NCBI GenBank assembly: GCA_017654855.1
Contig: CM030332.1
Location: 1,302,001 to 1,366,000 of the forward strand
Length of the DNA stretch: 64,000 nucleotides
Direction of reading: 5' to 3'
Source of the DNA: Podospora anserina
Taxonomy: Eukaryota
The position numbers and the translations under genes are program-made. This document shows positions 1 through 64,000 of this stretch, piece after piece. Numbering within the stretch: the first letter of the stretch is position 1; each line of letters starts with the position of its first letter. The notes under the pieces are model-generated. The model had not been told where the DNA came from. It saw nothing but the letters and a program-made list of their open reading frames with translations, and searched no databases.

Positions 1-375
1 CCCTATACCTACCCAAAGCCTGACCCTGATAACCGCACAAAAAAGAAATAGATATCCTGCCCCAACCACCCAGCAAATAAAACGCCAAAGACATAACACA
101 ACCCTGAACCCCCAAGCTCCTTAAATAATGCTGATAAATGGGTCACTGATTTGCTCAAGACGCCTATCTCCTGGCAACTTTCCGTTGACGCGTAGAGCGA
201 CGCTTGGTATCCTACACCGCTGACTGCTGCTCCCCTTGCTTCTCATCCGCATTACTGAGCTCCAACGCCTTCAGACTTGCATCGCACATTGCGACATCTC
301 CGTCGACATCTTTGGGCAGACGGTTCTCTCGAGGTGGCTGTTGCTCCGGCTGTTGTTCCGGCTACTGCCCCAACT

Positions 376-415
376 GCTGCTGCTGACCCTCTTGCTGCTG
401 CTGCTGCTGCTGCTG
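376..415. repeat. CTG/CAG trinucleotide repeat downstream of the GCN5 stop
   Basis: (CAG)7CAA plus (CAG)4 on the minus strand, in frame with GCN5 as Gln codons. Confidence 0.9.
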
Positions 416-535
416 TGAAGATGCCGATGCCGACGCTGCCCGAGCCGCAACAGTACTGTTCCTCGAACTAACCCTTGTCGGTGGGCGACCCCTCCCACGC
501 TTTGGCTTTTGCTGCTTCTGTGGCTTCGCGCCCAA

Positions 536-1804
<1,269 letters not shown>

Positions 1805-2238
1805 GTTGCGCGCGGCGATTCCGGGATGAAAGCGAGTGAGGGCTGTATATGGGCGACGGCTCAAGCTGTCAAGCTTCTGGCGCCATTCATTTCGATGGCA
1901 AGCGCCGGGGATTGATGGAAGTTGTCGCGTTACCGATTGACGATGGCTCCGATGATGATGCGGAGAGAAGTGGATCTCGGTTCTCGAAGCTGCCACTTGC
2001 TGCGGCGCCTGGCCCCGGCTGCGACTGCAGGGCTGCCCCACCGACAGGGGGCCGCTGCCTGTGGAGAATGGCACTAGTCCGTTTCGGGGTTCGAACACGT
2101 TCCCGTTCTTGAGCTTCAGCTTCACGTCCAGTGAAGCTGTCCCAGAGCTGCTGGCACCGACAGCCTATCCGTACAGGCAATCACCAACTCTGCATCCTTC
2201 ATCTGTCTACTACCACATCTCCAGCACCATTACAGCAC

Positions 2239-2598
2239 ATGGATTCTTCACTGCACGAGGTCTGGCAGGCTGCGTCCGGCTCGCCGTTCACCCCCGCCAT
2301 CGGCAAGGACAACCAGTTTCTCTTGGCCTTCATTCTCCTGGTCCTGGGCTTTGGCCTCAGTGGCGCGTTCGCTCTGAGTATGCTTGCACGCGCACCTCCT
2401 CCGCGCAAACCATCTTGCTAACCCTGACATTGCGACAGACCGGTCTGTAGTGAGCCTCCCAACTTTGGCTGTGCCTGCGTCGTTGTCGCTTGCGTACGTT
2501 TTCCACCCACCTGGTCCAGATCCATAGGGATATTCGTTCTAACATCCAAAAGGGTTGGTGTGGTTTACATGTTCTGTGCGGTCGGGGTCTACGTTTAA
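2239..2598 (+). CDS. OST5: Oligosaccharyltransferase subunit Ost5/TMEM258-like small membrane protein; exons 2239-2377, 2439-2493, 2553-2598
   Basis: Two GT-AG introns with CTAAC branch sites give MDSSLHEVWQAASGSPF...AFALNRSVVSLPTLAVPASLSLAVGVVYMFCAVGVYV*; two hydrophobic helices and the characteristic ..GVYV C-terminus. Confidence 0.88.
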
Positions 2599-2695
2599 GA
2601 TACCCTCGAAATCTGTACCATAATTCTTTCCTTCCCACAAAAGCAATTCGATTCCTGTTTGACATTCCTCATTTCCACCACCCCCACCGACCAAG

Positions 2696-3727
2696 ATGGA
2701 CGCACCAGACCCCCCTATCTTCCGAGCCGTCACCAGCTCAACCAGACTTCTCTATCAGCTACTCAAAGCGATCAATTTCACCAATAAAGTCCACGTCGAG
2801 ATCACCGAGAAAGGAATCCGCTTCTCGACCGACCACGCCAGAGTGATGCAAGGCGTCACCCATTGGGACAAATCTCTCTTTACCTCGTATACCACAAATA
2901 TTCCCGCCCCCGAAGAATCCAACGGCAACCCCGACGACGAAGATGATGCCCCTCCCCCCTCGGTCATATTTCAACTATCTCTACCCGCCCTCTTGGAAAC
3001 CCTTCAGATCTTTGGCGCCGCCGACGCAGCCGCCCGCCAGGCCAGATCAGACATTGACCCCTACCGCAGCACCAACCTCCGCAACTACCGCTCCGACGCC
3101 TTCTCCAACCAGACCCTCGGCATGAGCAACGGCACTTGTTCGCTATCCTACAATGCCGAAGGTGACCCCTTCAGCATCATCCTCGAAGAAGGTAGCGTGA
3201 AGACGACCTGCAACCTCACAACCTATGTTCCTGAAATCCCAGAGGACATCCCCTTTGACATTGAAGATTTGGGATTCAAGATCATCACCCAGGCCAAGTG
3301 GCTGCTGGATGCACTGGCTGAACTTACGCCCGCTTCGCCAGAAAAATTGATAATTACCGCTAGCAAAGCAGCGCCTTATCTCAAGCTTACAAGTGTAGGG
3401 GGTGCTTTGGGGAGTGGTGGGATCGATTTTGCGCAGGGAAAGGACTTGCTCGAGACTTTTTCCGTGAGGAAGAAGAAGTGGAGCCAGGCTTTCAAGTTTG
3501 ATATGCTCAAGGCGGCGAACGAGGCGATGAGGATTGCGACAAAGGTTAGTTTGAGAGGGGATGGGCAGGGGGTGTTGAGCATGCAGTTTTTGGTCGAGGT
3601 GGGGGGGGAGGGGGGAGGTGTGTGTTTTTTGGACTTTAGGTTTGTGCCTTATGCTGATAGGGAGGAGGAGGACGACGACGAGACGGAGTGTGATGAGGGG
3701 GAACATGGGATGGAGGTTGATGGGTAG
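2696..3727 (+). CDS. rad1: 9-1-1 checkpoint clamp subunit, Rad1/Rec1/Rad17 family
   Basis: 343-aa intronless ORF; N-terminal F.A..SSTR.LYQLLKAI.F, central FQLSLPALLETLQIFG, C-terminal KVSLRGDGQGVLSMQFLVE..FLDFRFVP typical of Rad1/Rec1. Confidence 0.9.
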   Translation: MDAPDPPIFRAVTSSTRLLYQLLKAINFTNKVHVEITEKGIRFSTDHARVMQGVTHWDKSLFTSYTTNIPAPEESNGNPDDEDDAPPPSVIFQLSLPALLETLQIFGAADAAARQARSDIDPYRSTNLRNYRSDAFSNQTLGMSNGTCSLSYNAEGDPFSIILEEGSVKTTCNLTTYVPEIPEDIPFDIEDLGFKIITQAKWLLDALAELTPASPEKLIITASKAAPYLKLTSVGGALGSGGIDFAQGKDLLETFSVRKKKWSQAFKFDMLKAANEAMRIATKVSLRGDGQGVLSMQFLVEVGGEGGGVCFLDFRFVPYADREEEDDDETECDEGEHGMEVDG

Positions 3728-5110
3728 TTTGGTGGTGATGTGGTATGGACGGCTTTGGACTGTGGCGGCCAATAAAATGGGGGTTTTTGGTAGACAAGGC
3801 TGAAGAAGCAATAAAGCTTGGTTGAACCCCACGTCTCAGTCTGCGTTTTGTGGGAGAAAGCATCAAGAAACCTTCTGGTGATTTCTTCCGCAACCCCTTG
3901 GGCTTCTATTTGACATTTGAACAGCCTTTCGTTACCAAACAGCAATGGGGATAACTTTGGGTTGTCAGGATGTCGCCAACTCTGGAATCGAATGCTTCAA
4001 GTGGACGGACAACCAGATCATCACCTATGTCATGGCGCACGCCAAAGACGGCTTTGGTAGTTTGATTATCCTTTCCACAACATGGGTTACTGACAGCTTC
4101 ATTTCACAGGCATAAATTTTAACAATCGACTCGGACGAAGCTGGGCCACATGTAGCTGCCGTCGTTGATTACGACGGTCCCAACGGGCTGGTGGCGATTG
4201 ATGGGGAATTCGTAGCGACTGGGTACCAGAAGAGCACGAGCGGGATGCGGCTGCATTTGAGTGAGAAGGTGTACACTATGGGAGAGTTTCCGAGGGTGAG
4301 GTGGATTCATAAGATTACGTGAGGGTTGGCTTGGGGAGTTGAAGAAGGTCGGTCATGCCAAATAGCAGTTTTCTTTTTCTTTGCTTTTCGGTCACGACGT
4401 ATTCATTGAAGGGCTTTACCATGTCAGCATTAGGAGGCCGAGTCGCGCGGGGTCGTCTGCGAGGCTTCTTTCATCATCCGGCGGTAATTGTAGTGGTCGT
4501 ATACTACTTATCCTATCAGAATAATATTCCTTTGTATTTCCGGCAGTATTTCCAAACTCTTCAGCCGGCAGGAAACGTGAGGCTGTGGCACAAGGTCAAG
4601 CGAAGCGTCTGATGTGAGATGTCTAGCGCACTCAAGCTCCCGAAATCACACGGTTTTTTAGCTTGGCTCTTCCAAGCAAGAGGTCAATGATTGCCAGTCA
4701 GCTTACTTGAAGCTTCAAACCACCCCAGAATACTAGGGTAGCGATGACGGAAGATGTGGCGATGGCGGCGTGGAGATAGACAGTGAGCTTGTAAGATGAA
4801 TTGATCCGGGTTGATTGGTCTACTACAACTTATTCAGCAGGCTGCATATCTGGTCTGGCTTATGCAATTCACCTAGATGCGTTGATACACACTGAGCCTT
4901 GGAAATGAGCATAGGGAGGTGTCGTTCAGGGTGGCAGGCAGCTTCGTGAGGCCACGGCCTAGATCATGCTGCTGATATTCAAGACCAAAGAGTTATAAGA
5001 AGGCCCATCGTGCTCATTGGGTCCAATATGAAATCACTACTACTCACAGCTCTCATCAACTCATCAGAATCACATTTTCCCGCCCCCCACGCCCAACCAA
5101 TTCTGCAGTC

Positions 5111-5992
5111 ATGTCATACGTTGAAGCTGCCTCAGGTCAGTACATCTGCTGCACTCCCCAGCTCTGACCTCCCTTCACACTGGGCTTCCAAACTAACCCA
5201 GTCACACAAGGCGGAGTTGAACTCTTCAACAAAGTCGTCGACGCCGTCAAGGGTGCCGTCGGTGCCGTCGAAGAAATCCAAGGCTCCGCCATCAGGATCA
5301 AGCGCGCGGCAGCCGCCGAGGCTCTCAGCGACCAAAACGAGTTCGCCGTCCGCGAGACCATCATCGCCAAGGCCATCGATGCCGTCCACGAGGTAGCTCC
5401 CGGCTGCAACATCCTCATCGTCGCCGACTACGGCCGCGACAAGAAGCACTTCAAAGGCGAGTGGAAGACGCAGCCCAACATCGAGCTAGAGCTTCCCAAC
5501 GGCCAGTCTGCCTTGTATCGTCTTTACATGTTCAACTCTGGCAAGTACGACCGCCCGATGGGCCCGATCTGGGAGGCGAACTATATTCAGTACCGCGGTG
5601 CCCATGGTGGGGATGTCAAGAGGGAGACGCCGGTTGGTTGCATGTACTTGACGTTTCCGGATGGCGATGGTTTGGACCCGAGTGCTGAGGATATTGAGGA
5701 GGAGGCTGATGATGGTGAGCCGATCCCGCCTGAGGGGGATGGGCAGGAGACGGAGCAGCCTGCTGCTGAAGAAGAACCGGCCCAGGAAGAGCAGCCTGCA
5801 GAGGAAGCTGAGCAGCCTGCGGAGGAAGCTGAGCAGCCGGCCGAAGAGGAGCAGCCGGCCGAAGAGGAGCAGCCGGCCGAAGAGGAGCAGCCGGCCGAAG
5901 AGGAGCAGCCGGCCGAAGAGGAGCAGCCGGCCGAAGAGGAGCAGCCGGCAGAAGAGCAGCAGCCTACCGAGGAGGGTGCTGAGGAACAGTGA
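5111..5992 (+). CDS. Uncharacterised protein: ~160-aa globular N-terminal domain plus acidic (EQPAEE)n tail; exons 5111-5135 and 5211-5992
   Basis: ATG 5111; intron GTCAGT..ACTAAC..AAG (5136-5210) splices in frame with ORF 5513-5992; strong codon bias; TATAAG at ~4995. Confidence 0.8.
5789..5974 (+). repeat. Coding minisatellite, 18-bp unit GAGCAGCCGGCCGAAGAG (six perfect copies 5831-5938) with 21-bp and degenerate flanking units
   Basis: Directly visible; encodes EQPAEE repeats. Confidence 0.97.
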
Positions 5993-6815
5993 GAAGTCGC
6001 TGTCGCTGAATATTAGCTGGTGGAACCCATGACTAGTACTGGAATTAGCTTATGCTCTATGAATAAACTTCTGGTTTTGCTTGTTTGTCAACCTCGACGT
6101 CTATGATGTCTGGTTCAAGGGCCGTCGCCTACCCTAACCCTTGAAGGTGAAACGAACCTGAAGTGGCCCAAGCTCTAGACGCCAAACTGAACATCTTCAC
6201 AATCCTCAAACCACCACTACAAGCTTGATTAGAAAGCTGTTTGCATATTCAGGGTTACCAAGGGTCTATCTATATCTCATTGTATCATGTAGTCATAAGC
6301 ACCATGAACTTGGTCTTGAACAAGCTGAACTCCAAACCTCCTGCTTGCCCCGCTCTGACCTAGCTCCAAACCAGCATGAGTGTGATCAAACAGATGTGAC
6401 GGCCGCGACCTGGAGATCGACTCGCCGCCAGTCTGTCCGCCTTTCTGCCTGTTTTGAAAGTAAAAGCTATAAAAGGTCATCGACTATCTGTCTTTATCAG
6501 CAGCCTCGCTTCTAGGTCGAGTCGTGCAGCACAAGAAGCTTGACCAAAACACCAAGACGTCAGGTACCCCGCGATTGCGCCCCTGCCCCCTGTTCGAGCT
6601 CCCCCCTTTTGTACTACCTGCAGCATCATCCCTACCCCGCAGTTCCCAAACGCGGACAACCACCACCACCACGAGTAACTACAACCTTCAAACCACCAAC
6701 CCTTCCAATCCCAACGTCCCAATCCTCCTTTCTGTACTCCAATATCCTCTCTCTTCACCTTATCCCAGGCATCACCGAAACCTCTCCGCCAGCATCTCAA
6801 CCCCAGCCTTCCAAA

Positions 6816-7840
6816 ATGGTCGAACGCCCCAACAAACCCTCCTCCCTCGTCGCAACCCCCGGCCTCCCCCCCCAACCAACAGTCAACTTCTCCGACGACA
6901 ACTCCCTCGTCACCGCCACCCTCCCCACCGGCGAGTCCATCACCGTCCTCCTCTACGGCGCCACCGTCATCTCCTGGAAGGACTCCTCCTCGACAGAAAA
7001 GCTCTGGCTCTCCTCAGCCGCCAAGCTTGACGGCACCAAGCCCGTCCGAGGCGGCATCCCCCTCGTCTTCCCCGTCTTCGGGCCCCCTCCCGCCGGTCAC
7101 GCTCAGACCTCCTCCCTCCCGCAGCACGGTTTCGCCCGGACGTCCAGGTGGGAATTCCTCGGCAAATCCACCAGCGAGAGCTCGGGCGATCAGCAAACGG
7201 GGGACCTGTCCGTCAAGCTTGATTTCGGCCTCTCCAGCGCGGCGGACGGGCTGGATCCAAAGGGCAAGGCGGCCTGGCCGTTCAAGTTCAACCTGATCTA
7301 CAGCGTGACGCTGAACAGGAGGGATCTGACGACGAGCTTGGTGGTGACGAACGATGATGAGAGGGCGTTTGATTGCCAGGTTTTGATGCATACCTATCTC
7401 AAGGTTAAGGTACGCTTCTTTATTCTTCCCGTCTGAAACAGGAGAGAAACGCTGACAATAATGAAAAACAGGACATCACAAACGTTACTATTTCCGGCCT
7501 CGACAGCTCATCCTACGTCGACAAGGTTGACGCTGCCTCGACAAAGACACAGTCGGGGGAGATTAGGATTGAGGGCGAGACGGACAGGGTGTACACCGCC
7601 GATGGGCCGGTGATTGTGTCCGAGGGCGGCAAGACTCTCTTTACCGTCACGAGGGACAACCTCTCCAACGTGGTTGTCTGGAACCCCTGGGTCGAAAAGG
7701 CCAAGGGCATGGGTGATTTCGAGCCAAAGGATGGGTACAAGGAGATGCTCTGTGTTGAGCCAGGGTCGGTAGGCGGCTGGCAGACGCTGGAGAAGGGGGA
7801 TGCGTTTGAGGGAGCGCAGACGATCGCTTTGGGGGCTTGA
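6816..7840 (+). CDS. Glucose-6-phosphate 1-epimerase (aldose-1-epimerase/mutarotase family); intron 7410-7471
   Basis: Motifs LYGATVISWK, LWLS..A.LDG.KPVRGGIPLVFPVFG, LPQHGFAR, LMHTY, VVWNPW..KA..M.DF, MLCVE. Confidence 0.93.
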
Positions 7841-8109
7841 CTGAGGGCTGTTCTCTGAGAGTAGGGAACGATGATATGACCGGATGTGATGATGAATTCA
7901 GCCATGTGATTTTCTTTTTGGGAAGACGATGTGATGTTTGATTTCGGTGTGATTTGGTGTTATTTCTAGACAAGTATAAAACACATTCTAGCACACTGAT
8001 CATTGTTCAAGAGACATGGTGCAAGCCATTGCAAGATAGGTAAAACATAAAATCAAATTCTATCAAGCAAAAGACATGAAACGATATCCAAAAGACGTCT
8101 ATAAACTGA

Positions 8110-10284
8110 TCATTGAAATCCCCGCGAAGGCCCCCCCAGGTAATTAGCCAAGCGGACATCGTTTGCGTGCCGCAGCAGCGCCTCCCGCATCTTCTGGCTA
8201 TACGCCTGCTCCTGAGCCTCCAGCTGCAGCTCCTCTGGGGTCGCAGACTGCTCTTCCCCCTTTTCAAAATCACTAGACCCAAACCCAGGCTGGCTGGAAA
8301 AACTCAGCAGCCCCAGCTTCTCCCCCGTCCAGAAAACCAAGTCATTGTTATTGACCTGGGCTTCGCCACTACTGGACAAAGCCGCGGCCCTTGTTGCAAG
8401 CAGCTTCCGCGCCAGGTCGCCCGAGCCAGGCATCGAGGCAAAAATTGACGGTCCCTCCGTTCTCTCGCTGTGTCCGATTCTGTGCCGGCGCACCTCGGTG
8501 AAGCCGTCGCGTTCGAACCACTTGACGTACCCCATGCCGTCTGCCACGGCGAGGCAAGAGCCGTGGTTGACGACGGACATTAGTTTGGAGCGGGCACATG
8601 TCTGCCGGTTTCTGGCCGGCTCTCCCACAGGTGGCAGGCCGTAAAGCTCCAGAGATCCCTTTGACTTGTACTCGCCGCATGCGATGAGGGTTCTTCCCGG
8701 GGCAGATTTGGACTTTTCCACTTGCTCCAACGAGAGGCGTGCCTGGCGGCGGGCTTGAGAGTCTTCGTAGGAAAAGGGGTAGGGTAGCGATGTCATGCTG
8801 CAGAGATTGGCGCCCGAGTAGACTGTTCCTTTGATGCGGGAAAATTGGCGGCGGTCGTAATGCAGGATGCTCTTGAAGCGACCGGCGACGTAGATGTCGT
8901 CGGATAGGCTGCTGGGCTGGCCTTCTACTGGGAGGTGAAGGATACTCACAGGCCCTGGCTGTGCAAGGGGGACGTAAGGGGGTAGAGGCGAGTCGTCAAA
9001 TAGCTGTCGGTATGGATCTTGGCTGATGTCTTCGGGTTGTACTTTCGTCCCGTCAAAGGCATCTATCGTGTCAACAATATCGGCTCGAGGGGGGCTTCTA
9101 GATCGATAGTCATGAAGGTGAAGGCCGAGGCTTGTGCCGACAGTGAGAGGAACGGCCGAGTTGGCGGCTGATAAAGTCGCGATAGACCACGGGAATGTCT
9201 CACGGTGTATGACTGACAGTGTGGGTAAGTCGACCTCGATAAGGTCTGATACAGGTAGTTGTTAGCCAGTTTCAACCGAAGAAAGTTGGTGACTACTTAC
9301 TTTGCTGTACCGCAAAAAATGCCCTGTGTCTCTGGCTATCCACGCTCACACACTCAGTGACACCAGAATCTATCTGATTAGATCTGGTCTTGGGACCGGC
9401 AAACAAGATGCCCGGTCGGCTACGAGCAACAATGGCACCTCTTTTCGTGGCAGAACCGCCACTGACATGCCAGAGGCAGACACTCCCATCATCTAGGGGA
9501 GAGACTGCCAGTACCTTTCCGTCCAGACGTTCTTCGCCGTCGGGATAGTACAAAGTTACCCCCCTGGTCTCCACAAAATCGGCTGCTGACCTGGACTTGG
9601 TTCCAGTGCCATGAGCGTATGGCGTCTGAAACCACGATACGACTATCGGGCCTTGCCGGCGTATGTATTCATCATACCAAGAGACCTGCTCATCAGGGAA
9701 GATTGGGTCCCAATTGGCCGTGATGCGAACTCGTTCTCTCTCTAGACGTTGCGAACTGCTGAGGCGGTCCCCGTCTACTTCTAAGCCAGAGATGCACTTT
9801 ATCCAAGAGTCTTCATTTGCCTCTCCAGTTTCCTCTGACGAAGCCCTCACACCATTGGCGGCTTGGAGGAGGGCAAAGTTGAGATTTTGCAGCCGAAGAC
9901 GACTACGTAGCGAAGAGAGATAGGACGAGTCTCGCAAACATCTTGCGCGCCAGACGACATCATCACGAGCAATTTTGCTGAACTCGCGGGAGACGCGTTG
10001 GACGGGGACAAGTTCTGGTGGCTCAAGAACTGCAATTTGTTAGCTTCAGGTCAGGAGAGAGGGAGTGAGGTCTTGAAAGAGAAAATGTGGTAGAACCACG
10101 TCAATTCTTCAATCCGCGTGGCAACTTTGGCCGGGCCTGTATAGCCGGATCTGGAGAGCTGGCCGGGTTGTCCACGGCATTGGCGGGGAGGGTGTGGTGA
10201 GCAGCTTGGTAGAAAGTGGACCCTGGACTTACATGACAGTACGTGGAGCAAAAGCTCCTTAGGCAAGCTCCCCAAACTTGCCAT
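8110..10284 (-). CDS. F-box protein with WD40-like C-terminal region; exons 10284-10233, 10029-9301, 9245-8110
   Basis: Spliced N-terminus LGSLPKELLLHVLSFLEPPEL..VQRVSREF..IARDDVVWR is an F-box; both GTAAGT..GCTAAC..CAG introns keep the frame through ORFs 9293-9937 and 8110-8949; SPLDDGSVCLW-type beta-propeller segments. Confidence 0.85.
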
Positions 10285-11399
10285 GACTTCGGGGCTTTCA
10301 AATATAGAATGCCTTGGACAAACAACTCCCCTCCAAAAGAATGAAAACTAGACTAGCATCTAGGAGAATGGGCGCTTGTGGAAGGGCATGGATGAGGCGG
10401 GAAAGAAACAGCTCATTGCACAAGGGAAGAGAGGCATCCTCAAGTGCTTGTGCAACGGGTTCACAGAGACAGGAGAGAGGTCTTTGGGGCGTAGGACTTT
10501 GTTCCAAAGAATCGAAGCTTCAGGAACAAGCCCTCCTGCCCCAACCTAATGCGAACCAGTCTCCCCCACCTGGGCTCGGGAAGTGCCAGGCCCAGGCCCC
10601 ACAACCCCGCTCGGCGTGATACGCCTTCCCACACCACCCAATAGATAAGCCCTATGCCGATCACCCTGCTCGTCCGATAAGGCACCTGTCCCACAATGAG
10701 GCTGCCGCAGCACACTATGCCCGATTCGGCCAATAATCCAATCCAGAAGATTTTCTTATGACGAAGTATCTTTCAACGTCGTTCGGTTTTCTCACATCAG
10801 ACGGCCTCAGTAGAAATTTGGTGTGACATCTACTGCCGCGAGAACAGCACATGTTACCGCACGGGTGTGTTATGAAGCGTGGGATTAGTTGCGCGGTCCT
10901 GCACCGCTGCGTTCCACAATCGAGCTATTGGCAGCGGACCCCCAAATGAAACGATTCCGGCTGGCCTTCAAGGTTCCTACGGCGAGGTGCTGTGATGTGG
11001 GGTCTGATGTTGGTGAACTGTGATGAGCTTGGTGATGCGGATATGTGCGGGAGAGTGCGAGGGAGAGTGTGCAGGAGAGCCAGTTGCTGCCTTGGCCCGC
11101 GGCAGGCCGCTCGTGTTACTGATGGCCTTCGTGCAGGCATCACATGCTACACCCAAAGGCCGATATATAGGTATGTTTGAGAGGTACTGCCGCAATACTA
11201 TATGTATGAAGTCGTTGGATGGCCCTTGTGATCCACTGCCATGCTGATGCCGCACAGCACCGGTTCTTGGGCAACGGCCAAGCAGCCAAGTAAACAAACC
11301 CCTTTTCATACCGATGCAATGGGTATGGATCTTTTATCATCCCCTCACTCCAAGTGTGTGTGCTGGCCTTTGCCTTGAATGCAAATCCTTGTCTTTGAC

Positions 11400-12400
11400 T
11401 CATTTCCTCCTTTTTGCTTTTATTTTCTTGCCTTTCTTACCCGCCCGTCTTTGATAGCATCGTGTAGGTACCTAGACACTATATTTTATACCCACGCTTT
11501 GATCACAGACACTGTGAGCTTAGAGAATGTCTACCACAAGTTCAGATCATAAGGATATAGTGCCTAGATAAAGTCGGAGAATATTATGCATAGGCTCAAG
11601 ATCTGAGCTTATACATACCACTCCCCGAACATCAAATAGATACTATATTCTCTATTTGATCTTAGATAATAGCTACTATAAGCTCAGATGTCATCTTTAA
11701 TAAGTTTAGAATGTAGGGGTATGTCTATCACAGGCTCGGAGGTTACTGTGTATAAGTGTAAAATCTAAGCCTACAGATACTGTTACCGAGCACAAAATAG
11801 ACACAACATGTCATATCCAAGCTCAGATAGTGTCCTTGATGAGCTTAAATTGTAAGTGTAAGGTGTCTGTTACAAGCTTGGGTAATCTTATGCATAAGCT
11901 TAGACAGTGAGGGTGCAAATCTTCCTTATGCTTTAGCTGTGCAGAGGAAGATGATAGATATCTATTTACATGTGTGTTGAAGGGATCTACTCTCTGGGCC
12001 TTATACTGTATAGCCAGACGATGACTTCTCCAAATTCAGAATACAAACGTACTACGTCTTCTTCACCATCATCCACTACCCGGGGTTCCTCTGCTCGCAG
12101 TTGAGTTGGCAAAAGACATTGTTGCCACGAGTTCTATTTGTGGGTGGGCTCCTCGGTGGTTATGTTTGCGATGATTCTATGGAAGTTATGCTCCGGTGGG
12201 TGAAAATCCGGAATCTGGCGAAGGTACGAGTAGTTTCTCCTTGAATCCTGTTCAGTTTGCTAGTGCATAGCTCTCTGGCTGTTCTCAAGGGTAGTGAGCA
12301 CACTTGGTGGGCTTTGCTGGTTGTCCTTGATTGCAGCATGGTGGAGTCCCGGCGTCAGCGGCGCCCAGATTCGGACTTCCCCCTGTGAGAGACTTGAGGA
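11400..12400 (-). pseudogene. Probable RIP-degraded gene relic with internal degenerate ~140-160-bp tandem repeats (11510-11910); boundaries approximate
   Basis: AT- and TpA-rich island with no ORF; blocks 11587-11650 and 11749-11810, and 11680-11760 and 11819-11905, align with mainly transition differences; a minus-strand frame over ~12350-11970 is broken by TAG/TAA stops; possible end AGKKGKKIKAKRRK*. Confidence 0.4.
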
Positions 12401-14050
12401 GAGTTGATTTTCGTGTATCTCGCATGGCAGGGGTCAAAGGGCTGCTCTTTGTCTTCTCTCTGTAGGAAGCCTGATTAAGGACATTGAATTTTTCGGAATG
12501 GGACGGGGTGTCTTTGGCTTAGGTAGGTAGCCTGGTGAGCCTTAAAATTTCTCTGGGACGAGATGGTTCCCATTTGGGAGGGAAAAAGAAAGGGTGTATG
12601 ATAGCTTGTTGACTCTGGAAAGTGGTGGGAGCTTGTGCCAGTACTGTGATGATAGGTAGCTGATGCGGTCGGGAATTTATTCTGCTCCTGCTTGGCGATT
12701 TTGAGAAACTAGGAGATCAATGTGGGTATTTCCTCACTTTCAAGTGAAGAAGTTATATATCTGTGAATGTATGTGTCAAAGCCGGACAGTCATGGTGGAG
12801 TTGCCAGCGATGCCTTCCATGATGCAAACCTTGATATTTGCTTCACAAGTGGAGTTAACGTCCATTGTAGAATCGAAGCCAAAAGCAGTAAATGGAAGTA
12901 TCCCGGGCAGTGTGTGCAAGAAGTATTACAGCTTTGACACAAACGAATCTCAGGGTAGCCAGGCCGTGCATCTGACGATACGGAGATGATGCTCTGTGCA
13001 AGGAAAGGGATGTGCACGGACCAGATTCAGGGGCTTGTTGACTTGGCTGTTAGGAGAGTGGTGCAGAAAGCGGTCCGTTGCCTGGATGTCTGTGTTACCT
13101 ACGGTATTAAAGCTCATGATCTCCTCTGTGTATGTGATCTCAACTTGACATCGGAAGGCCCTAGGCGGAAGGGCCTGGCTCATTGCCAGTGTGGGGGTAC
13201 CGACGCCGAAATGGGATGGCCGAGCAAGAAAATGTGCTCCCCAGGGGAGACACCCTCGAGAACGAGGGGTAGTTACCGACTGAGTTGCTCCAGGGGTGCT
13301 TCGAGGGGCACAGTTTGCTCTTTGGAAGTTCGCGATATCCTGTCCTCTCCCCCCATTCCATACCAAACTCTGCTATCCTCTCCTCTCCTCTCTTCTTCTC
13401 TTCCTCTCACGCAACCATTCCTCAACCTTCCAACAGCTGATATCGAACAGAAACGACTGACCCAGCACCCTTTGATCCAAGTGGTCGATATTCTTTATGC
13501 GCTTCCTCTCATCAACAACGTTGTTTGTGCCTGCGGTTGGCGCTCCTCCAGAGCACGGGCACAAAAAGCAGCTGTGAGGACCCAGGTATGTTGCTCCTTC
13601 GGGCCCATCTCCTCACCAAGGCCATCAAAAATGCGAACTTGGGCATCAGAATATTGGCCGCAATTGCTACTTTTTGGAAAGATGTGTGTTGCGGCTTGTA
13701 CTGCGGCTCATAACGCGGCTTGGGCGGCTCCTGATGCCCTACTGCACCTTCTCAGTTATCCTTCATTCAACCTTCCCACTTTGCCTCGACCAATGACGGT
13801 TGCCGATTTCGTCAACAGCGCAATTGCTAACTCAGACTGTGTCGCAGCTTCCGCCAGATCTGTACCCTCACGACTTCCTCCTCTGTGGTTCAACATTTCC
13901 GCTGCAGCATCATCTCTGGCAACCTTCCAAATTGTGAGCAGCTGAGGTACGTTCATTTCTTTTGCTCTGGTCGCCCTCGTGTCAGTCTGAAAGCATCTCC
14001 ATTTTCAAGAATGAGAACTGACTGGGCTTCGACCTCAGAAACCACCGAGC

Positions 14051-17038
14051 ATGATTGGAAAGGACGGCCCAGGCGCTGAGGCCATGCCCTCCAGGGGCCA
14101 TCCACCACCTGAGGGTTCAACCGTCATCGTCCCACCTGGACCAGCCCCCAAAAGATCAATCACCCCCAAGGGCACACTGTTCACCAATCTAGGCGAAGCC
14201 CATCTAGCCATCACGGCCAGAGTGGCAGCCAAAATCGCCGGTCAAGCTGTCCGTACTTTGCCGGTCGTCACTCCTTGCCAGTCACCGACTGCGCCTCTTC
14301 ATGAGCCCCGTCCCAAAGACAACTTGCCGCTGGCGTCACACATGGAGTTTGTCAAATCTTCCCACCTTGCCAACGGACGTTGCTTGACTGGCTATGCTCC
14401 CAACGTATCGATTGCTGAGAAGAAGCATGAAGAGGGTTCGCAAACCTCTCCGACACCATCTCCCGACACGATCCTGTCCAGTCCTTATGACGATTTCAAC
14501 CCTGATCTTGACTGGGTACATGGTCCTGGTCCAGAAATATGCTCAAAGCGCCGGACCAGGGAGACCGGAAGCACAGTTGAGAACATCTATCGACAATACC
14601 TCCCTTCGGAACCTTCGACCGTTAAGCCTCAGTCTGTCGCCCATAGTTCACCGCCCACAAACAGAGCGCATCCTCAGTCGCCGGATAGTGGAAATGGGAA
14701 TAGCAACAATAACCACTACATCTTGGCTCGTTCCTTGACCAACCACCCATCCAAGCCTAACCATGTCGACGATGGCACCCGTCCGAGTAAGCAACGTCGC
14801 AAACTGTATGATACAGCTGGCGATGCTCCCAGCGTTCCTCTCCCGGAGCTGCCAGTTGCGAGGCGCTCTGCCCGCTACTACGACAGTCATCTCCATGGGT
14901 ATGATGATCCACCAACTCCGTCGGGGATGTCGGTTTCCAATACTCAAGTGCTACTTGACAGATACAGTGATCACAGTCAGCTGGCTCAAGATGAAGGCTT
15001 TTCAGAAGAAGCCATAGTTGCCGGGGCCTCACCAAAGAGCGAGCTTGGCGGCACTGAGTTGGAGCTGTCATCACACAGCGCCCATGAACGGCTGAAGGAG
15101 AGGCTTGACAGGCTACACTACGCATGCAACGCTGGTCTCGCCGAATATTCTACAGGCGCGCTTACTTCGGAGTCGGACGAAGACCCATTCAAGTACGATC
15201 GCAAGTCTTACCACGCGCTCCTCCAGCCAGTTCGAGAAAGGGAAGTAAGCCTAGCCCTCCAGCAGTTGACTGGCATTACCGAATCAGCGACGCCAGTGGA
15301 CGAGATGCCACAGGAGTCTGGACAGCCTGTCTTACAGAGCAGAAACCCATACCTGAACAGACTGCAGTCCTACAAGACTCCAAAAGCTGAAGACACTTGG
15401 GAGGATCAAGAAGATCCAAACGAAATCAAAATTACGGTTCAACGTCGCCGTTCTAGTTTCTCACCAGCCCCTCAGCCCGAACTTCCAACTCAGAGCCGCA
15501 ACTTGACTCAGGACTGGAGGACCAGTTACTGCAATGACCATTTCCATCAACCCCAGAGTGAAGGCGGTGACTGGGAAACAGTTGGAACCAATGTGGGAGG
15601 TCAGTTTGGCAGCAACCTTGCATGTGCCTCTGGTAGTGGTCTGAGTGGAAACCCGGCCCTCAAGATCACCAGTGACAGCATTGCGAACTACTCAGACTGC
15701 AGTTCCTTTGGCCCATCCCAATACGATGCCTTCACGTCTACTGAGCGGATTCTCCAGCATCCGACAGCCGATCAGAACCCCACCGACCAGCTGTTCAGAA
15801 ACATAAAAGACACAGGGCGCCCGGTTTTTCTCCCAAAGCCACGAGTAAATTGTGCTAATGGATATCTCTTGGACTCAGTTCGACATTTTACAGATGCAAA
15901 TACCACAGCAAGCGGTTCTACAGCTAGAAGCGCTCTGCTCGAGAAGATCAGTGCTCGTCTGCGTCGAAATAAAGAACAGCAGAAGAGCGGCAACCCTTTC
16001 CAAGTGCTTCCGAACACTTCGGTGCCTCATCTTTCTGATGTTTATGAGCTGGAGGACATGGGCCCTGGCCAGCGTGCCATCAACAACGGGGTTGAAGCCC
16101 TCGGTTTGAACAAGGAAAATCGACTTACGCCTCCTAATCAAGAATCGAGTCTCATGGCGAAGGGATCGCCCACCCTTTTCAGCTTCCCACTCATCCCATT
16201 ACAGGAAGCCGTGAAAAAGCAAGCCATCAGACGGGCAAGTGGAGAAGACGATTTGACTTTGACCACCACCAGAACCCGCCAGGACTCCAGTGTTTTGTCT
16301 TCCAGAGCCACGCAGAGAACTACTCCGCCAACGCCCTGTACGGCAAAGCCACAGCAATACTCGCCTCCTACTCCTAGTCTCGCAAGACCTCCTCCCACGC
16401 ATCTTCGCCGGCCCACTGGACTAGGGATCCCTGATACTGCTACGCCATACCCTACATACCAGATGAACAAGGGCTTTGATGGAGACGAACAAAATCTTTC
16501 CACGGCTTCACCCCTCAGCAGCGGCAGTCCACCCATCTACGGACGAGCAGTTTTCCCTCGCTCCTGCAGAAATATCTTTGGCGATGCGCGCGCAGATCCT
16601 CCTCGAAAATCCACAAGAAGCAGCTATGGGTTTCCAGTCATGTTGCGCAGGTCAACCCACAAGAGAAAGACGACCCGTGAGAAGAGAGATGCACTCCGGC
16701 AACCAGGGGAATCCCCAAAGCCCGGCCCGGTTGTCGACCCGGAGACAGCAGATGCCTTCGTTTTGTCTGGCGAAGATGCGTACATCTCATGGGACAATCA
16801 AAGAAAGCGTCGACTGTTCTACTATGGTGCGCTTGCCGTGTGCATTTTCCCCTTCCTGACCTTGTTGGTCTACCATGGGGCTTTCGATCCTTTTCTTGTC
16901 TGGTGGACAGAAGGCGAGGTACGCCGGATGACTCGCAAGCAACGTCACGTTGTGGCTATTGTTGGAAGCACCATCGCAGCTGTTTGGCTTGCTGCCATTG
17001 CCGTGGTTGTTACTCTTCTTGTCAGCACAAAGACTTGA
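14051..17038 (+). CDS. Large, mostly disordered Ser/Pro/Thr-rich hypothetical protein with two C-terminal transmembrane helices
   Basis: 995-aa ORF; hydrophobic segments YYGALAVCIFPFLTLLVY and VVAIVGSTIAAVWLAAIAVVVTLLV; a possible upstream exon joins in frame via intron 13934-14038 (GTGAGC..ACTGAC..CAG), so the start may lie near 13631 or 13682. Confidence 0.85.
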   Translation: MIGKDGPGAEAMPSRGHPPPEGSTVIVPPGPAPKRSITPKGTLFTNLGEAHLAITARVAAKIAGQAVRTLPVVTPCQSPTAPLHEPRPKDNLPLASHMEFVKSSHLANGRCLTGYAPNVSIAEKKHEEGSQTSPTPSPDTILSSPYDDFNPDLDWVHGPGPEICSKRRTRETGSTVENIYRQYLPSEPSTVKPQSVAHSSPPTNRAHPQSPDSGNGNSNNNHYILARSLTNHPSKPNHVDDGTRPSKQRRKLYDTAGDAPSVPLPELPVARRSARYYDSHLHGYDDPPTPSGMSVSNTQVLLDRYSDHSQLAQDEGFSEEAIVAGASPKSELGGTELELSSHSAHERLKERLDRLHYACNAGLAEYSTGALTSESDEDPFKYDRKSYHALLQPVREREVSLALQQLTGITESATPVDEMPQESGQPVLQSRNPYLNRLQSYKTPKAEDTWEDQEDPNEIKITVQRRRSSFSPAPQPELPTQSRNLTQDWRTSYCNDHFHQPQSEGGDWETVGTNVGGQFGSNLACASGSGLSGNPALKITSDSIANYSDCSSFGPSQYDAFTSTERILQHPTADQNPTDQLFRNIKDTGRPVFLPKPRVNCANGYLLDSVRHFTDANTTASGSTARSALLEKISARLRRNKEQQKSGNPFQVLPNTSVPHLSDVYELEDMGPGQRAINNGVEALGLNKENRLTPPNQESSLMAKGSPTLFSFPLIPLQEAVKKQAIRRASGEDDLTLTTTRTRQDSSVLSSRATQRTTPPTPCTAKPQQYSPPTPSLARPPPTHLRRPTGLGIPDTATPYPTYQMNKGFDGDEQNLSTASPLSSGSPPIYGRAVFPRSCRNIFGDARADPPRKSTRSSYGFPVMLRRSTHKRKTTREKRDALRQPGESPKPGPVVDPETADAFVLSGEDAYISWDNQRKRRLFYYGALAVCIFPFLTLLVYHGAFDPFLVWWTEGEVRRMTRKQRHVVAIVGSTIAAVWLAAIAVVVTLLVSTKT

Positions 17039-18387
17039 GTAGTGGTATCATACCTACGAGCCACTTTGTACTCGTAATCAGCGAGTTTGTTTGCATCGGA
17101 AAATTTGGAGGATCTTTGGGGAGATTTCTTGACAGTTCTTGGTCAGGTTCTGTGTCTCTTTTCGTCATCTTTGGCATGAGTGTCATGGAAAGAAGGAGGA
17201 TTTTTGTGACAGCGAAGCTGGTAGCTTTGTGAGGTGGATGGCCTTTTGTTTGAGCTAACTCGAGGCACATGTCTGGCAACAAGGTGATTTTGGTGTTGTT
17301 TTGCGGATTTTGGAGGCTGTATCTGCGGTGGCGCTATGATGAACATGGTGGAGTTTATGGGAGGTGTACAGCAACGTTTTCGAGATGTCACGAGAGGTCG
17401 GGCTATCGACTTGTGAAGCCCTGCTCTCATATGATCAGTCGGCCGGAGTCTCTTTTCAGCATTTCTCGCTTTTTCGCATTCCCCTGTCGACCGGTACACA
17501 ATATCCAGCAGCTGTTATTTGTCAACATTTTATTGCCGGCCTCCTGGGACGACACAAGGGCGCCATGTCAGTTACGTTCGGCTCCTATCGGCTCCCGTTT
17601 TTCATTTTCCTTGAACCAGCAGCGGTTTCAGCAACAGGTCTGGACAGAGTCATTTTATATCCGGAGGAAGGCCATGGATATGGGATTGCAACCACAGGTT
17701 GAGAGTTGGGTGTTTGGGCATTTATTTGGGGGAATAGGGAAGGATTTGGCGGGGAAAAGGATGGTATGGAACCAACACGGACATATTTTGTCTCTTTTGT
17801 TAGGGACCGCAAACAAGCGCTGTATTCATTTCAGTTTGCGACGTGGCGGTGTTTTCTGCTGGTTATGTGCCGTTGTGTTTTTCGTTAATGTCTTCCTCTT
17901 GCTTGTTCTTGTCGTTCACGGTCCTGTTAGGGCCCAGAACCAGATTATTCCTCCTGTTTCATGGGATCTTGAATCGGGGCCACACTGGAAATATGGGGGG
18001 ATTTCATGTTTCATCGGGTTCGTTGCTTTCTGAATGTGTAGGCCTTTGCATTCTGTTGGCGTGTTTGAATTTGCGATGAGTTTTGTTTGTACAACTAGGC
18101 AGCTTTCTGCCGGGGACATGGCATGTTACTCGGGATATGGTCGACAGCTTAGCCAAAACATTCTTGTAAAACTCTCGGATCCATACAAGATTTGTTTGTG
18201 ACTGTTTGGTGTCAAGCGCTGTGTGCTAACTGATGGTGATGTTAGTGTCTGCAAATGTTTTTTAGACTGAGGGAATGAATCTTACGTAGAAAGCCAGTCT
18301 ATCCATGAACCTCTGATCTACCATTTACTCTCTCGCCATTTTATATTTTATATACCCTTTCCCCGTCTCCCCTGAGCTATACCCGCT

Positions 18388-18832
18388 TTAAAAAGCGGGC
18401 TGCAAAAACGCCCTAATCGTCTTGACGGCATCACCGTCGTTCTGCCTGAGCAATTCTGTTGCCCTGGCCTTGCTGACCTCGAATTCGGCGACCTGTTTAC
18501 TTCACCATTAGCTCCCCTTCCTTTTTCTTTTGTGTTCGTGTAGGTTGACCAACCAAAAGCGAGACGTCGGCCGCATCAACCTTGACTTTGCTCTTGGCCG
18601 ACGCCTCGACGGGGAGCTTCTTCTCCGAGACGGCCGAGACAGAGTTCAGGGCGTTGGTCGCGGCTGCTTGGTCGACTTGGGTGGAGGTGTTGTCGGTGGT
18701 GTTGTTGGAGTCGAGGTTGGAGAGGGCGGCGGCTGCTTTGCGGTCTTCGGCTGAGGCGGCGGGTTTGGAGGTTGTTGTTTCGATGTCGTCTGTTGCGCCT
18801 TCGTGGATTGTGGGGGGTTGGGGTTCGGCCAT
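18388..18832 (-). CDS. HYPK: HYPK-like small protein with C-terminal UBA-like domain; intron 18553-18493
   Basis: SAEDRKAAAALS.LD, then KVKVDAADVSLL|VAEFEVSKARATELLRQNDGDAVKTIRAF after splicing. Confidence 0.8.
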
Positions 18833-19161
18833 CTTTGGGGGAATTGGGAGGTGGTGGGTTAGGGATGGGCATATAACGGGAGAATTTGGTGGTGATGGTG
18901 TTGATGGTGTTGATGTCGGGCAGGATGTATTAAGCAATGTGGGGTTGAGGGGCAGCTTTTGGAGGTTGAGGGGCGCTAGGCTGGATTGGGGGGTTAGGGG
19001 ATCCGCTCTTATTCAGAGGGGGGAGGGGTGGTGATTGGTCGATTTTGGGAGTGGGGGGGTTTTCTTTGTTAGGAACGGAGCAGACCCTGGTACCCTTGTG
19101 ACGATCATTCTTGGGTTTTGAGAGCACAGAAGAGGTCAGATTTCGGTTTCGGGGAGGGGGA

Positions 19162-19168
19162 TGAGTCA
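19162..19168. promoter_or_regulatory. Gcn4/CPC-1 (cross-pathway control) consensus site TGAGTCA
   Basis: Exact TGA(C/G)TCA about 255 bp upstream of an amino-acid biosynthesis gene (DAHP synthase), in the divergent HYPK/DAHP promoter. Confidence 0.55.
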
Positions 19169-19423
19169 ATTCAACTTTTGGGGATGAGCTGAGAAAGAGC
19201 AACACGGATTTTTTTGGTCTACGTGGAAGGTTCTTTGGGTATATATTCCCACACAACTTTTGGGTTTTTTTCTTTCTGGATATTCGACTCCAACGGCGGC
19301 GGTCTTTTTTGTTCGTTTGACAACGGACGGTTTTTTGGTGGTGGGGCCAAAAAAAAGAAGGTTTCGAGAAGCATTAACTATACGGCACTTCATACTCGCT
19401 CACCACTCAAACCCCGCGGCGAG

Positions 19424-20870
19424 ATGAGCTCAACAACACCACAGTGGACTCCCGACTCGTGGAGGTCAAAACCCGTCAAGCAATGCCCCCAGTACCCCGA
19501 CCAAAAGGCCCTTCAGAAGTCTCTGGCTGAGCTCAAGAAGTTGCCCCCCATCGTCCACCCGAGGGAGATTGTCAAGCTCAAGGAGCACCTTAGGGATGTG
19601 GCCCAGGGCAAGGCGTTCTTGCTGCAGGGTGGTGACTGTGCTGAGCTGTTTGACTACTGCCAGCAGGATGTTATTGAGAGCAAGATCAAGCTGCTTTTGC
19701 AGATGAGTCTTGTGCTGATTTGGGGTGCTGACAAGAGGGTTGTGCGGATTGGGCGTATGGCTGGGCAGTATGCGAAGCCGCGGTCGAGTCCGATGGAGAT
19801 GGTTGATGGGAGGGAGGTTCCTTCGTTCAGGGGTGATATCCTGAATGGGTTCAGTGTTGATGAGAGAGAGCTGGACCCTAACCGCTTGGTCAAGTAAGAC
19901 TCACCTTTCCCTGCCACTCTCACAAGTTGATGCTAATGCTTACCGCAGGGCTTACCACCACTCGGCTGCCACGCTGAACTACATTCGTGCTGCCATCTCT
20001 TCTGGCATTGCGGACCTGCATCGCCCTCTGGACTGGGGTCTCGGCCACGTCCGTGATCCCGCACTGAAGGCCAAGTACCAAGAAGCTGTCGACTTCCTTA
20101 CGGACATGCTCCGCTTCATGCAGACTATCGGTGCCGACAAGTCCCACAATCTCGATACCGTCGATCTCTTCACCTCCCACGAAGGTCTGTTGCTGGAATA
20201 CGAACAATCCCTCACCCGTCTCCTCGACACCCCTTCCGCTCCCGGCACCCCCAGCAAAAAGGAGTACTACGACACATCAGCCCACTTCCTCTGGATCGGC
20301 GACCGCACCCGCCAGCTCGACCACGCCCACGTCGAGTTCTTCCGCGGCATCGCCAACCCCCTCGGCGTCAAAATCGGACCTACCACCCCCGCCTCCGACC
20401 TGCTGGACATGCTCCGCACCCTCAACCCGGACCGCGAGCCAGGCAAGATCACGCTCATCACCCGCTACGGCGCCTCCAAGGTCGCCGACCTGCTCCCCGC
20501 GCACATCCGCGCGGTGGAGGACTCGGAGTACAAGCAGACGGTTGTCTGGCAGTGCGACCCCATGCACGGCAACACGCAGTCTGTCAGCGGGGGGATCAAG
20601 ACGAGGAGGTTCAGCAACATCTTTAGCGAGCTGCAGCAGACGTTGAGGATTCACAAGGAGCAGGGGAGTTATCTGGGGGGTGTTCACCTGGAGCTTACGG
20701 GGGATGCGGTGACGGAGTGTTTGGGGGGTAGTGAGGGGCTGGATGAGGATGACTTGTCGACGAATTACACGAGCTTTTGCGATCCGAGGTTGAATGAGAA
20801 GCAGGCGTTGGAGTTGGCGTTTTTGGTGGCGGATCATTATAGGTGTGAGAGGAAGGAGAAGAGGGCGTAA
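19424..20870 (+). CDS. Class II DAHP synthase (phospho-2-dehydro-3-deoxyheptonate aldolase, aro-8-like); intron 19894-19948
   Basis: Motifs AFLLQGGDCAE, GRMAGQYAKPRS, FTSHEGLLLEYE, SAHFLWIGDRTRQ, WQCDPMHGNT, GGVHLELTG..VTEC, CDPRLN. Confidence 0.97.
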
Positions 20871-22772
20871 GACTGGGTTTTGATCTGGGATTGGGGGTTC
20901 AAAAGAAAAGTTAGGGGGTTAGTGGTAATTCGGCAATTGTTTCTCGTTATATGCTTGTTAGAACTGTCTTTTGAGGTACGTTGGCTATATTTTGAGGCTT
21001 ACGGGTTACTTTGAAGATATCTGTCTTGGATATCTGCAATACCTTCGATGCATAGTCAACTGATTTGCCACCTTCATGTCCCTTTCCTATCTGGCAAGTC
21101 CTCATTTACGGCGATTGTCAGATCAACTGCTTTTCTTACTTTTGATATATTATGAGGCTTTTCTGGACACCGTAAACAGGGCTGGTAGCATTGCCGGCGT
21201 GGGTCATTCTTTGTAGCCAGTCCTGGTCCGGCACGTGGCTGTCAGGTTTTTACACTGTTGATGATGGGCGGACAGCGCGAAAATAGCGAGTGAACCACCG
21301 AGAACCGTCGTGATCTTTATAGATCATCTATGGCTGTTTAGGAGTGTCGGTATTGTATTGCCGGAAGTATGCCGTGAATAACAGCCATTGCCCTGCTGTG
21401 TTTCGTCAACTCCAGGCATACAGTTCAAAATAGGTGGTGATATGCACGTCAGGTTGTCAAACCATATTGTCAGCCCCAGACGTCTGGCTGTCTCGGTGCT
21501 CGCCGGAGGCAATTGGAAAAGACAGCACATAAAAGCATGCAACACTCCCAAAATTCGAGGCGGCCAATGGACGTGATGGTCCCGGTGACAGGAGCCAATC
21601 ACCGAGGGACTGGATCACCATCGTTGCTGTTGCGCCGCTCGGGTAAGGGTAGATGGACAGCGGGACGGGAAGCCTCGTGCTCTGGCTGGTTGGAAAATCA
21701 ACAGAGATTTCCATCGTGGTGGCCAATCTGGGCTCTGAAGGGTCCTTTTTACAACTGCCGTCTCCGCCTGGATTTTGTGTTGTTGATGGTGGTTGGAGAG
21801 GTTTGGGCTCTGTTCAACCTCGGGGCTCTGCTTGCCCCAGTTGAGCGCCCGGGTCTATCAGTGGCTTGTGGGCAGGCTTTCTCCCACCAAAAGTCACCTG
21901 CGTTGGGGCACGTGCATGCCGCTCGCTGAACCTGGAACATCCTCTCCTCGCCTGCCCCAGCTCATCACCACCTTGCAGGCTTGCATCGTGACATTGGAGA
22001 TGGCATGGAGGTTTCCTCCAGCTCGTGCCACTAGTGCTGCAGGTGCTTGAAGTGTGCACTTTGCCGCATCCATACCTGCCGCCTCCCGAAGACAGCAAGC
22101 ACACCGCCGAGCACCATGATGTATTTTTTCCACCATCGTCGTTTGCTGTTCTTGGTCTTGGCCAGTTGCTTTTTCCCCGCCTATGACACTGTCCAAACCG
22201 CCTCCCACTCGCCCATATCCGTTGATTGACGGCTGCGGACGATGCAAATGGCCTTCAAAATGGACCAGACGAGCCAGTCGATGCAGACTCGACAGTCGAT
22301 ATGCTCCAGAGACGCACGCCTATATGGGCATTGATCCACGGACGATGGTCTGCTGGCGCCGTCTTCCTCCATTGGTCTTGGGTGACGAAACTGCGGGCCA
22401 CTAAACCAAACAGCTGGACCAACTGCGAGGGAGAGGGTGGTTTTCCGTTCGGATGACAGGGAAAAAACGTAGGTGCTACATTCTCCTCACTCTCTCGCTC
22501 TTCTCGCTCCCACTCTTCCGATTCCGAACCTCTGTGTGAGACACCGGTTTCCGATCTGGGTTTTGATTCTCTTTTCCGGCTTCCGGATTCAGCATCTCGA
22601 ACTTCTTCGTCTATACTTTTGTTTTCTTCCAAGTGACATCTCAGTGCCTTGTTCCAATTGTGGTCAAACCTACACCTAGACCTCTCTGTCTTCATGGAGT
22701 CCTGACAAACATACTTACTCCTGTCGTGGTCACTTCTTTTCTCTCCTGCTACCTCGAATTCGAGCATGTCCG

Positions 22773-24170
22773 ATGGCTCGACCGGGAGGCGGGGACGAAC
22801 ACCCGCCCTTCCCGTTTCCGGGCGGTCTGTATTACCCAGCCAAGCGGCGTACCATCGACATCGATGCCGACGATTACGATGACCTGTACCGCGAACAGTC
22901 TCGCGTCAAGAGGCCAAGATACATACAATATGCCCAATATGCCGACACCGTTGCCTATCAATTGGCCGTGGAACCCAACGACCACATCACCAACAACCTG
23001 AACCTAGTTGGAGCAGCGGGAGCTGGAGGAGGCGGGGGAGAAAGGGTTGCGGATTTGCCACTCCTGTCCCACCCACACCCTCACCATCCATATTCTCCCC
23101 CGGGCGACCCCCGCCCCCACCACTCCCACATCCGTTCCCGACCGTCCCTGTCCCCTGACCGTTCGGTCTCGGCTCCGGCCCCTATGGAACGGACGGTCTC
23201 GGGTCTCTCCATCCGCCCGGACCCCACAGAATCTCACGACCGTTGTGGTTCTATGGAGCTTCTCGAAGACGCAGCAGCTGCCCAACGAGTTCGCGAGCAC
23301 CTCGCCAACTTCACTCGACGCAACCCGGATTCAAAGCACGAACGAATTCTCAGGTCGATTATCAACCCCCGGGGTAGGCATAGCGAACTCCAACCGCTTG
23401 ACAACGACTCGCTAGAATCCATCTTTAGTGCCGCCAACGAGATCTTCTTCAACGGACGTCTAAGTCAGAGGGTGAGGTGGGATTGGTCCGATGAATCAAG
23501 TACGAGGTATGACTGTCGGGTTATTGGGACGACTGCACTGAGGAAGAAGATTGACAAGGGAGGGAGAGGGTTCGAGACTTTGATCGTGCTGAGCTCGACG
23601 ATACTCAGGGACAAGAGGTATAACTGCCGAAGGTTGTTGATCAGCACGTTCTTGCATGAGCTGATACACTGCTATTTGTTCATCTGCTGCGGTTTCAGGG
23701 CCAGATGGGAGGGAGGCCATACGAGAGGGTTCAGGGAGATTGCCGAGATTGTGGACGAATGGGCGGGTGAAGGCAGTCGGTTGTATTTGGGGAGGGTGGA
23801 GGCCGACTTGGAGTTGTTTAGGGTTGAGGGTTCAGAGGAAGCGGCTGATGGTTATTTCGCCCATCGAAGGGGTCGGCAGGGCAGCCAGTATCCATGCTCT
23901 GGGATGCCGGAACAACATCAAGAATCCTATGGTGGCACTCAGGAGGTGGTCAAATTCCAAGGAGGCCAGGACTTTGTCCAGATCTTTCCTGAGGATCACA
24001 ACCGTGGGAGGAGCATTGGGAGAAGCCCCAGCCGCCGAACAGACAGCAGCAATGTCTGGTGGCGACAGCAGAGGACTGTGAGGCCTAGCCCGCTGTTCAT
24101 CACATATGGTGCGGGCAGTGGTGGCGTCAGCTACGGCGCAGACGAGGACGACTACATATATCCTTCATGA
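22773..24170 (+). CDS. SprT-like zinc metalloprotease-domain protein
   Basis: 465-aa ORF; FSAANEIFFNGRL..V.W.WS, GTTA, LISTFLHELIH (HExxH) and downstream GHTRGF. Confidence 0.8.
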   Translation: MARPGGGDEHPPFPFPGGLYYPAKRRTIDIDADDYDDLYREQSRVKRPRYIQYAQYADTVAYQLAVEPNDHITNNLNLVGAAGAGGGGGERVADLPLLSHPHPHHPYSPPGDPRPHHSHIRSRPSLSPDRSVSAPAPMERTVSGLSIRPDPTESHDRCGSMELLEDAAAAQRVREHLANFTRRNPDSKHERILRSIINPRGRHSELQPLDNDSLESIFSAANEIFFNGRLSQRVRWDWSDESSTRYDCRVIGTTALRKKIDKGGRGFETLIVLSSTILRDKRYNCRRLLISTFLHELIHCYLFICCGFRARWEGGHTRGFREIAEIVDEWAGEGSRLYLGRVEADLELFRVEGSEEAADGYFAHRRGRQGSQYPCSGMPEQHQESYGGTQEVVKFQGGQDFVQIFPEDHNRGRSIGRSPSRRTDSSNVWWRQQRTVRPSPLFITYGAGSGGVSYGADEDDYIYPS

Positions 24171-24803
24171 ATCTTTCTTTTGTCGATTTCAGTTTTATAC
24201 CCACTTTCATTTTTTTTGGCAGGCGAGTTTCGAATCTATTTGGCGAGGCAAATACCCATATTTTAGGTGACATAAAAGCATAGCATAGCATCGCATACAT
24301 GGCAGACTAGCATTTTTTGATAGCATAGCAAAGGCGAATTTGGAATACATGGGGAGATACGGGCTTCTAGTTGTTACATTGCAGTTGGGTGGTGCTTGTG
24401 CTTCTAGAAGGATTCGAGTGCCTGGGCTATCATTTGAAAACAACTAGATAACTTTGCGATAGAACCTTCGAACCAGGTTTCATGGGATATGTTGTGTTCC
24501 TAGGCACATTCTAGACAAGACTGTAGAGGCGGCGATGTGAGATCCTACTATCTTCGAACGTGTTGACTTCCTTAGCTTTCAGGACGTCCCATCTTTCCAT
24601 ATAGCAGTTTCCATCTTTTGCCCACCACGTGCTAGGCCCATCGACCACACCGAGCAGAGGAGAAAGGAGCGTTGGAATGGCGCCTTCCCATTGTCAAACT
24701 CTGACTAGTAATTCCACCGTGATATCAACTTGCTGCCTTTCGATTTCCACTTTCTTCTTTACACTCAACAACAAACAACCTGGCCTACGCCCACTTCCTC
24801 ACT

Positions 24804-27730
24804 ATGGCTACTGACGAGGGCTTCAAGCCAAACCTCGAACGAGCCCTAAGCTCTAGCACCGCGAAGCCGGCGTGGTGCATGTTTCAAAAAATTGACGATT
24901 TGTGTCAGTTCGACATTTGGATCATCGGAGTGGGCGAGATTCCTCTGTCGAAGTTTTTATCACAAAGAGTTTGCGGATCGCATCGTTTCCACTGCTCGAT
25001 CTCACCGCCACCCCAAGCTCTGGACACTGGACTCATCCAAATTCAATATTATCCAGTCGGTAGCTTGGATTAGTTGGCTCGACGTTGTCATCTTGACTGC
25101 TGCCAACGAGTCGGGTGCTCCCGAATGCCATGCAGAACCCAGCAGCCTTTGGGTCGCCGAGCGAGGTGCATCACTTAAACATTGCAAATTGTAAGTGGCG
25201 GATGATCAGTTGATAAGATTCTAGAGCTGACCAGCTATAGCGTTGTTAACTCCCCCGACTGGTTTTGCTACTTTGATGATCGGACTCCCTTCCGAGCACA
25301 GTGACGGAAGGCTCTTCTTCCAGTATGGGCGATCGAACAGAAGTTACCCACTCATCTCAGAAAGCTCCAGCTATCTGGCGGCCTGGTGATAACGCCGAAA
25401 CTCCCATAACACTAACACTGAATCTTAACCACTGAATTATAAGTATTCTGATGTCAAGCATGGTTTCCTTCCGGTCTTAACCAGTTTCAGGTGGATGCTC
25501 ACGTTCAACTTGGTCAGACATTCGCCACCTCCCCTTCCTTCTGTCGGCTTCACTCACGGGTTAAGTGGTGACCTATCGCGCCTTCTTGCTACCTGGATGC
25601 CAAACCCCAACGATCATCCGTATCTGTGTCACATCTTGAGCTCTTTCAATCAGGCTGGCCTACCTATCAATTATGCAGCCTATGACTACGTCAACCTTCT
25701 ACAGCAAGAATGTCAATCAACGGGCTTGCTGTCTTTCTTGCTACTTTGGAACGAAAGATAGTTGGCCGCTTGTCGATACCTGAAGCAGACAAGCCACTCC
25801 AGCACCGATTGGTAACGTCAATCCAAGAGGAAAACCACACAATGACACTACACTTGACACCACAACACTTGACACCACAGTTGCAAGTCCCCAACGTGAA
25901 GCTTGATATTGGCAACCTATTGGTGTCGACTTACTTCGACGGGCTGAAACCAGTCGAGGAGCATGTCAAGGAGCACGACGCGGACCAGGTTGGTCAGAAC
26001 AGGTTATACATAGTATGTTGAAACTAACACACGACACAGAAACCGCGGGGTACACAACGATCTCGACTTGCTGTATGTTTTCTTCGTATGAGTCTGGTGA
26101 ACTAGGTTGACTGACGTATATAGGCGGTTGTCCTGATTCCCTACCAGAATCTCCGTGCCATGACTGGTGCCTTCACAACCCCGGCTATCACGGAGTGCTT
26201 CATCACTCAAGCGCTTGCAGATTATCTTCCACGTGCAGATTTGTGGTTTCAAATCAAGACATTCTGCATGGAAGCTCACATCCAAAGCTGGCCCGAAGAC
26301 ACAATCTTGCTCACCATCGAGGCGTCTCTTCGTGCTCAAGATTACGAAGCCTTTGTGCATGTTGCCAGCAATGGGCAGATTGAGTCATCTCAAAAACTGG
26401 TCTCCGCAGTTGAGAAGGCTGTCATGATGAGGCCGGGTTGCATTCATCATCCGCTGTTACAGAAAGCGTAGGCTTCTCACCATCCAACAATGGTCTCGGT
26501 TCACCAACTGATATCAGCATGACAATTCTAGGCTGTCTTCTGTCCTCGAAACAATCTACCGTATCCACGCACGCTTCGCCCCCATCAAAGCCTTTTCTCA
26601 GTTCTTCACCCAAAATGACTCCTGCCAGGCGTTTTTGTCTGCGGAACTGGTGAAATTGGTAACTTTGGCTCAGAATTATCAGAATCTGGGAAGGTTGGAT
26701 AGGAAGAGCCTCGGAGCGTCAGACGGCGTTGCCCTTGTGGATCTTGGTCTTGACTGTTTGGATGTCGGCTTTCTAGAGTTCAGGTACGTGAACATGTACA
26801 TGTTGGTGGATCCCAGCACACCATGCTAAAAGCGTATTTTAGAATCATGCCAATTGTTTCAGACCCCCGGGCTGGGCTGTCTGTAATTCTTGGATTCATT
26901 CAGAGATTGCTCGAGAGAACGGTGGTCCACGACATCCAGCATGATACTGCCCTTGGACTGTACCAAAAGTTGGAAACCTCGAGTCTCTCGAAGCTTCATT
27001 TCGAGAATCTCACTCGTGAGACACAACAGTCTTCAAAGTACTGGTAGGATTGCCATCTTCCTCAATTTTCTCCGGCAACAATATGGACTCAATATAACTA
27101 TACCAGTTGCCCTGGGATCTTAATCCCCATTGATATGGTACCCGCCATATTTCAAGATCTAGAGCGACTTGGCTGGGTTAAACAAGCGTCAAATCTTGCA
27201 AATGCCGTGGCCAAGAAGGCTCCTTTCTTTCGCAGCCTGGAACTGGATCACCTTTGGGTTGCTGCAAAGAAAGTAGGTGAGCAAAAGCTTCATCGATAGT
27301 AGCAGCGACGATATAAACTGCCCTGGGCAGTACGAACCTGTGATCGAATCCCTTATTCAATACCAACATTTTTCCCCCTTCAACCTCCCAATCAATCCAA
27401 AGTGCTCCATCCTCGCTTAGACGAAATACCGGCCAAGTGGCGGGAGCGAGCGTTGCACGAGGAACTGAGCTGTGATCAATGCATTGCCGCTTCTTTGGAT
27501 TTTGGAGCTCTTCCTCGTCGCTGTTGTTCGAATCTCCTTGTCCCCTTACCAGAACTGGTGCCGTGGATCATGGCGCGGGAGCGGTATCACCTCGCGTCCT
27601 CGTTTTCTTTTCTCGCGTGAGTTCATCGCTGGGCAGAACGAAACGAATTTCTGTTGATGGTTTTTTCTGTCGTGACGTAGACCATCCTCCAATCCAAGAG
27701 GAGAGAGAAAAGCGTGCCGTCCATAGGTAG
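24804..27730 (+). pseudogene. Decayed multi-exon gene of the large fungal Fe(II)/2-oxoglutarate dioxygenase-domain family; 3' end approximate
   Basis: Family-like blocks in shifting frames: GVGEIPL, LWTLDSSKF..AW, FATLMIGLPSEH.DG, W-YSDVKH..LPV...RWMLTFNL, FLATLERK..G, AVVLIP; intact introns at 25191-25240, 25812-25880, 26013-26123, 26468-26531, 26784-26842; apparent frameshifts near 24955, 25265 and 25723; in-frame TAG at 27045. Confidence 0.65.
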
Positions 27731-27949
27731 GTATCTGATAAAGTTTGTTAGTCATGGGTTGAACTGTGAAGCTTCTCGAACCTAACGTATCGGCGGGAAG
27801 GGGGCGTGGCGCTAGGTCCAGAGATCTCATCGAACCAAATTGGTAACATGGGCACGTCGAGATCAAGGGCGACAACCGTTGTGGCGCTTGCTCGCCATGC
27901 ATATACCATCGTTTGAGCTCGTGTACTCGGGGTGTGAGATAGCAGGAGA

Positions 27950-28020
27950 GGATCCATTTGAGTGACTGATATCACCGGAGGAATCTGCCAGGTAGGTGGT
28001 AGCTTAAGCTCGTACGCCAT
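27950..28020 (-). mobile_element. Short Ty3/Gypsy pol relic (SH3-like segment downstream of integrase)
   Basis: AYELKLPPTWQIPPVISVTQMDP resembles the AY.L.LP..W.IHPV.SV..LEP motif of chromovirus pol; no RT, integrase core or LTR seen around it. Confidence 0.5.
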
Positions 28021-28176
28021 CGTTTGGCCTGCGAGCTACCTACCAACCATCCCAAGGAAACTCAACAGTGAATTCCACTCCAATATGGCCCATTTCGCCA
28101 ATATAACAGCTTATGCGATTCATATTAGGGATAATAATCCGGACACCACTTCCAACAGCCACACAAAGGAAAAAAG

Positions 28177-28262
28177 GCGCGGTTAGTTTAGTGGTTAGAA
28201 TCCTCGCTTCCCATCACCTCTTGGTCTAGCGAGGGACCCGGGTTCGAATCCCGGATCGCGCA
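28177..28262 (+). tRNA. tRNA-Gly(CCC) with a 14-nt intron (28214-28227)
   Basis: Acceptor stem GCGCGGT/ATCGCGC, A box TAGTTTAGTGG, anticodon stem CTCGC/GCGAG with loop TT-CCC-A, T arm CCGGG-TTCGAAT-CCCGG, T-rich tract downstream. Confidence 0.95.
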
Positions 28263-29086
28263 ATTGCGCCTGTTCCTTCTCTTTTGCTTTTTCTGCTTGT
28301 GGCTTTGATTGATATCTTGTGTGAGCGTTCTCTGCTGCTTTTTAGCTAATTGCAAATGGATTGGTGTAGGGGTAATCATCCCAGTTGTCGGGGGAGTTTC
28401 CCATGGTCCAATGATGTTATTCCAAACGTAGGCTTCCATGCAACACCAACCGACTGTGACAGGCACCGCCGTGAGGCTACATTCAACTCAAGGTCAAGAG
28501 CAATGAATGTTTAGAGGAAAGCCCCGGAAATTGCAGTCATCTGATTCTCAGGGACCATGGAGAGACAAGTTTCGACCTGGAACAGACTACCAACTAAGCC
28601 CTTGGCCTCGACGAAGCCAGATCCAGATGCAGCAGTGGCTTTTGAGGCTAGATGTCAAAAGTTCCACGAATAGCAGCAACACCACTTGCTCTGTTCCATG
28701 CTGTCGAGCAAAGAGCACTTCGTTCCAGGACGAGGACATACGGAAGAGAAGGGGGCTTGGCGGTGTGTTAGAAGCTATATAAAGTGATTTGCATCACCTC
28801 TGTTGGTGGACACTCGTTTGTGGCGATGTATTATCAGACAAGGGGGAAGCAATGACAGCTTTGACTGGCGTCAAACATTCTTTGCGGGAGATATGGTGTA
28901 TATAGATCTGATTTCGACAATTTGACATTCCTATTTCCAGGGCCTGATTGTACCCCGTTCCGTAACGCAAAAAAACAAATCAGCTTAACAAATGAGAAAG
29001 GAGATGTTCATAACCTGCTGTGATATCATTCCACCCCAATGGCCTCTCAAACGCCCATCTTGCACCGCATCATTTGAGCGGAAGGA

Positions 29087-30412
29087 TCAGAGTAACCCTT
29101 TTGCTCGATCGCACTCTTCAATAAAGCGGTATATGCCTTCGAGTCCTTCATAATCCCCTGAGTTGCTCGAACCAAGATCAAGTGGCGTGGCACTCTCATA
29201 GCCTTCTTCATAATCTTCCAGCGAGGACAAGTGCCAAGGGTTCTCTTCGATCTCCTTCACAAAAAACGCCTCTTCGATATCTGAAGACTCGGAATCGTGT
29301 GACCGAAGCGATCCCCCAGGGGAAGTTATTGTATTAGCACAGCTTCCACCTGGTGCAAAAGGGAACCGAAGCGCGACTGGCACCCCGGCACTGGCATCAA
29401 AGTCTGGGTCCTGCCCAATAACGCCCCGTTGGACACCGATGTCATCACACAAGCGTTCAACCGTTTGCGCGTCGACACCTGGAAATCGTATCCTCAGAAC
29501 GTTGCCCTTTTCCAATGCGATTGGTAGGTCCCCCAGGTCAGCCACTTTCTTCAGATCAGTCATGACGGCGGCGAGATCCTTGAGGACACGCGCGAAGTCA
29601 ACGGACAGAACGTCTAGAAAGCCTTCCTTATTGAGAGTGGTAGCGCCCTTGGCGGCAGCAGCTCCGAGGGGAAGAGCAGCACCGAGAGGGCTGAGAGCAG
29701 TGATCGTGGGACCAACCTGGAAGTCGATGAATGATCCAGGGGCATTTCGAGGGGTGTAACCCATGCGAGCACGCGCTGCCTCCTGAGTAGCACCTACAGC
29801 TCGATACCTCTTCTCGCCGTTGGGTCCAAGACCGTCATATCTTGCCCGCTGACCAGAAAGCCAGAAAGCCCTCATGGCTTGGCTCACATTCTGAACCACC
29901 TGAGCCGGAGCCGCGGGAGTATGGCTGAAGAATCGCGCTCCTCCAGTTCGTCCACAACCAGGCATCGCATATCCTCCAGCTGTTCTTGGAAGAGCACCAC
30001 CGGTGAGATTGGGGCGAAGAGTGGATGCGAATGGTGCCCGAGAGGTGAGCTGGGCTACAGCTCGGGAAGTGTTGGAGATGGGAAGCTTGGAACGATCAAA
30101 GCGGAAGCCACTGGCATTCGATTGACCGGCATTGCCGGTGCTGAGGTAACGACGAACGGCAGCGTTGAAGTTGGCAGTAGAATACCACTTTGATCCTCCG
30201 GCGCGCTTTTGCTGACGCAGAAAGGCCGCAGGGTGAATAGGCTGGCGCGGGTTGCTTCGAATGGCGATGGGTTGAAGTTCAGCAACAGTGGCTCGGGTGG
30301 CGGCGAGCTTGGAGCGGACGAGCTTGGCCACCATTTTGGAGGTGCTTGCGAGATTCTTGCGAAGTGCTCGCAGTGCGGCCGTAGCCAGCACGCCTCCGGC
30401 GGACGGAGACAT
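29087..30412 (-). CDS. Conserved fungal protein, Spg5-like (stationary phase protein 5 family; tentative)
   Basis: 441-aa ORF; RAPFASTLRPNLTGG, FSHTPAAPAQVVQNVSQAMRAF, LGDLPI...LRIRFPG, C-terminal YEGLEGIYRFIEECD. Family name is from memory. Confidence 0.75.
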   Translation of the reverse strand: MSPSAGGVLATAALRALRKNLASTSKMVAKLVRSKLAATRATVAELQPIAIRSNPRQPIHPAAFLRQQKRAGGSKWYSTANFNAAVRRYLSTGNAGQSNASGFRFDRSKLPISNTSRAVAQLTSRAPFASTLRPNLTGGALPRTAGGYAMPGCGRTGGARFFSHTPAAPAQVVQNVSQAMRAFWLSGQRARYDGLGPNGEKRYRAVGATQEAARARMGYTPRNAPGSFIDFQVGPTITALSPLGAALPLGAAAAKGATTLNKEGFLDVLSVDFARVLKDLAAVMTDLKKVADLGDLPIALEKGNVLRIRFPGVDAQTVERLCDDIGVQRGVIGQDPDFDASAGVPVALRFPFAPGGSCANTITSPGGSLRSHDSESSDIEEAFFVKEIEENPWHLSSLEDYEEGYESATPLDLGSSNSGDYEGLEGIYRFIEECDRAKGLL

Positions 30413-32646
30413 GGTGGCTTGAAACAGTCGCTGAAGTTTCAGTGCCTGTTCGAGCAGAGAGGCCTCGTGGATGATGAGGAAGCAAGAGGATGTTCAGAGG
30501 AGGCGGGTGCACCGCCTTACATACGTAGATCAGTTATCGATAAGCGTTTCGCCACGGCAGATGTGCCTTGCCAAGAATGATGGCAACTGGGGTCAGGTGG
30601 AGCGCCAAGGTTCGTTGCTAGCGAATGGATCTGCAACTCCCGGGGAATGCACTTAACGAGAGCGTCTTCCGGACTATGCATCTATCGCGTTGTACCGGAT
30701 TATTTATGGGTCGCCAGTTGAAGCGGCCGTTCCCTTATCTTATCGAGCCCCCACAGCGATTGGTTTTTTAATAGCTCCAAAATTTTCCCCAAGCTCGCAA
30801 AGCTTTCCCTTCTCCCACAACACCACGCAGAGGAAAGCGCGCACGTCGCATTTCCTCGGCTTCGACCTCCATTTGGCAAGGTAAGCTCATCTTCTCATTA
30901 ATTCCTTCTGCACCAAAGACCGCTCCTATGATGATATCACAAATCATTGAACAATCCAACTCCGACCACGCCGTGGGGATAACCTTTCGACTGAGAGCAC
31001 ACGAATCGCAACAAATTGTCTGGAGCGGGTGTTTTTCGCGACAGGTGCTAACGTCCTTCCAGTGTCGATGGAGATTCAATTGCCGACCAATTCAACTTGA
31101 ATCATCCCTCACCAACAACTTCGTCTCAAAAGGTTCGTCGACTTTTTCTTTCTTTCACCCTCCTGCCTTGGTGATGATAGAAAACCAATAGGAATTCCTC
31201 ATTCTTAATAAACCATGTGGAATCACCGTTATATAAGTTTCAGCCTTGTCTGACTTTGGCACCGCTTCTCGATTGTCTACTGCCTCTTGTTTCATCGCAG
31301 CGATGCTAACGTTCAATCGTGCAGGTATGCTCAAGCCCATTCTCTCTCCACATCCCAAGACACCATGACGAAGATTTGAACGAACGGGCGGACATAAACG
31401 AAGCCTCTCTGGCTCTCTTCATCAAAAGCGGGACTGTACATCCTGTGAGGGGGGTTGGAGAGAAATTCTTGTTGAGAACTCGTCACCTGATTGTGCCGTT
31501 GTCTTTTCGCTTGACAAACGCTTGCCAGGACATGAGCCGTTGACTAACATTGCCGTGCTCAGGTAATTCATTCTCCCTCTTCTTCTTGGCTGGCAACACT
31601 ATCAATATGATGATGCGATATTCACACTGTTTGATCCGCCTTCGGGTTGGAAATGAACATATAAACAAAATCTGATTTAATGAGGTATGTTGGACCCTGG
31701 CTCCTTGCCAGAGAGGTCATTCGCTAACATGATACAGCCTGAGACTTGATAACGAAACAACGACTTCGTTTACTGGACCAAGTTTTGGAATCCATGCTGA
31801 CCAACTTTGGTGGTCAGGTAATATCGTAGCGTCACGAGCTCTCACCTTGACTGCAAAGATGTAAGCATCTTCTCTCGCTCTCCCCTTCACTGCTTTCTTC
31901 CCTGCCTTGCGGATGATACCCTTTCCTACCTGCATTTGACTCTGAGTTCATTCTGATGAGACAATTTTCACCTTGGAGAACTGATGAGGTTCTTCATGTG
32001 CTTTCATGACACCATTCCTTTTGCTGGACTCTGCTGACTGTCCTCTAGTGTTGTTAGTCTTTTGGTCGGATGAGGTTCGGGCTGGTGTAGATATATCATG
32101 GTGGCTTTTGCTGCTATCAATACAATGACTTTGTCACAACTTTCTGTTCTCATGCTTCTGTCCGTGTGTTTGGTGATGTTGCCCATGTCTTGCAAGAGCT
32201 GTCTTGATCTTTGGGACGGTGGCTCTGCATGACGGGTCTGTTGTCTGTGTTGACGGTAGTAGGCCCAAGACGTGTTGTTGTTCCACGCAATAGCTGTATG
32301 TATCTTACACCACACCGTGTTGAACCTGGAAGCTTTGCATCGGTCCTGCCATGATCAACTGAGCTCAAGATCAACAGCACCACACATTGTCATGTTGGGT
32401 CCCAATGGTAAACCACTCTATTGTCAATTTGTCTTGCTGATCAACAGCTGTCCCGCCGCCATATTTAGGATTAAAGGTTCTTGTCCCGTTCAGAGTTCTA
32501 CTCTGTAATAGTGTCCTCCTCCTCCTCCCCCGAGGAAAGAAGTCCGGTTGTTGCCATCATTTAATACCCAACCCCCCCAACTCTTGGTAATACTTACTGC
32601 ACTCCTCACATCTCATCTCTTCGGCCATGAGCAACAACTGAGCCCT

Positions 32647-34194
32647 CTAGATCTTCAGCTGCAACCTGGCATTCCACCCGACAATACACCTCACCAAATC
32701 CCAATCACCCCCATGCCCAACCCAATCCGTCACCACCACCCCAGTCGCCGCATCCCCCACCACCTTATCACCCAAACTCCCCTTCCCTTCCACAGCATGG
32801 TTCCGACAAAGATACTCAACCATCCTCGGATTGACCTTTCCCGCAATACGATCCGGCCAAAGACTCGAGTTGAAAAAGCTGGACGCCGACAAAAAGTTGA
32901 TATAAAGCGGCATCTCCTCCCTCTGTGCCCTCAACTCCTCCACCCCACACGGCAACCTCAAGCACATCCTCGCCGACCTCTCCAGCTCCCGACAAGCATA
33001 GTCAATCTTGCTCTCAATCTGCTCCACCCTCCCAACCTCATAAAAATCCTGTATCCTGATCCTCCCCGAACCGCAAACCCCATCCGCCACATTATCCGGC
33101 CATACTGACCCATCAATCCCCCCCTCCTCCTCCCCCAGCCCCTCACAACAATACCTCCTGACAAGCACCACCTTCCCCCTCACCTCCCCCAGACTGGGTA
33201 TCCTCCCCTTCGTATACCACCTATCACTCCCCAGATACCACTTTCTCAAAATCTTCCCAAACAACTGATCACCTCCCCTCCCCGTCCCCTCCCTTTTCAG
33301 TGACATCATCACCGTCTCCGTCGGCCTCTCCTCTAGGAAACAATAAACCTCCTCCAGCAACCCACTCAAATACCTCGCCCCGCTCAGCGCAACAGGAAAA
33401 GCAGCATGCACTAACGCCAGCTCCGGCCTCTCGGGCTGGTCGACATCCAAATTAGGGCAGTTGACCCTCACGTCCAAAAACCTAACCCCATTGTCCAGCT
33501 GCTCCGTCACGGTCACCGCCTGGCATCGCACGCTAGGCAAGGCCACATGACATGTAGCACTGTTGTGCGTGCCGGGTATGCTCAGCGAACTGAGCGGTAT
33601 CTCATCCGGCAGTTTTGACATCCAGCTCGCAAGCTGCGCAGAGGAAAACAGGGCGAGGTAAGGCACATGAGGGAGGTAAATCGCGGTAATCTCCTTGGCC
33701 GTGGCATTGTTCTCACCGATAAAAACCAGCTCGATGGATTTTTCGGATAAGCCCGGTATTTCGCAGGTGTATCTGTTGGATGGGCAGGTTGTTTCTGAAA
33801 AGGTGAGACGGAGCTGCTCCCCTTGGTGGTGGCAGTCTTCTGACGGGGGGAAGACGGTCGTTGGGGATTCCATAAAGGGCGCCAAAGGGACGGAGAGGGC
33901 CTGGCTGGCGGTTACGAGCCGGGGTTTTGGGTCGTGGTGGAAGGGGTTGTTGCATCCGGAGTTGTTGTTGGAAGAGGCGGGGGAGGAACGGCCGCCCCGG
34001 CCGGCAATCATGCGGGTGATGTTATTCAGCCCGAGGTTGCTCTCCTGGGGGAGGACGATGAAGGCGGGTGGTGGCTCGAGGCGCTCGACGAGCGTGAGCT
34101 CCAGGGGTGTGATGGTGAGGTTGCGGATGGTGATTGTTTCGGGGGGCATGGCTACTACCTGGCAGTGCCGGGGACGGGAGGTGTTGGAGCCCAT
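32647..34194 (-). CDS. Phosphatidylinositol-specific phospholipase C, bacterial-type X domain
   Basis: WM..LPD..PLSSLSIPGTHNS, CQ..TVTEQLDNGVRFLDVR, FL...PTETVMMSLKREG, IPSLGEVRGKVVLVRRY, IQDFY, LYINFLSAS. Confidence 0.92.
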   Translation of the reverse strand: MGSNTSRPRHCQVVAMPPETITIRNLTITPLELTLVERLEPPPAFIVLPQESNLGLNNITRMIAGRGGRSSPASSNNNSGCNNPFHHDPKPRLVTASQALSVPLAPFMESPTTVFPPSEDCHHQGEQLRLTFSETTCPSNRYTCEIPGLSEKSIELVFIGENNATAKEITAIYLPHVPYLALFSSAQLASWMSKLPDEIPLSSLSIPGTHNSATCHVALPSVRCQAVTVTEQLDNGVRFLDVRVNCPNLDVDQPERPELALVHAAFPVALSGARYLSGLLEEVYCFLEERPTETVMMSLKREGTGRGGDQLFGKILRKWYLGSDRWYTKGRIPSLGEVRGKVVLVRRYCCEGLGEEEGGIDGSVWPDNVADGVCGSGRIRIQDFYEVGRVEQIESKIDYACRELERSARMCLRLPCGVEELRAQREEMPLYINFLSASSFFNSSLWPDRIAGKVNPRMVEYLCRNHAVEGKGSLGDKVVGDAATGVVVTDWVGHGGDWDLVRCIVGWNARLQLKI

Positions 34195-35927
34195 GGTGGG
34201 TGGTGGGAAAAACGGGGGGTATATATATCGACGACGAAACGGGGATCAATGCGTTCCAAGTGTAGGGTTGGATGGGGGTGATAATAAATGAGTGGGAAAT
34301 GTATGATGATTAGAGATGGGATACTATGCTCATGATTACGCAAAAGACGACAAGTTGCAGAATGTTGTTGCGAACTCCAAGAAAGTTGGTGTTCTTGAAT
34401 ATCAGATGGCGCCCAAAGCTCAAGCACAGCCCCTTGGGGACGATCGCGACTGCTTTGCCCAACGGTTCGTCGAAGCTGATTGGGTGACCCGGTTCCAAGG
34501 CGGTGGCTTTCAGCTGATTGCAGATCTCGGATCGCACCGCTCCTTCCACGTTCAAACGTCGGCAAGGCTGAGGCGGAGGCTGAACGAGGCTTGTTTTGAT
34601 TGAAATGAGGTTGGCCAGGAGCTTCAAAAGAACCCTAACATCATCAACGCTCAAGGGGTTCAGGATTACATAAGCTAACCCCCATCTTTAGCACCATCTG
34701 CAACGACATCTCTTGATTTGGGAAGCACTGATGAAATTGATGGGACATTCATAGGATATACTCCATAGTTGTTTAAATCTTTGAGATATGATCAGCCTTG
34801 CTGGAACTATCTACCGTGAAGAATACTGTGGGTGACCAAACACACACCATTCAAAAAGGGAAGAAGATGTAAGACCCGTATCTGTACCATAACGAGCAAC
34901 TTCATCGTTACGGCTTTTTCGAGGCCTCTTGATTAGTCTACGGCATACGGGCTATCAAGATAGCCCTAGACTCACCAAACATAGAGCATGTGCGTTTGGT
35001 GAGCTTTTCTAGCCGGTTTGCAGTGAATTGCGCTGTCAAGGAAGCACCGGAATCCATCACAATCAGTCGCTACTCTCCAAGAGCATGAAGCTCTACGTAC
35101 CGAGATCCAGACTCGGCCGACCGGGCAGAAACGGGAACAACCGGACCCGAGAGTGTTTTACCAGCTCCTATCCCGCGACCCTCCACCGGATATATGCGAG
35201 ATACTGGCGATTCACAACTGTGTCCTCGCCCGACACGCACCAAGGCCATCGTTACAGCCGGACCACTCAAGCCCAAGCCCTGGAGCTCCGAAGGTCCTGT
35301 CCGTGAAATATAAACAGACTGCCACCCCTGAGGTCGCAGACGGCACTGGTTGCCGAGTCTCGGATATGTTTGCTGGAGCCTCAGAATGCTACCCACCACA
35401 CCGGGCGCCAGCAGTTTGGTCCTTCCGGCTCCTCTATCCGAAAAGCCCAGCGGGCTTGTCCCGTCAGCCTTGTTTATCATGCAGGAACAATTTGATGAAA
35501 AGAGCGCCACCCCGGGTCCGAACTGCAGTACTGCACCGATGGCCCGCGACAACGTCCCGGGTCAGCCCATACTGCAAAAGCACCCGTATTTAGGTGCAAA
35601 TATCCCCAGCACCTGGTAAATGTTGTCCCAGCGCGGAGGTTGCGCGTTTGGAATCGGACGTCCGTCAGTTGGTAATTAAATCCAAGTCGGAGATAGCTGG
35701 GTAAATTTAGCCGCCAATATCAGACTCTCAGCGAGCAGCATCTCTGCCCACCGCAAAGCCCAAGTCCGGTTGAAACCAAGGGGAATAGCATCGTAACCAC
35801 CAACGAAACCTGTGTATAAGTAGAAACGAGATGGCAAGCCAAAGGATCATCTTCAGCAAGCTCATCAGCCTTCATCAGCATCCTCTAGCATTCATCAGCA
35901 GACTCGCCAGTCCTCACCACCGCCAAC

Positions 35928-36449
35928 ATGCGCTTCTCCGCTCTTGCCATCGCCGCCCTCGCCACCTCGGCGACGGCCTTTCCCACCTTGGGCTCAATCT
36001 TCTCCCGCCAGGCTGAAAAGGCCTGCATGACTGAGGCTGAAGCCAAGGAAATCGTCGACATCTATGTCCGCCTCATCTCCAACTACCAGCCTGAGGACTG
36101 CGAGAAGTACTGCGCTTCCGACTTTGTCGACCGCTCCGACAGCATCAACACCTTCATCTTCCGCCCTCTCGGCGAGCCCACCTTCGCGACCAAGGAGATC
36201 TTCATGGAGGCGCAACTCTCCAACCCTCCCTTCCCTGTTGTTGTCGACGTGGTCGACGCCGTCGCCTGCGAGGCCATTGCGCTCCGCTGGCACGCTACTT
36301 TTGGCGCCGCCAACCTGCCCAGCAGAGGCATCACCATCATCGGTACCACCAAGCGCGAGGGTCACTGGCAAATCCGGAGCCTCGACCTCGAGTTCAACAG
36401 CTTGATCTGGCTCCTCAACATGGGCGGCTCCTACGTGTGGGAGGGCTAA
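35928..36449 (+). CDS. Small secreted protein, probable NTF2/SnoaL-like fold
   Basis: Signal peptide MRFSALAIAALATSATA; DFVDRSDSIN, IALRW, RGITII, WQI....EFNS..W; strong codon bias; TATAAG at ~35815. Confidence 0.85.
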   Translation: MRFSALAIAALATSATAFPTLGSIFSRQAEKACMTEAEAKEIVDIYVRLISNYQPEDCEKYCASDFVDRSDSINTFIFRPLGEPTFATKEIFMEAQLSNPPFPVVVDVVDAVACEAIALRWHATFGAANLPSRGITIIGTTKREGHWQIRSLDLEFNSLIWLLNMGGSYVWEG

Positions 36450-38358
36450 ATGTTTTCGGTCGAAAATCCTGGTGATGCCAAGTTCTTAGACTTGATATTG
36501 GTTGGGTCTAGAGGGAAGACTGGTAAAAATGAGGGATCATATGGGGCAAATACGAGACCCGGTATGGTTTGGATAGGGTTGTAACGCATAACAGAAGACT
36601 GTGCTGTCAATAGAGAAAACCACTCAATCTGAGTCTCAAGAATGGTTCCCCGCGTCTATGCCTAGTTTTGTGTGACCATATGGCATAAGTCGAGTAAACA
36701 CAGCCCCAGGGTAAGATCTGTGCATGCAAGGTGTGATCGTGTATAACCGTTGTTGCCCCAGATTCTGCCCAATGGAGCCGAGTACCAAAGGCCGTTCCAG
36801 AGTCAACGGCGTATCCGAGGAAGGATCTGGATTCATGATTTCGCTCCAAGTTTGAGACATCGTCGCAGGATGTCATGGTGACGGCAGGTTTCGTGGGTGC
36901 TGAAATAAGTGCAGCGGTCTGGCAGGCGTCATTGCGTCTCGCAGGGCTGCAGGTTGAACAGCAGCATCCAGAGCAGCGGGACCCTGCAGCTGTCGAAAAG
37001 TTCGGACGAATCCCGGGACAAATCGCTGTCGGCTGTGATCGCGTCACTCGGGGTTGACTCAACACTCTTCGTCATGTCCAAGACGACCGAGGCCAAGAGA
37101 GGGCTGGTGGTCAGCATTGTGCTCAATATCCCATCTATATGAGGATATTGTTTGGGCGCAGCGAATCGAAGTAGAAATTCTGGTGGGCTGAATGGGACAT
37201 GTCCGACGACGCGGTACTACTGCTCGCCAGAAGTCGACCGATGGCTAGCAGCGCCAATGCGCATGAGCGTTCTGTTTGGCCATGGTTTTCGGGCACGGCT
37301 GACGGCTGAAGGGTTGTCTCTTGTTCGTGTGGAAAAAGTGCAAAACCTGGATCACAAGTTGACGGCTGTTTTTGTGTCGTTGAAGAAAAGGGCCAAGGCA
37401 AGAAAAGATCATCGGCATTTCGTGAGCCGTAGTGTCAATAGAACGCCCGTGAATCCCCAAAATGGAAGCTGTTGTCGCTGGTTTAAACGTGCGCGCCAAA
37501 CCCTGATCCGCCAACGTCAACGAGAAGCTTATTCGCCATTTCCCCTGAAATCGACCACTAATGCCCCACATGCAAACAGGGTACAAGCCAGCCTGTTGGT
37601 TCTGCTCCAACGCCCTGTGGCTCCACCTCTTGTGAAGACTCACACGGCTGGCCATGCGATTCGCTGGAAATGGATGCCCCTGAGCTGGGGTTCTTCATTT
37701 TTTGCCGTGGCAACCTGACCCAGAGAATCAAGACTCCATTTCTGCCCGGTTTTCTTGCCATTCCAGCCGCTCATCGTGAGACCCTTTGTTTTGACGACGG
37801 TCCAAGTTCCAGCACGCCGAGATCTGGGCAGGGTGCCTCCCGGCAAATGGGATGAACGTGCAAAGCTTCCCGTGGTTCTAGAGGATCATGTGGATTCAGA
37901 GGCAGGCAGAAGCAAATTTGCCCGGTTTAAGCGGACCTGCAAAGGATTTGTGAGAGTTCTGGGTAGGTTTCATTTAGCAGAAAGGCGCAGCACCCCCAGG
38001 CCGCCCCCCCGCCAGTCAGCCGTCCACCCACTCCTGCACCACCACTGCACAATATCTCTCTCGGCACCGTCACATTGGAAGCCTTCTTCCTCTCTTCTCT
38101 TCTTTTTTCTCTTCTCATCCACACTTGCGCCTCTTTTGACACCTCTTGCGTGTGTGCTACCTCTTGGTTTGCTAGTCGCGGCCGTTCACTCTTTCACCCA
38201 CATATATTGTGTCCATCGCCAGCCTTCCGGCTCCTGTCGCTCTCTATCTCCACATTCTTTCCAGTCTCTCGTTCAGACACCCTTTTGCCTTTTCGCAGAT
38301 CATTACTTAGGATACCTTGTAATATCTTCATAAACGACCCTCACCACAGCCAGTCAAG

Positions 38359-39109
38359 ATGCGTTACTCCGTTGTCACTCTTCTCGGCCTCGCCAGCGCT
38401 GCCCTGGCCCAGTGGGATCCCACTGATGGTTTCAACGTCGTCTCCAAGCCTTCCTTTGACGAGGTCATCCCCGCTGGCAAGGCTTACGATATCGCGTGGG
38501 CCCCGACTGAGGAGTTCCCTGAGGCCATCACCATCAAGCTCTATGGCGGAAAGGCCCGTAACAGCCTAGACGTCGTGGCCACCATCGCCTGTATGTGATC
38601 CTTGCGCCGCCCACTGCTTGTCCCTTGCTGACCATTTTTACGTAGCTGGTGTCGATAGTGCTGAAGGCACTTACAGCTGGGACGTCCCCGCTGACTTGGG
38701 CTCTGCCGTTGTCTACGGTATCCGCATCGATTCGGAGACCAACAGCACCAGGTTCCAATGGGGCAACCCCTTCACCATCAAGGCGGGCAAGGCGACCCTC
38801 ACTACCAGTGCAAGCACTGCTTCTGCTACCGAGTCCAGCGTCACCAGCACCAAGGCTAGCTCAGCCACGTCCTCTGTTGAGACCAAGACCACCTTGACCA
38901 CCACCTTCTCCGCCAACACCTCCACCACCACCGCTCCCGCCGAGACCACCGTCACTTCCGTGATCGACGAGGAGGAGGTCACCACCACCACTGCCGCCGC
39001 TACTACTTCGTCCACTGCCATTCCTACAGGTGCCGGTGTTCGTGCCGTTGGTGGCGCCAGCTCTTTTGCCCTTCTCGGTGGTGTCGCCCTCGCCGTCCTT
39101 GCTTTCTAA
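38359..39109 (+). CDS. GPI-anchored Ser/Thr-rich cell-surface protein (Kre9/Knh1-like N-terminal domain); intron 38591-38645
   Basis: Signal peptide; P...E.IPAG..Y.I.W, I.I.L.GG, G.YSW.VP, YGIRI, FQWGNPFTI; S/T stalk; hydrophobic GPI signal. Confidence 0.9.
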
Positions 39110-40306
39110 GCGCACGGTCTAATTGCTGTTGCCGGAGTTTTTGCCAGTTTTTGGTTTTTGGTTGTTCATGTTCGTGTATCTAGTTGGCGAAAAAAACATA
39201 GGGGAGTTGAAGCATTGGATCTTATGGTAATGTTCCTAGCATCTGAGCGAGAATTCCTGGGAGGAAATGTGTCTTTGGCTTGTTCTCCATCGAGGCTTCT
39301 TCACAAAAATGGATACCCTTATTAATCGCTCACCTTCTCGCCCTCGCTTTTTTTGCACCTTGTGTTGCTTCCCCTCATTGCCTGCTCAAATCGTGTTCGG
39401 TGGGCCGTTTCGAGTTGCCATTTCGGATACCTGCGTGAGGCTTTCACCCGCGTTTCAGGTATCAAGGATATTCCCATCTATGATGGCTACCTGCTCCTGG
39501 GATCCTTGCTATTGACGGTGTTGCAGACAGCGTGGAAATTGGCATCTAATACCATGATATCGACCATAAAGGGATCTCGACGACATCGATTCGGCTCTGC
39601 TTCTCTCTGACATGGTGCGTGGCGGGTGCCGAGCTCCGTTGTTGTCACTGCAGGTGATGCATGGCGCTATCTGTAGCGCTTGCTCGCATCTGGATTGCAG
39701 GTGTCATCGGAGACTTGAGAACGGCCAGCAGAGACATGACAGCGCACGGTGAGGTCGAGGCAAGAGGCTCTGAGGCTCAACTCGGTCCCGTCTCTTGTTC
39801 AGAAGTCCGGGCCGTACCTGTCCGGTTCCTGCATGCTGATAGTCGACCTTATCTTGAAGTCAATTGATTGATACCGAAACAAGCACGGTCCAGGAACCAG
39901 GGGCCAGCATCGCGGGAGCGGTGAGACGGCGAGCTCTGAGGGGGACCGAAGTGCGGGGCAAGCACCTCAGTTCGAACCACTCTCTGAGGTTGCTGCGACC
40001 TCACGACAGACCAACCGTTTGCTGCGCACGAAAGTTCCCGATACCTTCCTCATCCAAAGAGAGCTGCGACAGCTCAGTCTAGACCCACTTGACTTTCCCC
40101 TTCTCAGGGGACCGGCTGCATCCCGCCAGCCCACAAATCTCCACGTTGGGGCAAGCGGCGAGAACTTCCTCTACCACTTCCGCAAAATTCACCACCTGCC
40201 GACCTCCTCTTCCTGGATTGTTATTCTCCGCCGCGCTGAGCGCTCCGAAATCTGTTTTTCCTATTCTGCCCTTCCAGCACCTTTTTTTCGTCGTCAATCC
40301 GTCAAG

Positions 40307-42235
40307 ATGAGAGGCGAGGTAAGAAAAACATGGACATTGTTGATTTTTGACTTTCTGGCCTGCATGATCTCGGCTCCGCGATTGCTTCAACCCGAGCGAC
40401 CTGAACCCTGCCGTCTGCTCCTGTTGCGATGCGATATCGCGAAAGCGACTCTGCCAAATATCTCGACCTGCGACCAATTCTGGTGTTTTTGTGTTGCCTG
40501 GGCTATTTTGCGTCTCTCTGAGCTTCGTCTGGCAGTGAAATAAACAACATGCGGTATCCTGGTCGGCTTGGTGGTCTCTTAGATAGCAACGCGAAACCGA
40601 AGCTGTATTTCGTTGCCCGCCAGCTATGCTTGCGACATAACCCAAGGGGCACTGATAAATGTACGCAGCGGTGATGTATAGCCATGCTGACAATGTCGCC
40701 TACAGGTTCTCCATCTTCATCTGGGTCAGGCTGGTGCCCAGCTGGGTAACAGTGCTTGGGAACTGCAAGTCCACACCGCCTTTGTATCCATCGCGATATC
40801 TCCAGCTAACATCGTCCCTCCAGGTACCTCCTTGAGCACGGCCTCGGACCTGATGGCCGCCCTGATCCCAATGCCACCATTGCTGAGGGTGGTTCCTTCG
40901 ACACCTTCTTCACCGAGACCAGCAACGGCAAATACGTCCCCAGGTCTCTCTTCGTCGATCTCGACCCTTCCCCCATTGATGAGATCCGTACCGGCAACTA
41001 CAGACAGCTCTTCCACCCCGAGACTTTGATCAGCGGCAAGGAAGATGCGGCCAACAACTATGCTCGTGGTCACTACACCATTGGCAAGGAGATGATCGAC
41101 CCTGTCATCGATCGTATCCGCCGTGTTGTTGGTAAGGATGGCCCTGTACCGCTTCTTGTCCAAGACGCATCCTTCTAATCCAGCATCATACAGACAACTG
41201 CAGCTCCCTCCAAGGTTTCTTGATCTTCCACTCATTCGGTGGTGGTACCGGCTCTGGCTTCGGTGCTCTCCTCTTGGAGCGCCTCTCGACCGACTATGCC
41301 AAGAAGTGCAAGCTCGAGTTCACCGTTTACCCGGCCCCCCGTGTTTCGACTGCTGTCGTCGAACCCTACAACGCTGTTCTTAGCACCCACAGCACCATCG
41401 AGAACTCTGACTGCACCTTCTTGGTTGATAACGAGGCTGTGTATGACATCTGCCGCCGGAATCTGGACATTCCCCGGCCGAGTTACGAGCACCTGAACCG
41501 CCTGATCGCTCAGGTTGTCTCTTCCATCACCTCTTCCCTCCGCTTCGACGGTGCCCTCAACGTCGATTTGAACGAGTTCCAAACCAACTTGGTTCCCTAC
41601 CCTCGTATTCACTACCCTCTTATCAGCTATGCTCCTGTCATTAGTGCTGCCAAGAGTGCTCATGAGAGCTTCAAGGTTTCTGACCTGACCTTCCAGTGTA
41701 AGTTTTGACCCTTTGATCTGCTCAGAAGAGCTTTTGCTGACATGGTTCTCTAGGCTTCGAGCCCAACAACCAGATGGTCGTCTGCGATCCCCGCAAGGGC
41801 AAGTACATGGCCGTCGCCCTCCTCTACCGCGGTGACGTTGTCCACCGCGACTGCTCCGCTGCCGTTGCCCAGCTCAAGGCCAAGTCCTCCTTCAACCTGG
41901 TCGAGTGGTGCCCCACCGGTTTCAAGATCGGCATCAACTACCAGAAGCCCGTCGCCGTCCCCACGGCCTCTCCCTCGGACGGCGGTCTCGCTTCCGTCGA
42001 CCGCTCCGTCTCCATGTTGTCCAACACCACGGCCATCGCTGAGGCTTGGTCCCGCCTGGACTACAAATTCGACTTGATGTACAGCAAGCGTGCCTTTGTG
42101 CACTGGTACGTTGGTGAGGGCATGGAGGAAGGCGAGTTCAGCGAGGCCCGTGAGGACTTGGCTGCGCTGGAGAAGGACTACGAGGAGGTTGCCCAGGACT
42201 CGGTTAATGACGAGGAGCTCGAGGCTGAGTACTAA
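40307..42235 (+). CDS. Alpha-tubulin (MRGE-type, tubB/alpha-2-like); introns 40319-40705, 40765-40823 (GC-AG), 41132-41193, 41698-41753
   Basis: [71 protein letters not shown]-terminal EY. Confidence 0.98.
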
Positions 42236-42904
42236 GCGAGGATGGCGACAGGAGGTAATGTGTTGCAAGTCGGTTTGTTTGGGAGCTGGCTGGATATGTT
42301 GTGTTCTGTCGAGATTTTATTTTTCTTTACTTGTGTTCGTGATGAGATATGGGACGTGATTATGAAATGGAAAGAGATGTTTATGCGAGTTGAATTGTTT
42401 TTACCCCCTGATGCCCTTTGGTGTTTTGTATTTTCTGAGGTGGGCAAAAAGAGACGAGATAATCCCCCCTTTTTAACAGACATAAAAGCAAGCAAGTAAC
42501 ATGGAATGTGGAAGCAAAGTAAGCTAAAGGTTCAAGGGTGATTTTCTGCGTCGGTTTATAGGCCATTGCCACTATTTGTTTGTCAGGTGTGCTCTCTGTG
42601 TAGGTATTTACCTCTCTAGAGTCTATGCATAGAAGGTTGAGCAGATGATATGGTAGTGGGGGGAGGGTGTTATAATTGAAGTCGAATGTTTAGGGACCCT
42701 CGGAGATCTTAGTGGTCAGGGAAGCTTAGTTCCGTATCTACTCGAATGTGGGTTGATGCTTCTTCTTGAGTACGATGTGCTGGGATATGTACTATGGGTG
42801 ATATCACTTTTCTATTTAAAATGATTGTGGTTAATGTAGAAGGATGGTGGAATAGGATATGGAGATGGTTTGAGTAATGGCTGAGAAAGTTGGTCTATCT
42901 TGAT

Positions 42905-43047
42905 GTTGTGAGAGATGGGTTGTGAGAGATGGGGTTGTGAGAGATGGGGTTGTGAGAGATGGGGTTGTGAGAGATGGGGTTGTGAGAGATGGGGTTGTGA
43001 GAGATGGGGTTGTGAGAGATGGGGTTGTGAGAGATGGGTTGTGAGAG
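42905..43047. repeat. Intergenic minisatellite, 15-bp unit GGGGTTGTGAGAGAT, about 10 copies
   Basis: TTGTGAGAGAT recurs at 42906, 42920, 42935, 42950, 42965, 42980, 42995, 43010, 43025 and (partial) 43039. Confidence 0.97.
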
Positions 43048-43525
43048 GGGGATTTGCAAGAACCAGAAAGAGTATTCCCGAGATAGATAATTGAAAATGA
43101 GTGGTGTAAGGGTTTGAACAACATTATCGTGATCATGGAGATGAGGCAACTGTGAATAAGCAAGGTGGGTTGTGAGTAAACTTGTACCATTTGAGGGATT
43201 ATGATATGGCGTGTACTGTATTTTAGCTCAACGGAAAGCCGTCAACACACTTTACTTATCACCAGGGTCCCGTTCAATAACTGACACTTTGACTGATTTA
43301 ATTGAGTGCATCTGCACCTCGAATGAGCTTTTTCTACAGCAAAAAAATTCCAGCCAATGCATGTAGGACCTGTGGGACCATGTCCGCTTCCGAGCTGCTA
43401 CTGCAAGGCATCAATCACCTCAGAACCTCAACCATGACATACCACCTCCGCCGACCGCCCTTCGTCTCTATCTTGGGCCACCACCCATTAACCTTCGCCT
43501 GTTAACTACGAAATTTGCCGCAGTT

Positions 43526-45444
43526 TTATTTCTTTGCGCCACCTTCCCTCCACTTGGCCGCTCTCGCAGCACCTCTGCCAGTCGGGCCACCTGGGCCCGT
43601 CTTCTTCTTGTACCCTCTCTTCTCACCATTTCTGGCACCCTTGAACTTCAGGTCTTTTGGCTTTCCGTCCTTGGCACTTGCGCGTTTACCCTCAAAGACA
43701 AAGTCTTCTGGTGGTCTAATGCCACTAGGTTGGCTTTGCGGAGCACCAGCTGACTCCCGACGAGGCCTGTCTTTCCTGTCCTTTTTCTTGTCCCCGCCAG
43801 TCAACTTGGCAGCACCGCCTCTACCAAGCAGCTTACCCGCTCTGCCAGCCAATGTCTTGTCTTCGGGTGTGATCTTGGGGACATAGCTGGAGCCCTTCCT
43901 GCCCTTGCGATCTCCCTTTGATGGGGGACCAGCCTTGCCGTGCTTCGCCTCCAAAGCCCTGGCCGTCTTGTGAAGAGCCTTGCATCTCGATACGCGGAGC
44001 TCGCGGGGGAGCATAGGGGGAAACTTCTTTCCTTCCAGCAGAATGGCCTTCTCGACGTCGTTTCCGTCATAGAACTGGACATAAGCAATGCCCTTGCCGA
44101 CACGGGTGACGTTGTCTCTGACAACCCGGACGCTTTCGACCTTGCCGGCCTCCTTGCCAAAGACGCGCCACAGCCCCTCCTCGACATCCATAGGCTGCTT
44201 GGTCCTCTTCTTCTTCGTAGTCGTTTGGTTACCCTCGTCATCAACCTTGACGTTCAGTACAGTCTCATCGTCAACGAAACCGAGGTTGCCAACAAAAACG
44301 CAGCGCTTATGGTCGACGGGGGCTGGATGGGCGACACTGTCCACTCTGAGATGGCGGTCCAACACCACAGTGCCATTCAACTTCTGTACTGCAAGACGAA
44401 CGGCCTCAGGGGTGCTGTAGACAGCATAGGCATTGGTGCACTTTGTTGTCGCCTCCATAACCTCCTTCTTGATGAACGCCGCACGCTTAGGGATAGCAGC
44501 AGTGGCAAAAGCTGTTGAGCGGAAGCGGATAGATTCCACCTTCTGGGGAGGGTCGGCTTTCGGATCCAAAATCGAGGCAAGGTGCTTTAAAAGAGTCTTC
44601 TTGGCTGTGCGCGAAGTGGTCGCCTCCAAGGAGACGTTGCTGAGGAATACGGTGCGGTTTGCCTTCTCAAGCTCTGAAGCTGCATCGTTGGCTGTCAGAG
44701 ATTCGTGCTTGGGGACCTCGGCGTCTGAGTCCAAGTCTGAGTCCTTGTCGCCGGTCTTCTCAGTCTTCTCAACGGCCGCAGCCTTCCCGTTCGCATCCTT
44801 GCGCCGTTTCCCAGATCGCTCCTCCTCATCATCCTCCTGAAGACGCTCAAAGTATTTGGCCTCAAGATCTTCGTCATCATTCCGTTGTTTCCGCTTTCTC
44901 TTACGTCCATCCTCCTCCTCGGCCTTACTTTTTGCTGCTGCTGATTCCAAAACCTCTGCGGCCTCGGCCTCGTCATCCACGCTCATGCTATCGCTGGCGT
45001 CATCTTCGTCTTCGTCATCTTCGTCGTTTTCGGAGTCGTTATCATCCTCTTCGCCAGACTCTTCGCTGGCTTCCATATCAACAAGATCTTCAAGGTCGGC
45101 ACCATCCTCTGGTTCCGAGAGTTCTTCGTCATCCTCATCCTCGTCCTCCTCGTCCTCATCTTCTTCGTCCGACTCTTCAGGGGCGTCATCTGACTTCGGG
45201 GGTGGCAATTCGGAATAGCGAGACTTCGGGGGCGCTTGAACTGGGCCAGCCTAGAATATGGTCAGCAACTGCTTCAACGAAGCGAAGGTATGTGATTGAC
45301 ACTAACACTGGTGGAAAACAAAGAGTCAAGGGCTGGGTCGACAGCCTTGGAAGGCGCTGAGAGAGATTTGCTGTAGATAACCAAGTTAGCAAACTTGACT
45401 CTTCAATTGCAGGTTCAATGGCCTGTTGCCCACCTTTTCGCCAT
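43526..45444 (-). CDS. NOP12: Nucleolar protein Nop12 (RRM-containing); introns 45433-45371 and 45306-45251
   Basis: Spliced [22 protein letters not shown]; acidic N-terminus; [61 protein letters not shown]. Confidence 0.93.
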
Positions 45445-46142
45445 GGTGTTGATGAGGTTGAGCTTCGAGCCCACAATGCGCAAGCGACAAAGATATCGAT
45501 GTTGTCGAGAAAATAAAGCGCAAAGGGTATTAGAAAGCTACAATGAGCTTCTTTCTCGAAGTAGCGAGCGAAAAAGTCTTGTTTCGGTGTTCAAGCAGCT
45601 TTCCTCCAAATTTTTGGGAGAAATCGACAAACGGCCTCTTGCTTGGACCCCCGGCGCAGAGCAAAAGTGGGGACCGCATCCAGGAAAATTCGCTTATCGG
45701 AGCTTATCGATACTGCCGCTCTACGCCGCCTCGTCATCCGCTGGAAATCGGGCAGGCGGGCAGGCAACGGAAGCAGCGGGCCCCATCCGCCCATTTGTGT
45801 TCCCTCCCAGTGCTTCTGGGTGCCGCATTCCCAGCTTCTGGTCAATAGCCACCACCGAGCACCACACATCTGCCCACACAGCACACCACCGCCTATATTT
45901 TGCAATCTGAACACAGATACCTGCGTGCCCGCTTGCCCTGTATTCTGCGGCACTCTTTTTATATCCACAGCTCGTTCCTCACCACCTCTACTCATCGCGC
46001 AACCCCGTTCTGGCATCGAGCTGCCCGCTCGTGAAGCCGCCAGTCAATTTTGCGCGGTCGTCTCCTTTCGGCCACCTACAACGCCGACCACCAACATCGC
46101 AACACCCCTCGGTTGCCTTTTATCAGAATCGCATGGTTTGCA

Positions 46143-48386
46143 ATGGCCACCGGTGACACCGTTTTGCCTTTGGCAGTGTCGAGCCCTCCTCCACACCTGC
46201 TGGACAACAGCCCCAGCAACCTCTCGAGTCCTTTGAGCGAGGTCGAGGACAAGTACGGCGATCATGACGAGCCGGATCTTGAAATGAAAGATGACGAAAG
46301 CAATGCACAGAGCACACCCAAAAGAAACGGAGCTCATGGCGTACCGGAATCCGATCTCGCTTCAGAGCCAGACGAGGACAGCAAACTGTCCGAGGTGGAC
46401 GTCAATGACTCCGAAGCAGAAACCGAAAGATTATTCGATACACCTCCCAAGAACGGCGCGACACGCGACATTGTGAACGCCGCCGATGGTGCGGGAACCC
46501 GACGATTCACCGATCGGCGCGAGCGGGTCTTTGAGCGAAGCCCCAGCAAGCTCCAACAGCAGCTCCAAGCCGACATAGACGCTGAAGATACTCCCACCGC
46601 GAACAATAGTTCCGAGGATGAGGAGGCAGCAGATGACGGCGACGTGTCAATGGCATCGAGTGATCGCGAGGACGAGCCCACAAAGAGACCATCACGACAG
46701 CTGCCACCACGGTCGCCTACACAAGCCAAAAAGAACCAAATAATCACATTTACCAAACAACCGGTATCACAAGCCAACAGCGATGATTCGAGCGAGTCTA
46801 AGAAACGAAAGCGATCCTCGGTTGTCGAGCTACCAGAAGCCGAGCAGCCTCCCAAGAAGCGAGCTGCCTCGATTGACCCCGCCGACCGCGAGTTCTCCGC
46901 CGGTGACGTCCCGATGGTTGACGATGATGTGCTATCGACGGCTCCGCAAAGCGGGGAACATACCGCCGAGGAGGATAACATTGAGGAACCGGTCGTCCCC
47001 GAGGAGGTCAAAAACACACCCGTGGAGTCTGTTGAAGAGGCCGTTGCGACGTCAACTAGAGGCAAAAAAGGGAAACGCAGTCCCGTGAAACGACGAAAGA
47101 GCAAAAGTCCTGAAGCTGGCACACCTTTGGAAGCTCCAGATGAGCCACCCGAAGATGCCGACGTTCCCAGTGGTGTGCCGACGCCTCAGCCAGAGGATCG
47201 CACGGCCGACGAAATCGACGAAGAGGCCGAGGCAGCACACAGAAACGAAGAAGAGTGTAAGCACTCTGCACACTGGTTATGATAGGTTGACGAAACTAAT
47301 GTTTGGCCGCAGTGGAGCGCAAAAAGGCAGCCTGGGAAGAGCTTGCCGCCATTGAGAAGCAATTCTCCAACTTTCGAGAGCGGTACGGTTTTCAAGGTCT
47401 CAATTGGATGGTGCTGTTTCTAACTTGTGACAGTCTATACCAGGAACGCTTAGACCAGCTTAACCGCGAGGAAGAGATGCTGCTGAGTGACACTCCTACA
47501 CATCACGAACTCCTCGCAATGCTACAATGTCTCGAAGAGCGCCGAGCGGAAACAATACGGAAGAGCAACCTCGAATTGCAGTTCAAAATGTCTGTACTCA
47601 ACCATCGAGCGGTCGCAGAGCGGGCACAAATCATGTCGCAGTTCTATCAGTCTGTGCGGGCCGAAAGAGAAAAGACAATTGAGGGTCTTGGCCAAGACTG
47701 GTACGACATTCAACAAGAAAGAAGACGGTTGACAAGTGTCATTCCGGAATACGGCCTGGGGTTCCCAGCAACAAAGGCCCAGGCCGTCAGACAAGCCGTG
47801 TCTTACACAAGAGAGGTGTCGATACTTTCTGGGTTTGCGAAACATGTCGGCTTTCCAGCTGCGCCCACGATATCAGGGGTTACAGAAGAACAGCTGGAGG
47901 ACGATCTGGAAGCTATTGCAGTGAGTATGAGTAGGGTCTAGGATTATTGGAGGGCGGCTCAAACTGACGCATCTTTTCTAGAGCGCTCGTGAGCCGGTAC
48001 CTAGACCGATCGCCATCCCTCCTCCGACATTCCCTCAGGACCTGACGGCAGGATTTGGGCCTTCGCTTGGCCTTGCAGGAGAGCAGTTTATTGAGCAAAC
48101 ACCTTGGCTCAACCCTCGGCACCCAGCACATCGACAACAGCAACCGCACCGACGAGAACAAAACCTACAGCACGTTTTTGCACCCGGGCCAGTGCAAGGA
48201 TCAACACCCAAAAGCCACTCGCAACAGCCCGGTGGTCTCTTTTCTTCTAGTACCTCGATGATACCGAACGGTGACTCGCCAGTACAGCTGCACAAAAACC
48301 ACTCAGCAAGCACTGTCGAAGCCATCAAAAGGACAAAACTCGGCCCTGAGCCATTCCGGCGCGACCCAGCGATACAGGCGTCCTAA
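46143..48386 (+). CDS. DEP1: Dep1/Sds3-like subunit of the Rpd3L histone deacetylase complex; introns 47257-47312, 47383-47433, 47921-47981
   Basis: SSPLSEV and NDSEAETERL..TP in an acidic N-terminus; Sds3-like coiled coil L..IEKQF..FRERLYQERL..L..E; EVSILSGFAKHVGFPAAP.I. Confidence 0.85.
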
Positions 48387-49093
48387 TCTTTTCTATGTTT
48401 TTTTTTATACCGGTCTTGCTTTTTTCCTCTCAAAGATTAGCGGATGTAGGGACCAGGCGGAGTTTTTGATTGGAATTATCTTGGGCATATAATGCAGGGT
48501 TGTATGAAGTTTTGACATATGGGGCATGCTTTGATGTGCGGCGTTGAAAGGCAGAGGGGTTTTGGAAGAGGGTGGTTGACCATTGAGGGTGGTAACATAC
48601 GCCACCTGCATGATATAGCGAGGAGAAATCAGGGGTAGCTGCTCGCGTGTCATGTTACTAGAGGAGGGATGTTGTATGATTTGAAAAGCTCTGTTGTCAC
48701 ACTTTTCTTGGTGCTAGCTCGCATCCAGCGGGCAGAGTTGGGTTACGACCAGCCTGCTATGCTGGCCTACTTTACTCTGTATGCACTATTTTTGGCAGAT
48801 ACCAGGCGTCTTGGGAAGATTATACCAATGAGTTTCGGCACATGGTGTGCGAGGGGGTATATATGTTGGAACGTATAGGAGAGCGGTCGTGGTGTAATGC
48901 AAGTATGATGTCTTCTCCTTTCCAAAAAATAAATATGTTGTGGTATTGATTTGCCCAAAACGCCATCTTGATATTGCCCAACTTTCTTTCCCGCAGGAGT
49001 CTCCCTATGATATACTCATACACTATGCACCATCCCCAAGTAGCAGCGTACCTAGCTGCGTCTCCTACCCCATGCTTTGCTGTTCTCGTCTGT

Positions 49094-49472
49094 TCATTTC
49101 TTCGCAGGTTGCACAGGCACATCAGGTACCTTGACGTCTTCGAAATCGTCTTGGCCGACCGCCATGAGGGTATATGTGTCTGTGAGGATTGAGGTGTCCT
49201 TGTTAGCACCTTCCGCTGGACCGAGGAATAACTCATGGAAGGGTAACATTGGTTCGTACAGATACTAGCAGTGATTCCCACCAGGGCGAGACCGGTAAGG
49301 GCGTTCTTGAAGAGGTAGGGCCGGCGGGCGCGGACAAGAGCTGGCGATTGGGCCAGCTTCTTGTCGTAGTATGAGTTATGCCTAAGTCTGGAGTGTTGCA
49401 AGAAACATGTTAGCCACCTTACCTAGAGAACCAAGTACAAGGAGGAATTGTGAGCAATCTGTACCCTGACAT
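49094..49472 (-). CDS. COA3: Cytochrome c oxidase assembly factor Coa3; introns 49464-49388 and 49259-49180
   Basis: Spliced MSGLRHNSYYD....SPALVRARRPYLFKNALTGLAL..I|YTYTLMAVGQDDFEDVKVPD. Confidence 0.88.
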
Positions 49473-50641
49473 GTTGACTAGGTATCTTGTCTGGCTGTTG
49501 CGATGCGATGCGATCGAGAGCTTGCCTTGCGCCGAGCAATGCCGAAGAATAAGTTACAGCCCACCCACGTAAGGAAATGGTATGATACGTCAGGTCAAAG
49601 ACTGGCGGATGTTGCCGAGGGCAAGTGTGGGCTGATAAGCGCTTATCGGATAACCACCAATCAGCGCTGGAGATGCAGGTGTGAGACAAGGGTGCTGGTT
49701 CCTTTCACGTCACTGAGCTCTCTCGGTTCCTGGGGCGCGTCTCTTGTCTTTTGCGAACGAGCAAGGCTTCCACATCTTACCTAACGACCACCAAAATCAA
49801 CACCATTGGGATATCACGGCAGAAAGGAAACTACCAGACCGGCCGCGAAAAGAGACTCCTTCGGAACGCTTGTAGCCATTGATGACGATGAAATTGATGG
49901 CTTTTGTGGCACTTGGTCCCTAACTTTCTCTCCGACTTGGCGCAGCACCCGCTACAGCTTTTTTTTTTATTCTTTTTTTACTTCGCGACACGAACCCTTT
50001 TTGCGCCTTCTCCGGGAACTGATCTCTGGCCAGCTCTGGAACAAATATCGACACCTCAAGGCGCAGGCAACCATTGAGAGCTTCAGTTCTTGGGTGAAGA
50101 GCCAGAGAAGTTATTTGATTTTGGGTGTGATATCAGTCACGCGACAGGTTTCCATCAATCGACAGACAGCTGGGGCAGTTGGGGGAGTTCTTGTAGATCT
50201 GGGGAGCGTTTGTTTTCCGTCGCAACTTCCTCAACATTCACCACAAGGAGGGCCACAGTGAGGTTTCCTTCAAGAGCTTGGAGTTTGCGCGGCCCTGAGA
50301 TTTCTTGAGAGCAAGCTGTTGTCCAAATCAACTATCTTCCTGCGCACCCAGGCACAAGGCACACTTTTCGGCACGTTTTCTCTGTAGAATCTTGACCAAC
50401 CTTTGTTGCCCAACGACTTCTTTCTCTCCGCGCCTTTTGCCTCCTACCCACATCTACATACTATCATACCATCCGTCCGTCCCCTTCGCTATCCTGCCGT
50501 ATTATCAACTTCATCCCACATTGCCCCACCAAAAAGAAGGTCGGTCGGTCGCTCTGTGTGGGAGAGGGCGGTTTCCTGATACGGCAACACACCAAAAACA
50601 AACAACAATCGACCGAGGCGCAAGATCACATCATACCGACC

Positions 50642-53386
50642 ATGGCTTCTACACCAGCTGTCCCCATTGAGGAGCAGCTCAAGCAACTCAACGCTGCTCG
50701 GAAATTGGCCTTGGAAAACTCGGCTTACTACGACCGCATCGTCAAGGGTGTTTTACCTGTCATCGGACCGACATCATCGATCGAACTCAAGAGATGGGGA
50801 GCTGAGTTTCTGGCCGAGTCGCTGGCCACTCCAGTGCTTTCGATGCGCGACAAGGAGAGCTTAACGCTCTCGGTACTTGACACGCTCAAGTCGTTATTGG
50901 AGAGTGAGCAGGATGATGCGATTGTGCTGAAGGCTAGCATTGCTGCCGCGGCGAGCGCGTACCCAGTTGTTTTGAGGTGGATGTAAGTAGTACTCGATCA
51001 TTGCTTTGGTGCTGTGACTTGCCGTGATTTATGCCCTTGCTGCTGTCGTCGGATCTGAGGAGCCGAACCCCAGGCTATTGTATTGTGATGGGGAGGGATG
51101 AGGGATGTGCTTTGATATGCCTCTTTTTTCCATCCTCTCGCCCCATCGTAATGCTTTGCCCACTCGGTTCCTCTCTCTCTTTCCGAGGGGGTCCGTTCAC
51201 TGTTCGAATATGCCTTGCCCATGTCATGTCCATTCAGTGATGGCTGAACTTGCTTCATGTCGAGCATGCTTACTAACTCTGGTACTTGTACAGTATTCAC
51301 AACAGCTATCACACAGAGGCTTGGGAACAAACCTCAGCGATAAAATCGAGGATCCTCAGGATCTGGGATGGAGCCCCGGCCCCCGTCAGACTAAGCTGCA
51401 TCAAGTTTGCGCAGCGTGTTGTGCTCGCCCAAACAACGTCCAACGGCCAGGAGGTCAAGTATGGTGGACTCGACATTTCGCTGGGCATGGTACCGGCGAA
51501 CCACCCTTTGCTAGACCCACGACTGATGGAGGCAGAGGCTACTGGCCTTCTCGACCGGATGTTGGGGGTGCTACAGGATAACAGCAACGATGCTCTCCTT
51601 GTCGATGCGACCTTGAACTGTCTTTCGATCCTGATCCGAACCAGGCCAAGCACTTCGAACCGCATCATTAATTGTGTGCTCAACTTTAACCCTCTCAAGT
51701 TGGCCAACTCGCCCATGACGCCGAAAAACAAGGTGCTCATGAAGTCGATGGAGAAGACGACCCGGATGCTCATGATTAATATTTTGAAGAGGCATGTGTC
51801 GGTGATTCAGGGGTAATCAGGGGCCCACGCCGAGACCTTGCTAACCAATTGAGTCTAGGGATCCCAACAATCAACACAGCGGCCGTGTCCAGCAGTATGT
51901 TGAGCGGTTGATGCGCTCTCGCGCCGAGATATTCGATGAAGCGGGTCGGAAGAGACAGCTTGCTGACCAAGCGGCTGCCCAATATGGCGATCTCAAGAGA
52001 CAGAAGATGCAGGATGCTTCTGCTGCCGCTCCTGAACCTGCCGCGCCAGCACAGCCAGCCGTGATCCCGCCATTAGCACCAGGACCTCAGACTCTTGCTG
52101 CCGTCTTCACGTTGACCAATAACCCTGGTCTCCAGGCCTTTGATGCTACCAGCATTCCCGCCAACCTAGTGGCCAAGATTGTGGCTAGGACGCTCAATAC
52201 TCTGGACCAAAGTGTCTTGGACTTTGCGGTAAACGGTATAAGAAGTCGTCTTCACACTCTTCAGGCTGCTGCGGTGACGGCGGCAGCCCAGTATGCCGCC
52301 CATGGAGCTGCGGGTTTACCTGGTGCTATCAACCCTGCTACGGCACCTTTGGGAGTGGAAGAGGATGACGATGATTACGAGCCCAACCTTGACGCGGCGG
52401 AAGATACGGAGCAGATTCTCAACAAGCTCGACAATGCACCCCCCGAGACGGCGCTCGACGAATATGCCGATCCCAACGCTGCCCTCGGCCTCGGCCCATT
52501 CACCCTCGCACCACCACCCCTGATCGACGCCGACGTGGCCTCCAAACTCAGCTCCGCCGCGGCCTCCCGCCTCTTTGGCCCTCTATCCTCTTTATCATCA
52601 GAAGGCCCAAGCAAGAAGCCAAAAGCGGGCATCAACCGCCTTGCCGCCTCGTCGTATGATCGCGATTCCTGGCTCACCGTTGCCACTCGACTCGCCACCC
52701 GCAGCACATTCGGCCTCGAAGAAGAAGAACAAGAAGAAGAACAAACCTCGGCAGTCAAATCCGAAGAAGGCGCCGTCTCCCACCCGTTGGCCTCCACCTT
52801 TAACCAATCCATCCGCGAGATGTTATTCACCTACATACTCGAAGACTGGCGGCCGAGAATAGAAGTCGCGGTCGCGTGGCTCAGCGAGGAGTGGTACAAT
52901 GACCAGCTCACCAAGCGGACGGGGCTGAGGAACGCGCCGCTGCACTACGAGACGTGGGCGCTGAGGTTGCTGGACGGGTTCATGACTTTTATCACGGCGC
53001 AGGATAAAGTCTTGACGAGGTTTTTGGCCGAAATTCCGGAGCTGAGCGGGGAGTTGCTTGGGAGGCTGAAGACGCTGTGTGGGGATCCGAATACTTTGGG
53101 CTTGGCGATGACGAGCTTGTTGTATCTTGTTATGATGAGGCCACCTGCGAGGGAGTTGGCGTTGGATACGGTTGGGGGGATTTGGGTTGAGTGTGAGTAC
53201 ACCCTGGATGAGAAATGGTATTGAAGGGATGATGCTAATGATGATGCAGATGAGGAGGCGAGACCGCTGGCTGCGAAATACTTGAGCAAGTGGCGGCCGG
53301 GGTGGGTTGAGCAGCAGATGCACTTGCAGGCTGCGAAGGCTGTGGCTGGGGGTGGTGGGAATGGGGCTGCTGGTATTGCTGCTTAG
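50642..53386 (+). CDS. PTA1: Pta1/symplekin, scaffold of the mRNA cleavage and polyadenylation factor; introns 50983-51293, 51792(or 51813)-51858, 53193-53249
   Basis: QLNAAR, ELKRWGAEFLAE, VRLSCIKFAQRVV, EAEATGLLDRML, KSMEKTTR, EDWRPRIEVAVAWLSEEWYND, DKVLTRFLAEIP, LLYLVMMRPP. Confidence 0.92.
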
Positions 53387-53469
53387 GGTTGATGCAGATG
53401 GCGAGGTTCGGGGTAAAGGGAGAGGTTCTGTATATTACGACAATCAATTCACTGGACAAGGTGGCAAGG

Positions 53470-53470
<1 letters not shown>

Positions 53471-53510
<40 letters not shown>
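53471..53510. repeat. (CAA)13 microsatellite downstream of PTA1
   Basis: Directly visible. Confidence 0.95.
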
Positions 53511-53511
<1 letters not shown>

Positions 53512-55441
53512 TTTCTAAACCTTCACGGGGCTTTTCTTTTGGAGAGGAGGCTGACAGTTATATTCAAAGTGGATGGTTGGGTTGTTGGCAGGTATTGTAC
53601 CCGGGTATTTGTCAATTGAAGATATAAAATGGATCAGTTCGGGGAGGAGCGAAAATTGGGGACCATGGTTACCTAGGAATATGAGGGGAAGGGTGTATTG
53701 TATGTAGAGTGCTGTGCAGTAGTTTTCTAGTATCAGGGTATGGCTGGCTGGCTGGGAGCGGTTAGACAGGCTTTTTTTTTTAATGTATGTGTTTTGTATG
53801 AATTTATTGCTTGCATGGTGCATGGTAGTTTGGTGGGTGGTGGTGGTGGTTTACTTATCATAGAGGATTGAATTAATGAGACGCGTCGACGCGGTGGTGC
53901 ACGTTTGATGGATTATTACATCAATTTTTTTAATTTTTTTTTTGGATATTCTTGAGTGCTTGCCGCATGAATGTTCAATTTGGGGGGTAATGAAGCTGAG
54001 GGTTTGTCATTGGGTGGGATTCGATCAGGCTGGTGAGTTTGAGAGAGACTTTTCCGTCAGCGAAAGGATCTCCGAGGCTTTCTTTTGAAGGTCATTTTCA
54101 TGTGAAATGCAAGGTCAATAGGTGTACACACTCAGGGGCTAGGGGAGAGTGGCCCTTTGTGAAGTGCAGACTGCGGGTGTGCAGGAATAAAGAGAGGCAC
54201 AAAGGGAAGATCATAGGACAAAAGTGAACGCAGATGGCACTTTGTCGATGCAAGATGCAAACCCCTGGTCTCACATCCCGAGGCGGCGGCCCGAGAGCCA
54301 GGGGTAGGCTTTTGGAGGCCGGTTTTCTTTCAGTGCAACGCCAACAATCTGGTTGCTGTGGTGGTGGGTGGTGGAGGTGGGGAGTTGTTAGTGGTCAGTT
54401 GATAGAGTTGGCCGTTTTTAAGACCGTCAGCAAGGTGAAAGAGGGGTATAAACATGGTGGTGCAAAGAGGATTTTGGATTGGTTGAGGGGTTCTATGGCG
54501 TTTTGTTTCTGATGTTGCCGTTGGTTGTGTTTTGTTTGATTCTTATTTTCCTCTGAGGTGCCCTGGAGAATTAATGGTTAACTGAACCCCCATGTTGATA
54601 ACCATATTACAGCCTTGCCAATTGCACACTAGACGCTAATTGCCAAGAGGAAAGAAAACATCCAATTGGTACCTCTGCTCATGCGACGACATCTCTCCTT
54701 CCCTTCGTTGCTGCCCGCTTCATATCTTCTTCTCTTGAGCAACTCAAACGTAGCACTTTTCTATTTGCTTTGAAGTTAACTGCGACAGTCTTTTTGACAG
54801 ACAACAACCTTACCTACTCACATACACGCGCGCGGTAATAGAGATCCGGTCTTATTTGCAATTGAAAACCAGCAAACAAGCACCCAGCCTGCTGAACACC
54901 ACCTAGGCAATTCGAAACACCCACAGGCGTCGGCTTTCCAAACCAGCGGCGGGCCTCCCACTCCCCAACCCGCTATGAGAGTGGAAACAAACGCCCGACA
55001 TACTGCTACTACCAACTAGAGATAACTTACAATTAACGTCCGTTTTCTTTTCCCCTGAACAAGAAAATGCGCAACAAGCTTGTGAAAGCGAGGCCGAATT
55101 CCACAACTGCAAAGGCATTGGGTTTTTTTAACATACATCAGGATCGTGGTGACGGTGACGAACGCAGTATGTCTCTTCCGCCCCCTTTTCATCCTCCCCT
55201 CCTGGAATGCTTGTCCATGGAAAAAAGGTGGTTCCTTTTGTGCCCGAGACACATGTCCCGGAGGTTGTGCGCAAGGTGTCGGCCTGCAGACAAGGATGGA
55301 GGCACTTGTGGGCTTTTCGGATAGCTGCAGGTTCGTTGTCTGTGTGGACGTGGTTGTTCAGGAAGAACAGAACTAGCTTATGCTAGTTGGGTTTAAAAAG
55401 TTGGAAGAAAACATACCGGACTGTGGAAGCTAATTTGGAGT

Positions 55442-57082
55442 GTGCATTTGGTTTATTTCCAAACAGAAGCCTCCCCTTCATCATCTACGCGAAATTCCGT
55501 CGACGCACCGCTATCTTCCCCACGAACAGCAATCACAGTACCAGCCCTGAATCAACAAGCACAAGCCGCCATCACCTCTCCACCTACTTCACCAAGCCCA
55601 ACAAGCCGCACCAGATACCCGTTGCCACCACCACAATCCCCTTCAAGCAATAATAACAAGGCCGCGAGGCAACAGCAGGAAGACCCGCGCCCCTCGTTCC
55701 GAGCGACTCTGACCCCGGCGTCGGAAGCCACAATCAACTCTGCCATGTCACGAACGGCCGCAGGATCAACAGCACCAAATACAAACGGAGTAAACGGCAA
55801 GGCAGCGCCACCAGCGCCGTCACCCTCGGCGGCCGCAACAACATCCTCTTCCTCCCTCTCCCCAAGCCGCATGAATTCCACCATCCGCGCGGTACCAAGT
55901 TTTGATCGTTCCTCCGCCGAAGACTCGAGCAGCGACGGCACAAACGCGACAACGTCGAGGAACTCTGCGCTTTCGAGCTCGATCAACAGCACGGCGAGCA
56001 TGTCTTCTTCCGAGTCGGCGGCGAACCTGACGCCCAACGGCGGTGGGCTCCACAAGATTCCGTCGGTGGGAAGGCTGCGACCTGGCCCGTCGGGGCCTTC
56101 GATTGGCGAGAATAGTTACAGTAACAGTGATCAGAACAGCACGCCAGGGACGAGAACGCTGCGGTCATTTCCTAGCATGGGTGACATTCCGCAGCGGGGG
56201 AGCAGTATTAGCGCTACCGGTTACCCCTCGGCGGCTGACAACCCCGGCCCCAACGGTGGAGGAAGCCCGACTCCTAATGAGATGTCGCTTGCTGCTGGGG
56301 AGGCGCATCTCTCGGGGGGGTGGGACAACTCGGTGGGCAAGGCTGGGTTGGGGAAGACGGGGAGGGTGATCAACCGGTTGGTGTCGGACAACGAGTCGTT
56401 GAAGAGGGACATCAAAATTGAGAGGTTGAGGGCGGAGGATGCGAGGCAGCAGGCGCAGCTGCTGAAGGACCAGCTGGACAGGACGACGCGGGAGCACGAG
56501 AGCCAGATGCTGGATGTCAATGTCACCAAGACTTTGCTGGCGCGTAAGGAGCGGCAGGTGGAGGCGCTGCAGCAGACGGTGGAGCTGGAGCGGACGAGGG
56601 CTGTGTCGGCGACGGACAGGGAGAGGATCTGGAAGGAGGAGCTGGAGAAGGTCAAGGCCGAGTGCAAACGGCAGGTGGAGGAGGCGAACAATCAGGTTTT
56701 GCTGACGGACGGGCGGTATAACGCGCTTGCGAGCCACTGGGGCGGGGAGGGGGAGAGGTACAGGAAGAGGACGGACAAGATGAGGAAGGAGTTTGAGGAG
56801 CTGAGCGAGAAGAGGAGGGAGGATGACGAGAAGATTAGGAGGCACGAGCAGATGATTGATCAGATGTATGTGGAGATTGATGATTTGGAGAAGCAGAACA
56901 GGGCGCTGTGGGAGATGTTTGAGCGGTACAAGAAGGAGAAGGACGAGAGCTTGAGGGGGATGACGGAGGATAATTTGAGGCAGGCGGAGGAGCTGCAGAG
57001 GACGATTGAGGAGGCGAAGGAGGCGAGGGATAAGTTGAGGTGGGCGTTGAATGTGAAGGAGAATGTCAAGGGGGCGAAATAA
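55442..57082 (+). CDS. Coiled-coil protein with Ser-rich disordered N-terminus (She3-like, tentative); true start uncertain (ATG 55745, or an upstream exon spliced at AG 55465-55466)
   Basis: 546-codon open frame; conserved-looking W...VGKAGLGKTGRVINRL..DNE.LKRD followed by a ~220-aa heptad region. Confidence 0.8.
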   Translation: MHLVYFQTEASPSSSTRNSVDAPLSSPRTAITVPALNQQAQAAITSPPTSPSPTSRTRYPLPPPQSPSSNNNKAARQQQEDPRPSFRATLTPASEATINSAMSRTAAGSTAPNTNGVNGKAAPPAPSPSAAATTSSSSLSPSRMNSTIRAVPSFDRSSAEDSSSDGTNATTSRNSALSSSINSTASMSSSESAANLTPNGGGLHKIPSVGRLRPGPSGPSIGENSYSNSDQNSTPGTRTLRSFPSMGDIPQRGSSISATGYPSAADNPGPNGGGSPTPNEMSLAAGEAHLSGGWDNSVGKAGLGKTGRVINRLVSDNESLKRDIKIERLRAEDARQQAQLLKDQLDRTTREHESQMLDVNVTKTLLARKERQVEALQQTVELERTRAVSATDRERIWKEELEKVKAECKRQVEEANNQVLLTDGRYNALASHWGGEGERYRKRTDKMRKEFEELSEKRREDDEKIRRHEQMIDQMYVEIDDLEKQNRALWEMFERYKKEKDESLRGMTEDNLRQAEELQRTIEEAKEARDKLRWALNVKENVKGAK

Positions 57083-57403
57083 GGGGTATCGACAGCCCAG
57101 CAACCCTCCCAGGTCGTTACTCTCAACTCTATTTCCGCTGCTCCGGGGCCTTTTTCTCTTTCAACACCACCCTTCTTATGACAATCTCGAAGTACATCAC
57201 CTCGCAGCAAATACATTGTTCAACCCAAAAGACAGCCACCAGTTATCGACGGGCAAGCCAGACCGCATCTTCCTTCAGCTCATCAAGTGACCAAGCTCAT
57301 TCATCGTCCAGCAAAGTTATTCCGGCAGAAAGGCGTTTCATTTGTTTTTATTTTTCGTTTTCTTTTCTTACAACATCTTCACGTTTCGAGTGTCTGGATA
57401 CCC

Positions 57404-57404
<1 letters not shown>

Positions 57405-57476
<72 letters not shown>
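57405..57476. repeat. (AG)~36 microsatellite
   Basis: Directly visible. Confidence 0.97.
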
Positions 57477-57480
<4 letters not shown>

Positions 57481-58469
57481 CACGAGCAGAGAAACGGGAC
57501 CAGTATCATTTGTACCATCATAACCTCGACCATAGGTTTGAAGCTTTTTCTTGTTACTTTAGTGTGTTGTTGTACAATTGGAGTTTGGTGGGTGGGAAAG
57601 GTTCGGGGGGGGTAATGGATTCTAAACTTCTTTTATTATTATATCTTATTTGTGCGTGTGCGCTTTTCAACCCTGGACAGGAGTTTCGGGAGGGAAAGGG
57701 GTATCAGGGAAGGGAAACACACTTTTGGGAAATTCTTAATTTAAACTTTCTGAAGCGGGCAAAGCACACATTGACACTTTACATACGTGGCATATGGGGG
57801 GCCATAGTTGTTGGTTTTGGGTGATATGTGAGTGATGCAGTGATTGGGCCAAAGGTGACTGGTGTACCTAATGGGGTTGGTGACAGTGTGGTACTGGATT
57901 TCTTGATGTTGACTTTGGTGGGGCAAGTCGAAAGGGGGGGGTTGTCAAGGCAACAAATTTGGGAAGAGGTGGCCAGCGACCAACGTTCGTTAAGGATGGA
58001 GTAGAAGGCTATCTGGAAGTGATTCTGGAACATATACTTGAGATGCTGAAGCCAGGAGAAGCGTTTGCGCACGTCAACTGCGGGTATCCGAGCCGTTCCT
58101 GCCGCGTTTGGCTGCTTGATATACGTGCCTGCCTGTGACAAACCTGGTTCCCCTGCGCTACGGCAGTCATGGGAGCCTGATGGCTTCCAAACTGTTTTGG
58201 TCACTGGTTGGCGCCGAGGGGTAGTGAGTGAATACTGCTTACTCTCTCGCCCTCCTTTTGTTTTTGTGGCTCAGCAGCCCCTCGTCAAGGTGTGTGCATT
58301 GCTCTTTCCGCGCGTCGCAACTCCCTTTGCCTACCTCGAACTGTTATTTTCGCTCTTTCCACTTTTAATCTAGGGCCTTGAGAGCAAAATCGACCTGACC
58401 TGACCTTTTCTTGTACGAGTCAACCAACTAACTTGGCACCTCCCCAGCTCACCAGCCGAAGCCTGGACA

Positions 58470-61400
58470 ATGGAGGAATACGTCGAGTTCTACCAGACCT
58501 CGTGCTGGTCCTATAAGCCCAAAGCGATCAAAAAGGTCATCGAGAAACTTGCTGCACAGCCAGTGGTGAGTTTTGTCCTTCATCATTCTTTCTGTAACCT
58601 AGCACTAATTGCATATGCAGCACAATGGGAGAGTAGAGGTCCTGTACGACCTCGAGCAACGATGGTTCAAGATCACCTGCCATCAAGATGACGCCGAGAC
58701 TCTCCGCCGGCGATTTGCGGCTGTGGCTGCAGAGATCGAAGAGGATGCTCTTGGCTCCGACTACGAGAAGGTTCTAGGTCCAAGCTGCTACTTTGACGTA
58801 TGATTTTTCTTGTCGCAGTCCTACCGGAACCGTGTCGAAAAGTTGCTAATGATCGTAGACCGACATCGACAATGAATGGATTGCCGGTGAACAAGAGTAC
58901 CTGAACCTTCTCCGGTCCCATGAGGCTGAATTCAAGACGTATGCCTTCCCAACTGCGCTTGCCAGTTTCCAGTTCAAGACCTGTTGGGACTCCCTCGAGA
59001 AGCGAGACGACGGACTTACCCTCGATCATGTCGTGTCCGACGATAAACTGTCACAGATGGAACAAGAAACCAACGTGCGCATCGTGACAGACCTGGGCAA
59101 GTCACTGGTCTTCATCGGATCGCACACCAAGGATTGCATCCACAAGGCCAAGGGAAAGCTGGACGTCCTGCTGGCCAGTAAAGTCAGCACCATTGTCCTC
59201 CCCTTCCTTTAGCCAGGAGATCGTCTGCTCACAATTATCGATAGAACATGGCCCTCCTCTCTTTTCGAAATGACCATGTCCTTTTTACTGACAACTACGT
59301 CGATGAGAAACTCCGTCCAGGTTTCATGGTTGATCTCCGATACATGACCAATATTCACCCAAGACTTACCTCGTCGACATTGCTCGATCCAGCGACTGTC
59401 AGAAGGCTGGACGGGGCTTATTCGCGCATGTATGAACAAGGAGTTTCTCTGCGGCTATGCCCCTACAGTCACAAGAAAAAGTGGCATGTCTCCCTTCTTG
59501 GCCCTCACATTCCGGAGCCAAAGACACAGCAGAGATACGTTTTGAGCAGCCGTCCGACCATGCTTGAGAAGGACTCAGATGAGCGCCCTATTACAGCGCC
59601 GGTGTCACAAGTACAAGCGAGAGCCACAACTACTGAGAGCCGGGTGGTTAGCTGGATGGAAGGTCTCTCGATAGCGCCCAGCTCTGAGCTTCGCAACAAT
59701 GATCTCTCAGCTGAGCCCTGTGTGCACCCATTCGACCTTGAGCAAGATATTTTGGGTCCTCTAGTCGACGTTCCTGCGATATCCACTACCGCCAGTGCAA
59801 CGGAACTCATAGATATGGACAGTCCTAGTGGTCTCGATGAGGCGGCTCTGAATACACCTGTTCGTCCGCCTCAGGATATTGTGGAAGTCCCAGCTCCACC
59901 GCTTATTACCGTCGCTCCTAGTGGTGAAAGTGGCCATTCTCAGCATTCTGGGTCGACTACAAGCTCCTTGATGGAATTCAGCGGCAAGTCCCCCTCCCCC
60001 CATAACTAGGTAACATAACTAACAGGCACCTGTAGATGATGATGTACCTACCCCGACACCTTTTAAATATCACGATGACTTCAGCACCAAACGCTTCCAC
60101 GCCATGAAACAGCAGTCTGGTCACACTGCCAAGAAGGCAACCCCTGCGCCATCTGTCGTTTCGAAACCTGCGTCGAAGGCAACGCAGAAGACCTCAAACG
60201 CGGTGGGCATGGCAGCTCCAAGCCGGACATACGGCACTGTGCCTTTTGACGAGAAGCTCAACATGGCTATCGCAAAGCTCCTTCACAAGGCGCCTTACCG
60301 ACGAGGCTGGGTTGAAGTGCGGGTAGAGTTTGGTCGTATCCTTCTGGGAGACTGTGATGAGAGCGCTCTGTCGTTCAATTCTGGACAGTCTGCTGCCGAC
60401 GGCTGGGATAACCAAGTTGTTGTGTATATGTTGGAACAAGCCTCCCGGAAACTCGACACGGACAAGAGGCGCAAGGATCTTCGATTCACCAAAATCCTCA
60501 CCACCCATGGATGCGATGCTGAGGCGCTTCTCAACATGTGGAATGATGGCAAGCAGATTTGGGATCCGGAGCAGCGCAAGGTTGACATCACATACGTTAT
60601 TCATTGCGAGATGAAGCGCAAAGGGGAAGAAGAGTCGTATCGATTTGCTATTGAGGCACGCCAGAACGATACCGACTGTTCTGTGATGGTCAAGCCTTTC
60701 CACCCTATACATGATGGCGATGGAATTGCGCCCGTTTATGTCCATGGCTTGAGGCACAACTGGGATATGCGGGTCATGTTATCACATGTTGACCATGATG
60801 AGGTCGACAAGCGTGTCAGCCGCTTCGCCATGGTTGTTTTTAACAGTCTTCAGATTCGGTATGCTGCCTCTCCTTGACGCTTGTATAACTCGCTGACTAA
60901 ACTGGCCAGCAGGGATAACAACGGCCCAAACCTCACCTTCTGCGTTCCCAACTACTCGGCGACTGTCACAGCTGTTAGAGCTCTCACCCGATGGTACTAC
61001 CCGAGTATTGACAGACAAAACGAGCTTCAGATTACCGAGGTTGAGCAGCTTGACATGGATACGATCGAGGATATCCCCAACGCCGCTCCAGGAGAGAAAA
61101 CCAAGAGGATTCATGCCCACCCACGCCTTCCAAAAGCCTGTCAAATCAAGCAGCGCCAGGGTGACTTTGAGCGCTGGTACGAGGCCGCAGTGCTCTCGAC
61201 CCAACTACAAGAATCTTGTCAGATGAACTCTGGGCTCAAACTTGGAGATGCGGCCGCGTGGAGTCCAGAGGAGATGTATCGATATGGTGGTTTTACCACC
61301 CTGTATGGTCCTGCTATTGCCATGCTCAAACAAATGGACAAGATTGGTCAAAATGAAGACAACAATCTCTCAGGGGTGTTTGGAGACCTGCTGAAGCGGG

Positions 61401-61588
61401 CGAACGACCCCCCGCCTGGTGTTCCTGGGTCTTCTGGGCCTTCCAATCAGCACTTGCGACCGTACCCCCACAGCCGTGGTAGCAACACTGGTTTTTTATC
61501 TCGAGACGTGCGGTCTGCTTCGACCAATGCGGCCTCGAGAACAACGACTGTGAGGAGCGAGAAGGGAGAGGCGGGTGAGATATGGTGA
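58470..61588 (+). CDS. Six-exon uncharacterised protein (~920 aa); introns 58566-58620, 58798-58858, 59183-59244, 59984-60035 (GC-AG), 60859-60912
   Basis: All five introns have branch sites and keep one frame through ORFs 58470, 58609, 59248, 60104 and 60881; KH-like segment LSQMEQETNVRI....VFIG....IHKAKGKLDVL; globular C-terminal domain RGWVEVRVEFGRILL..FTKILTT..VHGLRHNWDMRV. Confidence 0.8.
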
Positions 61589-61764
61589 AGATGGGTATTT
61601 GGACTTTGTAAATTTGAGCTCAATGTTGAGATGGAGGCTGATACTATGCGAGTAAGCTGTGCATGTAAGATTGTTAGCTATGGAAGGTATCAATAAAATG
61701 GAGCAATACTTTTCGGACACCTCATTTCTACTTGCCGGATCCTCCACCCACAGAAGGAAAAGCC

Positions 61765-62510
61765 TTTTAACTACATTTCTTGTACTTTTTAAAGAGAAGA
61801 AATATATTGGGGTATTTTTTGACGTTTAATTTATATATTCAGTGTAAGATTTTGTATAAAAGTAGTGTGAAAGTATGAAAGTAGTGTGAAAATGTATTAT
61901 TTATATACTAGTAAGATCTTAATAACGAAGAGAAGACTACATTAATGTGATAGTTTTAAAAGATAAATAAATCCTTAAAAGATGGTCACGGTTTTGGAAG
62001 ACAGTGGAGACGTAAGGAACAGACCAATGAGATTGGGACCGGGGACCGCGGCGGGGCTCACGGTCCACGGTCCACTATCGGCCAATAGGGAGAGGACCGA
62101 GGACCGTCTGGGAGTCAACGGTCCACGGTCTTTAGGTCTATATGTACGGAGGAACTGGCTGGTGTAGATAGACAGTTCCGCAGTATGCAATACAAGTCAC
62201 AATCGTTGGTATCTAGACTGTTGTGATTGAGACAAGCCATTTATTGTACACTGTTTAGCTGTACCGAACCAGGATTGTTCAGAAGTGCCTTTAGCCAGTA
62301 TCCTTTTCAGAGGTTCCGGATAGGGGTTCGTTACACTGGGTAGATATCTATAGTAATAGTAGCGGGGATTTTAGAAGCTAAATTTCTTAAGATTTTCACG
62401 TATTAAATCCTAACCCCGGGATAGGAGGTACGTATAAGATAAGAGAAAACTAGATATAAGACTGGGAGGGCATATATAAGATATTGGGGGAGGCACCTTG
62501 ATTAAGTCTC

Positions 62511-62547
<37 letters not shown>

Positions 62548-62580
62548 AATATCTTTATAATTTTATTTAAATCTAAAGAT
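61765..62580. mobile_element. AT-rich RIP-like transposon debris with a possible solo LTR (TG..CA, 62143-62335) and a (TA)n tract at ~62514-62543
   Basis: Sharp drop in GC and TpA excess at 61765-61980 and 62340-62580; segment bounded by TGTACGG...CGTTACA; no target-site duplication found. Confidence 0.45.
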
Positions 62581-63231
62581 TATGGGTGAAAGTGCTGTGG
62601 ATGGGGGTCCGACAAGTTGAAATAGAGGTCCCGAAAAGTATTGCGCATAAAATGTTTTGACGTTTGTACTTTTTTACCATGGCCTACCAGCTTGCCTTGG
62701 GGAAAGTAGCCCCCAAAGCAAGGGAGCACGTGCTCAATCTGTGGTCTTCATTCCTTGGCAACTTTCTGGAATGTTCACCAGTTGCAGGGTAATATTGAAA
62801 CTGTGCATTTCCTTCCCCGGATTCTGATCGCCGGAACCATTCTAGCTGCAGGACATCCAACCGGTGAAGCTATGGCGTCATTGGGCTTTGGTGCCACAGA
62901 GGCACAGAAAAGCCAATTAGCTCAGTTCTGAATCAAGCTTTTTCGGCATCGGGAACGGGCACTGGGGGAGATGGCGCGATTGGAGTGCGTTTAGACGTTT
63001 TCCCCCGGATCTTGAGGGTGGGAAGACCCGGATTGGGGGTGGGATCGTCGTTTAACAATTGAGGTTACGGTTACGGTAGGACGACTGCACAAGTTGACAG
63101 CTGGTTTAAGGGCGGGGGAGGGAGGAAATGGGATATGAAACTGGCCTTTTTTTCATCTTTTCAATTTGTTTGTTACTATTTACATGGTTCTTGTGTTGTT
63201 GTTTGCGAGTTCTGAGGTGAAGTGAGTTAGC

Positions 63232-64000
63232 ATGGTGGACAACAACGGTGCCATCACCGCAGCAAGCGGAAACAGCGACGGTGACGACAAGAAGGTTGGG
63301 GCTGGTGTAAACGGTGGGGGAGAAAACGAAAGAGACCACAACTCCTCCCTCTCTTCTGGCTCGGGCTCGGAGGAGTTCGACGACGCGATCCTACCTAGGG
63401 GGCAGGTCGATCCTGTGTATGAGGAGAAGGCGAGGATTCTAAACCGGGCGGTAATGTTTCCCCCCCCACTCTTCCCAATCATAATCATTACTAACTGAGA
63501 AAGCAGATCCAAGAAATAGGCATAGGACCCTACCAATACCTCCTCTTCCTCGTCGTCGGCTTCGGCTGGGCGAGCGACAACCTCTGGCCCATCGCCACGT
63601 CCCTCATCCTGCCCCCCGTCGCATTGGAATTCCTCCCTTCCCGCCCGGCATACCTCACCCTCGCGCAAAACATTGGGCTTTTGGCAGGGGCGATATTCTG
63701 GGGGTTTGGGTGTGATGTTTTTGGGAGGAAGTGGGCATTTAACCTCACGCTTGGGATCACGGCCGTGTTTGGGATGTGTGCTGCCTCCAGCCCAAACTTT
63801 GCGGCCATAGGGGTCTTTGCGAGCTTGTGGAGTTTTGGGGTGGGGGGAAACTTACCGGTGGACAGTGCGATCTTTTTGGAGTTTCTGCCGGGGAGTCATC
63901 AGTGGTTGTTGACTGTGTTAAGTGTGGACTGGGCGGTTGCGCAGGTGGTGGCTACGTTGGTTGCGTGGCCGCTTTTGGGCGGGATGACTTGTCAGGAGGG
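63232..64000 (+). CDS. MFS transporter (SV2-like/sugar-porter-related), 5' part only; intron 63451-63506
   Basis: DPVYEEKARILNRA|IQEIGIGPYQYLLF..VGFGWASDNLW, WGFGCDVFGRKWAFN, GVGGNLPVDSAIFLEFLP; runs off the window. Confidence 0.92.

Follow-up and report, generated by a model that had tools for sequence, protein, structure and literature searches.

A putative AT-hook tail in the GCN5 reading frame behind a conserved UAG stop codon in Podospora anserina and its relatives, a candidate for sexual-stage A-to-I editing

In Podospora anserina the gene for the histone acetyltransferase Gcn5 ends at a TAG codon, beyond which the same reading frame runs on through a peptide with an AT-hook motif and a glutamine-rich repeat, raising the question of whether the frame past the stop is translated, by what route, and to what end. 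The locus lies in a 64,000-nucleotide stretch of DNA, the whole of which is referred to here as the window. A first-pass annotation, made from the sequence, proposed that editing or readthrough of successive UAG codons could furnish Gcn5 with its own DNA-binding extension, lengthened stepwise at each stop. The features of the gene and of the frame beyond it are as follows:

1670–1804, minus strand: GCN5 exon 1, 45 codons, ATG at 1804–1802; its joint with the intron is taken from RNA contig X16.
1586–1669, minus strand: GCN5 intron, 84 nt, GT..AG (CT..AC on the plus strand), skipped in X16.
539–1585, minus strand: GCN5 exon 2, 349 codons ending ...IPEWSHLES, with the GNAT acetyltransferase domain and the C-terminal bromodomain.
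536–538, minus strand: canonical stop TAG, the candidate editing or bypass site, its A at 537; read from the sequence, and unedited in X16.
365–535, minus strand: tail segment 1, 57 codons in frame, lacking an in-frame ATG ahead of the hook, from translation and orthologous tails.
473–502, minus strand: AT-hook block KRGRGRPPTR (KPKRGRGRPPTR), a GRP core flanked by Arg/Lys, with a homologous K/R-R-R-G-R-P-P-G-R block in relatives.
374–415, minus strand: (CAG)14 repeat, polyQ in the tail frame, lineage-specific and absent from the tails of the orthologues L001–L006.
362–364, minus strand: second in-frame TAG, occupying the CAG position of the adjoining 12-nt PEQQ repeat unit and predicted to lie outside a hairpin loop.
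155–361, minus strand: later segments, namely 49 codons, TAG 214–212, 15 codons, TAG 166–164, 2 codons and TGA 157–155, without conservation.

The gene product is a Gcn5/KAT2 histone acetyltransferase, having a GNAT domain (Pfam Acetyltransf_1, 2.5e-10), a bromodomain (1.1e-25) and orthology to fungal Gcn5, with 96% identity to its nearest named relatives, the Gcn5 proteins of Chaetomiaceae. In a quick tree it clusters, together with the metagenome orthologues L001–L006 and L023, with proteins of Chaetomiaceae and Podosporaceae (SH-aLRT 87). Past the TAG at 538–536 its frame reads LGAKPQKQQKPKRGRGRPPTRVSS...QQQQLGQ, TAG 364–362, PEQQPEQQPP...QQSAV, TAG 214–212, DTKRRSTRQRKVARR, TAG 166–164, AS, and TGA 157–155. 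Every coordinate and peptide that the first-pass annotation gave for this region was reproduced from the sequence, as was its placing of the CAG repeats in the Gln frame, the (CAG)14 at 374–415 indeed reading as glutamine. Its caveat that the second TAG may be a mutated CAG also fits the position of TAG 364–362 within the PEQQ repeat, which spans 336–363. GC content stays at a coding-like ~0.55–0.6 down to ~180, and then falls to ~0.4.

Transcript evidence comes from four runs, with GCN5 contigs from X16 only, contigs of the neighbouring gene only from X1 and X15, and none from X17. The X16 contig lacks the intron at 1586–1669, and is thus RNA-derived; it is colinear with the genome from 1961 to 447, and then enters the CAG repeat. 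No splice therefore removes the TAG, and the message holds the stop and the hook unspliced. Of two objections that the earlier reading had raised against itself, this answers one, that transcripts might end before ~480, and weighs against the other, that the extension might be an ordinary alternatively spliced exon. Since the window, L006 and L026 also lack an in-frame ATG ahead of the hook, the one simple way of making the tail is to bypass the UAG. X16 carries the genomic, unedited TAG at 538–536, but it is a single contig, and contigs drop minority variants.

Within the window, the frame and the hook behave very differently when set against chance. Over 155–535 frame 0 contains four stops and the two other frames one and three, TAG accounting for 4 of the 8 stop triplets. 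Directly after the GCN5 stop, 57 codons are open in frame 0, against 87 and 21 in the other two, and such lengths are not discriminating in GC-rich flanks, frame 1 being longer than frame 0 in four of seven Chaetomiaceae-like sequences. The open frame and the run of TAG codons are within chance. The strict hook pattern, conversely, is found a single time when the 64-kb window is read in six frames, and that is in the GCN5 tail. The consensus of the AT-hook is a G-R-P core with flanking arginine or lysine, which the block contains; the curated Pfam AT_hook model, a very short profile whose weak matches are discarded by the HMMER filters, matches neither the window sequence nor the eight tails at E<=10. 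DNA binding by the block is putative. At the same threshold seven of the eight tails match no Pfam family at all, and L023 gives only low-complexity noise.

To place the hook among relatives, metagenome contigs were scanned for GCN5, giving 471 relatives, and the 80 best were retained. The 3′ flanks of 52 GCN5 genes were compared, being those of the window and of 51 metagenome orthologues, the C-terminal motif being uninterrupted in 51 of the 80 loci. L053 was added after inspection. Among the 80 loci, 29 lack the PEWSH motif; 26 of these have an intron after PEWS and were left out, and the remaining three (L053, L077 and L079) are intronless there and were read. Ten of the 52 flanks have an [RK]GRP hook no more than 150 codons past the stop, nine times in frame 0, once in frame 2 (L002), and in no other frame, and the stop ahead of it is TAG in all ten. 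Read in six frames, the comparison loci give 820,258 codons with 53 occurrences of [RK]GRP, a background of 0.0097 per 150 codons; the stricter [RK][RK]GRP occurs only ten times in these 820,258 codons of all 80 loci. The hook behind the GCN5 stop thus exceeds chance, and the AT-hook that the first-pass annotation had picked out is both unique to this site in the window and kept in relatives.

In eight flanks the hook can be reached without a further stop, at 14 codons past the TAG in the window, 38 in L001, 36, 37, 44 and 42 in L003–L006, 82 in L023 and 25 in L026, which are eight different values. Most of these sequences are Chaetomiaceae-like, with L026 closest to Xylariales proteins. The frame-2 hook of L002 owes its frame to a 1-nt deletion just upstream; its block, RRGRPPGRGGRRV, is still the same as in L001 and L004, so the deletion is likely to be recent or a fault of the assembly. 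The frame-0 KRGRP of L078, considered as a tail hook, was set aside as probably belonging to another gene, because four more stops precede it and it continues into a long ORF resembling a membrane protein. Orthologous tails are 53–61 codons long in L001 and L003–L006, and BLASTP among tails aligns the hook block alone, the spacers between stop and hook being otherwise unalignable, as expected for a disordered linker with one short motif. The remaining flanks mostly close within ~5–40 codons, several of them being nearest to Leotiomycete proteins.

Some flanks have long open frames of other kinds. A second group, nearest to Lasiosphaeria (L007, L010–L013 and L019), has no canonical hook and shows 55–121 open, basic frame-0 codons after the TAG, with 3–47 open codons in the other frames; VRRSS and SSVASCIV blocks are common to L010 and L011. 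In L053, 268 codons are open after the TAG. In L006 a convergent downstream gene, a long trehalase-like ORF identified by eye, ends ~460 nt past the stop, clear of the tail.

Evidence that the hook is maintained as a peptide comes from its codons. The R-G-R-P peptide is invariant, and the codons beneath it vary, using all four glycine codons, all four proline codons, and switches between CGN and AGR for arginine. Silent sites between the window and L001–L006 are saturated (pS 0.63–0.72), so that a neutral 12-nt element could not have persisted. The closest pair, L005 and L006, allows the three frames of the tail to be compared with each other and with the GCN5 coding sequence:

GCN5 CDS: pS 0.182, pN 0.005, pN/pS 0.03.
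Tail, frame 0: pS 0.218, pN 0.071, pN/pS 0.32.
Tail, frame 1: pS 0.023, pN 0.146, pN/pS 6.39.
Tail, frame 2: pS 0.103, pN 0.114, pN/pS 1.11.

The 18 substitutions in this tail fall 2, 4 and 12 at the three codon positions (chi-square p 0.009), and its single indel is of 6 nt. The two tails are 88.7% identical, against 72.4% over the following 300 nt, where the gaps measure 2, 3, 3, 17, 19 and 6 nt. Frame 0 also has the lowest pN/pS in all five informative pairs. The first-pass annotation had looked to a UAG and AT-hook shared across species, with dN/dS below 1; in the relatives compared here the frame-0 hook stands behind TAG, and the closest pair gives a pN/pS of 0.32. GC3 is 0.59–0.89 in the tail and 0.73–0.97 in the CDS, being lower in the tail of the Chaetomiaceae-like sequences (n=7) except L004, where it is equal, and the codon bias is therefore unlike that of a normal exon. 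Taken together, the frame-0 hook behind TAG, the synonymous turnover, the frame-0-specific pN/pS and the in-frame indel support the view that the first segment past the stop, with its AT-hook, behaves as GCN5-frame coding sequence across diverged relatives and is under protein-level selection. Conservation of this kind, in the GCN5 frame, is to be expected of a functional stop-loss extension.

The selected tail appears to be short. In relatives it ends 5–20 codons past the hook, with TGA in L001, L003, L005 and L006, and with TAG in L004. Segments 2 and 3 of the window show no BLASTP similarity to the Zalerion protein described below, to L053 or to other tails. Stepwise lengthening through the second to fourth TAGs, as first proposed, finds no support in tails that stop so soon or in a TAG run within chance. 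The DGDV.M and RRSTR motifs noted in the same region likewise have no conservation beyond the hook block and no support beyond chance. The ladder and both motifs are left as unsupported possibilities, because relatives' tails end soon past the hook, because the later segments match nothing, and because the second TAG is predicted outside a hairpin loop. Past the second TAG the sequence probably represents ordinary 3′ UTR or a decayed repeat, and it is probably not part of the product.

Annotated proteins record the canonical end. A read-through query against orthologues listed 120 matches covering 70–74% of the query, and at that coverage none of the 120 listed carries the tail; of these best listed Gcn5 proteins, 119 end 8–12 residues past IPEW, from which the canonical stop is taken to be ancestral. 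The exception is an NCBI model from Zalerion maritima, P0105, in which a predicted intron skips the normal Gcn5 end and the protein reads ...RRRGRPALAPG...GQQQQAHQQPQQQQPAQPQQ..., so that an AT-hook followed by a Q-rich stretch forms a long tail in another lineage. A word-index search with the tail protein gave no match at E<=0.01 among 59 candidates. With phmmer the sole match in 1.84 billion representatives was P0121 (1.3e-08), a repetitive protein of 1213 residues rich in T, S and G, which was taken as a compositional match. No paper was found that connects either stop-loss editing or an AT-hook tail to GCN5/NGF-1, and supplementary tables of editing sites may list GCN5.

How, then, might the tail be made? 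At some stage of the life cycle the stop is probably read past, and A-to-I editing is most plausibly the route. The GCN5 gene of this Chaetomiaceae-like fungus would hold a cryptic 57-codon C-terminal tail that would put an AT-hook (KRGRGRPP) 14 residues past the last bromodomain helix. Since it lacks a start codon of its own, the tail would need the UAG at 538–536 to be decoded as sense; the A-to-I editing that Sordariomycetes carry out on mRNA in the sexual stage (TAD2/TAD3) could convert this UAG to UGG (Trp), and a stage-specific Gcn5 isoform, ...HLES-W-LGAKPQKQQKPKRGRGRPP..., would result. Editing is thus the presumed mechanism of bypass, and the function of the tail would presumably be DNA or nucleosome binding, by analogy with the AT-hook beside the bromodomain in BRG1/SWI-SNF. 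The reading as a whole, a conserved AT-hook tail of Gcn5 made through sexual-stage editing of UAG, is given an even chance of being right.

Several features of the site can be compared with known editing. Editing favours hairpin loops and a U at −1 (PMC4817773, PMC11156358), and has been reported for Chaetomium globosum, Sordaria and Neurospora (PMC13123824); in F. graminearum, 323 of the 1,559 UAG stops of edited genes are edited (10.1101/059725). A UAG stop puts a U before the candidate edited A (−1) and a G after it (+1). All 15 tail-bearing sequences stop with TAG, as do 19 of 28 others, a contrast (Fisher p 0.017) that ignores phylogeny, and as TAG is common in lineages without the tail too, its conservation may be inherited. 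Around the stop the following structure is predicted:

520–557, minus strand: predicted hairpin with the UAG in a 5-nt loop, inner stem 546–539/533–526, outer stem 557–553/524–520.

This hairpin has an MFE of −11.3 kcal/mol and a z of −1.15 against shuffled 3′ arms, which is weak alone. Similar comparisons give z between −1.15 and −2.44 in all eight Chaetomiaceae-like sequences, and shuffled 3′ arms still place the A of the stop in a hairpin loop in 35–81% of trials. Folding places that A in a hairpin loop for 14 of the 15 tail-bearing sequences and for 9 of 17 others, by a Fisher comparison that ignores phylogeny, and with 43-nt windows the contrast is 13 of 15 against 15 of 23 and is not significant. 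The pairing arms differ by lineage, being CUGGAG with CUCC, or CUCGAG with a ...UCG or CGA arm, and RNAalifold on eight sequences found no shared hairpin, the consensus energy being −1.53 kcal/mol. An A or G is preferred at +3 of the edited A (PMC11156358). The window has U there (UAG-UU) and so departs from what is a preference, not a requirement; L001, L002 and L004–L006 have C, and A or G is found in L003, L007, L010–L012, L019, L023, L026 and L053.

The conservation of the tail fits equally well with programmed translational readthrough of the UAG by a near-cognate tRNA, perhaps aided by the hairpin, at all stages and with no editing, an account that is unlikely but deserves weight. Fungal readthrough extensions are known, and the Chaetomiaceae-like sequences are predicted to form a stable local hairpin at the stop or past it. 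TGA is, however, the leakiest stop and the usual readthrough codon, and stimulatory contexts include UGA-CUA and UAG-CARYYA; the tail-bearing sequences use TAG in 15 of 15 cases and TGA never, and the nucleotide that follows the stop, T in the window, is G or A in relatives, so that the C of these contexts never occurs. Readthrough therefore fails to explain both the exclusive use of UAG and the absence of a recognised context, in a lineage where UAG editing is frequent.

That the tail is never made at all, being a relic in decay, or else an element working at the DNA or RNA level whose resemblance to a hook is accidental, behind a plain stop, is decidedly improbable. Such a view would be at ease with the weak codon bias, with the frameshift in L002, with the 119 of 120 listed orthologues ending shortly past IPEW, and with the want of any database protein matching the tail. 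Against it, a 12-nt motif could not outlast saturated divergence (pS 0.63–0.75) while accumulating only synonymous changes, the pN/pS pattern is specific to frame 0, and even the frameshifted L002 retains a block identical to those of L001 and L004; moreover, outgroup Gcn5 proteins stop at the same place, leaving no ancestral longer Gcn5 of which the tail could be a relic. Less probable still is translation of the hook peptide in some form other than a Gcn5 extension, from a spliced alternative last exon or an independently initiated downstream small ORF, for although the Zalerion maritima model reaches its hook-plus-polyQ tail through a predicted intron, and in-frame Met codons occur in the tails of L001, L003, L004, L005 and L023, the hook keeps the GCN5 frame in eight of nine sequences despite varying spacers, which neither splicing nor a separate start requires, the spacer right after the TAG is itself under frame-0 constraint, the window, L006 and L026 offer no in-frame ATG before the hook, and X16 is unspliced across the stop.

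If editing of the UAG is the route, the GCN5 tail has close parallels among known stop-loss extensions. Like GCN5, DBF2 has a lineage-fixed TAG and a disordered in-frame extension that is poorly conserved and longer than in other fungi, and the A of its stop lies in a predicted hairpin loop, as may that of GCN5 (PMC13123824); its stop-loss editing has been detected in eight Sordariomycetes, including Chaetomium globosum (PMC13123824). In DBF2 the editing is measured and the tail destabilises the protein, whereas editing of GCN5 is putative and its tail, unlike that of DBF2, contains a short AT-hook block that selection on the protein has kept between genera, a sign of a role in binding and not of a degron alone. 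In Sordaria macrospora, White collar-1, which like Gcn5 is a chromatin or transcription regulator of a Sordariales fungus, gains by UAG-to-UGG editing an extension for which an added function has been proposed (PMC6794485); that extension has peptide-level proof, whereas the GCN5 tail is known from sequence and a transcript, and GCN5 is not named as an edited gene in the main text of that paper. PUK1, with tandem in-frame premature UAGs that each need UAG-to-UGG editing, resembles the GCN5 ladder, but its stops lie inside a conserved kinase domain (PMC4817773), whereas GCN5 is unconserved past its second TAG and its TAG run is within chance. Compared with the DBF2 and White collar-1 extensions, the GCN5 tail would work in a like manner, the +3 preference being the sole testable feature of an editing site from which it departs, with editing itself still putative.

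Other systems share the motif or the concealment. In BRG1/BRM and the Snf2 of SWI/SNF a bromodomain stands with an adjacent AT-hook in a chromatin enzyme, as is predicted for the GCN5 tail, and in BRG1/BRM-type proteins both are reported to contribute to association with DNA and nucleosomes (PMC5519978, PMC10403523). The hook of BRG1/Snf2 is constitutive and normally encoded, whereas the putative hook of GCN5 is C-terminal to the bromodomain, behind a stop, and in an acetyltransferase. Stop-loss extensions being already known, the unusual feature here is the conserved AT-hook motif beside a bromodomain. Cryptic peroxisomal targeting in fungi reportedly relies on readthrough of a UGA with a defined downstream context, which adds a PTS1. 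It shares with GCN5 a short C-terminal motif hidden behind a stop and conserved in frame, but in GCN5 the stop is always UAG, the UGA context is absent, and the motif is a predicted DNA-binding hook.

Hundreds of stop-loss editing events have been catalogued in Sordariomycetes, and DBF2 (2026), with its destabilising tail, is the first functional case; a 2024 review states that no function had been reported for any of them (PMC11156358), and whether such editing events are in general adaptive is disputed (PMC13684035, PMC13684032). An in-frame hook whose codons turn over synonymously between genera already saturated at silent sites offers evidence of selection, acting on the extended protein, that is independent of editing-level statistics, and in-frame comparison of 3′ flanks can pick functional recoding candidates from genomes without RNA data. 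A fuller and frankly tentative version of the proposal, unlikely to hold in all its parts, is that a single edited A in the fruiting body gives Gcn5, the catalytic subunit of SAGA/ADA, an AT-hook beside its bromodomain that would retarget acetylation, or tether it, to AT-rich (for example RIP-mutated) chromatin in the nuclei of meiosis and the ascospore, as an old module from which graded isoforms are possible. If true, this module would have been kept in Chaetomiaceae-like and Xylariales-like (L026) lineages and be echoed by the hook-plus-polyQ model of Zalerion; the tail would be a stop-loss extension preserved for a specific molecular function, not for dosage control; and in Podospora anserina the further UAGs of the repeat-expanded tail could yield graded isoforms. 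With a DNA anchor of its own, a stage-specific isoform of Gcn5 would then provide, as proposed here, a concrete and testable link between RNA editing and the regulation of chromatin.

Two positions within GCN5 differ between the window and the spliced RNA contig of sequencing run X16: on the plus strand, 1001 shows C>T and 1241 shows C>A. As neither corresponds to A-to-G on the mRNA strand, both seem to reflect variation between strains, not editing.

The exon structure at the 3′ end of GCN5 varies among the orthologous loci on metagenome contigs (L numbers, the best 80 of 471 relatives). In more distant orthologues an intron lies directly behind the codons for PEWS, the conserved residues close to the Gcn5 C-terminus, so that the frame reads PEWS|VS...; Sordariomycete-like sequences are without this intron, and the coding sequence therefore continues uninterrupted from the last bromodomain helix to the stop codon.

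Intron directly after PEWS: L043-L052, L054, L055, L060, L061, L064-L066, L068-L076 and L080

Beyond the TAG, three further loci carry long open stretches in the GCN5 frame (frame 0).

L053, 1176-1990, plus strand: 268 in-frame codons without a stop
L010, 3425-3720, plus strand: 98 open frame-0 codons
L011, 2266-2630, plus strand: 121 open frame-0 codons

The L053 orthologue is divergent, with about 85% identity to the nearest named proteins, and its 268 codons compare with 130 and 9 in the other frames. They are of low complexity, comprising polyT, acidic and basic runs, and a poly-Arg stretch at the end; this extension is a candidate stop-loss tail, and a far longer one. L010 and L011 are Lasiosphaeria-like, and the blocks VRRSS(R/G)L and SSVASCIV are common to both post-TAG frames, in which the canonical GRP hook is absent. 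They may represent a second tail family, differently built.

Upstream of GCN5, in divergent orientation, lies a checkpoint-clamp gene, and between the two is a short, abundantly represented transcript.

Window 2696-3724, plus strand: Rad1/Rec1/Rad17 checkpoint-clamp protein gene (Pfam PF02144, 7.1e-68)
Window 2155-2440, minus strand: small, strongly represented transcript in RNA-type contigs of runs X1, X15 and X16

These contigs span 2165-2377 and resume close to 2440; the gap implies an intron of ~60 nt from 2378 onwards. A Pfam search with a 42-residue piece gave no match. The NCBI record of P0031, a Pestalotiopsis Gcn5 orthologue, is named 'checkpoint clamp complex protein Rad1', probably through confusion of the adjacent genes.

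Chaetomiaceae-like GCN5 3′ UTRs also contain a conserved non-coding element directly 3′ of the tail ORF, approximately GATTGCATT..TTATTGGCGTTGGG with another GGCGTTGGA after it.

L001, L003, L005 and L006: element about 15-40 nt past the tail stop
L002 and L004: element about 60-110 nt past the tail stop

A weaker look-alike in the window, TTTGGCGTTTTATTTGC, is possibly its copy, at ~60-100 on the minus strand. The element could be a site for 3′-end processing or for an RNA-binding protein.
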